Positions 1 through 64,000 of a stretch of 64,000 bases of DNA are shown here, piece by piece (positions within the stretch are counted from its first letter, which is position 1; each line of letters opens with the position of its first letter). The translations under genes and the position numbers were made by a program. Below the pieces are notes generated by a model. That model saw only the letters and a program-made list of their open reading frames with translations, made no database searches and was not told the origin of the DNA. Source of the stretch: Candidatus Kapaibacterium sp. (lineage in GTDB: Bacteria; Bacteroidota; Ignavibacteria; Kapaibacteriales; UBA2268); NCBI GenBank assembly GCA_963665665.1, contig OY762428.1, positions 1,120,001-1,184,000 of the forward strand. The letters run 5' to 3'.

Positions 1-2470
1 CTATCAATTCTTCCGGCATTGCTATAAGCTCGTCAATTTCCGGTTTGGAAAGTATTGTTATAGGCTCGGCACAGGATGATGAAACACCGGTTCCGTGAGA
101 AACCCTGATATTATAGTCATTTCCTGGAGTAAGGTCAGAAGGTATCGACCACCAGTATTCGTCAGTAATAGTATCTTTAACAATAGTTGTCCAGGAAGAC
201 GAAGAATTGCCTGTATATTCAATCGTAAATTTTTCTCCTGATATAAAGCCATTTGAAATCCAGCTGATCTTGATATCAGTTCCCGGACAATACTCTTCAC
301 CGCCATAAGGGCCGTTAAGGTATATTTCAGCATTAACATTTTTAAATATAAAACCGTCGTAATCACCACCGCCATATTCCGATTGCAAAGTAAAATCAGT
401 CATTGCAATATTTTCAGATTCTCCATAACCGGCTACATATATATCACCCCTGTCGTCGAAAACAACACCTGTACCGTATTCTTCATACCTTCCTCCGAAA
501 TACATTAAATTGGGAATATCACTGCCATCGGAAGTACATTCAATAAATACGATATCCCTTGCTCCATGATTTTCGGTTGGGTTTCCTGATTTTTTCGGTA
601 AATCAGTTGAATTGGAATATCCTACGATCGTTAAAGATCCATTAACAGGATTTTTTCTCATGTCAACTGCGATATCTTCACCTTTACCACCAACAAGCGT
701 AGAGAAAAGCAATTCCTGGTTTGCAGCCCACCAGGACGATTCCCTTAATTTATCAAGTTTGGCAACAAATATATCTTTATCGCCACGAATATCAGATTCA
801 AAGGCATTGTCCGAAATAGGGAAAGTTTGTTCCCCGGGTTCTTTTTCAGTATACCCGGTAATAAACAATGTACCATCATTATCTACTACGCATGCAGTAC
901 CAACATCATCAGAAATACCGCCAAAATATCCGGAATAAATAACATTACCGCCATTACCTGACAGCTTTACTGCAAAAGCATCGTATCCGCCATTATAAGT
1001 ATAATCAAAAGGTTTTTCAAATACTCTGTTATACCAAATCCTGAGTGGAATTGTTGGGAAATCACCTGAATTAGTTTTACCGGTTATATAGACGATACCG
1101 TCATTATCAATATCAATACCATAGGCAATATCATCAGCTCCACCACATATTTTAGTTGAAAAAACAGGAGTGCCACCGTCTTCATCATATTTTGTTACAT
1201 AGGCATCCCAAAGGCCTGAGTAATCAGGAGAATAATCTGATTTTACATAAAAATTTCTCGATTTAGTACCGCCGGCAACATAAGCATTTCCGTCCCTGTC
1301 AACCCTCATGCAATGAAGTTCTTCAACATCGGTTCCACCCAAAAATGTAGAATACAGGAGGTCGTCACCTGTTGGAAGGAATTTCGCTATAAATGCATCC
1401 ACTTTATCAGCATATTCCAACTGGCCCGGGCGGTATTGCGGCAGGTCGTCAGAATCAGTAACGCCGGCAAGATAAATATTCCCCCACCTGTCAATAGCAA
1501 CCTGTGTTGCAATATCGTCTGCGGAACCACCAAAAATTGTTGATAAAATCAATTCCGGTTCAGCACCTGAAAGTTTCATTAGTGTGAAGAAAGCATCCTG
1601 CTCTCCGTTGAACTCAGTATCATAAGTTCCCGGAGTAATTGTAATGTCTGTTGATTCGGTAACACCGCCAATTACAAACTTACCGTCTTCCATATAATCA
1701 ACGGAGTTAATTTTGTCAGCACTGCTACCGCCAAAATAACTTGCAAAAACAACAGGATCAATGATTAGTTCTTTCGTTTTGTCATAATCGCCAATTGCAA
1801 AATTTATTTTATTACCAACAATGTTAAAACTACAATCAATCGTTTTTGTCTCATTGTCAATTTTCTGAAAAGCTAATAATTTGCCGTTATAGAGCTTTCC
1901 GAACCTGGTATTGATAGCAATTCCTTTTTCACCGGCATTCGCAATCTTATCAGACCCTTCAATTATTAATTCGATTAATTCAGGATCTGCTCCCGGAGAA
2001 ACAATAAAATCATATCGCGGGAAACCATTGTCGGTCATGATTTTTAAATCGATACCTTCATAAATATCTCTTATAATCAGATTTTTATAAGCGGAAGCAC
2101 CTTTAATCCATTTTCGGGTATCCTTACCCTTAAGGTAATTATATTTTGATACAGCATTTCCAATAGGCTCAATATTAAAATTATTTATATCGCCTGTAGA
2201 CAAGCTGATAACATGGCCGTGAACAAAAAATTCCGACGACTCTTTATCAATTTCAAACAAGTCAAACACCAAAGATTGTTTAGTTATAGCAAATTTAAGA
2301 TTCTTGGATCGATATAAAAACTTAACATTGTGATCCCATTGACCCTTATTTTCGATAAAACCAAAATTATCAGGAATACCTTCAGCAGGAATATTCTTTT
2401 CATTGGCATGGAGTGATAAGGATGTAATTTGGAATAAAATTCCGATTAGTAGTAGGTAGGTAATTTGCAT
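1..2470 (-). CDS. Large secreted SBBP-repeat (beta-propeller) protein, runs off the left edge; absent from the ORF track
   Basis: Manual translation from ATG 2470: signal peptide MQITYLLLIGILFQITSLSLHA, then GFIENKGQWD, RYDFIVSPGADP, ELIIDPVVFASYFGGS and repeated STF/IxGG...D..GNxYxAG units; same frame is still open at the window edge. Confidence 0.8.
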   Translation of the reverse strand, partial: MQITYLLLIGILFQITSLSLHANEKNIPAEGIPDNFGFIENKGQWDHNVKFLYRSKNLKFAITKQSLVFDLFEIDKESSEFFVHGHVISLSTGDINNFNIEPIGNAVSKYNYLKGKDTRKWIKGASAYKNLIIRDIYEGIDLKIMTDNGFPRYDFIVSPGADPELIELIIEGSDKIANAGEKGIAINTRFGKLYNGKLLAFQKIDNETKTIDCSFNIVGNKINFAIGDYDKTKELIIDPVVFASYFGGSSADKINSVDYMEDGKFVIGGVTESTDITITPGTYDTEFNGEQDAFFTLMKLSGAEPELILSTIFGGSADDIATQVAIDRWGNIYLAGVTDSDDLPQYRPGQLEYADKVDAFIAKFLPTGDDLLYSTFLGGTDVEELHCMRVDRDGNAYVAGGTKSRNFYVKSDYSPDYSGLWDAYVTKYDEDGGTPVFSTKICGGADDIAYGIDIDNDGIVYITGKTNSGDFPTIPLRIWYNRVFEKPFDYTYNGGYDAFAVKLSGNGGNVIYSGYFGGISDDVGTACVVDNDGTLFITGYTEKEPGEQTFPISDNAFESDIRGDKDIFVAKLDKLRESSWWAANQELLFSTLVGGKGEDIAVDMRKNPVNGSLTIVGYSNSTDLPKKSGNPTENHGARDIVFIECTSDGSDIPNLMYFGGRYEEYGTGVVFDDRGDIYVAGYGESENIAMTDFTLQSEYGGGDYDGFIFKNVNAEIYLNGPYGGEEYCPGTDIKISWISNGFISGEKFTIEYTGNSSSSWTTIVKDTITDEYWWSIPSDLTPGNDYNIRVSHGTGVSSSCAEPITILSKPEIDELIAMPEELI

Positions 2471-2612
2471 TTTTAGCCCCGAAACAAATTAAAAAAAATT
2501 ATTTACACATCAATACCCGATTAGCGGGTATCCCCTTGGTAATGGCATCTGTAATTATAACCAGTTAAAACAATATTTGTTACATAGCAATGCAATAAGA
2601 TTTGGATATTTT

Positions 2613-3680
2613 TCAGTAATTTTTCAAAATTTCAAGGATTTTCTTCATGTCATCCGGCAAATCAGAAGAAAAACTTAGTCTTTCGCCACTGACCGGATGA
2701 GTAAATTCCAGTATACCAGCATGAAGCATTTGTCTCTGTGCAACATCCAGACATCTTTCTGCCATTTTTCTGAATTCTGGTAATTGGCCGCCGAATTTCA
2801 CTTTGGCGCCCCCATACTCGCTGTCCCCGAGAATAGGATGATGATTAAATGCAAGATGCACCCTTATCTGGTGTGTCCTGCCTGTGTGCAGCTTAATTTT
2901 TAGTAGAGTGAAATGCCTGAATCTTTCAAGTACCTGATAATCAGTACGTGCATATTTCCCGCCGCGTTTTACTATCGCAAACTGTTTTCTGTATTTCGGC
3001 GAACGGCCAATATCACCTTCTATAGTACCTTCATCCTTGTCAAATTCTCCCCATGCAATTGTATAATAATATTTGCCAATAGTCCTGTCTGCGAATTGCT
3101 CCGCCAATTTTGCATGAATATCCGGATTTTTTGCAATCACCATAGTACCGCTGGTATCTTTATCAAGGCGGTGAACAATACCGGGCCTTACTTCCATTGA
3201 AGCAAAAATTTTCTCATCAGGCTCCTCAATAAATTCAGTGTCAACTTCAATATTTTCGCGCTTACCTGTATGCCACAAAACTGCATTCACAAGAGTGCCA
3301 TAGCGATTACCAAATCCCGGGTGGCTTACCATTCCCGGTGGTTTATTTACTACCAGCAGATATTCATCTTCAAAAATAATATCAAGCGGAATATTCTCCG
3401 GAACAAGTACTACAGGCGGTGGTTTCATTATCGTACAGCGAATATTGTCTCCGGGTTGTATCTTTCTGCTGTGCTTTGATACTTCTCCATTAACAAGTAC
3501 CTGCTCAGCATCAATAGCTTTTTGCACTTTCGTGCGAGAGGCATTGGTAATGCTTCTTGTAAGAAATCGATCCAGCCTTTCCGGGCTTTGATTCTGTGTA
3601 ATATTAAATTCAAACACTTTTTCGACGTAGTCGGGATAATTTCTTTTGTCCTCAAATTCATTTTCATCAATATCACTCAT
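2613..3680 (-). CDS. rluD: RluA/RluD-family 23S rRNA pseudouridine synthase
   Basis: S4 domain (ERLDRFL), VNKPPGMVSHP, catalytic HRLDKDTSG, TGRTHQIRVH. Confidence 0.9.
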   Translation of the reverse strand: MSDIDENEFEDKRNYPDYVEKVFEFNITQNQSPERLDRFLTRSITNASRTKVQKAIDAEQVLVNGEVSKHSRKIQPGDNIRCTIMKPPPVVLVPENIPLDIIFEDEYLLVVNKPPGMVSHPGFGNRYGTLVNAVLWHTGKRENIEVDTEFIEEPDEKIFASMEVRPGIVHRLDKDTSGTMVIAKNPDIHAKLAEQFADRTIGKYYYTIAWGEFDKDEGTIEGDIGRSPKYRKQFAIVKRGGKYARTDYQVLERFRHFTLLKIKLHTGRTHQIRVHLAFNHHPILGDSEYGGAKVKFGGQLPEFRKMAERCLDVAQRQMLHAGILEFTHPVSGERLSFSSDLPDDMKKILEILKNY

Positions 3681-4324
3681 ATCGTATTTCTCGCATTCTC
3701 ATCATTATCATCAATTAACTTATCCGTTCCAACATCACCATCCTTCTTTTTGGGAAATACTTCCGAAAATGAAGGGATTTTGCTATTGAACAACAAAAGA
3801 AAAACCACTCCCACGGTAACACATGAGTCAGCTACATTGAACACCGGAAAATGAGTATAATACAAACCCAGAAAGTCTACATCAGGAATATCAACCTGTA
3901 CAAAATCCACTACTTTACCATAGAAAATCGGAGATTCCCCATAGAACACTCCATAGAACACCCTGTCAATTAAATTCCCTACTGCTCCGGCAAATATCAG
4001 CATTATACCTGTTTTAACACCAGGATGGAAAAATCTGATTTTATATAGGTATATTCCAAGGGCTATACTGGCAAATACAGAAAACAAACTTAGGAATATT
4101 TTTGCTGCTCCAAAACTAATTCCAAAAGCCATTCCTGCATTTTCCACAAAAGTAAATTGAATAAAATCTCCCCAAACTTCTACAGCTTCTCCCAGGTAAA
4201 AGCCTTCATGCTTAAAACCGAAAAGATTGAAGCCCTTTACAGATATTTTAGTAAGCTGATCAAAAATAATTAGTAAGAATGCTGTAAGAAAAAACAGCCT
4301 GGCTTTATTATCATTTTTTTCCAA
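3677..4324 (-). CDS. lspA: Lipoprotein signal peptidase II (start probably TTG 4324; ORF track starts 4360)
   Basis: DQLTK, NAGMAFG, GAVGNLIDR, VVDF, FNVADS motifs; ileS-dksA-lspA-rluD order. Confidence 0.92.
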   Translation of the reverse strand: MEKNDNKARLFFLTAFLLIIFDQLTKISVKGFNLFGFKHEGFYLGEAVEVWGDFIQFTFVENAGMAFGISFGAAKIFLSLFSVFASIALGIYLYKIRFFHPGVKTGIMLIFAGAVGNLIDRVFYGVFYGESPIFYGKVVDFVQVDIPDVDFLGLYYTHFPVFNVADSCVTVGVVFLLLFNSKIPSFSEVFPKKKDGDVGTDKLIDDNDENARNTI

Positions 4325-4396
4325 ATCTGCACCTTCTTTATAAAAAAAGGGACATTTCAATAAAACGCCCCCATGAATATTTAATTCCGGCCCCGA

Positions 4397-5164
4397 TTAA
4401 CCGTTTCTGGCTTCAATACGGTCAATACCGTCTTCCGGGCATTTCTGGTGTATTTTATAGGATGCCGACAGTGTTGTTATCGGCACAGCCATCAGTCTTG
4501 CTTTTGCGATTAAACACCCGCAAACCCTGCAAACACCATAAGTTTTATCTTTTATACGATTCAAGGCTTCATCAAGTTTCTTAATATAATCATGAATTCT
4601 CTGTATCTGAGCATAAGTTTTTTCTTTCTCCAAAGCTTCAGAGCCCTGCTCGGCCATGTGCATTGAATATATCATACTCTCTTCAGCAAAATCATAATTA
4701 GTAAGGTCTTCCAGCCTGTCTTTCAGCATACGAAGTTCATCCAAAGCTTCATTTTTGGATTCCATAATGATATTCCTGAACATATCAAGGTCTTCATCAG
4801 AGTACCTGAGTGAAGGATCGTAAGGCCTTTTAGCCTTTTCTTCGGCAGCATTCTGCAATTTGGGCCTTCCTGATTCAGATATTTCATTATTGGGATCAAT
4901 CTTTTTCGTTTCGGCTTTTGTTGATTTTTTTGCAGTTGTCTTCTTTGCCGTAGTTTTTTTAGCAGTAGATTTTGCTGCTGTCGTTTTTTTCGTAGCAGTT
5001 TTGGCTTTAGTATTAGCTTCGGCCTTATCGGCAGTTTTTGCTGTTTTAGTGGTCGATTTCTTTGCAGCAGTTTTCTTAGCCGTAGATTTTTTGGCCGTAG
5101 TCTTTTTAGCAGTAGTTTTTTTCTCTTCTGCTTCAGGCTCTTTTTTTGTTGTTTTTTTGGCCAT
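4397..5164 (-). CDS. DksA/TraR-family protein with a Lys/Ala/Thr-rich histone-like N-terminal extension
   Basis: C-terminal LDEALNRIKDKTYGVCRVCG...ARLMAVP; about 90 aa of KKTTAKK-type repeats; lies between ileS and lspA. Confidence 0.85.
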   Translation of the reverse strand: MAKKTTKKEPEAEEKKTTAKKTTAKKSTAKKTAAKKSTTKTAKTADKAEANTKAKTATKKTTAAKSTAKKTTAKKTTAKKSTKAETKKIDPNNEISESGRPKLQNAAEEKAKRPYDPSLRYSDEDLDMFRNIIMESKNEALDELRMLKDRLEDLTNYDFAEESMIYSMHMAEQGSEALEKEKTYAQIQRIHDYIKKLDEALNRIKDKTYGVCRVCGCLIAKARLMAVPITTLSASYKIHQKCPEDGIDRIEARNG

Positions 5165-5355
5165 AATAATTCTCCTATTAACTTTGTCTTATTATCATTT
5201 TTTTTATTATCCGGCCTAAATATAATTATATACTCTGCCCCATTTTAGCAGTTTAATCGTTGCTCCGCTTAATTTGCCTGACGATATACCTACTCTCTGT
5301 CATGCTGTTCTACGGCCTAAGATAATAAAGAACTATATCAATTGCAATCAAATAA

Positions 5356-8300
5356 TTACTTTTTCACTAAAGAAATTGTTACAATTTCTTCATCAATATC
5401 AATTTTTTCTCCCGAAAGAGACTCTACCCTTAAAATTTCTTCCGCAAGAGTTTCGTTTGCAATATAATCATTCATTTCAATAATTGCTTTACTTAAAATT
5501 TCTGAAGCGTCGAAACTGATAGAAATCCTGTCAGTAACATCAAACCCTGAACTTTTCCTTAGATTCTGTACCCTGTTAACAAATTCCCTTGCCAAACCTT
5601 CGGTTATCAGCTCATTATCAAGCTGGGTATCCAAAGCAACAGTTGTACCATGCTCGGTGGCTACCAGCCATCCTTCAATATCTTCACTTTGAATCTCGAT
5701 ATCCTCGTTCAGTATCTCAACGTTTTCGTCACCAATATTAAGATTATAACAGCCCTTTGTTTCAAGGTCATTAATCTGTTCAGAATTCATTCCGCGAATC
5801 GCATTTGCCACAGGCTGTGTTTTCTTGCCGAATTTCTTTCCAATTGTCTTGAAGTTCGGTTTGGCTGTTTTTTTAACAATATCTGAAGTATCATCAGTAA
5901 CGAATTCAACAGCCTTGATATTCAATTCATCGGCAATAATATGTTCTACGGCCTGTATATCTCTTCTTTCCTCTGCACTGAGTACGGGTATCAAAATCCT
6001 GCGTAAAGGCTGCCTTGTACGAATACGCGCTTTTTCCCTGAGCGACCTTGCCAGGTTAACAATCACCTGTGCCTTTTCCATTCTTCTTTCCAACTCGGGA
6101 TCAATATTTTCCCCGACAGGCTTGGGAAGGAATGTAAGATGAATTGATTCAGGTTCACTCTGCTTCTTTAGCCTCAGGAACAACGTTTCTCCGAGGAAAG
6201 GAGCAGTAGGTGATATCAATGAAGCAATTTTCAACATTACTTCCCTTAATGTCTGGTAAGCAGACAGCTTATCATTATCCATCTCGCCTTTCCAGAAACG
6301 ACGACGGTTACGCCTGATATACCAGTTAGACAGTTCATATATTGTAAAACTCTGAATGGCTCGTTGCGCTTTTGTCAGTTCGAACTCTTTCATAAGCTCC
6401 ATATATTCTTTAACCAGAGAATTAACACGTGAAATTATCCAGCGGTCAAATTCCGGACGTTCTGATACCGGAATTTCTTCTTCATTACCGGTAAAATTAT
6501 CAATATTTGCATAGAGTGTGAAGAATGCATAAGTATTTGTAAGCGACCTGAAGAAATCCGAAATAACTGTTTTCGCAATATCTTCAGGATTGAACAATGT
6601 TGCACGCCAGGGCGGGTTATTTACAAATAAATACCAGCGTACAGCGTCTGCCCCGTATTTTTCCATCATCTCGAACGGATCAACAGTATTGCCTTTTGAT
6701 TTAGACATTTTTACGCCGTTCTTATCAAGAATTAATTCATTTACGACGATATTCCTAAAAGCAGGCTTGCCAAAAATAGCTGATGCAATATTGTGAAGCG
6801 TATAGAACCAGCCTCTTGTCTGGTCAATACCCTCGGCAATAAAATCGCCGGGGAACATTGATTCAAATAATTCTTTATTTTCGAACGGGTAGTGATACTG
6901 CGCGAAAGGCATAGCGCCGGAATCAAACCAAACATCAATCACTTCATGTACGCGTCGGTAGGTCTGGCCGTTCTTTTCAAATATCACATTATCAACGAAG
7001 GGTCGGTGAAGGTCAGTTTCTATTCCACATTCTTTTACCGCTACTCTTCTGCCGTCCTCAAATTCATATAGCCCCTGCTCGAGATCTTCAATGGAACCAA
7101 GAGCAAACATATCTTTTTTATCTTCAGAAACCCATATAGGAAGCGGTGTACCCCAGAATCTGTCGCGTGAAAGCGACCAGTCTTTAACTTCTTCCAGCCA
7201 GTTCCCGAACCTTCCGGTCCCGATTTCAGGAGGCTGCCAGGTTATCTCTTTATTAAGGCCAATCATTTTTTCTTTATATTCGGGAGATTTAATAAACCAC
7301 GACTCCCTTGCATAATACATAATCGGGTTACCGGTTCTCCAGCAATGCGGGTAACTGTGAAGATAATCGTTAGTGGAACGGTAGATTTTATCCATTTTTT
7401 TAAGTTCAATTACGATATCTTTGTCGGAACCCTCTTCCTTGTGATCTTCATATTCAAAGTTCTTGATAGCCCTTCCTGCAAACGGGCCGAGTTCCTCGGT
7501 AAAATGGCCGTTTGCTGTAACCGGCTGCACAAAGGGAAGATTATGAAGCCTTGACATCCTGTAATCGTCTTCACCGAAAGCCGGAGCCATGTGAACAACA
7601 CCTGTACCATCTTCGGTTGTTACAAAATCACCGGCAAGAACAGAAAGTGCATTAGGATGCTTTTCCATATCAAGCTTTACATAATCGAATATCTGCTCGT
7701 ATCTTGTTCCTACAATTTCGCTGCCTTTGAACTCTTTCAGAATTTCGTAATCGCCATCAAGCGCTCCGAGCCTCGATTTTGCCAGAACCAGCGTATCTTC
7801 TAAAGTATTCTCTTTAAATTTTCTTATATTTTTGATAAGGACATAATCAATATCTTCGCCTACAGCCAGGGCTACATTCGCAAACAATGTCCAGGGTGTT
7901 GTAGTCCATACCATTATCCTGGCATCTTCAATTTCTTTTATCGGCGAGGATGTTATTTTAAGTTTCAGATAGCAATTCGGGTCGCGCACGTCGCGATAGT
8001 TCTGTGCAAGTTCATGCGAGCTTAGAGGCGTTTCAATTGTAGGAGACTGCGGAACAACTTTAAATCCGCGATAGATCAGGCCTTTGTCAAAAAATTGTTT
8101 AAGAGCCCACCAGACTGATTCTACATATTCCTGAGTACATGTGATATAAGCAGAATCCAGGTCAATCCAGTAGCCCATCCTGTCGGTAAGGTAACGCCAG
8201 CCGTCAGCCATGTCAATATTTTTATAGACAAATTCTTTACAGGCAGCATTGAATTTATCAATTCCATATTCCTCAACATCAGCCTTATCCTTCAATCCGA

Positions 8301-8598
8301 GTTCCTTCTGAACCTGAATTTCAACGGGCAGGCCATGAGTATCCCAACCGGCCTGACGACGTACATAATGTCCCGTCATAGTTTTAAAACGGCACATCGT
8401 ATCTTTGATAGTCCTTGCCATCATGTGGTGAATACCGGGCTTGCCGTTCACTGTGGGGGGGCCTTCGTAGAATGCAAAGGTAGGATTTCCTTCGCGCTCT
8501 TCCAGAGATTTCTCAAATATATTATTTTCCTTCCAGAATTTCAGAACGTCATGTTCTAATTCCGGGTAATTGAATTTATCAGGTAAAGGCTTAAACAT
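5356..8598 (-). CDS. ileS: Isoleucine--tRNA ligase, type 2
   Basis: FYEGPPTVNGKPGIHH, GWDTHGLPVE, WTTTPWTL, AEGIDQTRGWFY, KMSKS; 1080 aa. Confidence 0.97.
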   Translation of the reverse strand: MFKPLPDKFNYPELEHDVLKFWKENNIFEKSLEEREGNPTFAFYEGPPTVNGKPGIHHMMARTIKDTMCRFKTMTGHYVRRQAGWDTHGLPVEIQVQKELGLKDKADVEEYGIDKFNAACKEFVYKNIDMADGWRYLTDRMGYWIDLDSAYITCTQEYVESVWWALKQFFDKGLIYRGFKVVPQSPTIETPLSSHELAQNYRDVRDPNCYLKLKITSSPIKEIEDARIMVWTTTPWTLFANVALAVGEDIDYVLIKNIRKFKENTLEDTLVLAKSRLGALDGDYEILKEFKGSEIVGTRYEQIFDYVKLDMEKHPNALSVLAGDFVTTEDGTGVVHMAPAFGEDDYRMSRLHNLPFVQPVTANGHFTEELGPFAGRAIKNFEYEDHKEEGSDKDIVIELKKMDKIYRSTNDYLHSYPHCWRTGNPIMYYARESWFIKSPEYKEKMIGLNKEITWQPPEIGTGRFGNWLEEVKDWSLSRDRFWGTPLPIWVSEDKKDMFALGSIEDLEQGLYEFEDGRRVAVKECGIETDLHRPFVDNVIFEKNGQTYRRVHEVIDVWFDSGAMPFAQYHYPFENKELFESMFPGDFIAEGIDQTRGWFYTLHNIASAIFGKPAFRNIVVNELILDKNGVKMSKSKGNTVDPFEMMEKYGADAVRWYLFVNNPPWRATLFNPEDIAKTVISDFFRSLTNTYAFFTLYANIDNFTGNEEEIPVSERPEFDRWIISRVNSLVKEYMELMKEFELTKAQRAIQSFTIYELSNWYIRRNRRRFWKGEMDNDKLSAYQTLREVMLKIASLISPTAPFLGETLFLRLKKQSEPESIHLTFLPKPVGENIDPELERRMEKAQVIVNLARSLREKARIRTRQPLRRILIPVLSAEERRDIQAVEHIIADELNIKAVEFVTDDTSDIVKKTAKPNFKTIGKKFGKKTQPVANAIRGMNSEQINDLETKGCYNLNIGDENVEILNEDIEIQSEDIEGWLVATEHGTTVALDTQLDNELITEGLAREFVNRVQNLRKSSGFDVTDRISISFDASEILSKAIIEMNDYIANETLAEEILRVESLSGEKIDIDEEIVTISLVKK

Positions 8599-8919
8599 TT
8601 TTCTGCCATCTTTTCATTAAACAAAAAACAAGCTACAATTATATTAATTTTAAATGAAATATCAAAGCTAAATTAAAGATAGAGAATAAAATATATTATT
8701 TGTGCAAAAAAGATATCAATATTGTAGAGCTGATTTCTGAATATTTGAGCAAATTCTATTGTTAGGCCATTATGAACAAACTTCAGGCAAATATAAAATA
8801 ATTTAATTTTATTTTGGAAAATCCTTATCTTTAAAAAATCTAATAAGTGAATAATTGATTTACTCAATATTTTTATATGTAGAACTACCATTTGTTTAAA
8901 CATCACACAGGATTATTAT

Positions 8920-10347
8920 ATGTCAGATTTAAAACCCGAAATTTTAGACGTGGTTAAAAAATCAAAAGCCGCTGCCGGAGTGTTTTCACAGTACACTCAG
9001 GAGCACGTGGACAGAATTGTTAAAGCTATTTATAAAGCTGCTTTCGACAACAGGATCAAACTTGCAAAAATGGCCGTAGAAGAAACAGGAATGGGAGTAT
9101 TCGAAGATAAAGTTATAAAGAATGTACTCTCATCACAGTTTGTTTATAATGACATTAAAGACATGAAAACCGTGGGTATAATCAGTGAGGACAGGGTTTC
9201 CGGTATTACTGAGATAGCACAGCCTCTTGGCCCCATTTTTGCCGTTATCCCGGTTACAAACCCCACATCTACAATTATTTATAAAATTCTTATTTCGTTA
9301 AAATCCCGTAATCCGCTTATTATCCACCCGCACAGGATGGCTACAGAATGTTCAATAGAAACAGCAAGGATATGTTATGAAGCAGCATTGAGTGAAGACG
9401 CACCTGAGGATTGCATCCAATGGGTTAGCGGATTTAAACGAGAGGACACACAAGGCCTGATGTCACATCCCGACATAGCTCTTATCCTGGCAACCGGCGG
9501 CAGCGGACTGGTTAAGGCAGCATACAGCAGCGGTACTCCGGCTCTTGGTGTGGGTGCAGGAAATGTGCCTGTATTCATCGAGAAAACTGCCGATGTAGAA
9601 TATTCGGTAACACAGATACTCTCATCTAAATTATTTGATTTCGGTACAATATGCGCCAGCGAGCAGGCAATTGTAACACAGAAGGAAATCTCTGATGATG
9701 TAGTTGCAGAATTCAAAAAGCAGGGTGCTTACTTCATGAATGAAGAAGAAAGAAAGAAAATTGAAGCTGTTTCCTTTGATATGAAGAAAAATTCAATGAA
9801 GGGTGATGTTGTCGGTAAATCTGCCGAATTCATAGCAAACCTTGCAGGAGTTGATGTACCCGATGGTACCAGAGTACTGATTTCTTTGCTGGATCAGGTA
9901 AGCAAAGAAGTGGCCCTTTCAAGTGAAATTCTTGCTCCGCTACTTGCTATGTATGTGGAAGACAATTACGATGATGCTGTAAACCGCTGTATTGACTTGA
10001 ATTACCATGGCGGTATCGGACACACTGCCAGTATTTATTCAAACGATGAAGATGTTATCAGGAAATTCGCCCTGATAATGAACGCGGGCAGGGTTGTTGT
10101 TAATATGCCTTCATCTCAGGGAGCCGTTGGTTTTACAAGCGGTTTGAATCCTTCTCTGACACTCGGCTGCGGTACAGGCGGAAAAAACATTACAACAGAT
10201 AATATCACTGCCACACACCTTCTGAATATTCAGAGAATTGCAAGATACAGGTCGAACTTCCTGTTTGACAGGTTTGACAAATCGAAATATTTCGACGAAA
10301 ATTACAAATCAGATGACCTCGATAAAGAATTTTATAAAAATATATAA
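8920..10347 (+). CDS. CoA-acylating aldehyde dehydrogenase (AdhE N-terminal/EutE-like), standalone
   Basis: PVTNPTST, ATGGSGLVKAAYSSGTPALGVGAGN, catalytic GTICASEQ, GHTASIYS, TLGCGTGG. Confidence 0.9.
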   Translation: MSDLKPEILDVVKKSKAAAGVFSQYTQEHVDRIVKAIYKAAFDNRIKLAKMAVEETGMGVFEDKVIKNVLSSQFVYNDIKDMKTVGIISEDRVSGITEIAQPLGPIFAVIPVTNPTSTIIYKILISLKSRNPLIIHPHRMATECSIETARICYEAALSEDAPEDCIQWVSGFKREDTQGLMSHPDIALILATGGSGLVKAAYSSGTPALGVGAGNVPVFIEKTADVEYSVTQILSSKLFDFGTICASEQAIVTQKEISDDVVAEFKKQGAYFMNEEERKKIEAVSFDMKKNSMKGDVVGKSAEFIANLAGVDVPDGTRVLISLLDQVSKEVALSSEILAPLLAMYVEDNYDDAVNRCIDLNYHGGIGHTASIYSNDEDVIRKFALIMNAGRVVVNMPSSQGAVGFTSGLNPSLTLGCGTGGKNITTDNITATHLLNIQRIARYRSNFLFDRFDKSKYFDENYKSDDLDKEFYKNI

Positions 10348-10649
10348 TGGAAACTAAAATGCTGGAAGTAAAAAAAGAAAATGACAAAATTACCGTAGCT
10401 TTCCCTGCAAGCCTCGGAACAGCAATATCTAAGGATTTTGAACCGGAACTAAAGGAAATTGCAAAATCCGCCGAAGAAAAACTCACATTTGATTTCAATG
10501 GCGTAACCTTCATCTGCTCTTATTTCCTGCGCCTCCTTTTATCAGCTTATAAGGAAGTAGGCGGAGATAATTTCGAAGTTATCAATGTTGGACCCGAGAT
10601 CAAAAAAGTATTGAAAATCGCCGGATTCGACAAGTATTTGAATATATAA
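10347..10649 (+). CDS. STAS-domain protein (anti-anti-sigma type)
   Basis: LTFDFNGVTFICSYFLRLLL and IKKVLKIAGFDKYL; start overlaps the ALDH stop (TAATG). Confidence 0.85.
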   Translation: METKMLEVKKENDKITVAFPASLGTAISKDFEPELKEIAKSAEEKLTFDFNGVTFICSYFLRLLLSAYKEVGGDNFEVINVGPEIKKVLKIAGFDKYLNI

Positions 10650-10668
10650 ATTTGCATGAAGTCTTTTT

Positions 10669-10701
10669 ATACATCCGGTCACTTAAAGTGATCGGATGTA
10701 T
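10669..10701. terminator. Hairpin between convergent genes (terminator or REP-like)
   Basis: ATACATCCGGTCACT-TAA-AGTGATCGGATGTAT, followed by a T-rich tract. Confidence 0.7.
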
Positions 10702-10730
10702 CATTTTTTATCGCCTTGTATGATCCCCAA

Positions 10731-12479
10731 TCAATCGCCAAGCGGAACTATCAGCCTGCTTTTTCTTTTATTATCATGGTATAATTTTATTACCGCTGTT
10801 TTGGCATTGCGCGGATTATCCGACGACATGGAAAAACCACTGTTGTATGAACGCCTGAAATAGGGGTTATCAAGGCATCCGAAAAGGAAGCGGAGCCTGC
10901 TGCCCTTCCTTATCTCACGGGCAGTGTAGTGAAATGTATTCATATTCAGCCTGAATATTTCGCCTGGCTTTACAAGTTCAATTGAATCAAGCCGGTTTCT
11001 GAACCCGCCCCTGATGATTCCTGAACTAAGATAATTCACCTTACCGTCCGGTGTAATTTCATACACAATTCCCTCGAAATCAGTATCCGGTACATTCATT
11101 TCAATATTGGCTTCAAATTCAAATTGTCCCATTATTACTACATCCTCATCAAATGGAGCGGTATGGAATATTAGCTTATCGCCTATGTAGGCCTCGTTTT
11201 CCTCGCGCCAGTTATAGTTTATCAATTTGGGCTGGAAGCGTTTGGATACAAAAGTCGTATCCATGGGGTTATAAACAAATTCAGATGCTCCTTTATCCTT
11301 TGACGGAGTTAAATTCATAATTCCCGAATTGGAAACATCAAAAGGATTTCTACCCTCAGCGCTCAGGTAGTAATTAATTTTTCGCGAACTAAGTTTTTCG
11401 AGGCTATTGGCTCCTTGCCACTCATTTTTGCCGGGTATATAAACCCTGACATTGTTCTCCAGGAATTCCGGCAGCGGCGCCATTTTTATGGTATGGTCAA
11501 ACCAAGCTATTATCATTTCGTTCATATCAATAACTGCATTATCGCCGAATTCCATATCCTCGAATTTTGCTTTGGGCCTTCTTGTACCGCCGTGATCCCA
11601 GGGGCCGATTATCAGCCGGCATTGATCTTTGACATCCTTATCTCCATATTTCATAAAATTGTTATAATAATACAGATTCCCAGCCTGATCATCGTCAAAG
11701 AACCCGGTAACTGTAAGGATGGGAATATTGATATTTGCGTAGTCCTGCTCCGAGAGAAGGATATTTTTATAATATTCATCAAATTGGGAATGCTTCAGCC
11801 AGTTATTGAAATTTGTTTTGCTTATCCCGGACAGTTCCGGCAGGTTGAAATATGGCTCGTGTTCTATATGCATTTTCCTGAAAATGGCGTTCCAGTATTC
11901 ATGATCAATAAAAGCATTAGTCTGAAGTGAATTCCCTTCAACAAATGCAAGCCACTGCGCGTTATAGCTGTAGAATATATTGTTTATCATCGGAAAATCA
12001 ATACCGGGGCAGACCGAAGCTATTGGTATAGCCGATTTCAACGCCGGAGGATTTTCCTTCATTATCAGCCACTGAACCATCCCGAGATAGGATGCGCCAA
12101 CCATCCCGACCCTGCCGTCGCACCATTTCTGCGAGTCTATCCATTTTATCGCATCTGCTCCATCCTTACCGTCGTGCTCGAATGGAACGAAGATGCCACC
12201 GGAATTATCTCTGCCACGGCAGGAAAGCAAAACAGTAACATAGCCGTTTTCAGTGAAGTATTTCGCGTCCTTGTGGCTTCGGTCCTTACTGTATGGCGTC
12301 AGTATCAATATAACGGGGCGTGCTTCTTTCATGCCGTCCGGTTTATAAATATTCGCCGAAAGCTCAATCCCGTCTCTCACGGCAATTTTTCTATTAAACT
12401 CGATCTCGACAGCCTGCATAGCAGTAAAAGCCGTCAGAGAAGCAATAAGCACAGTAATCAGATATTTTAATTTCATCAT
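10731..12479 (-). CDS. Secreted CocE/NonD-family serine hydrolase
   Basis: Signal peptide; RDGIELSANIYKP, TPYSK, nucleophile GASYLG, IGPWDHG. Confidence 0.9.
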   Translation of the reverse strand: MMKLKYLITVLIASLTAFTAMQAVEIEFNRKIAVRDGIELSANIYKPDGMKEARPVILILTPYSKDRSHKDAKYFTENGYVTVLLSCRGRDNSGGIFVPFEHDGKDGADAIKWIDSQKWCDGRVGMVGASYLGMVQWLIMKENPPALKSAIPIASVCPGIDFPMINNIFYSYNAQWLAFVEGNSLQTNAFIDHEYWNAIFRKMHIEHEPYFNLPELSGISKTNFNNWLKHSQFDEYYKNILLSEQDYANINIPILTVTGFFDDDQAGNLYYYNNFMKYGDKDVKDQCRLIIGPWDHGGTRRPKAKFEDMEFGDNAVIDMNEMIIAWFDHTIKMAPLPEFLENNVRVYIPGKNEWQGANSLEKLSSRKINYYLSAEGRNPFDVSNSGIMNLTPSKDKGASEFVYNPMDTTFVSKRFQPKLINYNWREENEAYIGDKLIFHTAPFDEDVVIMGQFEFEANIEMNVPDTDFEGIVYEITPDGKVNYLSSGIIRGGFRNRLDSIELVKPGEIFRLNMNTFHYTAREIRKGSRLRFLFGCLDNPYFRRSYNSGFSMSSDNPRNAKTAVIKLYHDNKRKSRLIVPLGD

Positions 12480-12560
12480 CGCCGCCGGAAAAAGTAGAAT
12501 CCATAATTTTCATAATTTAAAATTATTGTACGAATAAAGAAAATATATTAAAAGGATTTT

Positions 12561-12818
12561 TCAGGCTGGTTTTGAAATAGTAATACCGTTATCCCAGAGA
12601 TATGATTCGCTAATATCAATGTCTTCATTCCAGGAAATACCATATCCCCCCGGATCAATCCTGGCCTGCTTCAGAAAGGAAATATCTTTTAAGGGTTCGA
12701 ATACCTTATTTGGGATCAACAAACTAAGATCAACCTGCTTAATAGTATCATCGGAAAATTGCAGGGTAATTTCCAGTTTATCAATTTTTATAATATTTAT
12801 AATTACAGGATATTTCAT
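12561..12818 (-). CDS. DUF2442-family protein (partner of DUF4160, putative TA pair)
   Basis: LQFSDD..K.VDL, FEPLKD..F, GISWNEDIDI..LW. Confidence 0.8.
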   Translation of the reverse strand: MKYPVIINIIKIDKLEITLQFSDDTIKQVDLSLLIPNKVFEPLKDISFLKQARIDPGGYGISWNEDIDISESYLWDNGITISKPA

Positions 12819-13066
12819 TATTTCAATCCAGGTAGTTTAATAAATTCCTGAGTTTCCCACATGGCTATTAAATCATCCTGATATAATTCCGCCCACTCTT
12901 TCACCATTTTTAAGGCTCGATTCGGGAGATCCCCTTCGATTATATCTAAATTGTCAATTGAAAAAAGTCCGTTATGTTCTCCGTATAGTGCGTGAAAATG
13001 TGGCGGAAGATGATCATTAAAATACATCTTTATAAGAATTCCATAAAATCTACTAATTTCCGGCAT
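12818..13066 (-). CDS. DUF4160-family protein (putative TA pair)
   Basis: MPEISRFYGILIKMYFNDHLPPHFHA signature; stop/start overlap with the DUF2442 gene. Confidence 0.85.
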   Translation of the reverse strand: MPEISRFYGILIKMYFNDHLPPHFHALYGEHNGLFSIDNLDIIEGDLPNRALKMVKEWAELYQDDLIAMWETQEFIKLPGLK

Positions 13067-14146
13067 TTTTCAATTATCCTAAAATATCTTACTTACTATT
13101 GAAAAAAACGAATTAACTTAAATATTAGTGATTTTGAAAAAAGTTAACTGTCCTCAACAAATAAAAAAATTATTATTAATAAAACATCTCAATATGATTA
13201 AATCTCTTCAATATGCAAATTCTCTGCTTCTAGATTCATTTTAATTAAATCGACTTTTCGAACATCAATGTAAAACTTTATTTGAAATAATACAAAAATA
13301 CCCACCCCTAAATTACAATTTCCGTTTTCATTTGCTTTATTTTTTTTCTTTGTGTATTTTGAAAAAAAAGCTAATTGCTTATAAAATAAGTTGTGTGAAA
13401 TTAAGTCACGAAGATAGAAAATTTTTCGAAATATAACTAAAAATAAATAGATGAATTTATCAGCAACAAAAGTAACAGATAATACTCATGAAATGAGTTT
13501 TCATGAATTATTTTCTCAGTCGACTCAGATTCAAATTCCATTGTTTCAGCGTGAATACGTATGGACTGAGAAACAATTTAAAAGGATGATAGAAGAAATT
13601 GATATTATAGTTGATGGTGAAGATACTAATAGATTCCTAGGAGCCATTATTGCAGTTAGACGTGAAGCCAATCCATCTCAACCTCAACCTTTTGAAATTG
13701 TTGATGGTCAACAAAGATTGTCAACTCTATATTTATTTGTGTTAGCAGCGGCCTATGTTGCAGCTCGCAATAAGGAAGATGATTATGCAAAAGGACTTAT
13801 TAATACAAATCTAATGATTGATTGGTGGCAGAATGGAATTAATACAAAGTTAGTTCCGTCATTTGCAGATAGAAATCAATTTTGTCAAGCATTTGGTCAA
13901 TTAATTTGAAATGCTCCCTATTGCTTAGACAAATAAAAGTATAGTTTATGGTGTTTATTAATCTATACTTCTTCTCTAATAAAATAAGAAAAAAATATGT
14001 AATAATATTAATTTTTCTTTTTTTTGCTACTTTTTTTTCTTTTTGTTAACAACCTGGAAATTGTGGATAACTTTCACTCTCCTTTCTATTTCTTTTTTTA
14101 TCAATTGCTTACCGGATTGCATTTTTTCACTTTTCCAACAAAGTTT

Positions 14147-14992
14147 TCAATTAACGAACCGCTGTTCGTTCATATATTTTTCAGCCGGAATCTGGTATTC
14201 AATTCCTGCGTGCGGCCTCGTGTTGTTATACCAATCGACATAAGCCTTTATACCGCCATAGAGCTCTTTTCCGTCTTCGTAAGACTTCAGATACAGGTCT
14301 TCGTATTTAAAGCTCCGCCAGAAGCGTTCTATGTAAACATTGTCCAAGGCGCGGCCCTTGCCGTCCATGCTTACCTTAACATCAGCATCCAGAATCGTTT
14401 TCACAAAATCATTGCTCGTGAACTGACTGCCCTGATCCGTGTTTGTTATTTCCGGTTTCCTGGTTTTCAAAGACCTTTTTATTGTATCTATGCAGAACTC
14501 CTTCTCAAGGTTATTCGATAATTCCCAGTCGACGATATACCTGCTATAAACATCTATAATTGCTATAAGATACATAAATCCTTTACGCATCGGAATATAT
14601 GTTATATCCAGGCTCCAAACCTGATCCGGACGACTTATTTTCATATCCCTCAACAGGTATGGATAAATTTTGTGCTCCTTGTTCGGTTTGCTCGTGTCCG
14701 GTTGGGGATATATTGCCCGAAGTCCCAATAATTTCATTAATCGCCTGATTCGTTTATAGTTAACATGGTATCCCAAAGAACGTAAGTGTGCTGTCATTTT
14801 TCTGGCTCCATAAAATGGAGTAATCGCGAATTGTTCTTTGATCAGCTTCATATATAGAATATTTGCTTCACTTTCACCCTTGGGTTTGTAATAATAACAG
14901 CTCCTGCTAATACCCAAAAGCTCGCACTGCCGGCTTATGCTAATTTCTTTATTATCAGCATCTACCATCTTCCTGCGTTCTTCTTTACTCAC
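14147..14992 (-). CDS. IS3 transposase OrfB (DDE integrase core)
   Basis: WSLDITYI, NTDQGSQFTS, DNVYIERFWRSFKYE, WYNNTRPH. Confidence 0.93.
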   Translation of the reverse strand: MSKEERRKMVDADNKEISISRQCELLGISRSCYYYKPKGESEANILYMKLIKEQFAITPFYGARKMTAHLRSLGYHVNYKRIRRLMKLLGLRAIYPQPDTSKPNKEHKIYPYLLRDMKISRPDQVWSLDITYIPMRKGFMYLIAIIDVYSRYIVDWELSNNLEKEFCIDTIKRSLKTRKPEITNTDQGSQFTSNDFVKTILDADVKVSMDGKGRALDNVYIERFWRSFKYEDLYLKSYEDGKELYGGIKAYVDWYNNTRPHAGIEYQIPAEKYMNEQRFVN

Positions 14993-15272
14993 GGCCCAAT
15001 TTTTTTTTTAACCAGTCTAATTCAATTTTTAGCCGGCCTATTTCTTCATATAATACTGATTCGTCTTTTTCTTTTTTATTCTTCCCTGGCCCACGCTTGT
15101 TTTCAAATACTTCCTTTTCACTTTCTTTTAAATGCTTTTTCCACATGCTTATCTGGTTTGGATGAACCCCGTACTCCGATGCCAGCTCGGTTATTGTTTT
15201 TCTCTCTTGGACTGCCTCCAGGGCTACCTGCATTTTGAATTTTGAACTGTAATTTCTTCGTTTGTTTGCCAT
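14985..15272 (-). CDS. IS3 transposase OrfA (HTH), with an A10 slippery run at 15000-15009 for -1 frameshifting
   Basis: RRNYSSKFKMQVALE...ELASEYGVHPNQISMWKK; LYEEIGRLKIELDWLKKK. Confidence 0.92.
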   Translation of the reverse strand: MANKRRNYSSKFKMQVALEAVQERKTITELASEYGVHPNQISMWKKHLKESEKEVFENKRGPGKNKKEKDESVLYEEIGRLKIELDWLKKKLGRE

Positions 15273-16636
15273 TTGATGCTCCTTTTGATTTTTTGCAAGT
15301 TAAGATTATTTCACCTTAAATCGCTGTTTTTTTTAAAGGAAGCCGTTCAATTAATACAGGAAATTTATCCGATTGGTTAGGTGTGAAAGCTAAACTACCA
15401 GAAAAAAGTGGTTCTGATAAAGGTAGATATATAAATCAATTTAATCGAATTAAATCTTTTCTTCAAAAAAGATATAAAGAAAATGGCATTGACCATCTGA
15501 AAGAGATTGTAACTGCTGCACAGACTAAATTAACTTTTGTCTTTATATTATTAAAAGACCCATCTAATGCAACTACGGTATTTGAAGGACTTAATGATCC
15601 AGGAATTCCAATTGGTATTGGAGATTTAGTAAGAAATGAAGTATTCTCTAAAATAAATGGTGATGCAGATAAAGCTCATGCAATTCATAGAGACATCTGG
15701 CTTCCATTTAGAGACAAACTAGGTGAACATTTCGATAATTATTTTTTTCCTTATGCAATAATAAATGAGTCATCTATTAAAAATGCAGACTTGTTTCGTG
15801 GTTTAAGGAAATTATGGGTTGATAAAAAATCCCCTGATAAAAAGTCCCCTGAAGATATAATAAAACAGCTTGACAATTACACAGTACCATATTTGGCAAT
15901 TGCAAATGGACAATTTCCTGAAAATTATTCTAAATCGGTATTAATTAAGATTACGAAACTCAGGGAGGCAAAAAGTCCTACTTCAATTTACCCCTTTGTA
16001 ATGAAACTACTTAAAGAATATGAACTTGATAGTATAACTGAAAAAGATACGGTTGAATGCTTAGAGGTTTTAGAATCGTTTCTTGTTAGAAGAGCTCTTT
16101 GTGGTATTGAACCTACTGGATTACTAGTACTCTTTAGGACAGCTTGGAGTGTGATGAATGGTATTCCAAATAAAGAAAACTTAACAAAGGCTATAAAACG
16201 ACGAAATACAATTGAGTGGCCAGATGATTTAAGACTTGAAACAGCTATTCTAACACGGAACATCTATTCAAGTTCTATTTGTAAATATGCAATTAGGGAG
16301 TATGAAAAAAGCCAAGAGTCGGATTTTCCAAATAATGATTTCTGGATTGAACATGTAACTCCACAAAGCTTAAACGATGAATGGAGAAAAGTAATAACTG
16401 ATGAAGAGCATCAAAATGTTGTCCACACCTGGGGTAATTTAATACCATTGACTTCTGAAATGAACAGAGATTTATCTCAAGCAGCATTTGAATTAAAGAA
16501 AAAAGAATATAGCAAACATTCAATTTTTTCTTCAACAAGGTCTCTAGCAAAAGAATATGAAGAATGGAATAAAACAACAATAACAGAGAGATCAAAAGTA
16601 ATTGGAAAATGGGCTATAACCAGGTGGAAGAAATAA

Positions 16637-16762
16637 CTACACACTACATGCGGTAATAAGTAATGCGGGTTGATGTGGCAATTTTACATGTTTACATTTG
16701 ATAAAAATAGCAACGGTTTGATAGGTAAATGCTCCGAAATCCCGCCCGACAACATATAACTG
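16637..16762. other. Degenerate attC-like imperfect palindrome directly after the GmrSD stop
   Basis: CACACTAC (16640-16647) is a 1-mismatch inverse of GTTGTGTG (13390-13397) upstream of the gene; internal arms ATGCGGGTT...AATCCCGC. Confidence 0.45.
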
Positions 16763-16870
16763 GTCATTCTGAACGAAGTGAAGAATCCAGTATTCATGCG
16801 GGTTATGGATTCTTCAATAATTCTTTAAGAAAAAGATGGATTCTTCAGTCGCAAGCTCCTTCAGAATGAC
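16763..16870. repeat. REP/MITE-like element with GTCATTCTGAA...TTCAGAATGAC terminal inverted repeat (copy 1)
   Basis: Perfect 11-bp terminal IR; first ~50 bp nearly identical to 39905-39955. Confidence 0.8.
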
Positions 16871-16962
16871 ATTTTTAGGATTATTCTTCAAAACTTATAC
16901 CATCTGAGTGATTTCCCATACTTTTTGCTAATTAACTATTAACGAGAAAATTCGGGGTTCTG

Positions 16963-18525
16963 TTACCCGGCAATCTCAAGCCTTTTCTTTTTTGCAAGGC
17001 GCAGGCGCCAGCGTATTATGCCGTATAGCACAAACAGCAGCGGCGGCAGAACCATGTTCCCGTATTTCAGGAAATTCCGCGTTCCGTCAGATATTTCGGC
17101 TATTATCGGCTGGGATACATTTTTTGCCCTGATATTTATAAGCCCCGCGTCGTCGGCGAGGTAATCTACAGTGTTGGCAAAGAGCGCCAGGTTTTCCGAG
17201 GACTGCCCGGCAAAGCGGTCCTGCATAAATATCCCCGAGCCGCAAACCACTATGGTAGTTTGGGGGCTTTCATCAGCAGCAGGCCTGAACCTGGAATTAC
17301 CCCTGAAATAGGATTTGAAACTACCGTAGAAAGATGCCATTACAGGTATATGGTTCTCTGTGAAATCTGCCGGAGTCCACTGCCTCGTGGGGTCTATCCT
17401 GAAGTTTGAAGTTTCCCTGCCGCTGCTTTCGGACGTCATGGCAATCACTTCGGTTTTAATTCCGAGCTGCGCTGCAAGGGAAGTATCAATCGAGCTGGCA
17501 AATGGCATAAATACATTTTCCAGTCCCTGAGCAATCACATTTTCATCGCCGAAATTATTAATTATCATCAGGTATGGCAGTTGCACCGGGGTCTGAACAT
17601 TGAACTGTCCCTGAGGCCGTGTCATTATCACATTTCCGCACAGGTCGTCCCTTACCAGGTCGGCATTGACAACAATACCGTATTTCCGGAGCATATCTTC
17701 AAGCTTTGTAAAGTTGAGCTGACCCTCGGGGTTTTGCAATGTTTCATCGAACATTACCGAGCCTTTGAAATAAGCGAGCCTGCCGCCCTTCATCAGGTAT
17801 GAGTCTATGGCGTATAAGGCTGAATCTGAAAACGGCTGCTTGGGATCAATTATCAGCAAAGCAGCCAGATTATCAGGAATCTCTTCACCTTTTGATAGGT
17901 CAATACTAACAGGTTCGTACTGCTTTGCTATTGCAAGCCCTGCAACACGCATCTGACCCAGGTCGCTCTCGCCCTGACCAATGGTGTAACCTATTTCTTT
18001 CATACCTTTTGTTGTAAGCCGTTTTATCGAGCTTGACAGGTCATATTCCATCGTGGAAAGATCCTGGATCACCGGCAGAACCTCCCGCTTATCCTCGTAC
18101 ATAATTACTGCGCCCATGAAAGCCCTTTTCACTTCCGCTTTATCTTCTTCGACCACCTGTATTTCGAGTGGCGGAACCCCTTCAAGCTGCGCTTCCTTTT
18201 CCATTTCCCCGCCTTTTGGGTCGATAAATTCAAATTGCAGCATATCCCCGGCAAACTGTTTGTATTCATTCAGAATATCAACAAACAGCCTGCGGTTGCC
18301 ATTGTAAGGTGCAGGAAGGTCCTCGGTAAAGTATGCTTTTACAGTTACTTTATCATCAAGGTTCGAGACAATTTCCCGGCTTGCGTCGGAAAGCGTATAA
18401 AGTCCGTTCGCCGTCATATCAACCCTGAAAAACAAGCGGACCGATATAATATTCAGCACAATGATAATTGCAAGTACAATCCAAAATGTAAACATATTCT
18501 GCTTTTTGGCTGATCTTTTTTCCAT
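16963..18525 (-). CDS. GldG-like ABC-transporter auxiliary membrane/periplasmic protein (start probably ATG 18525)
   Basis: N-terminal TM, RVDMTANGLYTLSDAS, EYDLSSSI, GQGE, C-terminal TM; follows gldA/gldF-like genes. Confidence 0.82.
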   Translation of the reverse strand: MEKRSAKKQNMFTFWIVLAIIIVLNIISVRLFFRVDMTANGLYTLSDASREIVSNLDDKVTVKAYFTEDLPAPYNGNRRLFVDILNEYKQFAGDMLQFEFIDPKGGEMEKEAQLEGVPPLEIQVVEEDKAEVKRAFMGAVIMYEDKREVLPVIQDLSTMEYDLSSSIKRLTTKGMKEIGYTIGQGESDLGQMRVAGLAIAKQYEPVSIDLSKGEEIPDNLAALLIIDPKQPFSDSALYAIDSYLMKGGRLAYFKGSVMFDETLQNPEGQLNFTKLEDMLRKYGIVVNADLVRDDLCGNVIMTRPQGQFNVQTPVQLPYLMIINNFGDENVIAQGLENVFMPFASSIDTSLAAQLGIKTEVIAMTSESSGRETSNFRIDPTRQWTPADFTENHIPVMASFYGSFKSYFRGNSRFRPAADESPQTTIVVCGSGIFMQDRFAGQSSENLALFANTVDYLADDAGLINIRAKNVSQPIIAEISDGTRNFLKYGNMVLPPLLFVLYGIIRWRLRLAKKKRLEIAG

Positions 18526-18526
18526 G

Positions 18527-19243
18527 TTACCATTTCCTCCTTCCAAGCGACAGAACCGAGGCATATAAAGCTATTCCCCCGATAGAAGCAAAATAAATTA
18601 TATCACGGCTGTCAATCACACCTCGTGACATATTTGAATAATGGTAGGAAGTAGCGATAAATTCCATCGTAGAAACAATCACAGGTGGCATAAACAAGAG
18701 AAAATATCCCATCATGAAAAGCAGCAGGTTAATGATAAGCGCAATTATAAATGCAACTACCTGGTTCTTTGTAAAGCTTGACGCCAGCAGCCCGACAGCG
18801 ATATTAACTCCGCTCATAAGCAACAGGCCGAAGTAAGCCGTAAGCACGGGCCCGTTATCCATATCCCCGAGCGCGCCGGCAGTCAGCCAGTAAAGAAAAG
18901 TCGGCACAAGGGCTATTAATATCAAAGCCCATGAAGCCAGAAATTTCCCGGCAACAATTCCCCAGTCGCTTACGGGTTTGGTTACGAGCAGTTCAATTGT
19001 CCCGCTTTTCCTTTCTTCGGAAAGCTGTCTCATGGTGATTGCCGGAACAATAAAAAGCAGTATCCACGGCGCCACACTGAAGAACTTTTCTAAAGTAGCA
19101 ATCTTGTTTATAAAAAAAGTGCTGAACGTGAACCATCCTGTCAGCCCAAGGAAAACAACGATGATAATATATGCAACAGCTGAATTGAAGAAGGAAGCCA
19201 GTTCCTTCCTGAATACAACTCCTGCCATGTCTAATACTTTCAT
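18527..19243 (-). CDS. GldF-like ABC-2 permease
   Basis: KELASFFNSAVAY, PAITMRQLSEERKSGTIELLVTKP, RGVIDSRDIIYF. Confidence 0.88.
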   Translation of the reverse strand: MKVLDMAGVVFRKELASFFNSAVAYIIIVVFLGLTGWFTFSTFFINKIATLEKFFSVAPWILLFIVPAITMRQLSEERKSGTIELLVTKPVSDWGIVAGKFLASWALILIALVPTFLYWLTAGALGDMDNGPVLTAYFGLLLMSGVNIAVGLLASSFTKNQVVAFIIALIINLLLFMMGYFLLFMPPVIVSTMEFIATSYHYSNMSRGVIDSRDIIYFASIGGIALYASVLSLGRRKW

Positions 19244-19334
19244 AATACAATGCTGAATAATTTATAAATAATTTTCAATTTTAACCTAACCATCCTTTTT
19301 CCGACCTCTCCTCCTAGTTATACAAGTAAAGGAG

Positions 19335-19367
19335 AACCTTCCGAAGGTTTTAAACCTTCGGAAGGTT
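19335..19367. repeat. REP-like palindrome AACCTTCCGAAGGTT-TTA-AACCTTCGGAAGGTT
   Basis: Perfect inverted repeat made of two near-palindromic units, in the gldA-gldF spacer. Confidence 0.7.
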
Positions 19368-19382
19368 ATATTACTAAGGTGC

Positions 19383-20387
19383 TTATCTCTTTTCTTCATT
19401 AGTATTTTCATTCTCAATATCCGTCAAAACCTCCTGATAAAAATTCTCAGTTGTCAATTGCCGGAATAATTCTTCCAGGCTGGCGGTTTTTCTGCTAAGC
19501 CCGAGAATAGGCCAGTTCTGTTCCACAGCCATGCTGAATAGTTTCTCTCTCAGGTCTGTGCCTTTAGCAGAATACAGATTGAAGAAATGGCTATCACTCT
19601 CACTTTTCTGATAGACCACTTTCTCGCTGCCCTCAATCGAAGCTAAAAGTGGATGCATTTCCGCCATCGGGTCGCTGACTTCCGCTTTCAGCTCTACGTT
19701 TATAATATCCGAACCCCGGAAGCTGCCCTGTAGTTCATCCAGAGTTCCGTCCGCGACGATATTCCCCTTATTTATAATTACAACGCGATCGCATGTGGCT
19801 TGAACTTCAGACAAAATATGAGTTGACAGGATCACTGTTTTCGACATTCCAATCGATCGGATAAGCTGTCTTATTTCCACTATCTGGTTCGGATCGAGTC
19901 CGCTCGTGGGTTCGTCAAGTATCAAAACATCGGGATCGTGTATCAGAGCCTGCGCAAGCCCTACTCTCTGACGATAGCCTTTGGACAGTTCGCCAATATC
20001 TTTGTGGCGGACGGATTTCAGCCCGCAGACTTCCACCATCTCGTCCATTCGGGATTTTATCATTGATTTTTTCATTCCCTGCATTTTTGCCGAGAAATCA
20101 AGGAATTCAATTACATTCATATCGTGATAGAGTGGGTTCGATTCCGGCAGGTAACCGATCTTCTTCCTTACTTCTATGGAATGCTCAAAAATATCAAGCC
20201 CGTCAACTTCCACCATCCCCGAGGTCGGTGGCATGAAGCAGGTAATGATCTTCATCGTGGTGGTTTTACCGGCTCCGTTTGGCCCGAGAAAGCCAAGAAT
20301 TTCACCTTTGTTCACTTCGAATGAAATATCGTTCACCGCCCGGGTGTCGCCGTATAACTTAGTCAGATTTCTTACTTTTATTGACAT
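19383..20387 (-). CDS. GldA-like ABC transporter ATP-binding protein
   Basis: GPNGAGKTT, LSKGYRQRVGLAQAL, ILDEPTSGLDPNQ, STHIL. Confidence 0.92.
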   Translation of the reverse strand: MSIKVRNLTKLYGDTRAVNDISFEVNKGEILGFLGPNGAGKTTTMKIITCFMPPTSGMVEVDGLDIFEHSIEVRKKIGYLPESNPLYHDMNVIEFLDFSAKMQGMKKSMIKSRMDEMVEVCGLKSVRHKDIGELSKGYRQRVGLAQALIHDPDVLILDEPTSGLDPNQIVEIRQLIRSIGMSKTVILSTHILSEVQATCDRVVIINKGNIVADGTLDELQGSFRGSDIINVELKAEVSDPMAEMHPLLASIEGSEKVVYQKSESDSHFFNLYSAKGTDLREKLFSMAVEQNWPILGLSRKTASLEELFRQLTTENFYQEVLTDIENENTNEEKR

Positions 20388-20627
20388 TTTTATTCGAAAA
20401 TAATAATCAAAATACTAAAGACTGATCAATACCATACGAATTGTGAATTATTTCAGGTAAAAGGGATAATCCCTTGTATCAACTCAGTATTGAAAACAAA
20501 AATAAGACTATAATCAATAAAATACCATTTTTGTGAAAATAATATAATTATCAGGAACTGTTTCCAATCAAAATCCTTTGAACTATTACTAATCTTTCGT
20601 ATTTTATTTTCACGATTATTATTATCA

Positions 20628-21269
20628 TTGAAAAATATCATGGGGAGAATTATATTGAAAACGCTTAGTTATTTTTTACTTTTCCTGCTGATAAGTATAT
20701 CATGCAAATCCGGCGCCGGATCGGATGAACTACGTAACGGCGATATTATTTTTCAGATAACAAACTCACGCCAAGGCCAGGCAGTGCAGATTGCCACCGG
20801 TTCAAAATATACTCATGTCGGCATTTTGTTCAAAAAGGATGATGAATTACTGGTTTATGAAGCAGTCCAGCCGGTAAAGATAACGCTGCTTGATGAATGG
20901 ATTGAAAGGGGAGTAGATAATCATTATGTTGTGAAAAGGCTGAAAAATGCTGATAACCTACTTACGAATGAAGTATTAGCCAAAATGAAAAATATCGGAG
21001 AGAAGCATATCGGAAAGGATTACGATTCCTACTTCGAATGGACGGATACAAGAATGTACTGCTCGGAACTTGTCTGGAAAATATATAATCAGGCGCTTGG
21101 CATTGAGATTGGCGGGCGGAAAAGGCTTGGGGATTTCAACATAAAAAATGAAATAGTACAGCAGCAACTCAGGGAAAGATACGGCGATAACATACCAATG
21201 GACGAACCCATGATTTCCCCCGGCGATATGTTCGATTCCGATCTTTTGGAAACAGTTGAGGAGAATTGA
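20628..21269 (+). CDS. YiiX/YebB-like permuted papain-like (NlpC/P60) lipoprotein; start may be 20640 or 20655
   Basis: Lipobox-like SISC; GDIIFQ, YTHVG (His) precedes MYCSELVWK (Cys). Confidence 0.85.
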   Translation: MKNIMGRIILKTLSYFLLFLLISISCKSGAGSDELRNGDIIFQITNSRQGQAVQIATGSKYTHVGILFKKDDELLVYEAVQPVKITLLDEWIERGVDNHYVVKRLKNADNLLTNEVLAKMKNIGEKHIGKDYDSYFEWTDTRMYCSELVWKIYNQALGIEIGGRKRLGDFNIKNEIVQQQLRERYGDNIPMDEPMISPGDMFDSDLLETVEEN

Positions 21270-21394
21270 TATGAAGAGGGTAGAAGACATTCAAATCACA
21301 AATTGATTATATAATTGATCAATCCACAATGACCCTGGACTACATTGAAAAGGATAATTAAAAGCAAAAGGAAAATTTTATTACAAGAGGAAGC

Positions 21395-21458
21395 TCTACT
21401 GGATACAGAAAAACGATATTAAAAGGCGGAAAATTACATCATTGGCATGGGTGCGGAG
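21395..21458 (-). repeat. 64-bp direct repeat: orphan copy of the 3' end of gene 23329-23949 (partner 23328-23391)
   Basis: TCTACTGGATAC[A/C]GAAAAACG[A/G]TATTAAAAGGCGGAAAATTACATCATTGGCATGGGTGCGGAG, 2 mismatches. Confidence 0.92.
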
Positions 21459-21528
21459 GGAATATATTGACTTATTCTGATAGCTTTTTTTAAATGCATA
21501 TTTTTTCTGTTTTAAATTATTTATATCT

Positions 21529-22422
21529 TTGGATATGGAAAAAAACACAAATACAGATAATCCGCTTGCTGAGGTTTTTGGTTTTCCGATTACAAATAGC
21601 AGCTCAAAAGCAAAGCGTTATAGAGAGCAACGATTATGCCCATATAATAACAAATCCCCAAATTGTACAAAAGATAAGGCTAATCATCCACTTGGGGTCT
21701 GTAGTATTTACCATAAAGACCAACCCGTGATTACATGCCCAACAAGGTTCAGGGAGGATTGGTTAATAATTGAAAACGCCGCAGAATTTACTTTTGGAAA
21801 GAATTCTAATTTTACTTCCTTATCAGAAATCAAATTAACTGACAAAAATGGTCAATCTGCCGGAAATATTGATTTTATTTTAGTTCAATATGATAAAAAC
21901 GGAAAATTAACTGATTTCGCTTCTCTTGAAGTACAAGGCGTTTACATTACAGGAAATCTAAGAAATCCATTTGAAGAATTTGTCGAAAGACCAGACCCCA
22001 ATTTTCAATGGCAGGCAGGTTATAACTATCCAAAACCGGATTATCTATCTTCTTCACGAAAGAGATTGATCCCACAAATGCTCTATAAAGGCGGTATATT
22101 TAAGTACTGGCAAAAGAAACAAACCGTAGCTTTGCAAAAATCCTTTTATGACACTTTACCGGAATTACCACAAACAACTAAAAAAAATGCGGATATTGCG
22201 TGGTTTCTTTATGATTTAGAATATAATAATGTTGCAAAAAAATTCGATTTGAAACTTTCTAATACAATTTATACAGAATTTGAACCGGCATTAATGAAAA
22301 TAACAACACCGGAACCCGGAGATATTACGCATTTTATTGATATTCTTCAAACAAAACTTGATGAACATTTAGGTATTAATCCACCTGACGCTCCGACATT
22401 ATCAGATATTTTGAGTAGATAA
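21529..22422 (+). CDS. NotI-family type II restriction endonuclease
   Basis: Cys4 motif CPY..CTKDK..PLGVCS..ITCPTRF; catalytic GNIDFILV...LEVQGVY; SSRKRLIPQMLYKG. Confidence 0.8.
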   Translation: MDMEKNTNTDNPLAEVFGFPITNSSSKAKRYREQRLCPYNNKSPNCTKDKANHPLGVCSIYHKDQPVITCPTRFREDWLIIENAAEFTFGKNSNFTSLSEIKLTDKNGQSAGNIDFILVQYDKNGKLTDFASLEVQGVYITGNLRNPFEEFVERPDPNFQWQAGYNYPKPDYLSSSRKRLIPQMLYKGGIFKYWQKKQTVALQKSFYDTLPELPQTTKKNADIAWFLYDLEYNNVAKKFDLKLSNTIYTEFEPALMKITTPEPGDITHFIDILQTKLDEHLGINPPDAPTLSDILSR

Positions 22423-23292
22423 ATGAAAGAACAACTATCACTTTTTGAAACAAAAGAAAAAAATACTCCGACAGTCGTTAATGTTGCGTCCATTCCTCAA
22501 AGAAGCCCGTTTAGGTATCCTGGTGGAAAAACTTGGTTAATCCCTATTGTCAGAAAATGGCTAAAACAGGGAAATAAGCCCGATTTATTATTTGAACCTT
22601 TTGCAGGTGGCGGTATTGTCAGTTTAACTACCGCATTCGAGAACTTGGCAGATAAAGTGATTATGGTTGAATTGGATAACGAAGTATCTGCTGTTTGGGA
22701 TGTTATTATCAATGATGATTATAAATGGTTGGCTGAAACAATTTTTTCATTTGAACTTACAATAGAAAACGCAAACAAAGTTCTCAATAAAAAAAATAAA
22801 AATTCAAGGGATCAGGCCTTAAGCACAATCATTAAAAATAGAATCTCGCATGGAGGAATAATTGCCAAAGGTTCCGGTTTAATAAAAAATGGTGAAAAAG
22901 GAAAAGGGATAAAATCAAGATGGTACCCAAAAACACTCAGGAACAGGATAGTAAATATTGGCCTTATCAGAGAAAAAATTGAGTTTATTCACGGCGACGC
23001 ATTTACTGAATTAGAAAAAATTGTCAATAAAAAAAATGCTTTCTCTTTCATTGACCCTCCTTATACTGTTGCCGGAAGAAGGCTTTACACACATTTTGAT
23101 ATAAACCATGACTATCTTTTCGAATTGGTTAGTAAAATTGGAGGTAAATATTTACTGACTTATGATGACACCGCAGAAATAAGATCATTATCAAAAAAAT
23201 ATAATCTTGACTTTAGAACAATACCAATGAAAACAACTCACCATATTCAAAAAAATGAAATATTAATTTCAGACAATTTTAACTGGTTATAA
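22423..23292 (+). CDS. Dam/D12-class DNA amino-methyltransferase, cognate of the REase
   Basis: SPFRYPGGKTW, FEPFAGGG (SAM binding), FIDPPY (catalytic); abuts the REase stop. Confidence 0.88.
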   Translation: MKEQLSLFETKEKNTPTVVNVASIPQRSPFRYPGGKTWLIPIVRKWLKQGNKPDLLFEPFAGGGIVSLTTAFENLADKVIMVELDNEVSAVWDVIINDDYKWLAETIFSFELTIENANKVLNKKNKNSRDQALSTIIKNRISHGGIIAKGSGLIKNGEKGKGIKSRWYPKTLRNRIVNIGLIREKIEFIHGDAFTELEKIVNKKNAFSFIDPPYTVAGRRLYTHFDINHDYLFELVSKIGGKYLLTYDDTAEIRSLSKKYNLDFRTIPMKTTHHIQKNEILISDNFNWL

Positions 23293-23328
23293 TTGTTTGT
23301 GTTATTAATTTTTCAGGGATTAATATTT

Positions 23329-23949
23329 CTACTGGATACCGAAAAACGGTATTAAAAGGCGGAAAATTACATCATTGGCATGGGTGCGGAGAAATTTCTC
23401 CTGCTCGTTACGGATTTTATCTTCGGTTTTTTTCAGTTCTTCTTCTGCGTCTTCTTCGGATTCAATTGGCTGGTAATCCTCAGTTATAGTATTGCGGGAT
23501 TCAACAAACTCAACTTCAGTCTTATTCAGCCTGTCCATTATCGTTTTAACTGTTTCCACGGCTTTTTCCATTTTTTCATCATCGGCTTTGGTTGCATCAT
23601 CATCACTAAGCAAACCTGCAACCTCTTCGGCGAAAACAGCATTTTCTGTGGATGTACTGTTCAAAACCGAAGCAACAGAACTGCCGAAATCATTAACTAT
23701 GTTTGATATTTCTTCTTTGTCAGAGGATTTTAAAGTATTAAGAACATCATTGGCATATTGCCTTGCCTGCCCGAGATTTTTTATAAAGCCATAGTTCGAA
23801 AAGAAATTATTTGATATTGTTGAGCCCTGGCGGTAATCAGTTTTTGCCTGAACCTGTTCGGAAGAAAGGCTACGATCAGTATTGACGGGCTTTTCAGGAG
23901 AAATTCCGTTAACACCTTTTATCCCTATTTTTGATACTGCCGTGGCCAT
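23329..23949 (-). CDS. Hypothetical acidic helical protein; C-terminus weakly flagellin-like
   Basis: 206-aa ORF; its 3' end is duplicated at 21395-21458. Confidence 0.65.
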   Translation of the reverse strand: MATAVSKIGIKGVNGISPEKPVNTDRSLSSEQVQAKTDYRQGSTISNNFFSNYGFIKNLGQARQYANDVLNTLKSSDKEEISNIVNDFGSSVASVLNSTSTENAVFAEEVAGLLSDDDATKADDEKMEKAVETVKTIMDRLNKTEVEFVESRNTITEDYQPIESEEDAEEELKKTEDKIRNEQEKFLRTHANDVIFRLLIPFFGIQ

Positions 23950-24479
23950 AACCTACTCAAAAAGTATAGACACAATTATTCTTATTAAAATATAAATATT
24001 ATATATGAAATTTCAAAATGTTTTTTTACAAAAAATTAATTTTGTGTAAAATTTATTGTTGCTCACATCTGGTTTAGTATTTTTGACAATTACTTCCTTG
24101 AAGGGTTTAAAGTTAAAAAAAATTGCCATTGGGTTCGATTTTAAAAATAATTACATTTACAACCCTCGGTAAATATATATTTTCATATTAATTAACGTGA
24201 GCAAGTACCAATAATAATACCATTAGCAATCTTATTTTAATTACATGATCGCATAATCATACTGAGAAAATTATTCTTTTCTATTGCTAAAAGATTTTAT
24301 TTAAATATTCTGAAATATTAACTTTCATTATCTGAACATTAGCGTTTTATTATATTAATTTCATTATCACGTTAAAATATTAATAAAAATTCAAAATATT
24401 AGTAATTCAAACAAAAATATTTTGATTATCTTCTAATAATTCAATATTTTCGGCTTGTTGAACGGGGATTTTTGGTATT

Positions 24480-26828
24480 GTGTCGTTAACAAAGAAAACG
24501 GTATCAATGATTGTTTCAGGGGATGAAATTAAATTCTTTAAGAGTATATACGATTGCGTTAATGCTCCTGTTTTTATATCTGATATCTCTTCTGATATCA
24601 TTTACTCTAATCCTGTGGCCCAAAACATCCTTCTGCTTAAACCCGATAAAACTGACATCAATAGAATTTTTCATACTGATAGTTTTCAGAAATATTCAGA
24701 TTCTGTAAAAAATCTATCAACCGGGAAGACAATTGATTTGACAGATATTCAGATTCGAACTTCCAACGGAAATTCGTATCTGTGTGACCTGAAGATAAGT
24801 ATTGTCAGTTTTTCCGGTAAAGATTATTATGCTCATTTCCCGGATATTAAAAAAGAAAATGAAGAAGGCGGTATAAGAAAACTGTTGAGTGATTTAAAAG
24901 CCGACAACGACAGGTATAAAATTCTGGTTGAAAATCAGTCAGACGGAATTGTTATTGCCGATGTCGATGATAATTTTAGATTCTCGAACGAAGCAGCTAA
25001 CAGAATTTTCGGTACTTACCCCAACAGCCTGGTCGGGAAAAATGTTAAAGAATTCATCCGGGATAAATCCCAATTAGACCAATTGGAATCTGAAACTCAA
25101 TCCAGGATAAAAGGAAAAAAAAGTCAGTACAAACTTGAAATTTTTTCTCCGGATGGTGATAGAAAGATCATATCAATCAGTGTAAACCCTAAGTTAAACC
25201 AAGACGGAAAATTTGAATACAGTTTCGGAATCATCAGGGATATAACTGAACTGGATAATGCCCTTAATGAGTTAACCATCTCTGAAAATAAATATAAAAG
25301 CCTGTTTGACAATGCTATTATGGGTATTGTAATTATCTCTATGGAAGGCGAGGTTCTCGAATATAATGATTCGATGAAACGTCTCTTCAATCTTCCTGAA
25401 GATTATTCCGGAGACTTTGGCCTTAAAGACGCTTACTTCGATTACTCCGAAAGAGAATATTACCTGGAAAAGCTCTGCGAAGATAAGATTGTTCCCGAAC
25501 ATGAAAGGCGTTTCAGAAATTTTGACGGAAATGAAATATGGCTGCTGATGACACTAAGGCTGATTCAATATGACGGCCTGCCAGCAATCCAGGCCACAGC
25601 CACGGATATTACAACCAGGAAGCTTATCGAAGATGAGATAAAAGAGCAATCAGCAAGAATGAAATCACTCCTGGAAAATACTTCCGATATGATTTGGGCT
25701 GTAAATAATTCCTATGAGCTGATTGTTTGCAATAATAACGCATACGAGATTTATCTTCACCTTACAGGTCAAAAAATTAACCTGGGCCAGAATTTTGTCA
25801 ATTCTCAAAATGAGAACTTTAACAGTTTATGGAAAGAAAGATTTGATAAATGCTTGAATAACATCATTTATTCTGTTGAGGATACTTATAAATTTGAAGA
25901 TATTGAACTAACAATCGAAACTTCATTCAACCCTATCAAATTTGAAAAACAGGTAATTGGTGTTTCCTGTTTCAGCCGGGATATTACCGACAGAAAAAAA
26001 TCTGAGGAGGAAACACGTAAATTGATTGAAGAACTTCAGTGGGAAAAAGATACTGTTGAAGAAAATGCCAATCAAATGCATAAATTAAATTTGGCTCTTA
26101 CGAAATCAGAAGATGAATTAATAAAATCAAATGCCGCCAAGGACAAATTTTTCTCGATAATTGCTCATGACCTGCGTAGCCCGATTTCCGGGTTCATGGG
26201 GCTTTCCGAGGCGCTTGCAAAAGATTTCAGGGAACTGAACCTTTCGCAGATTAAGGAAATCGGGCAAGGGCTGCATTCATCTGCAAACCAGCTATTCCGC
26301 CTCCTCGAGAATCTTCTGCAATGGTCCAGGACACAAACCGGCGACATACCTTATAACCCTGATGCTGTTGACCTGTTCTATTTTATTCGTGATACTGTTT
26401 ATCTATACCAGAATAACGCCAATGAAAAAGATATTGAATTAATTGCAAATATTGATAAAGGAAATTTTGTTTGGGCGGATATTAATCATGTTGAAACAAT
26501 AATTCGAAACCTTACTTCAAATGCAATAAAATTCACCCGAAAAGGCGGTACTGTTGAAGTAAGTACAAAACAAGTTAATGACTTTATATCTATCAGCATA
26601 TCAGATAATGGCATCGGTATTCCAAAAGAAAAAATTGACGAATTATTCCAGTTAGGTAAGAACTCGACCACCCCCGGAACAAGTGGTGAGAAGGGTTCCG
26701 GCTTGGGACTTCTCCTTTGCAGAGAACTTGTTGAGAAAAATGGCGGCAAAATGTTTGTTGATAGCGAAATCGGTAAAGGAACCGTTTTCTCATTCACATT
26801 ACCATTACCGAATTACAGCAAGTTATAA
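24480..26828 (+). CDS. Cytoplasmic multi-PAS sensor histidine kinase, no adjacent response regulator (start probably ATG 24507)
   Basis: PAS/PAC ends RDITE, TDITTRK, RDITDRK; H-box IIAHDLRSP; NAIKFT, DNGIGI, GSGLGL. Confidence 0.92.
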   Translation: MSLTKKTVSMIVSGDEIKFFKSIYDCVNAPVFISDISSDIIYSNPVAQNILLLKPDKTDINRIFHTDSFQKYSDSVKNLSTGKTIDLTDIQIRTSNGNSYLCDLKISIVSFSGKDYYAHFPDIKKENEEGGIRKLLSDLKADNDRYKILVENQSDGIVIADVDDNFRFSNEAANRIFGTYPNSLVGKNVKEFIRDKSQLDQLESETQSRIKGKKSQYKLEIFSPDGDRKIISISVNPKLNQDGKFEYSFGIIRDITELDNALNELTISENKYKSLFDNAIMGIVIISMEGEVLEYNDSMKRLFNLPEDYSGDFGLKDAYFDYSEREYYLEKLCEDKIVPEHERRFRNFDGNEIWLLMTLRLIQYDGLPAIQATATDITTRKLIEDEIKEQSARMKSLLENTSDMIWAVNNSYELIVCNNNAYEIYLHLTGQKINLGQNFVNSQNENFNSLWKERFDKCLNNIIYSVEDTYKFEDIELTIETSFNPIKFEKQVIGVSCFSRDITDRKKSEEETRKLIEELQWEKDTVEENANQMHKLNLALTKSEDELIKSNAAKDKFFSIIAHDLRSPISGFMGLSEALAKDFRELNLSQIKEIGQGLHSSANQLFRLLENLLQWSRTQTGDIPYNPDAVDLFYFIRDTVYLYQNNANEKDIELIANIDKGNFVWADINHVETIIRNLTSNAIKFTRKGGTVEVSTKQVNDFISISISDNGIGIPKEKIDELFQLGKNSTTPGTSGEKGSGLGLLLCRELVEKNGGKMFVDSEIGKGTVFSFTLPLPNYSKL

Positions 26829-26864
26829 ATTAATTCTATATCCCTGAACACTTCTGAATATAAA

Positions 26865-28238
26865 TTATCTCCTGAACAATTTTCTGATTAATCCCGGCAA
26901 AGAAATACTGAAAGTCTCGTTGCTTACTCTAAGGGTTAATATAATACCCATGACTGCAATCACAATGTTACCAAGCCACATGCTGAAAACGGGCGATAGA
27001 AATCCCCTGTCGGCAAGTTTTTCCCCTCCTATCAGGCAAACCCAGTAAATAATGTAAAACCCGAGCGTAATCGCAGCGCTGATTCCGAAATTCCCGCCTT
27101 TTGTGATAATTCCAAGCGGGCATCCCACGAATACAAAAACCAGACAGGCAAAAGGAATGGCATATTTCTTCTGAATTTCCACCTCGTATTGCCTTGACCT
27201 TCGGGTATATTCATTTTCCTGGTAAAGATCCGACTGAATTTTGGAACGCAGAAATCCGAGCCGTTTGTTTACCCGTGTAAGAATTTCCTTTTCTGTAAGT
27301 TTCGGCATTTTTATATCGCCGAAATTAATAATTTTTTGCTTTGAAGTATCAGGCATACCTGACAAGTAGCCGAAATGTTCCTGTAACTCAAGATTTATTC
27401 TGCCGGTCGCCTCGTCAGATTTTTTGTCGGAATCAACAGTGATCTTTCTCATATCGGCAATTCTCATTTCACGATCTCCGCGAGACATTACATCTTCATC
27501 AGTCCTTTCAAACGAAAAACCACTTGCCGGTATTGATATTATATGCTTTTTAAAATCAATCACCCTGTAGCTTTTCACTCCTCCGGGTTCCATCTGGTGA
27601 ATTTCTCCGTCGAATAGGGTCAGGACAAGTTTTGTAAAATCATTATTAAATTTAACCTGCCCGGTATCAGCCGAAACTACATTCAGCATATTCACTTTCC
27701 TGTGGTCGTAGATAGTAACGCCAAACAGGTCACCTGTAAGAGAATCAACCTGCCGTGTTAATATTGTGTAACCGTCAAGATCAGATGAAAAACGTCCTGA
27801 TTCAAGTGAAAATGTCGGCTTTTTACGTTTAATATCACTCATTAAAATTTTCGCCTGGTGGTTTGCCTCGGGCAGAACCCTGTCGTTAAACCAGAACAGG
27901 CCGGTAGTAAGTATGGCTCCTGCCAGGATCACGGGCAACATCATCCTGATAAGGCTTCCCCCGCTGGCTTTGATAATTGTTACTTCATGTGCTGCCGCCA
28001 TATTTCCAAATGCCATAAGGGTTGAGAACAAGACACCTATAGGTATAGCAAGTACGGCCATCCAGGATAAATTAAGTATAATTAACTGGATAATAACCCA
28101 TACATCCAGCCCCTTCCCTACCAGTTCATCAATTGCCCGAATAACAAACTGCATAAGGAATAAAAAAATAACAATCGAAGACCCGAAAATAAACGGCCCG
28201 ACATGAGCCCTTAATATATATCTGTCAATAATATTCAT
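26865..28238 (-). CDS. lptF: LptF/LptG-family LPS export permease
   Basis: IIDRYILRAH, FGNMAAAHEVTIIKASG, EIQKKYAIPFAC; 3+3 TM layout. Confidence 0.85.
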   Translation of the reverse strand: MNIIDRYILRAHVGPFIFGSSIVIFLFLMQFVIRAIDELVGKGLDVWVIIQLIILNLSWMAVLAIPIGVLFSTLMAFGNMAAAHEVTIIKASGGSLIRMMLPVILAGAILTTGLFWFNDRVLPEANHQAKILMSDIKRKKPTFSLESGRFSSDLDGYTILTRQVDSLTGDLFGVTIYDHRKVNMLNVVSADTGQVKFNNDFTKLVLTLFDGEIHQMEPGGVKSYRVIDFKKHIISIPASGFSFERTDEDVMSRGDREMRIADMRKITVDSDKKSDEATGRINLELQEHFGYLSGMPDTSKQKIINFGDIKMPKLTEKEILTRVNKRLGFLRSKIQSDLYQENEYTRRSRQYEVEIQKKYAIPFACLVFVFVGCPLGIITKGGNFGISAAITLGFYIIYWVCLIGGEKLADRGFLSPVFSMWLGNIVIAVMGIILTLRVSNETFSISLPGLIRKLFRR

Positions 28239-28379
28239 AATAAGTATTCATCCATTTGTTTCATCAGGCAAATTTATAATAAAAAAACATTATCTCATAT
28301 ATTTTATGACGGATTATTTTTAATATTGTTCCGGGATCAGAATTTTATCAATATTATGAAAGTATAAAGTAAATAGTAA

Positions 28380-29021
28380 TCAGAATTTCTTTATCAGTCC
28401 CGTAACAGAACCGAGAATTATTGCACTGCTATCCCCTTTTGGGATATTTATTCTGGGGTATCCACGTGTATCAGAACGCAGTTCGTAGCCTTCACGGCCG
28501 TATTTTATTCGCCGGATCAGGTTCATATCGTTAACTATTGCGAATACAATAGATTCGTCGTCGGGGTTTTGTCCCTGGCGGACAATGGCGATATCACCTG
28601 CGCTAATTCCACTGCCCGAAAGCCCATCGTCCTTTACAATGGCGGCGAAAACCTGCCCATCGGCAGGAATATGCCTTGCGTCGATACTGATACTTCCCTT
28701 CGGGGCCATGAATATTGAGAAAGGATTATCCGATCTTCCCTCGCCGACAATTGTCAGGTCTTTGATATGGTCTGCTGTTGCTGTGGCGGTTTTATTATCA
28801 TCATCCTTTATAATAATAGCCCGGGATGCCCCTTTTTTCAGCCTTTCAATATATCCTTTCTTTTCAAGGGCCCCAAGCTGCTGGTGCACTCCGTTTGTCG
28901 AGGCAAAACCAAATCGACTGCAAATTTCATGTATTGTAGGCGGGTAACCATTCTCCGATTTGTAATCCTTAAGAAATTTGAATATATCGCTCTGCCTTTT
29001 TGTTAGTCCGGTTTTTTCCAT
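28380..29021 (-). CDS. LexA-like repressor with a degenerate, non-catalytic S24 domain
   Basis: LexA wHTH LTKRQ...GYPPTIHEI...LEKKGYIER; C-domain aligns to LexA but lacks the Ala-Gly site, catalytic Ser and catalytic Lys. Confidence 0.85.
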   Translation of the reverse strand: MEKTGLTKRQSDIFKFLKDYKSENGYPPTIHEICSRFGFASTNGVHQQLGALEKKGYIERLKKGASRAIIIKDDDNKTATATADHIKDLTIVGEGRSDNPFSIFMAPKGSISIDARHIPADGQVFAAIVKDDGLSGSGISAGDIAIVRQGQNPDDESIVFAIVNDMNLIRRIKYGREGYELRSDTRGYPRINIPKGDSSAIILGSVTGLIKKF

Positions 29022-29025
29022 GATG

Positions 29026-29640
29026 TCATTTTATTCCGAATAATTCAGGATTTAATAATTTTTTTACCAAATGATGAACATTTGTATATGCCGATAAATC
29101 ATAAATTGATAAGCCTCTGTCTATTTCGTTTTGAACCTGTTTTTCAACCCATTCACCATTAGAAATGGCCTTTGTAATTTTGTCCCGCAGCAAATTATAA
29201 TAATTTAACTTTTTCTGATAATTATTAATTTTTCCATTCAGATACTTAATCAGGCCTTCGCAATTATCGTAAGCCCTGAGTGTTTTTTCGAAATGCAGCA
29301 GTATCCAGAATTCAAAACAGATTATTGAAATAGCACCATTGATCTTGTTGTCGGAAGCAAGTTTCGCTGCTTCTTTAAGCATTGTTCCCTCATCTTTATC
29401 CAGAACTATCCATATTTCGTTATAAGGATTTCTATCCCTTCTTGCCTTATTCTTCATTTTTATAGCAGCCTTCACAAGTCCGACAGGGCTATAATTTTTG
29501 GGATGTATAACCTCGATATTCACTGCGGATAATTCTCTTTTCAGTTTCTCGTCTTTTTTGAACGACTTGAAATAGAACAGGGAGGATTTACTATCTTCAC
29601 AAAGGATCAATACTCTTTTAGAACAGGGTATAAGTCTCAT
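29026..29640 (-). CDS. RloB-family protein
   Basis: LILCED...YF, IWIVLDKD, CFEFWILLHFE, TNVHHLV. Confidence 0.85.
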   Translation of the reverse strand: MRLIPCSKRVLILCEDSKSSLFYFKSFKKDEKLKRELSAVNIEVIHPKNYSPVGLVKAAIKMKNKARRDRNPYNEIWIVLDKDEGTMLKEAAKLASDNKINGAISIICFEFWILLHFEKTLRAYDNCEGLIKYLNGKINNYQKKLNYYNLLRDKITKAISNGEWVEKQVQNEIDRGLSIYDLSAYTNVHHLVKKLLNPELFGIK

Positions 29641-29656
29641 TTTAATTTATGCCATA

Positions 29657-30943
29657 TTAATCGAATAAATCCAGGTCTTCGATAACAGGTATAGCTTTGA
29701 ACCTCCCGCTAAGATACCACGCATCATAAGGAATATCTTTTCTTACTCCTTTTATATCGCTCAGCTTATAACTTACAGTATTGCCCTGGTATTCCTTTTC
29801 GATAAAGCAAATCTGGTCTCTCCGGAACAATTCATTATCCAGAAGCGAGCTGTCATGCGTTGCAAAAATAATCTGCGCGTTTCTTGCATTTGCAGAAGGA
29901 TTATGAAATAGCTTTATAAGCATCCTGGTTAATAGTGGATGAAGGCTTTTATCAAGTTCGTCCACGATCAGAACTCCGCCATTTGACAGAGTTTCAAGAA
30001 TCTGGCTGCCTACTGATAGAAGTTTTTTGGTTCCTAGAGATTCTCTATCAAAATCCAACTCGGCATATCCGGTTGTATCGCCTTCCTTAAATTTCCTATG
30101 TCTTGTTTTAATATCATACCTGAAGGAATCAATTATTTTATTTCTCGCTTCGGGAGGTACGCTATCCGGAAAACGAAACCGATCGTTTGGATTTTCATTA
30201 ACTTTAATATCTTCAATGTTAGTATCGGCTGCTTTCAGTAATTTCAGGAAATAGCTTTTATCAGTTTGGTTTTTTGAAATCGATTTCGCAAAATTCTTTA
30301 TAAAATTTTCTTCAAAATCGCTGTCGTGGATTATCCGGATTTGCAGCATATTTGAGAAAAACAAGTACGCGTCATTCAGGTATTCAACATTTTTCTTTGA
30401 GGATATTGAAAGGAAAAGCTGATTCTTTAGCATATCCTTCTCTATCTTTCTTCCGTTTCCTTTGTAATAATCTCCAAAAGTAATTTGCTTACCTTTTCTT
30501 TCAAATAATTTTGCAGATGATTGAGAAGGATAGAAATGCAGGGCTTCATAAAGAATCTCTTTACTATTATATTTTACGTTGTAATTAAATTTTATATTAT
30601 TGTGAACGAACCCGATTCCAAATTCGACAGGCTTTTTAGCAAAATCGTCATCGAAAAGGAAAGGTTCATAGTAGGGAAGTAAATCTCCGGCACTAAAATC
30701 ATTCGAATTGAGAACGAGGTATTTAAGCGCTGACAGAGCTATCAATGTATTGCTTTTCCCCGAAGCATTGCGACCAAATATCAACAGGCTTTTCACCAAT
30801 TTGTTTTTTTCTCGATCAATTATATTGTCTGACAAATCATTTTTATCTATCCTTTTCTCAATTTCCATCGAAAGCCTTACACTTTCTCTTATTGATCGAA
30901 AATTACGAATTTTAAAGTTCAGAAGCATAATATTACCTGCCAA
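29657..30943 (-). CDS. RloA-like AAA/ABC-type ATPase (AAA_21)
   Basis: NFRSI, GRNASGKSN, ESLGTKK, VDELDKSLHP, QIIFATHD, RRDQI, YLSGRFKAIP. Confidence 0.88.
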   Translation of the reverse strand: MAGNIMLLNFKIRNFRSIRESVRLSMEIEKRIDKNDLSDNIIDREKNKLVKSLLIFGRNASGKSNTLIALSALKYLVLNSNDFSAGDLLPYYEPFLFDDDFAKKPVEFGIGFVHNNIKFNYNVKYNSKEILYEALHFYPSQSSAKLFERKGKQITFGDYYKGNGRKIEKDMLKNQLFLSISSKKNVEYLNDAYLFFSNMLQIRIIHDSDFEENFIKNFAKSISKNQTDKSYFLKLLKAADTNIEDIKVNENPNDRFRFPDSVPPEARNKIIDSFRYDIKTRHRKFKEGDTTGYAELDFDRESLGTKKLLSVGSQILETLSNGGVLIVDELDKSLHPLLTRMLIKLFHNPSANARNAQIIFATHDSSLLDNELFRRDQICFIEKEYQGNTVSYKLSDIKGVRKDIPYDAWYLSGRFKAIPVIEDLDLFD

Positions 30944-31033
30944 ATATTATAATTTGTATTATTTCTACAAATTAGAAGTTTTTATATAAATTGCAAGAAA
31001 AAAATTGTAACTACACCATTTTTTACTTATTGA

Positions 31034-31705
31034 TTACACTTTATCTTTCTGCATTGTATGGAACAGGCCTGCCTGGTGCCTGCGATCTTGACCGAATAAT
31101 CTACTAATATTCATTGCTTGTAATAGCCAACAGCCTGTTATTAAAAGCTGCTTGTTCTGCGTTTCGGCAAAGAACATTTGGGTAGATTTATCACTTTTAT
31201 CATAATCACTGCATAAAGCAAACAAATCTCTGATTTTCTGGTAGAACCTTTTTTCGGATGCACGAATATCACGAATTCGTTCAAGCATCTCATCGAAATA
31301 ATCAGGACGTCCGTCCGGATTTTTCAGCCTTTCATCATCAATCAGGAAGCCCTTCACCATATAATCCTTCAGGTTTCTGTTAGCCCAGATTCGGAATTGC
31401 GTCCCCCTTTTGCTACGAACCCGAAATCCGATTGCAAGGATCATGTCAAGTGAATAATATGCAACATTATACTCTTTACCATCCGAGGCAGTTGTAAAGT
31501 AATACTTTACAACTGAATCCTTTTCTAATTCATTATCGGATAATATCTTTGCGATATGCTGGCCAATATTTTGTTTCGAGCTGTCAAAAAGTTCAGCAAG
31601 CTGATTCTGATTCATCCAGACACTTCCGTCCTTGGCAAGAAGGCTGACTGAAGCTTTACCGTCAACGCTATTGTAGATTATTATATCTTTTCTCTCATCA
31701 CACAT
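31034..31705 (-). pseudogene. Truncated RhuM-family protein
   Basis: VWMNQNQLAELF, YYSLDMILAIGFRVRS.RGTQFR.WA, YFDEMLERIRDIRASEKRFYQK; similarity ends shortly after ETQNK. Confidence 0.75.
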
Positions 31706-32128
31706 TTGTATCAGATAATTATTTGTTCTTTTATTTGAATTCTATTAAATATAATCCAGACTAAACAAAACTCCTAAAAATAAAGAAATTACCAAAATCG
31801 ATTATATTTTTAACCTATTACAGTAAACAGGCATACCCGATCCCTGTGATCCTAAACAATCCTAAACCCATAGAACTTACTAATTTTCCAATTCATAAAC
31901 TGTATCTTTCCTTGTAAAATACAAAAAAATCTGTAAACTGAAAATATTATCAGTATTTTTTCAAAATCAAAAATGCCCTCTTTTATAAATCACCCACTCT
32001 ACCCCCCGGATTGTGGATAAATAAAAACGGCGATTATTGTTAAAAAACAACGATTATTAGAAATTATTAAAGAAAATAAATTTTTTATAAAAAAATCCTT
32101 TTAGAATTCAATTAAATATTGTTTATTT

Positions 32129-32164
32129 GTGGGTGATAAGTGGGTGAAAGTGGGTGAAAGTGGA
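32129..32164 (+). promoter_or_regulatory. MraZ-binding direct repeats
   Basis: GTGGG at 32129, 32140, 32150 and GTGGA at 32160 (10-11 bp spacing) upstream of mraZ. Confidence 0.85.
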
Positions 32165-32210
32165 AAATGATGTGATATTAGTTCTTTAGTTATAATTCCG
32201 GGTTGCTGAA

Positions 32211-32660
32211 ATGGCTTCTTTCATTGGAGAAGAGACATATTCGATAGACAACAAGGGGCGTGTAAACATCCCGGCTAAAATGCGTAAGGACATATCACCC
32301 GAAGCAAATGAAACTTTCGTCGTTACACAGGGCTTTGACAACTGCATTATTGCCTACCCGCACAATGTGTGGAAGGAAAAGTATGAAAAAGGCCTGGAAG
32401 AACTTGACCCGTTTGATAAAAAAAGCAGAATGTTTCGCAGGAAATTCCTGCGCTGGGCAGAAGAAGTAAAACTGGATGGAAGCCAGAGAATTTCACTGCC
32501 GCGTAAGCTCCTTGAAATTTTCGGAATAAAAGGAAAAGTAACCATCGTGGGCCAGATAGACTATATCGAATTCTGGAACCCCGATACCTACGACGAATTC
32601 CTTGATGATTCCGAGCAGTCCTACGAAGAAATCGCCGCAGAAGTAATGGCGAGAAAATAA
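32211..32660 (+). CDS. mraZ: Transcriptional regulator MraZ
   Basis: SIDNKGRVNIPAKMR and LDGSQRISLP, IEFWNP; upstream of rsmH. Confidence 0.95.
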   Translation: MASFIGEETYSIDNKGRVNIPAKMRKDISPEANETFVVTQGFDNCIIAYPHNVWKEKYEKGLEELDPFDKKSRMFRRKFLRWAEEVKLDGSQRISLPRKLLEIFGIKGKVTIVGQIDYIEFWNPDTYDEFLDDSEQSYEEIAAEVMARK

Positions 32661-32661
32661 G

Positions 32662-33660
32662 ATGGGACGCAAAAAGAAGAAAAAAGCGGCTTACAGCTAC
32701 AAAAATATTGATCGTTCCAAGGCGGAAGAGTATGATTATCACCTTCCGGTACTAAGGGACAAAACAATTGAATATTTGATAACTGAATCTAACGCCTTCT
32801 ATGTTGACGGTACTCTCGGAGGTGGCGGGCATGCAGCAGAGATCATGAAACGGCTTGATAATGGGGGAAAATTATTGGCCTTTGATAAAGATGAGGAAGC
32901 TATAAGCCACTGCCGGGCAAAATTCAAAGAAGAACTTGATAAGGGCGAAAGCAGCAGAATTGCCCTATTCAATGATTCCTTCGAAGAATCGGCCGCCGTA
33001 GAAGGTATCAAAGGCAGAGTGATGGGGATCCTACTCGATCTCGGCGTTTCATCCATGCAATTGGACTCTGAAACGCGGGGATTCTCCTACAGGGTGGAAA
33101 CCGCGCTGGACATGAGGTTCAGTTCGGGGGGACCTTCCGCCGAGCAGCTCCTGAACGAAGCCAAAGAGGATGAACTGGCCTGGATTCTCCAGTCCTACGG
33201 CGAAGAACCCTATTCAAAACCGTTAGCGCGGCGTATTTGTGAATTGCGCCGCGCCACACCTCTTAAAACCACTCAGCACCTCCGCCGCATAGTGGAGGAA
33301 ATAGTTCCCGAAAGCCAGAAATACAAGGCTCTTTCCAGGGTGTTCCAGGCAATACGAATAGCCATAAACGACGAGCTGGAAGTATTAAAAAATACTATTA
33401 TCAGAATAGTTCCCATACTTGCCAAAGGCGGCAGGATTGTAATAATTTCCTACCATTCGCTGGAAGACCGGATAGTGAAGCAGCTTTTCCGCGAGATTTC
33501 CCGCCCTGTGCAGGAAGGACAAGCGAACAAATTCGAATTCCCATTACCCGCACTAAAATTACTCACCAAGAAACCCATCCTTCCCGACGCCGAGGAGCTG
33601 AAAAGAAACCCGCGTTCGCGCAGTGCCAAGCTACGCATAGCAGAAAAAATTATTGATTGA
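32662..33660 (+). CDS. rsmH: 16S rRNA m4C1402 methyltransferase
   Basis: HLPVL, DGTLGGGGHA, DLGVSSMQLD..RGFS, SYHSLEDRIVK, NPRSRSAKLR. Confidence 0.96.
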   Translation: MGRKKKKKAAYSYKNIDRSKAEEYDYHLPVLRDKTIEYLITESNAFYVDGTLGGGGHAAEIMKRLDNGGKLLAFDKDEEAISHCRAKFKEELDKGESSRIALFNDSFEESAAVEGIKGRVMGILLDLGVSSMQLDSETRGFSYRVETALDMRFSSGGPSAEQLLNEAKEDELAWILQSYGEEPYSKPLARRICELRRATPLKTTQHLRRIVEEIVPESQKYKALSRVFQAIRIAINDELEVLKNTIIRIVPILAKGGRIVIISYHSLEDRIVKQLFREISRPVQEGQANKFEFPLPALKLLTKKPILPDAEELKRNPRSRSAKLRIAEKIID

Positions 33661-33750
33661 TATTTTTAAGTTTTTTTGATATTTTAAAAAACTTAGTATA
33701 TTATATTTAATAATTTTTATGGAATTTTCTGGTAAGTGCATATATAAATT

Positions 33751-34050
33751 ATGATAGAAGCCAAAAGAATAATCAACTATTTGATTTCGAATAAAGAACG
33801 ATTTCAAAAAGAGTACCATCTAACCAAGATAGGCGTTTTTGGTTCTATTGCCCGAAATGAATTTTCTGATGATAGCGATATTGATATTATTGTAGAATTT
33901 GAAGACAATGTTCAGGATTTATATTCTGTTAAAAAAAAGTTGCGGAATGAGATAAGTCAGCACTTCAATCGGCAGGTTGATATTTGCAGGGAAAGATATA
34001 TCAAATCAATATTGAAGAAACATATCATCGCCGAGGCAATATATGTTTAA
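33751..34050 (+). CDS. Minimal nucleotidyltransferase (MntA-like antitoxin)
   Basis: IGVFGSIARNE...SDIDIIVEF, RQVDI; 99 aa. Confidence 0.88.
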   Translation: MIEAKRIINYLISNKERFQKEYHLTKIGVFGSIARNEFSDDSDIDIIVEFEDNVQDLYSVKKKLRNEISQHFNRQVDICRERYIKSILKKHIIAEAIYV

Positions 34051-34114
34051 AACTTCTCATAAAGATTTTAGCTGTCTGCTAAATATTATAGAATCTTCAT
34101 CCATTGGAAATTGA
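34043..34114 (+). pseudogene. Probable N-terminal remnant of a HEPN/DUF86 toxin
   Basis: ATG overlaps the MNT end; MFKTSHKDFSCLLNIIES resembles the first DUF86 helix, then stops at 23 aa. Confidence 0.5.
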
Positions 34115-34181
34115 AATACATAAAATAATAGATTGATTTGATCAAATCAATATTTCTATCTCTAAATCACAATACATAAAA

Positions 34182-34315
34182 ATCCCAACTACATCCCTTC
34201 CAAATCCAGATGAACGGAGCCCTGACGGAGTATTTGCGGATTGTCGCCGCTGATATCAAGTACGGTGGAAACAAGGCCAATCGGAGCAAAACCGGAATCG
34301 AAAACAGCGTCGATT
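34182..34315 (-). repeat. 134-bp direct repeat: orphan copy of the tsaC/sua5 3' end (partner 36471-36604)
   Basis: 127/134 identical, no gaps; encodes IDAVFDSGFAPIGLVSTVLDISGDNPQILRQGSVHLDLEGM*. Confidence 0.95.
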
Positions 34316-34327
34316 ATGCCATTTAAA

Positions 34328-36412
34328 TTATTCCTTAAATAAAGCAATATTATAACTTGCACTTAGTACAAATTCTCTTGACAAGCCTGGTAATGGCAAG
34401 GCATATCCGGTTGCATCAGAGGGAGAATGTGTTGAATTGTAATCTTTAAACGGCAGTGTATAATCCTCGTTTGTGTTCAAAATATCATAAGCTCCCAGGC
34501 CAATCCTGAAATTTTTTGCAGGGAAATCATTAATATTTATGAAAACATTCAAATATAGATCGGGGTCTGTTTTGGTATAATAACCATAATCAATATATGC
34601 TCTCTCGATATAATATGCATTTCTTGACGAAAGATAAATCAACGATGAATTGAGTGATATTTGATTTGTCAGGCTAATCCCGGCAAATATTTTTGCAGTA
34701 ATTTCAGGACTTTCAATTCCCCTGAGACAAAACGCACCTGCTTCGGCGGTATTATCAGGAATTAAAACAAATCCGTCGTTACTTTGGTAAGTCAGGCTAC
34801 CGTTTATATATCCCCATTCCGGCTTCCAGTTGTATTCCAGCTCAAATCCCTGAAAACCTGAATTTTGATAGTTCTCAAATCTGAGCATTCCTGCAGTGAA
34901 GATTGTGATCGGATTTTCTACTTGGGTATGGAAAATATTAGCCCTAACAAGCATATCGTCTGCAAATAAATATGAAGCGCCAAATTCAATTGTCTTGAAG
35001 GTCTCCGGTTCAATTTCAGATTCCATATCATTGTCAATATAATATCTCTGATTTGCTAAAGCTATCCCGGGAAAGTTCCGAGACTGACCGTACCCGACCC
35101 ATAAACTAATATCCCCAATATTCTTACTAACACTGACAGCCGGAGAAATAAAAGAGCCATATTTCTCGTAGTTATCAAAACGGGCTTCAATGTTAATATC
35201 TGCAATATAATTTTTATATGAAGCAGATCCGAAGAAACTGGAATTTGTATAATCAATTTCTTTTTTTCCGTTATTGAAAAGCAAATCATCTCTGTTTGCA
35301 TTGTCTGTGGCTTTATCATTGAATAATTCTCCACCGCATATAATCTCTATTCCGTCAATTGGTTTGTAGTTTATTTCAAGCCCACCCGTAATTCTTTCAA
35401 CAGAGCGATTATAAAAACATTGGTCAAGTAATTCGTAGTTAACATTTTCCCAGTTGTCCTGATAGGGATAGAACGGATTGAAATATTTATAGCTTATCTT
35501 TGGTTTCACTACCAGGTTATCAAGTATATCCATTGAATATCCGATATTGGCAATTATTGTTTTGGATTCAATTTTTATATCGTTCATAGTGGATATTGAA
35601 AAATTATTGGCGGCAGTTGATCTATAATAGTCATATATGAAATCAATATCAAAATCATATATTTCCGATTTTAGAATCAGAGACGCCGGGTCGCTATCAA
35701 TTTTGAAGTTGTCTTTTAATTGTTTGCCGGGATTATAGACAAACGTTTTCTGTGTATTATGGCCGTCGCCGGCGAAGGCATGCAAAGCAAATGAAATATT
35801 TTCCGATACTTCAACTCCAGCAGAGAATCCTGCATTTGTTCTTTTTAATTCGTTCGGAAATAAACTCGTAGTTATGTTGGCAGAAATACCGTCTAATTCT
35901 TTAGCGGCCTTTGTAATAATATTAATTGCCCCTACCGTGGAATTTTGACTTGTAACCGAAGCGCCTCTATAAACTTCCACTCTCTGAATACTATGGATAT
36001 TGAAGTGATTTCCATGCTGATAGGAAGAAAACAAAAGCTCATTAATTTCTATACCGTTTATCAATATCGGAATTCTGCCATATCCTGATTTAAAACCCCT
36101 ATAGCTTATATTTCGTACGCCATCGTTATTTATATCAAAGCTGTATCCGGGAACCATATTCAACACATCGGTTAAATCCCGACATCCTTGCATTTCAATA
36201 TCTTTGGCAGCAATTATTGTAATATTGCCATTTTCAGAATGAGTGATATTTGTTGCAACTGAAACAGTGGTATCCACTATGGTTGAAAAAGTAATTTCCG
36301 GATGAAATAGAAATAAAACTAAAATTATCAGCAAAACATTTCGGTTAATTTTTACATTCTTACAGATGAAATGAAATTGTTCCATAATCCAACCCTTAAT
36401 TTTTGAAAACAA
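34328..36412 (-). CDS. TonB-dependent receptor-like outer membrane protein (start uncertain)
   Basis: Plug domain GCRDLTDVLNMVPG...SYRG...INGIEIN...IQRVEVYRG...GAINIIT, then beta-strand-rich barrel, EPETFKTIEFG. Confidence 0.8.
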   Translation of the reverse strand: MFSKIKGWIMEQFHFICKNVKINRNVLLIILVLFLFHPEITFSTIVDTTVSVATNITHSENGNITIIAAKDIEMQGCRDLTDVLNMVPGYSFDINNDGVRNISYRGFKSGYGRIPILINGIEINELLFSSYQHGNHFNIHSIQRVEVYRGASVTSQNSTVGAINIITKAAKELDGISANITTSLFPNELKRTNAGFSAGVEVSENISFALHAFAGDGHNTQKTFVYNPGKQLKDNFKIDSDPASLILKSEIYDFDIDFIYDYYRSTAANNFSISTMNDIKIESKTIIANIGYSMDILDNLVVKPKISYKYFNPFYPYQDNWENVNYELLDQCFYNRSVERITGGLEINYKPIDGIEIICGGELFNDKATDNANRDDLLFNNGKKEIDYTNSSFFGSASYKNYIADINIEARFDNYEKYGSFISPAVSVSKNIGDISLWVGYGQSRNFPGIALANQRYYIDNDMESEIEPETFKTIEFGASYLFADDMLVRANIFHTQVENPITIFTAGMLRFENYQNSGFQGFELEYNWKPEWGYINGSLTYQSNDGFVLIPDNTAEAGAFCLRGIESPEITAKIFAGISLTNQISLNSSLIYLSSRNAYYIERAYIDYGYYTKTDPDLYLNVFININDFPAKNFRIGLGAYDILNTNEDYTLPFKDYNSTHSPSDATGYALPLPGLSREFVLSASYNIALFKE

Positions 36413-36477
36413 TTTTAAATTGTTATTTCCTTTAAAAATAGTAAAATTTGTTTTTTAATGCAAAAGAAATATCCCAA

Positions 36478-37104
36478 CTACATCCCCTCCAAATCCAAAT
36501 GAACGGAGCCCTGACGAAGTATTTGCGGATTGTCGCCGCTGATATCGAGTACCGTGGAAGCAAGGCCAATCGGAGCAAAACCGGAATCGAAAACAGCATC
36601 GATTTGACCGTTGAAATTATCCATTATCTCCCCGGCGCTGATTGCCGGGTCTTGTCCGGAAAGGTTCGCACTTGTTCCGGCCAAAGGGTTGGGATAATAT
36701 TTCCCCAGTTCATGGAAAAAGGGATGTTCCGGATATCGAATGCCTATTGTGCCGCTATTGTTATTAACCACGGGCGGTACTGTTTCATTGGCTTTAACTA
36801 TCAGGGCAAGCGGGCCGGGCAGGTATTTTTTCATCAGTTTATCGAAAAGGATGTTTTCCCCGGCGATAAGGCTGCGGGCCTGGTCGCGCGAAGAAACATG
36901 AGCAGACATCGGTTTGGTGGAATCCCTGCCTTTCAGCTCGTAAATTTTCGATATTGCTTCCGTATCAAACAGATTGCATCCCAGCCCGTAAACTGTTTCG
37001 GTCGGGAATGCTATAATACCTCCGGCAGCCAGTATTTCAGAAGCCTTTTGTGCCGCTTCTGCAAAACTGAAATCAATATCTATTTTAAATAATTTAGTTT
37101 CCAT
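36478..37104 (-). CDS. tsaC: L-threonylcarbamoyladenylate synthase (TsaC/Sua5, YrdC domain only)
   Basis: AFPTETVYGLG, IYELKGR, PGPL, TSANLSG, STVLD, ILRQG. Confidence 0.92.
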   Translation of the reverse strand: METKLFKIDIDFSFAEAAQKASEILAAGGIIAFPTETVYGLGCNLFDTEAISKIYELKGRDSTKPMSAHVSSRDQARSLIAGENILFDKLMKKYLPGPLALIVKANETVPPVVNNNSGTIGIRYPEHPFFHELGKYYPNPLAGTSANLSGQDPAISAGEIMDNFNGQIDAVFDSGFAPIGLASTVLDISGDNPQILRQGSVHLDLEGM

Positions 37105-37299
37105 TTACAATAATACTATTACTCAGCATACATCAATATTATATTGTGGCAAATATAAATTATTTGTTCCGGAAAATTTCTTTTTATTATTTTTTATTCT
37201 GACTATATTAAAAATCACAATTGGACTAATTTGAATTTTATTTGAATATAAATACTTACAATTGAAAATAAATAAAATTATATTAAAACGGAGACTGAA

Positions 37300-39849
37300 A
37301 TGAAACCCCTACACAGCTTTATTGTTACAGCAAGCCTGCCGCCAGAGATCGAGCAATTAAAAGAACTTGCCTACAATTACTGGTGGTGCTGGAATTCCGA
37401 TGCTAAGGAATTGTTCAACCGAATGGACAGAACGCTTTGGGAGGAAGTGCATCACAACCCGATAATGCTTATAAACAAGCTCGGTCCGGAAAGGCTTGAG
37501 GAATTATCCCGCCAGACTGATTTTACAAGCTTCCTTCATTATGTTCACGAAAAATTTCAGTCCTACATGGAAAGCTCTTCCTGGTTCAGCGAGATGACTG
37601 ATACCGGAAGCGCAAAGATAGCATACTTTAGCCCAGAATATGGAATTAATGAAAGCTTTCCCAATTATTCTGGCGGCCTTGGCATTTTGTCCGGCGACCA
37701 CCTGAAATCATCATCAGACCTTGGATTGCCGTTGGTAGGGGTTGGATTGCTGTACCAGCAGGGATATTTCCGTCAGCGCCTGAACCACAGCGGCTGGCAG
37801 AATGAAATATATAAATATAACGATTTCTTTTCCCTTCCGATTGTTCTTATGCGCGACGGAACGGGCTCGCCAATTGTTATTGACGTTGACCTGCCGCTTG
37901 GCAAAGCCTTCGCACAAATATGGAAGCTTCAGCTCGGAACGGTTTCCCTGTTCCTGCTTGATACCAATATTGATATTAACGGCATAGAAATGTACCGCGA
38001 TATAACCGACCAGCTTTACGGCGGTGACCGCGAAACCCGCATACAACAGGAGATGATACTCGGCATCGGCGGTATGCGCGCCCTGGAAAAAATCGGTATC
38101 GAGCCTGAAGTAATTCATATAAACGAGGGGCACGCAGCTTTTGCACTTCTGGAAAGAACCAGGATTTTCATGCAGAAATATTCTCTTGATTTCCGGACTG
38201 CCAAGCAGATTACAAGGGGTTCTTCGGTATTTACAACACATACGCCCGTGCCGGCTGGAAATGAAACTTTCCGACAGGACAGGATGGATAATTATTTTAG
38301 AAATTATCCCGGTATGCTTGGTTTGTCCCGCGAGGAATTCCTGGAACTCGGCCACGAGGGAAAATACAATAACGAGGAAAAATTTTCTATGACCGTGCTT
38401 GGTTTAAGACTGACATCATATCACAACGGTGTAAGCAAGCTGCACGGTGAGGTATCAAGAAATATGTGGCAGAGAATATGGAAATGCTTTCCTACAAATG
38501 AGATCCCGATTGGACATGTTACCAATGGAATACATACTCAAACATGGGTATCAAGGGAATTCACTCAGTTGTTTGACCGCTACCTGTCTCCTACCTGGAG
38601 AATAGATACAGATAATCCTGATATTTGGGAGGGCGTGGATAATATACCCTCCGAGGAGCTTTATCGCGAGAAACAGAGACGCAGAGTCAGGCTGGTTCTT
38701 TACGTAAGGGAATACTTGTCTAAGAGGCCGAAAAGCTATTTAAATTCAGAACAGTTGAACCAGATAAACGAATTCCTGAATACCGATGCACTTACAATAG
38801 GATTTGCCAGGCGTTTTGCCACTTACAAACGCGCCCAGCTTTTGTTCAGCGATATGGAGAAGCTAACAGCTATCCTGAAAAATATTGACAGCCCGGTTCA
38901 GATAATTATTGCCGGCAAAGCACACCCCCACGATATAGCCGGCAAGGAAGTAATTCAATCAATAATTCAGAAAGTGAAAGATTACGGCCTGGAAAGGCAT
39001 GTAGTTTTCCTTGAGGATTATGATATGGTGATAGCCCGACTGATGGTGAAAGGGTGCGATATTTGGCTTAATACACCGGTTCGCCCAATGGAGGCTTCCG
39101 GCACGAGCGGTATGAAAGCTGCCCTGAACGGAACTCTGAACCTTAGTATTCTCGACGGCTGGTGGGATGAAGCCTTTAACGGTTTGAACGGGTTCGCAAT
39201 TGGCAACGGCCAGGAATACGGCTCGCAGGAAGAACAGAATAATATTGAATCCGGTGATATATATGATATTCTTGAAAATACAATTATCCCGATGTTTTAT
39301 GATCGTTCCAGAACAGGCGTGCCCCAGAAATGGGTTAATTATATGAAGAACTGCATTAAAACTATTGCCCCGGAATTTTCAACAACAAGAATGATTCGCG
39401 ACTACGCCACAAAATATTATATACCGGCTTTAGCAAACTTCAGGGAATTTTCCGCTGAAAATGCCGATAAAGCACGGGAACTTCGCACGTGGAAGGATAA
39501 AATTAAATCAAACTGGGAAAGAGTGGAAGTGATCGACGCGTCAATTATTGGCAACGGGGAGGTATTTGTCGGTAAGGAAATAAAAGTCTCGGCGGTTGTT
39601 GCGCTGGGCGACCTTAGCCCTGATGATGTATTAGTTCAGGTTTATTACGGCTCAATAGATTCCCACGGCAATATAAGCGACGCCGAATATTCTAGACTTG
39701 AACGGGTTAATTCCCAAAATGACTACCATCATTTCGAAGGTATTTACGTTTGTCCCGGAACAGGAATGCAGGGCTTTACAATCAGGGTATTACCGACACA
39801 TCCGTTGATTGTGGAACCTGCTTCAATGTATTTGTGCGCATGGGCGTAA
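37300..39849 (+). CDS. glgP: Alpha-glucan (glycogen) phosphorylase
   Basis: YSGGLGILSGDHLKS, HINEGH, GFARRFATYKRA, EASGTSGMKA. Confidence 0.95.
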   Translation: MKPLHSFIVTASLPPEIEQLKELAYNYWWCWNSDAKELFNRMDRTLWEEVHHNPIMLINKLGPERLEELSRQTDFTSFLHYVHEKFQSYMESSSWFSEMTDTGSAKIAYFSPEYGINESFPNYSGGLGILSGDHLKSSSDLGLPLVGVGLLYQQGYFRQRLNHSGWQNEIYKYNDFFSLPIVLMRDGTGSPIVIDVDLPLGKAFAQIWKLQLGTVSLFLLDTNIDINGIEMYRDITDQLYGGDRETRIQQEMILGIGGMRALEKIGIEPEVIHINEGHAAFALLERTRIFMQKYSLDFRTAKQITRGSSVFTTHTPVPAGNETFRQDRMDNYFRNYPGMLGLSREEFLELGHEGKYNNEEKFSMTVLGLRLTSYHNGVSKLHGEVSRNMWQRIWKCFPTNEIPIGHVTNGIHTQTWVSREFTQLFDRYLSPTWRIDTDNPDIWEGVDNIPSEELYREKQRRRVRLVLYVREYLSKRPKSYLNSEQLNQINEFLNTDALTIGFARRFATYKRAQLLFSDMEKLTAILKNIDSPVQIIIAGKAHPHDIAGKEVIQSIIQKVKDYGLERHVVFLEDYDMVIARLMVKGCDIWLNTPVRPMEASGTSGMKAALNGTLNLSILDGWWDEAFNGLNGFAIGNGQEYGSQEEQNNIESGDIYDILENTIIPMFYDRSRTGVPQKWVNYMKNCIKTIAPEFSTTRMIRDYATKYYIPALANFREFSAENADKARELRTWKDKIKSNWERVEVIDASIIGNGEVFVGKEIKVSAVVALGDLSPDDVLVQVYYGSIDSHGNISDAEYSRLERVNSQNDYHHFEGIYVCPGTGMQGFTIRVLPTHPLIVEPASMYLCAWA

Positions 39850-39904
39850 TATTATTGGCGGCGAATTTTTGGCAATATCTCTTTATTCAAAATATTTACG
39901 ATTT

Positions 39905-39997
39905 GTCATTCTGAACAAAGTGAAGAATCCAGTATTCATGCAGGTTATGGACTCTTCGCTGCGTTCAGTCGAAGATCCCGGCTTGTCGGGAAATGAC
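39905..39997. repeat. REP/MITE-like element (copy 2)
   Basis: GTCATTCTGAACAAAGTGAAGAATCCAGTATTCATGCAGGTTATGGA...AAATGAC; shares its left part with 16763-16870; lies between convergent genes. Confidence 0.78.
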
Positions 39998-40040
39998 CGC
40001 TTTTCTTACTTTTAGAGACAGCCCAATGAATAATCAAGCC

Positions 40041-43000
40041 CTACTTCATCACCACAACCTTCTCTACAACAAACTCATTCCCCACTTTTACCCTGATATA
40101 ATATACCCCGTCAGGCAGGTTGGATATATTCAGCGAAGATATACCCGGGAACTCGACAAGTCCGGTCACATCCTGACCCAGGCGGTTGTAAATAGTAGTA
40201 TTTGATTCATTCAGCGGCATTTCAAGCCCTGAGATATTGAGAATAGAAGAAGCTGGGTTTGGGAAGATCAGGGCTGATTGCTTCGTTTCTTTCGATACTT
40301 CAGGTGTTGAGGCAATAATATTATCCGGAAGCTTAACCCTGAAAAGCTTGGCTCGGGATTCATACTCATTTATCGTCTCGGTTAGGAAAACAAGAACGCT
40401 GGAGCTGTCCGAATGAACAATCTGGGCAATTTTTCCGCTCAGCCCCTGAATGTAATAATCGTTAAAAATATGCAGATTTTTATCAAGAATAGTCAGAATC
40501 AGCTTGCCGTCTGTATCATTTCCCCCTGCTATAAGCAGGCTATCATTCAGATTGATAATATAATCGTATCCGTTAATGTTATCTCTTACTATTTTATTGA
40601 AATATTCACCTGCCGGCCCGACAGCCATAAAAGTCCCCTTTCCCTCGGTATCCTTTAAGGTTTTTCCACAGAATACATAACCGAAGTCCTTAATATGGCA
40701 GCCCTCCTCGGGACAGAATCCTTCGTAATTCAGCGTTGTATGCCATCTCTCGCCATCCTCAATATCAATTTCACCGAGATATGAATCGTCCGGGCAATAC
40801 CTTTTGAATAAAATAATACTGCTTTCTGTTTTGTTCAAAACGTGGTAGTGGCTCCATTCCTTAGCAAAAACGGAGTGGTTTTTTAATTCAACTTTTTTCG
40901 ATGGGCTTTCAACAAATACGCTTATTTGATCCCAATTGAAAGGGATAAATGCATGAAAATAAATATCATCGCTAAATTGGTAATAGAAATAATCTTTATA
41001 AGCCTTGCCAAAATGCAAAGTATCATCAGGCCAGTACCACCAAACAATTTTTCTACTTTTAACTATTCCGGTATCATTTAAGGTATAAATACTTGCATCA
41101 TACCAATCAGAATCAGTACTCATATTGAAAAGATATTTATTAATAGTAATATTTACATTATTGTTGCCAGAACCTGTAAGTACTCCTCTCAATTCTTCGT
41201 AATAGGCATCAATCATTTCAGGTTCATCTGATTTTAGATTGATATACTTCTGAGCCAGGTTGATTGGTTGAATATTTTTTTTCTGTAAGTTATAATCCAT
41301 CCAAATCAATTTGTAGGCGCTGTTTACATAATAATTGTCCAATTTTCTGTCATTATACGCTAATGCAGCAATCTCTCCATTAGCTAATTGCACAACTGAA
41401 TGAGCGTAGGAATTTGCATTATTATCAGGTAAAGTTGTAAGAGCCCGAATTTCAAATCCATTGTTTCCCTTTACAACTATGAAGTCTTCCTTTTTCAAAG
41501 TTCTTTCGGCACCATTATCAAATTTAACTGTGAGTGTTACATCATATAAACCATGATATTTATATATATGGGTTGGATTTTCCTCAGCGCTTGTTTCGCC
41601 GTCTCCAAAATCCCAGTACAGACTTTTGATTTTTCCCTCGGACAAATTATAAAATTTTACCTGAAGCGGAGCCTGTCCTTTAACTAAATCAGATTCGAAG
41701 TCAGCCCATACCGGATCAATAACAATAATTTCTTTTTCTGTAGTTGCCAGGTATTGGCCCTTTTGCCCATATAAGCGGGTAGTAAAAGTTTTCGAAATAT
41801 TGTAACTATGAACCGGATTTTCTTCAGTACTTTTTATCACATATCCGAAATCCCACAGATATCCATCAAAATCTCCCCATGAGTAGTTGATGAATTGTAG
41901 AACTGAATCACGTATATACGGTTTTTCAATAACCTCAAATGCAAGCTCGTTTTTTCTCGGCAGAAAATCATGCTTTAATATGATTAAATTATTGCCGGAA
42001 CCTAAAGCCATTTCCTGGATTTTTAAGGGATTGTAGCTATATGAAATCTTCTCTTTTCCGGGTATATCAGTTGAATACATTACTTTGTTAAAATTGAAGT
42101 CATAATAAGAAAGTCGGGTATACTTCTCGTCATCCTTATCAATTTCCTCACCTACGATCAGGAAATCGTTATTCCGTGAAAAAAAACAATCCTTGACATC
42201 ATTGAAACCTAATTCAGAAAAATCGTTTTTAATTAATGTATCAATTTCATCATCGGCAAGATGCCACAGGTAAAGGAGCCTGTTTTCAATAATCGCTGAA
42301 TAATACTTATTATCAACGGATTGGCAGGAATAAGTAACGAAATTGACAACCGGTTCGTTGTAGTCCCTTGCAAAATGATCGCGATAAAGTTTGAAAGTTT
42401 TCCCGGATATTCTATCAAAAAGAGTCAACCTGGATTCGTAATCAAATGAATTCCACCAATGTGCTCCACCTCTGTCGTATCTGTTCATATAAGTCAGATT
42501 GAAATCAGAATTTGAATTTTCGCCCCAATATCCAATTATTGGTTGCTCATTATATATCGAATCACCAGTTTCCAGATTGAAAACCTTATGGAAGTAATCA
42601 GCATCAATTGAACTACCATTGCCTTCAATTGTCTTAATATTTCTGAAAGCTGAAATGTGAACAATGAGGTTGGAATTATCAATTATTGGTTGCAAATATT
42701 TTGCCCCCTGACTAAACTCATAGTTTGATTCATCAGGTTTTTCAAAAACATTTAATACATGTTCAAGGGTATCAATATCAAGCCTGTAAATAATCATTCT
42801 GGCAAATTCCCCGAATTGGCCGCCCATATCATCCGTAAAAACAAAATACTTCCCGTCGCCACTTATATCCACTCCCAGTATATGGCTTTTCAGATCTTCC
42901 CGATTGTAGTACAAATACTCCTTAAAATCCTTCTCGAAAAGAATTTCTCCAGTTTCCCTGTCCCAGAATCGGAGGGTGGAGCCGTCGCTGAAAGTATAGA

Positions 43001-43157
43001 TTTTCTTTCCGTCGGCAGAGTAGCGAATAAAGGATAAAATACCGGCGTCCTGATCGTTCACCAGGTATTGGCCTTTATCAATCCAGTGGCTGTCTGCATA
43101 ACTATAAGCTGTTGTTATAAGCAGGAAGGATAGGATAAGAATTGGCAGCGCTTTCAT
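40041..43157 (-). CDS. T9SS cargo protein: beta-propeller region, two PKD domains, type A CTD
   Basis: Signal peptide; WDFG...STEENPVHSY and WDFGDGETSAEENPTHIY; IFPNPAS...LPDGVYYIRV...EKVVVMK. Confidence 0.88.
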   Translation of the reverse strand: MKALPILILSFLLITTAYSYADSHWIDKGQYLVNDQDAGILSFIRYSADGKKIYTFSDGSTLRFWDRETGEILFEKDFKEYLYYNREDLKSHILGVDISGDGKYFVFTDDMGGQFGEFARMIIYRLDIDTLEHVLNVFEKPDESNYEFSQGAKYLQPIIDNSNLIVHISAFRNIKTIEGNGSSIDADYFHKVFNLETGDSIYNEQPIIGYWGENSNSDFNLTYMNRYDRGGAHWWNSFDYESRLTLFDRISGKTFKLYRDHFARDYNEPVVNFVTYSCQSVDNKYYSAIIENRLLYLWHLADDEIDTLIKNDFSELGFNDVKDCFFSRNNDFLIVGEEIDKDDEKYTRLSYYDFNFNKVMYSTDIPGKEKISYSYNPLKIQEMALGSGNNLIILKHDFLPRKNELAFEVIEKPYIRDSVLQFINYSWGDFDGYLWDFGYVIKSTEENPVHSYNISKTFTTRLYGQKGQYLATTEKEIIVIDPVWADFESDLVKGQAPLQVKFYNLSEGKIKSLYWDFGDGETSAEENPTHIYKYHGLYDVTLTVKFDNGAERTLKKEDFIVVKGNNGFEIRALTTLPDNNANSYAHSVVQLANGEIAALAYNDRKLDNYYVNSAYKLIWMDYNLQKKNIQPINLAQKYINLKSDEPEMIDAYYEELRGVLTGSGNNNVNITINKYLFNMSTDSDWYDASIYTLNDTGIVKSRKIVWWYWPDDTLHFGKAYKDYFYYQFSDDIYFHAFIPFNWDQISVFVESPSKKVELKNHSVFAKEWSHYHVLNKTESSIILFKRYCPDDSYLGEIDIEDGERWHTTLNYEGFCPEEGCHIKDFGYVFCGKTLKDTEGKGTFMAVGPAGEYFNKIVRDNINGYDYIINLNDSLLIAGGNDTDGKLILTILDKNLHIFNDYYIQGLSGKIAQIVHSDSSSVLVFLTETINEYESRAKLFRVKLPDNIIASTPEVSKETKQSALIFPNPASSILNISGLEMPLNESNTTIYNRLGQDVTGLVEFPGISSLNISNLPDGVYYIRVKVGNEFVVEKVVVMK

Positions 43158-43355
43158 TTCAGCTCCGTTCGGGGTTTTGCATTATCATTTCATATAATAA
43201 CACTAAAATATGAAAAAGGTCTCAGGATTCCTTAAAAATAATTAAATCCTGTAATTGTTATTATTTATGATATCCTGCCACATATCCCACTTTTGAAAAG
43301 CTATACCAGCTGTGAGACGCTTAGAAAAAATTTTTGCACTTATTCCCAGCCTTAA

Positions 43356-44075
43356 TCAGAAAATTTTCTCAGCCTCCCGGAAATCTTCAACTGTATCAAG
43401 TTCCATACAATTCAGGCTGCCAACGCTAACGGCAAAGATATGTTTGCCGCTATTGATCAACCTCTGAAATGCCGCCTCGTAGAAAATATTTACCATTTTT
43501 TCTTCAATAATCATTTCGTCCAGGAGTTGAAAAAGGCCGGTAGAAAAGTTAGCGCAGAATTTCTCAATCCCTATTGACTCACCCGCAGCCTCGGCAGGAA
43601 TAACTTCCTTACTTATCTCGGCTATGGAATAATCAGCATTCAGCAGAAGTTTTATTTCTTCATCAGCAACTTCCCCCTCGTCACGCATGGCAAGGCAGTT
43701 AGAATAATCAGAACTCAGCAGCCTTCCAATAATTTTCTCTTCAAAAAGAATATCGCTGTCCAGAAGCAGGAAATCCTCTCCGTCAGCCATTTCTTTCGTA
43801 AGCCACAGGGAATAAATATTATTAGTAGAATCGTAAACATCATTATAAATAAATGTGAACTTGTAATCCTCGTAGCGGGAAATTAAAAAATCTTTTATCT
43901 GTTCCTGCAGATAGCCAGTTACCACAATAAATTCTTTAATACCATTATTTATCAAGGCATTTATAGTTCTTTCAAGAATTGTTTTCCCGGAAATTTTTAA
44001 TAAACACTTCGGGGTATTTTCAGTTAAGGGACGCAATCGGGATGCAATTCCCGCAGCTAAAATCACGGCTTTCAT
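43356..44075 (-). CDS. LicC-like (phosphocholine-type) cytidylyltransferase/NTP transferase
   Basis: ILAAGIASRLRPLT..PKCL, YDSTNNIYSLW, LLDSDILF, GESIGI, ELDTVED. Confidence 0.85.
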   Translation of the reverse strand: MKAVILAAGIASRLRPLTENTPKCLLKISGKTILERTINALINNGIKEFIVVTGYLQEQIKDFLISRYEDYKFTFIYNDVYDSTNNIYSLWLTKEMADGEDFLLLDSDILFEEKIIGRLLSSDYSNCLAMRDEGEVADEEIKLLLNADYSIAEISKEVIPAEAAGESIGIEKFCANFSTGLFQLLDEMIIEEKMVNIFYEAAFQRLINSGKHIFAVSVGSLNCMELDTVEDFREAEKIF

Positions 44076-44989
44076 ATTATTCGTTCCCGTTTAGTGTGTA
44101 AAAAATAAGATTGATACGATGAGTCAATAATTTTTTGAATTACAAGCAATATAATAGCAATAGCATTGGCTGCGGTAAGTAAGCCAATAATATAAATATC
44201 CAGCCTGTTCAGCAAAATGCAAATTATCAGGAAACTTAGCTGGCTGGTAGGGCCGAGATAAGTCCAGAAATGGATGATCTTTTTATTCTTTGCAACAAAT
44301 AGTTCTGCATCAGGGAATTGCATGAAAACGGATTCTTTTCCTGATGCCATTTTCCTTTGAATGCCGGAATAAAAGAAATAGATTCTAAGCAGCATTTTTT
44401 TTCCGGCATTTCCCGGATATTCTTTAAGTTGTTCATATTCCTCGCTGAATTCCCTTAGTTCTTCATCAAGAACACTCTTGCGGCTAAGTTTTATATCAAG
44501 GAAGCGATTCCTGTAGTAGTCAAGTAATGATGCATGAAATACATTGCTAAGCCCGGCAGCAATCATTAATAGCCACCAAATTGCGGGATTATCGGTATTT
44601 TGGGCAAAACCGAAACCGATCCCCATATAAGCAATTAGATTTACTACATAATCAGAAAGCCCGTCCAATACCCTTCCGATTGGCGTACCGTTTTTGTTTA
44701 TTCTTGCAAGCTGCCCGTCAGCACAGTCAAGAACATCGTATAGTATAAACAATATAGCGGCATAAACAAACAGGGATTGAACTCCTGTTGCCAGAAAAAC
44801 TCCGCCAATCACACCAAGGATCATAGCCCAAAGCGTAACCTGATTTGGCGTAATATCTGTGTTTTTAATAATTTTTACAAAAACAAATGCAAGAGGCCTG
44901 TAAAAAATCAGGTCGAGTATTTCCTCGACCTCGATTGATTTTAAAGACCCGATATATTCTTTTACTACCGAACTTTTTTCATTTCTCAT
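44072..44989 (-). CDS. CDP-alcohol phosphatidyltransferase
   Basis: ITPNQVT and full signature DCADGQLAR...G..LDGLSD. Confidence 0.92.
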   Translation of the reverse strand: MRNEKSSVVKEYIGSLKSIEVEEILDLIFYRPLAFVFVKIIKNTDITPNQVTLWAMILGVIGGVFLATGVQSLFVYAAILFILYDVLDCADGQLARINKNGTPIGRVLDGLSDYVVNLIAYMGIGFGFAQNTDNPAIWWLLMIAAGLSNVFHASLLDYYRNRFLDIKLSRKSVLDEELREFSEEYEQLKEYPGNAGKKMLLRIYFFYSGIQRKMASGKESVFMQFPDAELFVAKNKKIIHFWTYLGPTSQLSFLIICILLNRLDIYIIGLLTAANAIAIILLVIQKIIDSSYQSYFLHTKRERII

Positions 44990-46011
44990 GCAAAATATTC
45001 TTTCATAGCTTCAATCAATTCTTTATTCTGTTCCTGTGTTCCAAGCGTAATTCTAAGATGATGGTTCAGAACTTCCTCGTTCATGAATTTTATTATCAGG
45101 TTCCTGGAATCCAGGTGTTTTTTAAGTCCTTCTTTCACGCTTTCCGGAATTTCAACAAGCATAAAATTGGCATGAGATTCAAATACGGTAAATCCCGGGA
45201 ATTTACTTAATTCTTCAGTGAACATTTTTCTGTCAGCAGCCATTTTCTCTGCCACCTGTTTGTAATATTCTCCCGAATCCAGAGCAGCAATTGCAATTTC
45301 CTCGTTAAGTCGGTTATAACCCAGATAGCGGTTAGTAAATTTTACGAGCTTGCTGATATTATCGCCAATAACAGCGTATCCAATCCTAAGGCCTGCCAAA
45401 GCAAAATATTTTGAAAATGTCCTTACAACCATCAGGTTGGGATATTTCCGGACAAGGTTGGCCCTTTCCACGAACCCGTCATAAGCATAAGCCTCGTCTA
45501 TAACGATGATTGCATCATTTATTTCATCAAGTATCCTGAGCAACTGGCCTTCTTCTATTGCATTACCGGTAGGGTTGTTAGGAGCTGAAATAAAAACCAT
45601 ACCCGGCTTTTCTTTCCTGTAAAGGTCAAGCAGCTTATCAACGTTATAATAAAAAGTATTCTCTCCCTTTTCGATAGGATATTCAACATTCACCCCGTCA
45701 ACTTCGTCGGCAATAGCCTTGTAATACCACCAGGAATAAGTGGGCACAAGAAGTTTGGCACCGTTACTAAGGTAGCATTGAACAGCCTGCTTCAATATAT
45801 CTTCGGCTCCATAACCAAGAACGATCCTGTTCTCCGGAAGGTCGAATTCCTCTGCAAGCCTTGCAGCCAGAATGCTTTTACTGCCTTTGGTAAATGATTT
45901 GGAATAACAGCTTATTTTTGAAATATCAGCATTTTTTAAAATATCAAAACATGCCGGTGCAGGCCCGTAGTAATTTTCATTTCTGTCCAGATATAATATT
46001 TCGTCTCTCAT
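44986..46011 (-). CDS. HisC/CobD-like fold-type-I PLP enzyme
   Basis: LDRNEN, PNNPTG, IDEAY, RTFSKYFALAGLRIGY, LRITLG. Confidence 0.88.
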   Translation of the reverse strand: MRDEILYLDRNENYYGPAPACFDILKNADISKISCYSKSFTKGSKSILAARLAEEFDLPENRIVLGYGAEDILKQAVQCYLSNGAKLLVPTYSWWYYKAIADEVDGVNVEYPIEKGENTFYYNVDKLLDLYRKEKPGMVFISAPNNPTGNAIEEGQLLRILDEINDAIIVIDEAYAYDGFVERANLVRKYPNLMVVRTFSKYFALAGLRIGYAVIGDNISKLVKFTNRYLGYNRLNEEIAIAALDSGEYYKQVAEKMAADRKMFTEELSKFPGFTVFESHANFMLVEIPESVKEGLKKHLDSRNLIIKFMNEEVLNHHLRITLGTQEQNKELIEAMKEYFA

Positions 46012-46367
46012 ATTTATCCAAAAAAGTAAAACAATTTTCAGACTTAACTTTTGTTAGTTTTACGTGTATTTTCCCTTAAAAGTTCCAATACATCAACAAT
46101 CTGCATAAACTCATTAAAATTAATAAAATAATTTTCTTTTTTCAAATATGTTTGCCATATTCTTAACAAAAAACAAATAAAAATTATATTTATAATCTTT
46201 CCTGCAATTAAGTAATTATTTGAAGCCGGAAAAATGGAAAAACCACATCGATGGTTTCAGAAGAATTAAAAAATTGAACTAAATTCCAACAATATTATTA
46301 TCTTTGTATTTTGTATTTGCCAATGAAGCAATATTGGTATTTTTTGCAAAAATTGAAATTTTGATTA

Positions 46368-47768
46368 ATGGAAAAACAAAGAACAATAAGCAAATCAGTA
46401 TCCTTTACCGGAACAGGGCTACATACCGGCAAGGATTCAACAATAACATTCAACCCTGCAGAAGCCAATACGGGTTATGTATTTATAAGAAAAGACCTTC
46501 CCGGCCAGCCGGAAATTCAGGCCATTGTAGATAACGTGGTTGATATTTCACGGGGAACAACAATTGCAAACGGAGACGTGAAAGTACTTACTGTAGAGCA
46601 TGTACTTGCAGCTCTTGCCGGGCTGAAGATCGACAACTGCCGGATAGAACTATCGGAAAGCGAACCACCTGTTCTGGACGGCAGCAGTATGCCCTACGTT
46701 GATGCATTACTTACTGCAGGCATAACAGAACTTGATGCTGAAAGAGAATATTTCGTTATAGACGAATCAATCAGCTATTCCAACGAGGACAAAGGCGTGG
46801 AAATAGTTGCCCTGCCACTTGACGACTTCAGGGTAACGATAATGATCGATTATTTCAATCCTGCTCTTGGCAGCCAGCACACGGGATTATTCGATTTAGA
46901 AAAAGAATTTGTTAAAGAATTTGCACCTGCCAGAACATTCTGTTTCCTGACCGAGGTTGAACAGCTTAGAAAATCTGACCTGATAAAAGGCGGAAAACTT
47001 GATAATGCACTGGTAATAGTTGATAAAGACATAACCGAAAATGAAGTCGGCTGGATGATGGATACTTTCAATTTGCAGGAAGCTCCCACAGTTGGCAACA
47101 ACGGATATTTAAATAATACAGAATTAAGATACAAAAACGAGCCGGCAAGGCATAAACTGCTTGATATGCTTGGAGATATGGCATTGATAGGCATACCTGT
47201 AAAAGCGCAAATTCTTGCTGCAAGGCCGGGCCATGAAAGTAATATTGAATTTTCAAAGCTGGTTCGCAGGGCCTATCTGGAACAAAAGCGTGATAACCGC
47301 CTGAAACCATGGAAAAACAAAGGTATTCTCTGGGATATAAATGCCCTGATGGAATTCCTTCCTCACCGTTATCCATTCCTGCTTGTTGACAGGGTTATGG
47401 AATATGACAGAGAAAAGAAAGTTATTCTCGGATATAAGAATGTTACTTTCAACGAGCCATTCTTCCAGGGACATTTCCCAGGGCAGCCAATCATGCCGGG
47501 AGTACTGATCCTTGAAGCATGCGCACAGATGGCAGGCTTGATAATGCTGAACGAAATAGACGAACCTGATAAATATCTTGGACTCTTCAGCACCATAAAA
47601 AATGCGAAACTTAGAAAACCGGTTGTTCCCGGAGACCAGTTGGTAATTGAAGCCAGGATGTCCGGAAAGAGATTTAATATTTACTCATTTACTGCCACCG
47701 CCTATGTTAACGGCCAGGTAGTGGCAGAATCTGATTTTACAGCAGCTTTAGTTAACAGGGAACTATGA
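46368..47768 (+). CDS. lpxC-fabZ: Bifunctional LpxC-FabZ
   Basis: GTGLHTG, TVEHVLAAL, ARTFCF, HKLLD, then LPHRYPFLLVD and GHFPGQPIMPGVL. Confidence 0.96.
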   Translation: MEKQRTISKSVSFTGTGLHTGKDSTITFNPAEANTGYVFIRKDLPGQPEIQAIVDNVVDISRGTTIANGDVKVLTVEHVLAALAGLKIDNCRIELSESEPPVLDGSSMPYVDALLTAGITELDAEREYFVIDESISYSNEDKGVEIVALPLDDFRVTIMIDYFNPALGSQHTGLFDLEKEFVKEFAPARTFCFLTEVEQLRKSDLIKGGKLDNALVIVDKDITENEVGWMMDTFNLQEAPTVGNNGYLNNTELRYKNEPARHKLLDMLGDMALIGIPVKAQILAARPGHESNIEFSKLVRRAYLEQKRDNRLKPWKNKGILWDINALMEFLPHRYPFLLVDRVMEYDREKKVILGYKNVTFNEPFFQGHFPGQPIMPGVLILEACAQMAGLIMLNEIDEPDKYLGLFSTIKNAKLRKPVVPGDQLVIEARMSGKRFNIYSFTATAYVNGQVVAESDFTAALVNREL

Positions 47769-48544
47769 ACGAAACTTTAATTCATCCTACAGCTATTGTT
47801 TCTCCAAAAGCTGAACTGGGCACGGGGGTTAGCGTCGGGCCTTTCAGCATAATCGAAGACGACGTTCAGGTAGGAGACAACACAGAGATACGATCAAGTG
47901 TGGTATTGGCAAACGGCGCAAGGATCGGTAGCGATTGCAGAATTCATTCATCATGCGTAATTGCTACAGAACCTCAGGATTTGAAATACAAAAATGAGAG
48001 AACTTACGCCTTTGTCGGAGACAGAACAGTGCTCAGAGAATACGTAACTGTTAACCGCGGAACAGTGGAAACAGGAAAAGCCGTTGTCGGAGACGATTGC
48101 CTGATAATGACTTACTGCCATGTGGCACATGATTGCCGTGTCGGTAACAACGTAATTATGTCCAACGTGAGCCAGCTTGCAGGGCATGTAACCATAGAGG
48201 ACTGGGTAATACTTGGCGGTGTAGCAAAGATACATCAGTTCTGTACTGTCGGCAGCCACTCCATGATCGGGGCAGATGTAAAAATAGTGAAAGATGTTCC
48301 GCCCTTCACACTTGTTGGACGCCAGCCAGCTAAAGTTGAAGGTGTAAATAAGATAGGCCTTAGAAGAAGGGGATTCAAATCCAAAACGATCAGGGCCATC
48401 GAAGAATTTTATGATACAGTTTTATTTTCGGGTATGAACAATACCGAAGGTATTAAGCATTACAAAGCAAAAGGAGACCTATTAGAAGAAGTAGAATACT
48501 GCATCAAATTTATCGAGAATTCAAAACGGGGAATTCACAGGTAA
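47765..48544 (+). CDS. lpxA: UDP-N-acetylglucosamine acyltransferase
   Basis: IHPTAIV hexapeptide repeats, PQDLKY, HVAHDC, IHQF, GLRRRGF. Confidence 0.96.
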   Translation: MNETLIHPTAIVSPKAELGTGVSVGPFSIIEDDVQVGDNTEIRSSVVLANGARIGSDCRIHSSCVIATEPQDLKYKNERTYAFVGDRTVLREYVTVNRGTVETGKAVVGDDCLIMTYCHVAHDCRVGNNVIMSNVSQLAGHVTIEDWVILGGVAKIHQFCTVGSHSMIGADVKIVKDVPPFTLVGRQPAKVEGVNKIGLRRRGFKSKTIRAIEEFYDTVLFSGMNNTEGIKHYKAKGDLLEEVEYCIKFIENSKRGIHR

Positions 48545-48747
48545 TAGTGTCGGCTTTATTTTAGAATTGCACTATGGTATCCTACAAGTTTTCCATTTTT
48601 TTCAAAATTCATTCATTTTGGATTTTGACAGCTAATTTTTTTTTCTTATATTCAATTAGTTGATTATGAACTAACCGGGAAAACGCCTATTGAAGGATTG
48701 GGTACCATTAAACACAACTGTTTTTTGGGTACAAATAAGAAGAGCTA

Positions 48748-50223
48748 ATGGAAACTCCAACTCTTAAGCAAATCTCAAAGATTCTTAATTCTCCTTCATG
48801 GGAGCCACTTAAACAAACAAGTATCGCATACAGGAAACTGATTGTTTCCATGATTTATATTTTTGTTGATATGTTTGTTTTGTCAGCATCAATTCTCGGA
48901 GCTGTTCTGATCAGGAATTTTTTCATGTCTCCCGAGATAATGCTTGCCGATTACCTTACTTTGATGCCATTTATTCTGCCAATTTTCCCACTTGCGTACT
49001 ACTTCAGGGGGCTTTATCCCGGTTTTGGTATTGACGTGATTGAAGAATTGCGCACGCTTACCTACAGCACGTCCGTAGTGTTTGCTGTACTTGCCACAAC
49101 TACTTTTTTCTTTAACGGAACATGGGAATATTCCAGGCTTGCATTCATTCTTTCCTGGCTGATTTCACTTCCTGCTGTTCCGCTGGCCCACGCCGGGGTA
49201 AGAAAAATTCTTGCAGGAAAAGACTGGTGGGGAATACCCGTTATGATAATTGGTGCCGGCAGGGCCGGTGAAATGGTGATCAAATCCCTGAACAAGCATG
49301 TTCAAACCGGCCTCAGGCCAATAATTGCCGTCGACGATGATGTTGACAGGTGGGGATATATCAAAGATATTCCCGTCGTTGGCGGTTTGGATATTGTTCC
49401 GGAAATTTCCCGAAAACTTGGTATAGACCATGCTATCATTGCTATGCCACGGGTTTCAGGAAAACGTCAGCAGGAAATTATAATGACATATTCCAAGTAC
49501 TTTGAGCATACAACTGTAATACCAGACCTGTTCGGTATTTCAAGCCTTTGGGTTTCAACAAGAGACCTTGGCGGTATTCTCGGGCTCGAAGTTCAGCAAA
49601 AACTTATCAGGAAATCCTCTCAGCTCAAAAAGCGGATTTTCGATATTATCCTTTCATCCATACTTGGTTTGTTGCTTTTCCCTATATACCTTGTGGTTTC
49701 TGCTGCAATTAAACTGGATTCAAAAGGCAAGGTTTTCTTCCGACAGCTTAGAATGGGCATGAATGATATAAATTTCCAGATCATAAAGTTCAGGACTATG
49801 CATCTGAATGCCGAAAGCAAACTAAATGATATACTTGATAAAAATGAAGACCTGCGCGAAGAATACAATGTTTATCATAAATTATCAAATGACCCCAGAA
49901 TGACACGAATTGGCCGCCTGCTCAGAAAGTTCAGCATTGATGAACTTCCTCAGTTCATTAACGTACTAAAGGGCGAGATGAGCCTTATCGGCCCCAGAGC
50001 ATATCTCCCGACGGAAAAGGAGAAAATGGCAGGCCTTGATGAAATGATTCTACAGGTAAAACCGGGAATAAGCGGTTTGTGGCAGGTAACTGACAGGAAT
50101 CAGTCCTCCTTCGAGGAAAGAAACAATATCGATGTGTATTATATCAGAAATTGGTCGATGTTCCTCGATTTTTATATTCTGGCCCGGACAATTGCAGTGA
50201 TCCTGACAGGTAAAGGGGTATAA
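48748..50223 (+). CDS. wbaP: WbaP-type undecaprenyl-phosphate hexose-1-phosphate transferase
   Basis: N-terminal TMs, IIGAGRAG, KRIFDI, KFRTM, DPRMTRIG..LRK.SIDELPQ, KPGISGLWQV. Confidence 0.88.
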   Translation: METPTLKQISKILNSPSWEPLKQTSIAYRKLIVSMIYIFVDMFVLSASILGAVLIRNFFMSPEIMLADYLTLMPFILPIFPLAYYFRGLYPGFGIDVIEELRTLTYSTSVVFAVLATTTFFFNGTWEYSRLAFILSWLISLPAVPLAHAGVRKILAGKDWWGIPVMIIGAGRAGEMVIKSLNKHVQTGLRPIIAVDDDVDRWGYIKDIPVVGGLDIVPEISRKLGIDHAIIAMPRVSGKRQQEIIMTYSKYFEHTTVIPDLFGISSLWVSTRDLGGILGLEVQQKLIRKSSQLKKRIFDIILSSILGLLLFPIYLVVSAAIKLDSKGKVFFRQLRMGMNDINFQIIKFRTMHLNAESKLNDILDKNEDLREEYNVYHKLSNDPRMTRIGRLLRKFSIDELPQFINVLKGEMSLIGPRAYLPTEKEKMAGLDEMILQVKPGISGLWQVTDRNQSSFEERNNIDVYYIRNWSMFLDFYILARTIAVILTGKGV

Positions 50224-50242
50224 ATTTAATATATATTACAAT

Positions 50243-50272
50243 GGCGGAATTTTTAATATTCCGCCTTTTTTT
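50243..50272 (+). terminator. Intrinsic terminator after wbaP
   Basis: GGCGGAAT-TTTTAAT-ATTCCGCC followed by T7. Confidence 0.8.
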
Positions 50273-50312
50273 ATTTAAAGTTCTGTGCAAAATTCTATTA
50301 CAGTTACTCAAT

Positions 50313-51122
50313 ATGAAAAATATTTATACAGTTATTATCACACTTATTTTTTCTTCAATAACCTGCCGGGCTGAACTTCTTTTTGCCCCACCCATTGCTT
50401 CTGTGATCGAGCCCAGAATCGGATCTTTTTACCAGGCAGATGATGAAAGGCTCAGGCTCGACATAGGCTATTCGATGGATATGGCCAGCATTTTAAAAAA
50501 GAATGACTACGAAATGAACTTCGGCGCTGATTTCTTTACTTTCACAAGATTGCGATCTGAAGGTAAAATGAAATTCCCCGTGGAAACAACAGATTTTTTC
50601 TTCGGTGTGAACGTTAGCGGTAAGCAAACTGCCAACAATAATTTTTTTGATTGGCGGCTTCGTCTGGCCCATATATCATCTCACCTTTCAGACGGATACT
50701 CCAACAGTGGAAAGTTTCACTTCGAACCTTACGTTTACAGCCGGGAATTTTTCGATCTGCTGATATCATACAATATGGCATTCGAAAAAAAAATCAATTT
50801 AAGGCCATACGCAGGTATTACATACATATTTTCAACAATACCGGACGATATTGTCAGCTTTATACCTCAGGCCGGAATCGAAACTGAATATTTTCTAACA
50901 GATAAAGTTACTTTGATTGCCGGAGCTGATGTTAAAACGGGTGGTACTGATAAAAACACTGAATTGATATCGAACGTGCAGGCCGGAATAAAGTTTAATG
51001 GCCTTGGCAATACATCCTTGCTTCTTTCTATGTATAAATACGACGGGCCTTCTTTGCACGGACTTTTTTTCCGGGAAAACGACAGCTATTTTGGAATCGG
51101 ATTTCAATTGCTTTTTTATTGA
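50313..51122 (+). CDS. Secreted/outer-membrane protein, DUF1207-like
   Basis: Signal peptide from ATG 50313; RLRLAHISSHLSDG and YSREF motifs; aromatic C-terminus. Confidence 0.65.
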   Translation: MKNIYTVIITLIFSSITCRAELLFAPPIASVIEPRIGSFYQADDERLRLDIGYSMDMASILKKNDYEMNFGADFFTFTRLRSEGKMKFPVETTDFFFGVNVSGKQTANNNFFDWRLRLAHISSHLSDGYSNSGKFHFEPYVYSREFFDLLISYNMAFEKKINLRPYAGITYIFSTIPDDIVSFIPQAGIETEYFLTDKVTLIAGADVKTGGTDKNTELISNVQAGIKFNGLGNTSLLLSMYKYDGPSLHGLFFRENDSYFGIGFQLLFY

Positions 51123-51189
51123 AATTTAAGCATATTGCAATATCATTTATACGCTAATAATATAAATCAGAATAAGGGAGTTAATTAAA

Positions 51190-51669
51190 ATGGCAAGAAG
51201 TCTTAACCGCGCACAGCTTATTGGAAATCTCGGTCAGGATCCGGAGATAAGATCAACTCCGTCGGGAGCATCGGTATGCAATATAAGTGTTGCAACCACA
51301 GATTCCTACAAAGACAGAAACGGCGAATGGCAGGAGCAAACAGAATGGCACAGGGTTGTTCTTTGGAACAGGCTTGCTGATACGGCCGGACAATACTTAA
51401 GAAAAGGAAATAAAGTTTTTATTGAAGGCAAAATTAAAACAAGAGCCTGGGATGACAGAGACGGAAATAAAAGATATACCACCGAAATCTGGGGAGACAG
51501 AATGATTATGATGGGCGGCGGCGGCCAGGACAGCAGCCCCTACGGCCAGGTTCAGCCCCAGCAGCAAAACAATTACAATCAGCAGCCCCAACAGCAGCAG
51601 CAGGGTGGTAATAGTGATTACCTTGCTCCGGATGCTTTCAATGATGAAAATGATGATGTTCCGTTTTAA
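51190..51669 (+). CDS. ssb: Single-stranded DNA-binding protein
   Basis: LNRAQLIGNLGQDPE, TEWHRVVLW, C-terminal DDVPF. Confidence 0.97.
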   Translation: MARSLNRAQLIGNLGQDPEIRSTPSGASVCNISVATTDSYKDRNGEWQEQTEWHRVVLWNRLADTAGQYLRKGNKVFIEGKIKTRAWDDRDGNKRYTTEIWGDRMIMMGGGGQDSSPYGQVQPQQQNNYNQQPQQQQQGGNSDYLAPDAFNDENDDVPF

Positions 51670-51686
51670 GGAATAAAGAATTGTTC

Positions 51687-51717
51687 AAAAATAGAGCGGC
51701 AATCCGCTCTATTTTTT
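51687..51717. terminator. Intrinsic terminator after ssb
   Basis: AAAAATAGAGCGG-CAAT-CCGCTCTATTTTT. Confidence 0.85.
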
Positions 51718-51749
51718 TCTTTGCATATCAAATTGCTGACATTTAAATT

Positions 51750-52202
51750 ATGAAAATACTTCAGTACAACGTAGAATTGAAACCAAGATCCCGCGGCTAT
51801 CATATCATCACCTCGGATGTTGAATATCAATGCCCCGGCCTCAGGAATGTGAAAGCAGGCCTGGCACATATTTTTATCATGCATACAAGCGCCGGATTAT
51901 CTATAAACGAAAATGCAGACCCTTCGGTCAGAGATGACTTCGAAACTTTTTTCAACAGGCTTGTTCCCGAAGATACGAAGCTTTTTCGCCATACAATGGA
52001 AGGGCCGGACGACATGACATCACACATAAAATCCTCTCTTACAGGTTCTTCGGTTTGTGTCCCCGTAAGTAACGGAAAATTTGCACTTGGAACATGGCAG
52101 GGAATTTATCTTTGCGAATTTAGAAATCACGGAGGCAGCAGAAATCTTACCGTTACGATAATCGGCGATGAAATGAATTCATTCAGGCGAAAAGATACTT
52201 GA
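51750..52202 (+). CDS. yjbQ: YjbQ/UPF0047-family protein
   Basis: HTSAGLSINENADPSV, EGPDDMTSHIKS, LGTWQGIYLCEF. Confidence 0.9.
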   Translation: MKILQYNVELKPRSRGYHIITSDVEYQCPGLRNVKAGLAHIFIMHTSAGLSINENADPSVRDDFETFFNRLVPEDTKLFRHTMEGPDDMTSHIKSSLTGSSVCVPVSNGKFALGTWQGIYLCEFRNHGGSRNLTVTIIGDEMNSFRRKDT

Positions 52203-52901
52203 TTGGAATTGAAAATGAAAAATAAAACAGCAGTAGTATTAATGAGTGGCGGTATGGACTCTGCTCTATGTGCAGCAATAGCAAGATCACGTGGTTTTAA
52301 TATTGCTGCTCTGCACACAAATTACGGACAAAAAACAGAATTGAGAGAATTAGAATCTTTTAACAGGCTATGCTCGTTTTATGAAATAGATAAAAAATTG
52401 GTTGTTGATATTAATTACCTGAAACAAATCGGCGATTCAAGCCTGACTGATGAAAGAATTAATATTGATGACGCTAATTTAGACAGCACTGATATACCTT
52501 CAAGCTATGTCCCATTCAGAAATGGCAACCTCCTATCCATTGCAGCATCATGGGCAGAATCAATTGGTGCCAGAGCAATATTTATTGGAGCAATAGAGCA
52601 GGACAGCAGCGGCTATCCCGATTGTCGTTTGTCATTCATAGAACAAATGGAAAAAGCCGTTAACCTTGGTACAAAGCCCGAAACGAATATAAAAATCATT
52701 GCTCCGCTTGTTGATATGGCAAAATCCGAAATTGTTACAGAGGGTATGAAACTTGGCCTTCCGTTTGAACTGACCTGGAGTTGCTACAAACAATCAGGAA
52801 AGGCTTGTGGTGTTTGTGACTCCTGCGCACTCAGGCTTCGCGGATTCAGAAAAGCAGGATTCCGGGACCCTCTGGAATACGAAACACGGCCACGATATTG
52901 A
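52203..52901 (+). CDS. queC: 7-cyano-7-deazaguanine synthase
   Basis: SGGMDS, YGQ, YVPFRN, GYPDCR, TWSCY...CGVCDSC..R. Confidence 0.95.
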   Translation: MELKMKNKTAVVLMSGGMDSALCAAIARSRGFNIAALHTNYGQKTELRELESFNRLCSFYEIDKKLVVDINYLKQIGDSSLTDERINIDDANLDSTDIPSSYVPFRNGNLLSIAASWAESIGARAIFIGAIEQDSSGYPDCRLSFIEQMEKAVNLGTKPETNIKIIAPLVDMAKSEIVTEGMKLGLPFELTWSCYKQSGKACGVCDSCALRLRGFRKAGFRDPLEYETRPRY

Positions 52902-53067
52902 TTTTATCAATATTTATTATAATTTTAAAAAAAACTTAAAATTATTTACATAAACCATTGTTTTTTTTGATAAAAAGATTTATATTTGTTTTCTTGTTTG
53001 AATAGAATGTTCAAACACTTTACAATTGAAGAACAAATTAAATATAAAATATTAAGAGCGTAATAAG

Positions 53068-53670
53068 ATGAATTACAACGGACCAAAAGTAAAAATTTCA
53101 AGAAAACTTAGCATCAACCTTTCAGCAAAGGCTGCCAAGGTAGCTCAGAAAAAATCATATCCTCCCGGACAGCATGGAAATTCCAGGCGTCGCATGAAAC
53201 AATCTGACTACGGCCGTCAGCTTCTGGAGAAACAGCGTCTGCGCCTGCAGTACAACATTTCAGAAAAACAGATGCGCAACTACTACAAAAAAGCTACAAA
53301 ACTTACAGGTAACACAGGTGAATTGCTTGTACAGCTGCTTGAATCAAGGCTTGATGCACTTGTTTATCGTTCAGGATTAGCCACTACAATTTGGGCTGCC
53401 AGGCAATATGTAAATCACGGGCACATAAAAGTTAACGGCAGAAGGGTAAATATTCCTTCCTATAACGTAAAAATTAACGACGTTATTTCTGTTAAAGAAA
53501 AAAGCCAGAAACTTGATTGTTTCCAGGATGCAATCAGGAATTCCGCCTGCCCGGCATATCTTGAAGTATCAAAAGCAGACTTTACTGCAAAATATCTTTA
53601 CAAACCGGAAAGAGAAGAAGTTCCGATTGAATGTGAAGTTCCACTCGTTATCGAGTTCTATTCACGTTAA
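53068..53670 (+). CDS. rpsD: 30S ribosomal protein S4, monocistronic
   Basis: PPGQHG, SDYGRQLLEKQRLR, LESRLD, ARQYVNHGH, IEFYSR. Confidence 0.96.
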   Translation: MNYNGPKVKISRKLSINLSAKAAKVAQKKSYPPGQHGNSRRRMKQSDYGRQLLEKQRLRLQYNISEKQMRNYYKKATKLTGNTGELLVQLLESRLDALVYRSGLATTIWAARQYVNHGHIKVNGRRVNIPSYNVKINDVISVKEKSQKLDCFQDAIRNSACPAYLEVSKADFTAKYLYKPEREEVPIECEVPLVIEFYSR

Positions 53671-53685
53671 TTTCAACTTTTTTTT

Positions 53686-53723
53686 AAAAAAACCTTTCGA
53701 ATTTTAATTCGAAAGGTTTTTTT
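53686..53723. terminator. Intrinsic terminator after rpsD
   Basis: AAAAAAACCTTTCGAAT-TTTA-ATTCGAAAGGTTTTTTT. Confidence 0.85.
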
Positions 53724-53885
53724 ATTTGGATTATTCGCTAAAAATAATATTTTCGCAGAAAATAAAATACAACAATGTTGTTGAGTAGTTTTTTAGTTTT
53801 TAAATAATTTTCTTTTTTCTTGCTGCTTTAACAAAAATTGTTATTATCAAGATATACTTTTTTGAAATATTACGTGAGGCTGATT

Positions 53886-54125
53886 ATGTTTTGGACACCT
53901 GAATTGGCACAGAGCCTTGAGGATGCTCCCTGGCCGGCAACAAAAGAAGAACTTTTCGATTATGCCAGCAGGACCGGGTGCCCTATGCAAGTTCTTGAAA
54001 ATCTGATGGAATTGGACGATACTGACGAACTTATTGAAGGTATGGAAGACCTCTGGCCGGAATATGAAGATATGGCCAACGAGGAATACTTTTATAACGA
54101 TGACGAGGAAGAGCAATACTTCTAA
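53886..54125 (+). CDS. DUF2795-family small acidic protein
   Basis: MFWTPELAQSLEDAPWPATKEEL.DYA.R.G.P..VLENL. Confidence 0.85.
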   Translation: MFWTPELAQSLEDAPWPATKEELFDYASRTGCPMQVLENLMELDDTDELIEGMEDLWPEYEDMANEEYFYNDDEEEQYF

Positions 54126-54194
54126 CTACTTTATCGCCGGCGGCGCTTATCTTAATTACATGCAGCCGGCCTTATTAATTTATATTATACATTA

Positions 54195-56495
54195 TTGCTT
54201 ATGCTGATCAGGATATCCAATATATTCATCCTGATGATATTATTATCATTTAGCACCATCGTTGCACAAAATAACAATGGTTCTTACGGGTTAATTCCGT
54301 CCCGTTATGAAAGCCTTCTGTACGAAATAGGGGAAATCAGGATTAGCGGTAATACGCACTTCAATTACGAGCAAATTTCAAACGTTATTAATTCCAGGGC
54401 CACAAGCCGAAGCATATCCCACAGGTTAATGCAATCTTTTTATAATGAGATCATCCGGATAAACTCCACACCGGACCAATTATTAACCATTCTAAGAAAA
54501 AACTTAAGGGGCAGGGCTGATGAAATTCGTTTTTTCAACAGTATAACTGCCGATGCAGATGCTGAATCCATAGAAAACCTGTATAGAAAAAACGGCTTTC
54601 ACGACGCAAAGGTCAGTTATTCTTTTCATGCAGATTCTTCGATTATGGAAAATATTTTGGAATTTCATGTTAACGAAGGTAAAAGAGCTTTCATTTCCAG
54701 CATGAATTTCCTTGGTTTAATGGATTTAAAACCTAACCTGCATAATAGAATAATATCTGCAATTAAAATTAAGGAAGGAGACCCGTTTAGTGAAAACTCC
54801 ATTATGTCTGATATAAACAGAGTCCGGAATATTCTTCTGGATAACGGTTATTTTTTTGCAACCTATACCTCGCCTCCGCTGGTCTTTCGCGATACTGCAA
54901 ATTATAAGGACAGTATAGTTGTAACTTTCAAAACAGGCAAACCTCAGAAAATCGGTGATATATCCATAATTGACAGCACCAGGGGACAACCGAAGATACA
55001 GGGGAAATTAATTCGTCAGCAATTGCTTATCGAACCCGGCGACCTTTACAAAAGAAGCAGGATATTGCAGTCCGAAGAAAACCTCAGGTTTCTGAACATA
55101 TTTGCTTTTGTTTCTATTGATACGAGTTCGGAATTCGAGCCGATGACCGATTCAACACTGAATTTCAAGGTACATACCCAATACAGGAAAATGAGAGACT
55201 GGGGATTCGGTTTATTTATTAACCGTACAGCTTTCGATAAAATCACGAACCTTGGCCTGGAAGGTTCATTCACACATAGGAATTTACTGAACAAAGCCCA
55301 GACATTCAATCCGTTTGTAAGGGTGGTTCTTAAAGACCTGTCAAGAACAATAGAAGGGCAAAAGCCCGAATTCGAAGTGCAGGCAGGTATTAAATACGGT
55401 CAGCCTGTTTTATGGACACCTTCGCATGCAAAGGTAGGAGTTTACGCTACACCACTTTTTTCTATTCGTTCTATAAGCCTGATTCAGGACAATTCATTTA
55501 ATCTTTATACTTTTTCATTTCCAATTAAATTTCCTGTTCAACAGCCTCAGTGGACATATTTCAACAACATATCCTTCGATTTTACATTCGAAAGGCAGTG
55601 GCCCTCAGGATTCCAGGAAGCAATCAACAGTTCACTGGATTCCGCAAGTACAGATGAAGACAGGGAGAAAATAATCGGCCCGCTGTTATTATATGATAAT
55701 CTCGACAAATATATTAACGGAAACAATTCAAAATGGTATGCCCTTACTGCCAATCTGATAGGTATCAGCCTGACAGCCGACCACAGGGACAACCTGTTTT
55801 CTCCTACCCGTGGAGATTTTGCATCAATTTCGGCTGATGCGTGGAACCCGCTTTTTATATTCTCGGATGAACTCGGAGGTATTGCCAAATATGTAAGACT
55901 ACAATTTGCATATTACTGGTTCAAAAAAATATCTAAACGAAACGTTTTTGCATTCAAAGGAAAATTCGGCGGTATCTGGCAGATAGATAAAGAAAATTCA
56001 TACGTGCCATTTGAAAGGCAATTTTTTGCAGGAGGAGCTAATAGTATCCGTGGCTGGTCTTCCAGAAAATTAAGATATTCCGTACTTCAACCCGATTCAT
56101 CTGATTTATATGAATTTGTACAGGATTTTGTAGGTAATGCCGGAATAATCGAAAGTTCAGCCGAATTCAGGTTTAAATTCACTCCTCCATCGAAATGGGG
56201 TAATTTCTGGAAAGAACAAATTTCAGCTCTCGGGCTGACAGTTTTTGTTGATGTTGGAAATGCATTCGACTGGTTTGCTGACGACGAAACAAAGATGGAA
56301 ATTTCTGATTACTTCACCAAACTTGCAGTTGCAGGAGGTTTTGGCCTTAGATATGACACTCCCGTCGGCCCTTTCAGAATTGATTTTGCCTGGCCTGTTT
56401 ACAATCCGAACAATCCGGATAACCCAACCATTTTCACCCAGGAAGGATTTATGAATAAAATGCAGTTCCATATCGCTCTTGGCCATGCATTCTAA
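54195..56495 (+). CDS. BamA/TamA (Omp85) family outer membrane protein
   Basis: POTRA-like repeats, FFAGGANSIRGW, GFGLRYDTPVGPFRIDFA, terminal GHAF. Confidence 0.9.
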   Translation: MLMLIRISNIFILMILLSFSTIVAQNNNGSYGLIPSRYESLLYEIGEIRISGNTHFNYEQISNVINSRATSRSISHRLMQSFYNEIIRINSTPDQLLTILRKNLRGRADEIRFFNSITADADAESIENLYRKNGFHDAKVSYSFHADSSIMENILEFHVNEGKRAFISSMNFLGLMDLKPNLHNRIISAIKIKEGDPFSENSIMSDINRVRNILLDNGYFFATYTSPPLVFRDTANYKDSIVVTFKTGKPQKIGDISIIDSTRGQPKIQGKLIRQQLLIEPGDLYKRSRILQSEENLRFLNIFAFVSIDTSSEFEPMTDSTLNFKVHTQYRKMRDWGFGLFINRTAFDKITNLGLEGSFTHRNLLNKAQTFNPFVRVVLKDLSRTIEGQKPEFEVQAGIKYGQPVLWTPSHAKVGVYATPLFSIRSISLIQDNSFNLYTFSFPIKFPVQQPQWTYFNNISFDFTFERQWPSGFQEAINSSLDSASTDEDREKIIGPLLLYDNLDKYINGNNSKWYALTANLIGISLTADHRDNLFSPTRGDFASISADAWNPLFIFSDELGGIAKYVRLQFAYYWFKKISKRNVFAFKGKFGGIWQIDKENSYVPFERQFFAGGANSIRGWSSRKLRYSVLQPDSSDLYEFVQDFVGNAGIIESSAEFRFKFTPPSKWGNFWKEQISALGLTVFVDVGNAFDWFADDETKMEISDYFTKLAVAGGFGLRYDTPVGPFRIDFAWPVYNPNNPDNPTIFTQEGFMNKMQFHIALGHAF

Positions 56496-56567
56496 GATTT
56501 TGCAACAATTCATTCTAAAATGCGTAATATTTCCAGTAGGACTTTTTTTATTATCGGGGACATATTG

Positions 56568-57506
56568 ATGAAATACAGACACATACTTTTTTTATTGTTG
56601 GCCGGATTATTTATTGTTTCACCTGCAATTGCTAATGACGATGAAGAATTTGATGTAAAATTCGATGATGAAGAAAGCAATAAAAGCTGGGATGAGCATG
56701 TTTTTAACGAATGGGATTTTGACAGATTCAAGAGTTTCGAGCATCTGAAGGAATCCTCAACAATAGAGATCAGTTCAGGTATTGCCATACCTGACATACA
56801 TGATAATGTTTATAAACCGGATTTTAAAATGCCTGTTATTATGGACTTAAGGCTTGGATCCGTTCAGATCAGGGAATCAGGTAAAAAAAATGAACTCGTA
56901 AAATACAATTTTGATTATATCTTTATTGACAATGCAAATAAAGACATAGGAATATATGATGAAAAAGACGAACAATTAGGTATCCAGCTTTGGCGATTTG
57001 GATTTACTGACAGAACCGGATATGGCTGGTCTCTTGGAGACAATGCACACTTCGCCTTGTACAAAGGTGCCGGTTTTTCCTGGACAAAAATTGATTTAGA
57101 TAACATTGCAGATACAAATATGGCTATTCTTGCAATGCCTTTGGATAAATTTAATGACCGTTTCTCCTTTTCAAGGCATTTTGAAGCCGGAATGAATTTA
57201 AGATTTATGAAGAACCTTGCTTTGAATACCGGATTTGAAAGAACTGTGGTAATGCCCCGGCATTTATTCTGGTACTGGTCAGGTAGTGAAATAATTGAAG
57301 CTATAGGAAATGGCCTTCTTGATAGTTTTATAAGTAAAGTCAGAAAATCATCCCCGGAGCTGGCACCAATTGTCTATTTTGTATTAAAGAACGGTTTTGC
57401 TTACGGCATGTCCGAATTAAAAAGAAGCAACATGAATTGGCCGTTTTCAACTCCTGAGCCTTTTATTTATGATAATATCAAAGTTGGCATATCTTTTATG
57501 TTCTAA
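56568..57506 (+). CDS. Hypothetical outer-membrane protein (paralog A)
   Basis: Signal peptide, C-terminal beta-signal KVGISFMF; similar to the next gene. Confidence 0.7.
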   Translation: MKYRHILFLLLAGLFIVSPAIANDDEEFDVKFDDEESNKSWDEHVFNEWDFDRFKSFEHLKESSTIEISSGIAIPDIHDNVYKPDFKMPVIMDLRLGSVQIRESGKKNELVKYNFDYIFIDNANKDIGIYDEKDEQLGIQLWRFGFTDRTGYGWSLGDNAHFALYKGAGFSWTKIDLDNIADTNMAILAMPLDKFNDRFSFSRHFEAGMNLRFMKNLALNTGFERTVVMPRHLFWYWSGSEIIEAIGNGLLDSFISKVRKSSPELAPIVYFVLKNGFAYGMSELKRSNMNWPFSTPEPFIYDNIKVGISFMF

Positions 57507-57584
57507 ACAGACCGAAAAAATATGATATTTTTCAAAAAATGATTACTTTTGTGGCGCTCATTGTTGGGCGCCATAAATATTTGT

Positions 57585-58466
57585 ATGAGGAAATTGTTAT
57601 ACATATCGATTATTATCTTATTATCTTCTGCAGCTTTTGCTGAAGAGAGAGGCGACACGTCCGAAACTTCATTCGATGCTTTCCTGAAAAAACTCTATGA
57701 AAAACCCAACTTTGTAAAAAACAGGACAACTCTTGACGTGCATTATGGTGCATCTGCTGTGAGCTATCCGGCCGGAGTCCTGAGAAATGATTTTGCTTCC
57801 GCTTACCCGGCAGGTTTGGGATATGGCTTTACCAGGTTTGATGATAAGCAGCCAATCGATGATATATTCTATTATGCTTCGGAATTTGTATTTATTAGGA
57901 ACAATTCATCACATTTCAAACCAGCAACGTTCGAAAAGGATGGAATAACAACGGACAGCTGGCATTTCGGCGGAGGGATTAGCAACGGCTACGGCTACGG
58001 AAGCGAAGAACATGAGTTTTTCTTTTTCCACACCGGACGCTTCATCTGGAGCAGAATTGATATCGAACTTTACCCCTTGAATCCTTTCGACAGTTCAGCA
58101 TTGAAGCAGGTAGATGAAAATTATAAATTTGGAAGCTCATGGAGCGGCGGTATCAAATATCATCTAACAGGGCCTGTATTTCTTAGCGCAGAATACGAGC
58201 ACGTACTTGTTAATACAGACTTTCATTTTGGTAAATGGTTTGGCTCCTGGGCAATTGAAAACCTGTCCCAACGATGGATAGACTTTTTTGAAGAAGGCAT
58301 GATGAAAAGTTATGGGAAAAATTGGCCCTGGGTGAACTGGGTAATAAAAAATTCCTTATCGCTGGCTTTGTACGAATTAAGAAGAAACAACGTCAATTGG
58401 CCTTTTGACTCCCGTGAAGCCCTTAGTTTTAATACTTTCAGGGCTGGTATTACATTTGTGTTTTAA
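57585..58466 (+). CDS. Hypothetical outer-membrane protein (paralog B)
   Basis: Signal peptide, C-terminal RAGITFVF; shares KN...EL.R.N.NWPF with paralog A. Confidence 0.7.
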   Translation: MRKLLYISIIILLSSAAFAEERGDTSETSFDAFLKKLYEKPNFVKNRTTLDVHYGASAVSYPAGVLRNDFASAYPAGLGYGFTRFDDKQPIDDIFYYASEFVFIRNNSSHFKPATFEKDGITTDSWHFGGGISNGYGYGSEEHEFFFFHTGRFIWSRIDIELYPLNPFDSSALKQVDENYKFGSSWSGGIKYHLTGPVFLSAEYEHVLVNTDFHFGKWFGSWAIENLSQRWIDFFEEGMMKSYGKNWPWVNWVIKNSLSLALYELRRNNVNWPFDSREALSFNTFRAGITFVF

Positions 58467-58690
58467 ACTCCTTTAAGCGCTTTTTGAAGCTTAGCATCAT
58501 CAAATTCATACGAGAACAAAGACCTAAGTGGAAATTTTTTGGACGCCTGAAGTATTTCTATGCCCACCACTTCGTTTTTCTCTGTCATGTCAATCATTAC
58601 ACCCTCGACTATTTCCACAGCCCCTGAAGGTTCTTTTTCCGATAGCTGGATATATGCAGCATCTACTTCTTTGTCGTAATTAATTTTCAT
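58463..58690 (-). CDS. DUF2283-family protein (putative antitoxin)
   Basis: MKINYDKEVDAAYIQL...VVGIEILQAS. Confidence 0.88.
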   Translation of the reverse strand: MKINYDKEVDAAYIQLSEKEPSGAVEIVEGVMIDMTEKNEVVGIEILQASKKFPLRSLFSYEFDDAKLQKALKGV

Positions 58691-58935
58691 TTCTTCTTTC
58701 CTTTTCTTAAAGGGTGTACGCTAATCAGTATAATTTTTTCCGGATTCACGAACCTGAAAACAACCCGTAGCGGATATTTTCTCATCCCGGAAGGCAATCC
58801 TTCAACCTGGAAACATATTCGGTTTTTATCAGGTTCTTCTTCGATAGCTTTATCAACTATCCGCAGTATATCATCATACTTTATATTGTATATATCTGCT
58901 CTTCTTTCTGCGTGCCTTGATAAAACCAGTTCCAT
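58687..58935 (-). CDS. DUF4258-like protein (putative RelE-fold toxin)
   Basis: LSRHAERR...PLRVVF...ILISVHP; ATGA overlap with the DUF2283 gene. Confidence 0.75.
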   Translation of the reverse strand: MELVLSRHAERRADIYNIKYDDILRIVDKAIEEEPDKNRICFQVEGLPSGMRKYPLRVVFRFVNPEKIILISVHPLRKGKKK

Positions 58936-58997
58936 CTTGTATTGCTCATTGAAAAATCAACCATCTCAATTATAAACTTTAAAAATGTAAAATTATT

Positions 58998-60521
58998 TTA
59001 TTCTCCCAGCAGCCTTTTAATCATTACCCCGGCAGATACATCCTTAGGAGACGGTGCATTGGAAGAATAAATCTGAGAATAGCGATCAATTAACACATAC
59101 CGGGGAATGCCCGTTAAACTGAAGTATTTCGCAATCTCTGATTTCAACCCCTCAGGAACAACAACCACCCTGATATCAACAAGTTCTCTTTCTTCAAGAT
59201 ATTTTTTCACTTTACCGGCATCAGGCTCGAAAGCAATACTGATTATTTCCAGATCATCAGCTATATATGAATCATGCAATACTTTTAGGTATGGAATTGA
59301 TTCCACACAATACCTGCAGTTTGTTGACCAAAAGTTCAGATATAATACTTTTCCCTTCAGGTCTTTTAGTGTGAACTCATTTCCTTCGCTATCCTTCAAA
59401 ACTATATCATCGGGAACATCAGAACCGGGAACCAACCTTTTCATTTTTTCATACATGGCTTCCAGAGGCTTTAAATACTTTTCTTTGTCATTACATTTCT
59501 TTGCATACTGCTCTATAACCAGGCCTGCATGTTTGAACATACTTTTCGCCTTGGCCTTGTACATTATCTCCCTGCTCGGTTTTATTCTGAGAGTTTCATT
59601 TATCTGGTCACGAACTATCATAGCTCCGACAATATCATAGGCCTTACCTTTAAAAATATTTGCATACCTTTCCAATAAGAAATAATACCTTTTTGCCGGC
59701 GAAACATCCCTGCTGTTTTTAATTTTTTCGAGGCGGTCAATAAATTGCTTCTGATACATATACGACATAGCCATCATTACAAAGCGAATATTACTTTCAG
59801 GATCCGGATTGTTAAAATCTATTTCATAAATAAAATCAAAGAAATTACTGTCCAGTACGGGAAAATTATTTTTCAGATCAGCATCACGGTACTTTGCTGG
59901 ATACTGGGAAAGATTCATCACCCAGCGATAATCAATTTCGGCCCTGATAAATTTCAGGAAATCAGAGCTCAGATTCATTTCTCTGCGTTTTTTTTCAAGC
60001 ATGGCAAGCATTTTTTCACGGCGCAGATCAATATACTCCCGGAATTCATCCTGAGGCAGTGAAAATGATTTCTCGAATTCCTGCCTTTTAGCTCTGTCAA
60101 TATCGAATTCTTCAGAAAAGTAATGTAAAAACATATTGGCATCCGACCAATTGGCGGCAATATCCATAAAATATCCACCGCCGCTTTGAGCATTGATTTC
60201 AAGTTCAACACTATCACCCGGTTCAAGATATTTATTTCCGAAAACCCACCTGCGGCCATTTTTAAGATAAAATTCCACGGGCGCGTTGATATCCATCTTA
60301 ATTTCGAAACTCCCGTCAGTTGATATAACAGTTGAATCAATTGTCTGCTTCTGTAATATCCAGTTTATTTGGGAATCATAATAACCTGCATACATTTTAT
60401 CGAACTGGTAATTTCTGATATGCCCTTTTATTATTGTCTCTTTTGCAGAAACAAATACTGAAGCATAAGAAATAGTTAATAGCCAAATTAAAGCCTTGAG
60501 ATATAAGCTGTGATTGCCCAA
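58998..60521 (-). CDS. TlpA/redoxin-family protein with a long N-terminal region
   Basis: C-terminal LKGKVLYLNFWSTNCRYC, GIPRYVLID; N-terminal signal or TM. Confidence 0.82.
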   Translation of the reverse strand: MGNHSLYLKALIWLLTISYASVFVSAKETIIKGHIRNYQFDKMYAGYYDSQINWILQKQTIDSTVISTDGSFEIKMDINAPVEFYLKNGRRWVFGNKYLEPGDSVELEINAQSGGGYFMDIAANWSDANMFLHYFSEEFDIDRAKRQEFEKSFSLPQDEFREYIDLRREKMLAMLEKKRREMNLSSDFLKFIRAEIDYRWVMNLSQYPAKYRDADLKNNFPVLDSNFFDFIYEIDFNNPDPESNIRFVMMAMSYMYQKQFIDRLEKIKNSRDVSPAKRYYFLLERYANIFKGKAYDIVGAMIVRDQINETLRIKPSREIMYKAKAKSMFKHAGLVIEQYAKKCNDKEKYLKPLEAMYEKMKRLVPGSDVPDDIVLKDSEGNEFTLKDLKGKVLYLNFWSTNCRYCVESIPYLKVLHDSYIADDLEIISIAFEPDAGKVKKYLEERELVDIRVVVVPEGLKSEIAKYFSLTGIPRYVLIDRYSQIYSSNAPSPKDVSAGVMIKRLLGE

Positions 60522-61304
60522 TTATCTTCTCCGGAAATATTTTATGCTTGTAATATAGTCTTCAATATCCCGATGCCATTTTCTACGGATCAGCATCAGC
60601 TCGTAACCGTCTGAGTCATATTTATAATAAGAAAGAAGCCCGTCATTATTGTATAGCCTGAGAATATTGAAAGCATAATCCCAGCTTCCGCTTACAGTAC
60701 TCCAGCTTCCCCCGTTACGCGGCCTGGTCTGATTGAAAAAATCACCTCCGGCATTAAATTCATATACCTCATCTATCTGAACGTCAAGTACAGAGTAGCT
60801 ATTTGTATCAGTCCCACGGATGCTGTCAATTCTTGTCAAATCCCATAATCCGGCTAATGCAGGGTCAACATTTATCCTGTCGTAAGTGAACAGCCAGGTG
60901 GTTGAAGTCATATTTTCTCTATTGAAATCAGAAGTTATGAATGAGAATTGCTGGTTGGACATTGAAAAGGTTCCCTCAATATCCTGACCGTTAAAATCAT
61001 AAAATTTCAACTTATTGTCCCAGGCACGCCAGTTGCCAATTCCATCAATTAATAATGCCTTATCAATAATAACGTATTTATAGGATTCGTCATCGAACAT
61101 CTGCAAAAAAACATGATAGTCAGCATCGTCAGGCGAACTCGCCCAGTAGGTATTGTCATCATAATCCTCACGGATATTTGTCATCAGCCAGTCACCATCA
61201 AAATCGGCTATCAAATCAGGATCCGTTCCATTTTCAACACAGGAAGAAAAACCCAGAATAATGATCACAATTATTGTTAAAAAAGCATATTTTTGAATAA
61301 ACAT
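60522..61304 (-). CDS. Lipoprotein with two lipocalin-like repeats
   Basis: Lipobox FSSC; DFDGDWLMT...GNW and ALAGLWDLT...GSW repeats. Confidence 0.65.
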   Translation of the reverse strand: MFIQKYAFLTIIVIIILGFSSCVENGTDPDLIADFDGDWLMTNIREDYDDNTYWASSPDDADYHVFLQMFDDESYKYVIIDKALLIDGIGNWRAWDNKLKFYDFNGQDIEGTFSMSNQQFSFITSDFNRENMTSTTWLFTYDRINVDPALAGLWDLTRIDSIRGTDTNSYSVLDVQIDEVYEFNAGGDFFNQTRPRNGGSWSTVSGSWDYAFNILRLYNNDGLLSYYKYDSDGYELMLIRRKWHRDIEDYITSIKYFRRR

Positions 61305-61412
61305 ATTTTTTCTCCTAATATTTTTTTCAAAGATAATTAACAATTGTCAAACTTCACAAACAAACATTTTTCTTATTATTACGTTAACAAGAATTTTAGG
61401 TTATAAATTATT

Positions 61413-62810
61413 TTGGCAAAAAGGATGAATAAGTCTCGGGAGCTTGGCGAGGAGAAGATCGGCAAATTGTTATGGAAATATTTCCTTCCATCATTCATAG
61501 GGATGACAGCCAATTCACTGTATAATATTGTTGACAGAATTTTTATCGGACGCGGAGTTGGGACTCTTGAGTTATCAGGAGTCAGCCTGGTTTTTCCGGT
61601 AATGATGATTGTTTTTGCAGTTGGGCTTTTGTTTGGTATCGGTACTGGTGTGCTGGTATCAATAAATATGGGTAGAAGGGACATGGGTTCGGCAGAAAAA
61701 GTTCTGGGAACCGGGACTCTCCTGATCGTTTTAGTAGCTTTGCTAACAACCGCGTTTGGATATTTAATTAAAACACCGCTACTCGAATCTTTCGGTGCCA
61801 ATTCTGAAACTATTGGTTTTGCACAGGAATACTTAGATATTATTCTTGCGGGAACAATACTCCAAATGCTGGGCATGGGCCTGAATATTGTTATCAGGTC
61901 GGAAGGCAATGCCAATATAGCCATGTACTCAATGCTTATCAGTGCCGGTTTGAATATTTTGCTCGACCCGATATTTATTTTCTGGTTTGATATGGGGATT
62001 TCCGGAGCAGCTATAGCAACCCTGATATCTCAGTCTGTCCTGCTAATATGGGTTCTGGCTCACTTCAGAAGCAAACGTTCAGTTGTTCATTTGAAGCCGG
62101 CTAATTTAAGATTTAATCCTGAATTCGCAAGAAAAATTTTAGCCATCGGAATGGCACCATTTGCCATGCATATTCTCGGCAGCCTGATAATGGCTGTACT
62201 CAACAGTCAGCTTATCAAATACGGAGGCGACATTGCAGTAGGTGCGATGGGCATAATTCAAAGTATTGCAATGATGATAATTATGTCCATAATATCCCTG
62301 AACATGGCTTCTCAGCCAATTATTGGCTTCAACCATGGTGCAGGGCTTGTTTCAAGAGTAAAAGAAACACTTGTGCTTGGTATGAAAGCAGCAACAGTAA
62401 TATCAATTGGAACTTTTCTCATTGTTCAGTTATTTCCTGAAAGTATAATATCACTGTTCAGTTCCGGCGATCAGAAATTACTTGATATTGGCTCAAGGGG
62501 AATAAGGATGTACTTACTTCTTTTGCCATTGATTGGCTTCCAGATTGTTGTTTCTAATTATTTCCAATCAATAGGAAATGCAAAAATCGCAATGATACTA
62601 ACCTTAATGAGGCAGGCAATAATACTTTTACCTGCATTATTCATACTTCCATTTTTCTATGGCCTTGACGGTATATGGCTTGCAGCTCCCATATCAGATT
62701 TTGCATCTTCAATTGTAGTTGTTTGGTTTCTGGTAAGGGAATGGAAGGTTCTTAACATTGAAGACAAGTTACCGGAAGAACTTGATCCTGTCCCTGTGAA
62801 AATAAGATAG
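61413..62810 (+). CDS. MATE-family efflux transporter (MepA-like)
   Basis: LYNIVDRIFIG, RSEGNA, NILLDPIFIF, GISGAAIATLISQ, QPIIGFNHGA. Confidence 0.93.
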   Translation: MAKRMNKSRELGEEKIGKLLWKYFLPSFIGMTANSLYNIVDRIFIGRGVGTLELSGVSLVFPVMMIVFAVGLLFGIGTGVLVSINMGRRDMGSAEKVLGTGTLLIVLVALLTTAFGYLIKTPLLESFGANSETIGFAQEYLDIILAGTILQMLGMGLNIVIRSEGNANIAMYSMLISAGLNILLDPIFIFWFDMGISGAAIATLISQSVLLIWVLAHFRSKRSVVHLKPANLRFNPEFARKILAIGMAPFAMHILGSLIMAVLNSQLIKYGGDIAVGAMGIIQSIAMMIIMSIISLNMASQPIIGFNHGAGLVSRVKETLVLGMKAATVISIGTFLIVQLFPESIISLFSSGDQKLLDIGSRGIRMYLLLLPLIGFQIVVSNYFQSIGNAKIAMILTLMRQAIILLPALFILPFFYGLDGIWLAAPISDFASSIVVVWFLVREWKVLNIEDKLPEELDPVPVKIR

Positions 62811-62812
62811 AA

Positions 62813-63439
62813 TCAGATTTTTAGAAATTCAAAGATTTCATGCATTTGGGTAAAAGTAGAATTCGGGCTTAAAATATTAAATTTTGGTTGAATTTTCGCA
62901 TTCAACTTTGCATTTTCAAGATATGGTTTTAATCTTTGATAAATATCCTTATAATTTTTCTTGTAATATCTTTCTGATTTATTATAATCAGAGATCGGGG
63001 TATTTTCTAATTCACTAATAATTTTATCGCAATTATCAATATACTTGAAGCCATGCTTGAAGTACAACAAATACCAATATTCAAGACATGGAAAATTAAT
63101 AATGACACTAACATTGTCCATTTTTTTAATTTTTTCCAAATATTCAATAAATCTATTTATAGTTGATTTATCAGTCTTGCTTCTTTTGTGTTCCATCAAA
63201 ATTGTATCGAAATCAACAATCCAAAAAACCTGATCATAATGAAGACTATTTTCAACTACAATTTTATACAAATCACTAAGACTTTTTCTTTTTGGCAATT
63301 CCGGCTTGAATGCAATATGCCGTATATTCTCATTTTTCTTCATCATTTGAAGATACCAAATTTCAGTTTTCCCATCAACAACAAAGGAATATTTTTGAGC
63401 CGCGCTTTTCTTTCTTCTATGTTTTGATCTATTCATCAT
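62813..63439 (-). CDS. RloB-family protein (second copy; start ATG 63439 or 63436)
   Basis: VVDGKTEIWY, VFWIVDFD, PCLEYWYLLYF; overlaps the ATPase stop. Confidence 0.8.
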   Translation of the reverse strand: MMNRSKHRRKKSAAQKYSFVVDGKTEIWYLQMMKKNENIRHIAFKPELPKRKSLSDLYKIVVENSLHYDQVFWIVDFDTILMEHKRSKTDKSTINRFIEYLEKIKKMDNVSVIINFPCLEYWYLLYFKHGFKYIDNCDKIISELENTPISDYNKSERYYKKNYKDIYQRLKPYLENAKLNAKIQPKFNILSPNSTFTQMHEIFEFLKI

Positions 63440-64000
63440 CCATATCAATATAGTAATCACCAATATTCGGAACAGCTCCGAGTTTCCCGATTTTATATGC
63501 ATTATAAACAGAACTCGTGTTCCTGATTGTTGAAGAATCAAAATCAGCAAGCGAATATAATTCCGTACTGCTGCCTTCGTTTTTCTCTGCAAACCAAATA
63601 GAATCATTTCTGAATATATCCTTTTCCGTTAGCAACTCCCTGTAGTGGGTTGTGGCAATCAACTGTGATTTATTACTATTGACAAGAAAAGAAAGCAGAA
63701 AATGCCTAAGTAATTCAGGATGTAATGAAGATTCAATCTCGTCAATCACTATAATTGAACTCTTCTTTATCATTATATTCAATAATCCGGCAAGTTCGTA
63801 ATATTTTATAGTTCCTGCTGATTCGTCTTCCAATTTTAAATTATACTTTGAATTGTCAATATTATGGGCAAATAGAATTTCACCCACTTCCATTTTGCCT
63901 GTTTTTTCGTACTCTTGTATAATATTTTTCGGGAAAGGAGTAATAAATTGTAAAAAATCAATTTGAGATTTTTCAATATGCCTTTCGGATTTCTTTAAAA
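63429..64000 (-). CDS. RloA-like AAA ATPase, C-terminal part (continues beyond the right edge)
   Basis: ESAGTIKY, IDEIESSLHP, QLIATTH, FRNDSIWFAEK, YKIGKLGAVP. Confidence 0.85.
   Translation of the reverse strand, partial: LKKSERHIEKSQIDFLQFITPFPKNIIQEYEKTGKMEVGEILFAHNIDNSKYNLKLEDESAGTIKYYELAGLLNIMIKKSSIIVIDEIESSLHPELLRHFLLSFLVNSNKSQLIATTHYRELLTEKDIFRNDSIWFAEKNEGSSTELYSLADFDSSTIRNTSSVYNAYKIGKLGAVPNIGDYYIDMDDE

What the first reader, a model, noticed from the sequence alone, without database searches (positions are those of the whole stretch)
43356..46011. Candidate Kennedy-type pathway for an amino-alcohol phospholipid: PLP enzyme + CDP-alcohol phosphotransferase + cytidylyltransferase
Seen: three minus-strand genes joined by 4-bp ATGA overlaps (44986-44989, 44072-44075), divergent from lpxC-fabZ-lpxA, with no his or cob genes and no choline kinase or transporter nearby. 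Known: HisC/CobD-fold enzymes act on phosphorylated substrates, and Campylobacter capsule homologs make serinol-phosphate from DHAP or ethanolamine-phosphate from phosphoserine. LicC-type enzymes form CDP-amino-alcohols, and CDP-alcohol phosphotransferases transfer them to diacylglycerol, ceramide or a polyol. Inference: the operon makes its own phospho-amino-alcohol, activates it with CTP and builds a head group such as phosphatidylserinol, PE made without Pss/Psd, or a ceramide analogue. The N-terminal NEN motif (HisC-like, with no CobD-type HGG) favours transamination, and therefore serinol-phosphate.
Basis: partly seen in the sequence, partly recalled or inferred. Interest (0 to 1): 0.75.

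Follow-up and report, generated by a model that had tools for sequence, protein, structure and literature searches.

The report
Self-feeding CDP-amino-alcohol head-group operon
Three overlapping genes appear to make a small phosphorylated amino-alcohol, activate it with CTP and attach it to a membrane acceptor, which would be an undescribed bacterial route to an amino-phospholipid head group.

Summary
Three minus-strand genes joined by two ATGA overlaps encode a HisC-like PLP enzyme, a CDP-alcohol phosphotransferase and a LicC-like nucleotidyltransferase, divergent from lpxC/fabZ-lpxA. The PLP gene is neither hisC nor cobD. It scores below both equivalog cut-offs. The 99.5%-complete, single-contig genome has no HisD, IGPD, CbiB, CobS or PEP mutase, and two other genomes with the trio carry separate true hisC genes. 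The linkage is real. All three genes are adjacent in 9 of 13 related loci, in two different gene orders. 30 of 120 longer relatives of the nucleotidyltransferase are fused to this same PLP clade, and 2 are fused to a CDP-alcohol transferase. The PLP clade branches with HisC rather than CobD and keeps HisC-type catalytic residues. Its N-terminal arm is missing and its side-chain pocket is rebuilt. The same genome holds a paralogous transferase pair next to inositol-phosphate synthase, a parallel for the pathway logic. Best reading: transamination (most simply DHAP to serinol-phosphate), CTP activation, then transfer to a lipid. Product and acceptor are inferred, not shown. No paper describing the module was found. 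New variant of a known kind; interest 0.68.

The parts
44986..46011 (-). HisC-derived PLP enzyme (341 aa), the proposed head-group-forming aminotransferase. It has no N-terminal arm, and its motifs are DRNENxYGPAP, GYGAED, SWWYYK, RTFSKY and NRYLGY.
   Evidence: PF00155 at 142 bits. TIGR01141 hisC at 243 bits, below the 276.55 cut-off, and TIGR01140 CobD at 144 bits, below 290.55. Forms a separate clade with SH-aLRT 100. Conserved-site table. Homologues of 340-350 aa cover 99-100% of the 341-aa reading.
44072..44989 (-). CDP-alcohol phosphotransferase (305 aa), an all-helical membrane protein with the complete catalytic motif D88xxD91G92xxA95R96x8G105xxxD109xxxD113.
   Evidence: PF01066 at 47 bits. 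Motif residues are invariant or at least 90% conserved in 47 sequences. AF2 model with pLDDT 92.3. Best solved fold is AF2299, TMq 0.51-0.54. 31% identical to the paralogue in the genome's inositol-lipid cluster.
43356..44075 (-). LicC-like nucleotidyltransferase (239 aa), the proposed CTP:amino-alcohol-phosphate cytidylyltransferase.
   Evidence: PF00483 and PF12804. Full-length match to S. pneumoniae LicC 1jyk, E 6.6e-25, followed by the PntC-AEPT fusion 6pd1 and IPCT 2xme. Fused to the PLP clade or to CDP-OH transferases in relatives.
44986..44989 (-). ATGA overlap: stop of the PLP gene and start of the transferase gene.
   Evidence: Read directly.
44072..44075 (-). ATGA overlap: stop of the transferase gene and start of the nucleotidyltransferase gene.
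   Evidence: Read directly.
46012..46367 (.). 356-bp divergent intergenic region shared with lpxC/fabZ. It is presumed to hold the operon's promoter.
   Evidence: Position only. The sigma-70-type scan found no more sites than shuffles did (14 against 11.4 +/- 3.2).

Best explanation
The three genes form one operon that makes, activates and installs its own polar head group. Step 1 (inferred): the HisC-derived PLP enzyme transaminates a small 2-oxo-alkyl phosphate into an amino-alcohol phosphate. The simplest case is dihydroxyacetone phosphate plus glutamate giving serinol phosphate. Step 2 (inferred from family and fusions): the LicC-like enzyme condenses this product with CTP to give a CDP-amino-alcohol. 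Step 3 (inferred from family, motif and paralogy): the membrane CDP-alcohol phosphotransferase moves the phospho-amino-alcohol onto a hydroxyl of a membrane acceptor, most likely diacylglycerol or a ceramide. The result would be an amino-phospholipid such as phosphatidylserinol. What is shown: the gene structure; that the PLP gene is not hisC or cobD; the conserved linkage and fusions; and the HisC-side placement. What is not shown: the substrate, the nucleotide and the acceptor. My sub-odds are 0.8 for the make-activate-transfer scheme, 0.75 for transaminase given the scheme, 0.6 for DHAP/serinol-P given transaminase, and 0.7 for a lipid acceptor.
For: Operon: two 4-bp overlaps. Not histidine synthesis: hisC model at 243 bits, below the 276.55 cut-off. 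No other hisC-like gene is over the cut-off; the next best scores 129.6 bits. There is no HisD and no IGPD in a 99.48%-complete one-contig genome, while the controls ring in 14 of 14 genomes. G041 and G042 carry the trio's PLP gene (254 and 249 bits) plus separate hisC genes at 351, 323 and 362 bits. Not cobamide synthesis: CobD model at 144 bits, below 290.55, and no CbiB or CobS. Not phosphonate: no PEP mutase. Linkage: PLP, transferase and NTP-transferase genes are adjacent in 9 of 13 related loci. Five have the order PLP-CDPOH-NTP and four have CDPOH-PLP-NTP-CDPOH (Pfam). Fusions: of the 120 longer relatives listed for the NTP transferase, 30 are fused to a PLP domain 37-52% identical to this one. 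Of those, 28 run PLP-NTP and 2 run NTP-PLP. Two more are fused to a PF01066 domain. Reaction type: in both trees the module clade (SH-aLRT 100) sits with HisC, across a 98-100 branch from CobD. All 30 module sequences keep the HisC-type positions Y55, N157, D184, Y187, S213-K214, R222 and R335 (E. coli numbering). CobD has F at 187, T at 213 and R at 339. Rebuilt pocket: D85 to E, Y110-G111-M112 to W-W-Y, R322 to K, and new R10 and R228, all invariant; the N-terminal arm is absent. Substrate class of the activating enzyme: it is closest to LicC, and a 51%-identical relative is fused to an AEP transaminase. Both are enzymes for small amine-bearing phospho compounds. In-genome parallel: a paralogous CDP-OH transferase (31% identity) and an NTP transferase sit with myo-inositol-1-phosphate synthase, a HAD hydrolase and LPG_synthase_TM. 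This matches the cluster for which passages of PMC9246714 propose, unconfirmed, a Kennedy-like route through CDP-inositol. Precedent: a passage of PMC11800397 states that Cj1437 transaminates DHAP to (S)-serinol-P.
Against: No assay or lipid data exist, and no RNA run holding the locus was listed. Sequence cannot fix PLP reaction specificity. The trees used the quick search, only 4 HisC and 8 CobD references (all CobD from one phylum), and none of the C. jejuni enzymes. The roles I assign to E. coli HisC residues (Asp85 and Tyr110 for the imidazole; Tyr20, Arg322 and Arg335 for the phosphate) are recalled, not taken from a call. The fold search does not separate CDP-alcohol donors from CDP-DAG donors: TMq is only about 0.5 to AF2299 and 0.33-0.34 to CHPT1 and CEPT1. 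Close relatives of the NTP transferase are also fused to LicD or TagF-like domains, so the same kind of activated head group goes onto glycans in other organisms. The module was not found in the 40 nearest genomes and was found in 11 of 401 genomes of the phylum sample, so it is an accessory trait. Adjacency to lpxC/lpxA is not seen in the other loci.
Confidence: 0.45

Rival explanations
1. The PLP enzyme is a decarboxylase acting like CobD or Cj1436. It would convert phosphoserine to phosphoethanolamine (or phosphothreonine to aminopropanol phosphate), giving CDP-ethanolamine and then PE by a bacterial Kennedy route.
For: Phosphoserine is available, since SerC scores over its cut-off. The enzyme belongs to the same HisC/CobD superfamily. 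58 of the 120 longer NTP-transferase relatives are fused to a PLP domain only 21-28% identical to ours. The five of these that were scanned scored CobD at or above hisC, and some also carry a methyltransferase. The ten placed in the tree group with CobD. So a decarboxylase-plus-cytidylyltransferase route probably exists elsewhere. A passage of PMC11800397 describes Cj1436 as a serine-phosphate decarboxylase.
Against: This gene's clade lies on the HisC side of a 98-100 branch. It carries the HisC-type residues Y187, T211, S213, G339 and E38, where CobD and the CobD-like fusions differ. It scores 243 bits on hisC against 144 on CobD. The genome already has psd beside a PF01066 gene, the apparent classical PE route.
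Confidence: 0.15
2. The make-and-activate steps are as proposed, but the acceptor is not a bulk membrane lipid. The phospho-amino-alcohol goes onto a soluble alcohol (a DIPPS-like phosphodiester solute), lipid A or LPS, or a glycan.
For: The best NCBIfam match of the NTP transferase is IPCT/DIPPS, and the nearest solved transferase is AF2299. NTP-transferase relatives at 44-54% identity are fused to LicD (P0266, P0280) or Glyphos_transf (P0267, P0271). In this genome the operon is divergent from lpxC/fabZ-lpxA. A LysE-type exporter gene lies upstream in 3 of 5 trio-order loci.
Against: The lpx adjacency is not repeated in the other loci. The closest relative with any functional context is the paralogue in the inositol-lipid cluster. 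IPCT/DIPPS scores of 89 and 35 bits are far below the 580 cut-off.
Confidence: 0.15
3. The enzyme is a transaminase, but the substrate is another 2-oxo phosphate. Candidates are 3-phosphohydroxypyruvate (giving phosphoserine, then CDP-serine, then PS), glycolaldehyde phosphate, or a ketose-1-phosphate giving an amino-polyol head group.
For: The invariant new arginines R10 and R228 could bind a carboxylate. HisC chemistry requires only an R-CO-CH2-O-P substrate (established knowledge of the family).
Against: SerC is present, so the cell already makes phosphoserine. The invariant acidic E70 at the side-chain site would repel a carboxylate, and the bulky W94-W95-Y96 suggests a small pocket (both are my inference). 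The other candidate substrates are not abundant central metabolites (my knowledge).
Confidence: 0.12
4. The PLP gene is an ordinary hisC or cobD that lies next to two unrelated genes by chance.
For: It is the best hisC-model hit in the genome, and sources name its homologues 'histidinol-phosphate aminotransferase'.
Against: It scores below both equivalog cut-offs. The genome has no HisD, IGPD, CbiB or CobS. Separate hisC genes exist in G041 and G042. Adjacency holds in 9 of 13 loci and there are 30 fusions.
Confidence: 0.02
5. The module makes a phosphonolipid: the PLP enzyme aminates phosphonoacetaldehyde to 2-aminoethylphosphonate, which is then CMP-activated as by PntC.
For: The second-best solved match of the NTP transferase is the PntC-AEPT fusion 6pd1. 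A relative 51% identical to it is fused to an AEP transaminase.
Against: There is no PEP mutase in the 99.48%-complete genome.
Confidence: 0.01

Closest known systems
Kennedy-type CDP-alcohol pathway (LicC or CCT-type cytidylyltransferase plus choline/ethanolamine phosphotransferase, as in eukaryotes and, from my recall, Treponema denticola)
   Same: The logic is the same: phospho-alcohol plus CTP gives a CDP-alcohol, which a PF01066 enzyme transfers to a lipid hydroxyl. The NTP transferase aligns with LicC over its full length, and the transferase has the complete DxxDGxxAR...GxxxDxxxD motif.
   Different: The head group is not imported and phosphorylated by a kinase. It is made in the operon by a PLP enzyme. 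The transferase resembles CHPT1 and CEPT1 only weakly (TMq 0.33-0.34).
Bacteroides vulgatus-like 'alternative' inositol-lipid cluster (Heaver et al. 2022, PMC9246714; passages read)
   Same: It pairs an NTP transferase with a roughly 300-aa CDP-alcohol phosphatidyltransferase and a dedicated head-group-forming enzyme. The genome studied here has such a cluster too, and its transferase is the closest contextualised relative of ours at 31% identity.
   Different: There the feeder enzyme is myo-inositol-phosphate synthase, accompanied by a HAD hydrolase. Here it is a HisC-like aminotransferase with no HAD. The two NTP transferases are only 25% identical over 114 residues. That pathway is itself unconfirmed.
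Campylobacter jejuni capsule enzymes Cj1437 (DHAP to (S)-serinol-P) and Cj1436 (Ser-P to ethanolamine-P) (PMC11800397; passages read)
   Same: They show that PLP enzymes can make free amino-alcohol phosphates from central metabolites.
   Different: Their products are joined as amides to glucuronate by an ATP-grasp-type enzyme. They are not CDP-activated or passed to a PF01066 enzyme.
PntC-AEPT fusions of phosphonate pathways (PDB 6pd1)
   Same: A LicC-like cytidylyltransferase is fused to the aminotransferase that makes its amine substrate. Our NTP transferase matches 6pd1 at E 1.6e-13, and P0265 is such a fusion at 51% identity.
   Different: The aminotransferase there is class V (PF00266) acting on a phosphonate. 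Here it is a class I/II HisC-type enzyme, and the genome lacks PEP mutase.
IPCT/DIPPS of hyperthermophiles (PDB 4mnd, 2xme) and AF2299 (4o6m)
   Same: A cytidylyltransferase plus a CDP-alcohol phosphotransferase, sometimes fused. AF2299 is the nearest solved structure.
   Different: Those make soluble di-inositol phosphate from inositol-1-phosphate. Scores against NF041135 (89 and 35 bits) are far below the 580 cut-off.
HisC (histidinol-phosphate aminotransferase) and CobD (threonine-phosphate decarboxylase)
   Same: Same fold and PLP-binding residues. The enzyme is closest to HisC: best PDB match 8bj1 at E 3.4e-40, against 4.9e-13 for CobD 1lc5.
   Different: It scores below both equivalog cut-offs, lacks the N-terminal arm, has a rebuilt side-chain pocket, and its genome has neither a His nor a cobamide pathway.

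Membership tests
HisC, histidinol-phosphate transaminase (TIGR01141 equivalog) | Score over the curated cut-off of 276.55 bits | tested here: not met
   243.1 bits and 242.7 bits in the genome search. True hisC genes in G041 and G042 score 323-362 bits.
HisC, histidinol-phosphate transaminase (TIGR01141 equivalog) | Works within a histidine pathway (HisD and IGPD present) | tested here: not met
   No PF00815 and no PF00475 match in the 99.48%-complete genome. Controls ring in 14 of 14 genomes.
HisC, histidinol-phosphate transaminase (TIGR01141 equivalog) | N-terminal arm with the conserved Tyr (E. coli Tyr20) and the Asp85/Tyr110 side-chain site (residue roles recalled) | tested here: not met
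   The arm is absent. D85 is E and Y110-G111-M112 is W-W-Y in 30 of 30 module sequences.
HisC, histidinol-phosphate transaminase (TIGR01141 equivalog) | PLP and catalytic residues Y55, N157, D184, Y187, S213-K214, R222, R335 | tested here: met
   All are kept in 30 of 30 module sequences.
CobD, threonine-phosphate decarboxylase (TIGR01140 equivalog) | Score over the 290.55-bit cut-off, with the HxHGG N-terminus | tested here: not met
   143.9 bits. The protein has DRNEN where CobD has DFSVN, and no HGG. It is separated from 8 CobD sequences by a 98-100 branch.
CobD, threonine-phosphate decarboxylase (TIGR01140 equivalog) | Cobamide loop-assembly genes (CbiB, CobS) in the genome | tested here: not met
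   No PF03186 and no PF02654 match.
CDP-alcohol phosphatidyltransferase (PF01066) | Pfam gathering score and the motif D1xxD2G1xxAR...G2xxxD3xxxD4 | tested here: met
   47.2 bits against a cut-off of 22. D88, D91, G92, A95, R96, G105 and D109 are invariant and D113 is at least 90% conserved in 47 sequences.
CDP-alcohol phosphatidyltransferase (PF01066) | Uses a CDP-alcohol donor with a lipid acceptor (the Kennedy direction) rather than CDP-DAG with a soluble alcohol | not testable with these tools
   The fold search does not discriminate. The direction is inferred from the linked and fused cytidylyltransferase.
LicC-type CTP:phospho-alcohol cytidylyltransferase | Full-length similarity to LicC, with the N-terminal (L/I)AAGxGxR(L/M) nucleotide-binding signature of the fold (signature recalled) | tested here: met
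   1jyk matches at E 6.6e-25 over residues 1-238, including ILAAGxxxRLRPLTENTPK. PF00483 and PF12804 are over their cut-offs.
LicC-type CTP:phospho-alcohol cytidylyltransferase | Specificity for CTP and for phosphocholine | not testable with these tools
   No curated equivalog matched over its cut-off. A choline substrate is unlikely because no choline kinase or transporter is linked.
IPCT/DIPPS (NF041135) | Score over the 580-bit cut-off, with inositol-phosphate synthase as feeder | tested here: not met
   89.3 bits (NTP transferase) and 35.3 bits (transferase). MIPS sits with the paralogous pair 4 Mb away, not here.
B. vulgatus-like alternative inositol-lipid cluster | NTP transferase, CDP-OH transferase and HAD hydrolase next to MIPS | tested here: not met
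   The trio has no MIPS or HAD neighbour. The genome's true copy of that cluster is at C1:5198516-5204575.

The most novel reading that the evidence does not exclude
The module makes phosphatidylserinol, the 2-amino analogue of phosphatidylglycerol, from DHAP in three steps through CDP-serinol. That activated intermediate and that lipid class turned up in none of my literature searches. In the four-gene versions (CDPOH-PLP-NTP-CDPOH), the second, divergent transferase could use serinol's remaining hydroxyl to build a bis-phosphatidyl 'amino-cardiolipin'. HisC-like and CobD-like enzymes would then have been coupled independently to LicC-like enzymes, as two parallel bacterial routes to self-made amino-alcohol head groups.
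Probability: 0.25. Interest if true: 0.8.

Novelty: new variant of a known kind. Interest (0 to 1): 0.68.

Why it matters
Bacterial amino-phospholipids are thought to arise almost entirely through CDP-diacylglycerol (the Pss/Psd route). Kennedy-type routes in bacteria are rare and depend on imported choline. A compact operon that makes its own amino-alcohol from a glycolytic intermediate, activates it and installs it would be a third way to build a zwitterionic or cationic head group. It would explain some 'unidentified aminophospholipids' in Ignavibacteria, Calditrichia and Bacteroidota. It would correct hundreds of 'histidinol-phosphate aminotransferase' annotations. It would also give lipid geochemists and synthetic biologists a three-gene cassette for a new head group. 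The PLP-cytidylyltransferase fusions make the idea testable with one or two purified proteins.

Tried and rejected
The promoter and terminator scan found no more than shuffles did (14 against 11.4 promoter-like sites, 4 against 2.9 terminator-like sites) and no terminator after the last gene. Fold search of the transferase model confirmed only the family, not donor or acceptor. The protein-atlas look-up returned only generic PF01066 clusters. Literature: no paper was found linking a CDP-alcohol transferase, a HisC-type aminotransferase and a cytidylyltransferase, or naming phosphatidylserinol, CDP-serinol, CDP-aminopropanol or a bacterial serine-phosphate decarboxylase route. Subscription journals and supplementary files were not searchable. 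I first read the Fe-ADH-NTP-transferase fusions as glycerol-1-phosphate dehydrogenase fusions. NCBIfam shows generic alcohol dehydrogenase matches instead, so I dropped that idea. A LysE-like partner gene has no close copy in this genome: only a 25-28% match at C1:2594373-2595068. My first ORF filter picked wrong-strand ORFs in L049, L055 and L057; this was corrected by six-frame reading and tblastn. Two alpha-oxoamine-synthase-like genes (418 and 381 bits, both below the TIGR01825 cut-off) do not settle whether the organism makes ceramides. The related-loci scan with a single protein returned only 3 loci.


Full report
OBSERVATION. The window holds three minus-strand ORFs at exactly the stated coordinates: 44986-46011 (341 aa), 44072-44989 (305 aa) and 43356-44075 (239 aa). 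Read on the minus strand, bases 44989-44986 and 44075-44072 both spell ATGA, so each downstream start codon overlaps the upstream stop. Pfam assigns Aminotran_1_2 (142 bits), CDP-OH_P_transf (47 bits) and NTP_transferase/NTP_transf_3 (51 and 48 bits). The divergent neighbours are an LpxC+FabA-domain fusion and LpxA. On the other side lie a PKD/T9SS-tail protein and a glucan phosphorylase. No his gene, cob gene, choline kinase or transporter is among the neighbours scanned.

THE PLP GENE IS NEITHER hisC NOR cobD. It scores 243 bits on the hisC equivalog model (cut-off 276.55) and 144 bits on the CobD model (cut-off 290.55). The window's genome is a single 5.46-Mb contig rated 99.48% complete. 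In it this gene is the best hisC-like match and nothing reaches the cut-off; the next best match scores 129.6 bits. The genome has no histidinol dehydrogenase and no imidazoleglycerol-phosphate dehydratase, although both searches ring in all 14 control genomes. So there is no histidine pathway for this enzyme to serve. The genome also lacks CbiB and CobS, so a cobamide role is out. It lacks PEP mutase, so a phosphonate role is out. SerC is present over its cut-off. A psd gene lies beside a PF01066 gene, so phosphoserine is made by the ordinary enzyme and PE probably is too; I did not type that PF01066 gene by family. Two other genomes that carry the trio (a Calditrichia MAG and an Ignavibacteriae MAG) hold separate hisC genes at 351, 323 and 362 bits beside the trio's PLP gene at 254 and 249 bits. 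A third, a Bacteroidota MAG, has only the trio's copy at 207 bits.

THE THREE GENES ARE A CONSERVED UNIT. The transferase has 1823 relatives at E <= 0.001 among 3637 scored candidates. The best non-self hits are 47-55% identical and come from Ignavibacteriales, Melioribacteraceae, Calditrichia and Bacteroidota, and none carries a functional name. The PLP enzyme has a matching set of 55-63%-identical relatives, mostly named 'histidinol-phosphate aminotransferase'. Seventeen pairs from the two hit lists share the same longest-contig length, which is a weak hint of co-location. I examined 13 loci from other genomes that hold a transferase homologue: 3 from the species-genome scan and 10 from a 401-genome sample of the phylum. 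By tblastn with the three window proteins, supported by Pfam, they fall into these groups:
- 5 loci have the order PLP-transferase-NTP transferase (L014, L015, L016, L048, L049).
- 4 loci have a four-gene form, transferase-PLP-NTP transferase-transferase (L054-L057).
- 1 locus has PLP and transferase without an NTP transferase (L053).
- 1 locus is cut by a contig end just upstream of the transferase and NTP transferase (L052).
- 2 loci have only tandem transferases (L050, L051).
All three families are therefore adjacent in 9 of 13 loci, in two different arrangements. The trait is patchy. None of the 40 nearest genomes has an orthologue; two have 29-32% paralogues. Eleven of 401 genomes in the phylum sample have a homologue at E <= 1e-50, all of them labelled 'same class'.

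GENE FUSIONS. Among the 120 longer relatives listed for the NTP transferase (191 reached E <= 0.001), 28 are PLP-NTP fusions. Their PLP halves are 42-52% identical to the window's PLP enzyme and their NTP halves 40-60% identical to the window's NTP transferase. Two more have the reverse order (PLP 37%, NTP 48%), and two are fused to a PF01066 domain (P0278, P0281). Other partners of close relatives (44-54% identity) are an AEP transaminase (P0265), LicD (P0266, P0280), TagF-like Glyphos_transf (P0267, P0271) and iron alcohol dehydrogenases. More distant relatives are fused to HAD, GpsA or choline kinase. A second, distant class comprises 58 of the 120, with the order NTP-PLP and a PLP half only 21-28% identical to ours. 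In the five of these that I scanned, the PLP domain scores CobD at or above hisC, and some also carry a methyltransferase domain.

WHICH CHEMISTRY. Two trees were built with IQ-TREE quick search, so support is SH-aLRT only. In both, the operon-linked PLP enzymes, including those of the four-gene clusters and the class-A fusions, form one clade with support 100. That clade sits with HisC, across a 98-100 branch from CobD and the class-B fusions. All 30 module sequences keep Y55, N157, D184, Y187, S213-K214, R222 and R335 (E. coli numbering). They share with HisC, and not with CobD, the residues Y187 (CobD has F), T211 (S), S213 (T), G339 (R) and E38 (hydrophobic). They differ from HisC in several invariant ways: the N-terminal arm is absent, D85 is E, Y110-G111-M112 is W-W-Y, R322 is K, and there are new R10 and R228. 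From my recall of the E. coli HisC structures, Asp85 and Tyr110 hold the imidazole ring, and Tyr20, Arg322 and Arg335 hold the phosphate. On that basis I infer a retained phosphate site and a smaller, rebuilt side-chain pocket, which fits a small R-CO-CH2-O-P substrate. DHAP is the obvious abundant one, and a passage of PMC11800397 records the precedent that Cj1437 converts DHAP to (S)-serinol-P. The NTP transferase aligns with LicC over its full length (E 6.6e-25), then with PntC-AEPT and IPCT. The transferase has the complete catalytic motif and models confidently (pLDDT 92.3). The fold search returns only AF2299 at TMq about 0.5 and cannot tell donor or acceptor.

AN IN-GENOME PARALLEL. About 4 Mb away the genome has a cluster of MIPS, HAD, LPG_synthase_TM, a CDP-OH transferase (31% identical to ours), an unknown gene, DUF2141 and an NTP transferase. 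This matches the 'alternative' inositol-lipid cluster for which passages of Heaver et al. (PMC9246714) propose, without confirmation, a Kennedy-like CDP-inositol route. The trio looks like the same design with the inositol-phosphate synthase replaced by an aminotransferase. It also shows that the trio is not the cell's inositol pathway.

VERDICT. The most likely mechanism is transamination to an amino-alcohol phosphate (serinol-P being the simplest), CTP activation, then transfer to a membrane acceptor. I put 0.8 on the make-activate-transfer scheme and about 0.25 on the full specific chain ending in phosphatidylserinol. The rivals are a decarboxylase route to CDP-ethanolamine and PE, a non-lipid acceptor, and another oxo-phosphate substrate. 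Ordinary hisC or cobD, and a phosphonate route, are effectively excluded. Five literature searches found no description of this module or of its proposed intermediates. Subscription journals and supplements were not searchable. I rate it a new variant of a known kind.

LIMITS. There is no biochemical or expression evidence. The reference sets in the trees are small, and the C. jejuni enzymes are missing from them. The residue roles are recalled, not taken from a call. The flanking genes vary between loci, so neither the LysE-like neighbour (3 of 5 trio-order loci) nor the scattered glycolysis and glycogen neighbours can be relied on.

Noticed in passing
own genome C1:5198516-5204575 (L017:2517-8576), outside the window: A complete 'alternative' inositol-lipid cluster: MIPS, HAD hydrolase, LPG_synthase_TM, CDP-OH transferase, a 292-aa protein with no Pfam match, DUF2141 and an NTP transferase. 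This organism is not a gut Bacteroides or Prevotella.
   Followed up: partly
whole own genome: No HisD and no IGPD were found, so the organism is probably a histidine auxotroph. CbiB, CobS and PEP mutase were also not found.
   Followed up: partly
L014:4071-4859, L015:4026-4826, L048:4965-5783: A 262-272-aa LysE-type translocator gene lies directly upstream of the PLP gene in 3 of 5 trio-order loci. The window's genome has only a 25-28% relative elsewhere (C1:2594373-2595068). Its role is unexplained; it could be an exporter, a flippase or a chance neighbour.
   Followed up: partly
L054, L055, L056, L057: Four-gene versions of the module hold two divergent CDP-alcohol transferases flanking the PLP and NTP-transferase genes. 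The upstream one is about 31-37% identical to the window's enzyme. The downstream one is 23-25% identical in the full-length alignment. This suggests two acceptors or two successive transfers.
   Followed up: partly
proteins P0290-P0358: A large class of NTP-transferase fusions carries a CobD-like PLP domain, and some (P0297, P0358) also have a methyltransferase domain. The sources name Deltaproteobacteria, Gammaproteobacteria, Agrobacterium rhizogenes and Helicobacter sp. for these. They may form a decarboxylase-based route to CDP-ethanolamine or CDP-choline-like donors.
   Followed up: partly
window 44986-46011: The protein collection's own version of this gene product (P0121) is 319 aa and covers 87% of the ORF. 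Homologues of 340-350 aa cover 99-100% of the 341-aa reading, and the invariant DRNENxYGPAP motif lies at residues 9-19 near its N-terminus. This suggests the shorter record lacks the N-terminal end and that 46011 is the true start; I did not check which end P0121 lacks.
   Followed up: yes
window 37300-39849; L048:2430-4547; L053:8926-11389; L056:8197-9282; L057:7691-8803: Carbohydrate and glycolysis genes lie within a few kb of the module in 5 loci: glucan phosphorylase, an amylase/CBM48 protein, GAPDH with PGK, PFK and a ROK kinase. This may be chance, or a link to triose-phosphate supply.
   Followed up: no
L015:8775-10771: A CotH kinase gene and a PAP2-family phosphatase gene follow the trio in the Ignavibacteriae MAG. 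A PAP2 enzyme could supply diacylglycerol. This was seen in one locus only.
   Followed up: no
window 46368-48544: LpxC and a FabZ-type dehydratase are fused in one 466-aa ORF, and lpxA overlaps its end by 4 bp (47765-47768).
   Followed up: no
window 40041-43157: A 1038-aa secreted protein with a PKD domain and a T9SS C-terminal sorting domain lies just downstream of the operon on the same strand. This places the organism in the T9SS-bearing FCB group.
   Followed up: no
G173:C61:7522-8367 (L041, L051): The transferase homologue in this genome is read through one in-frame TGA.
   Followed up: no
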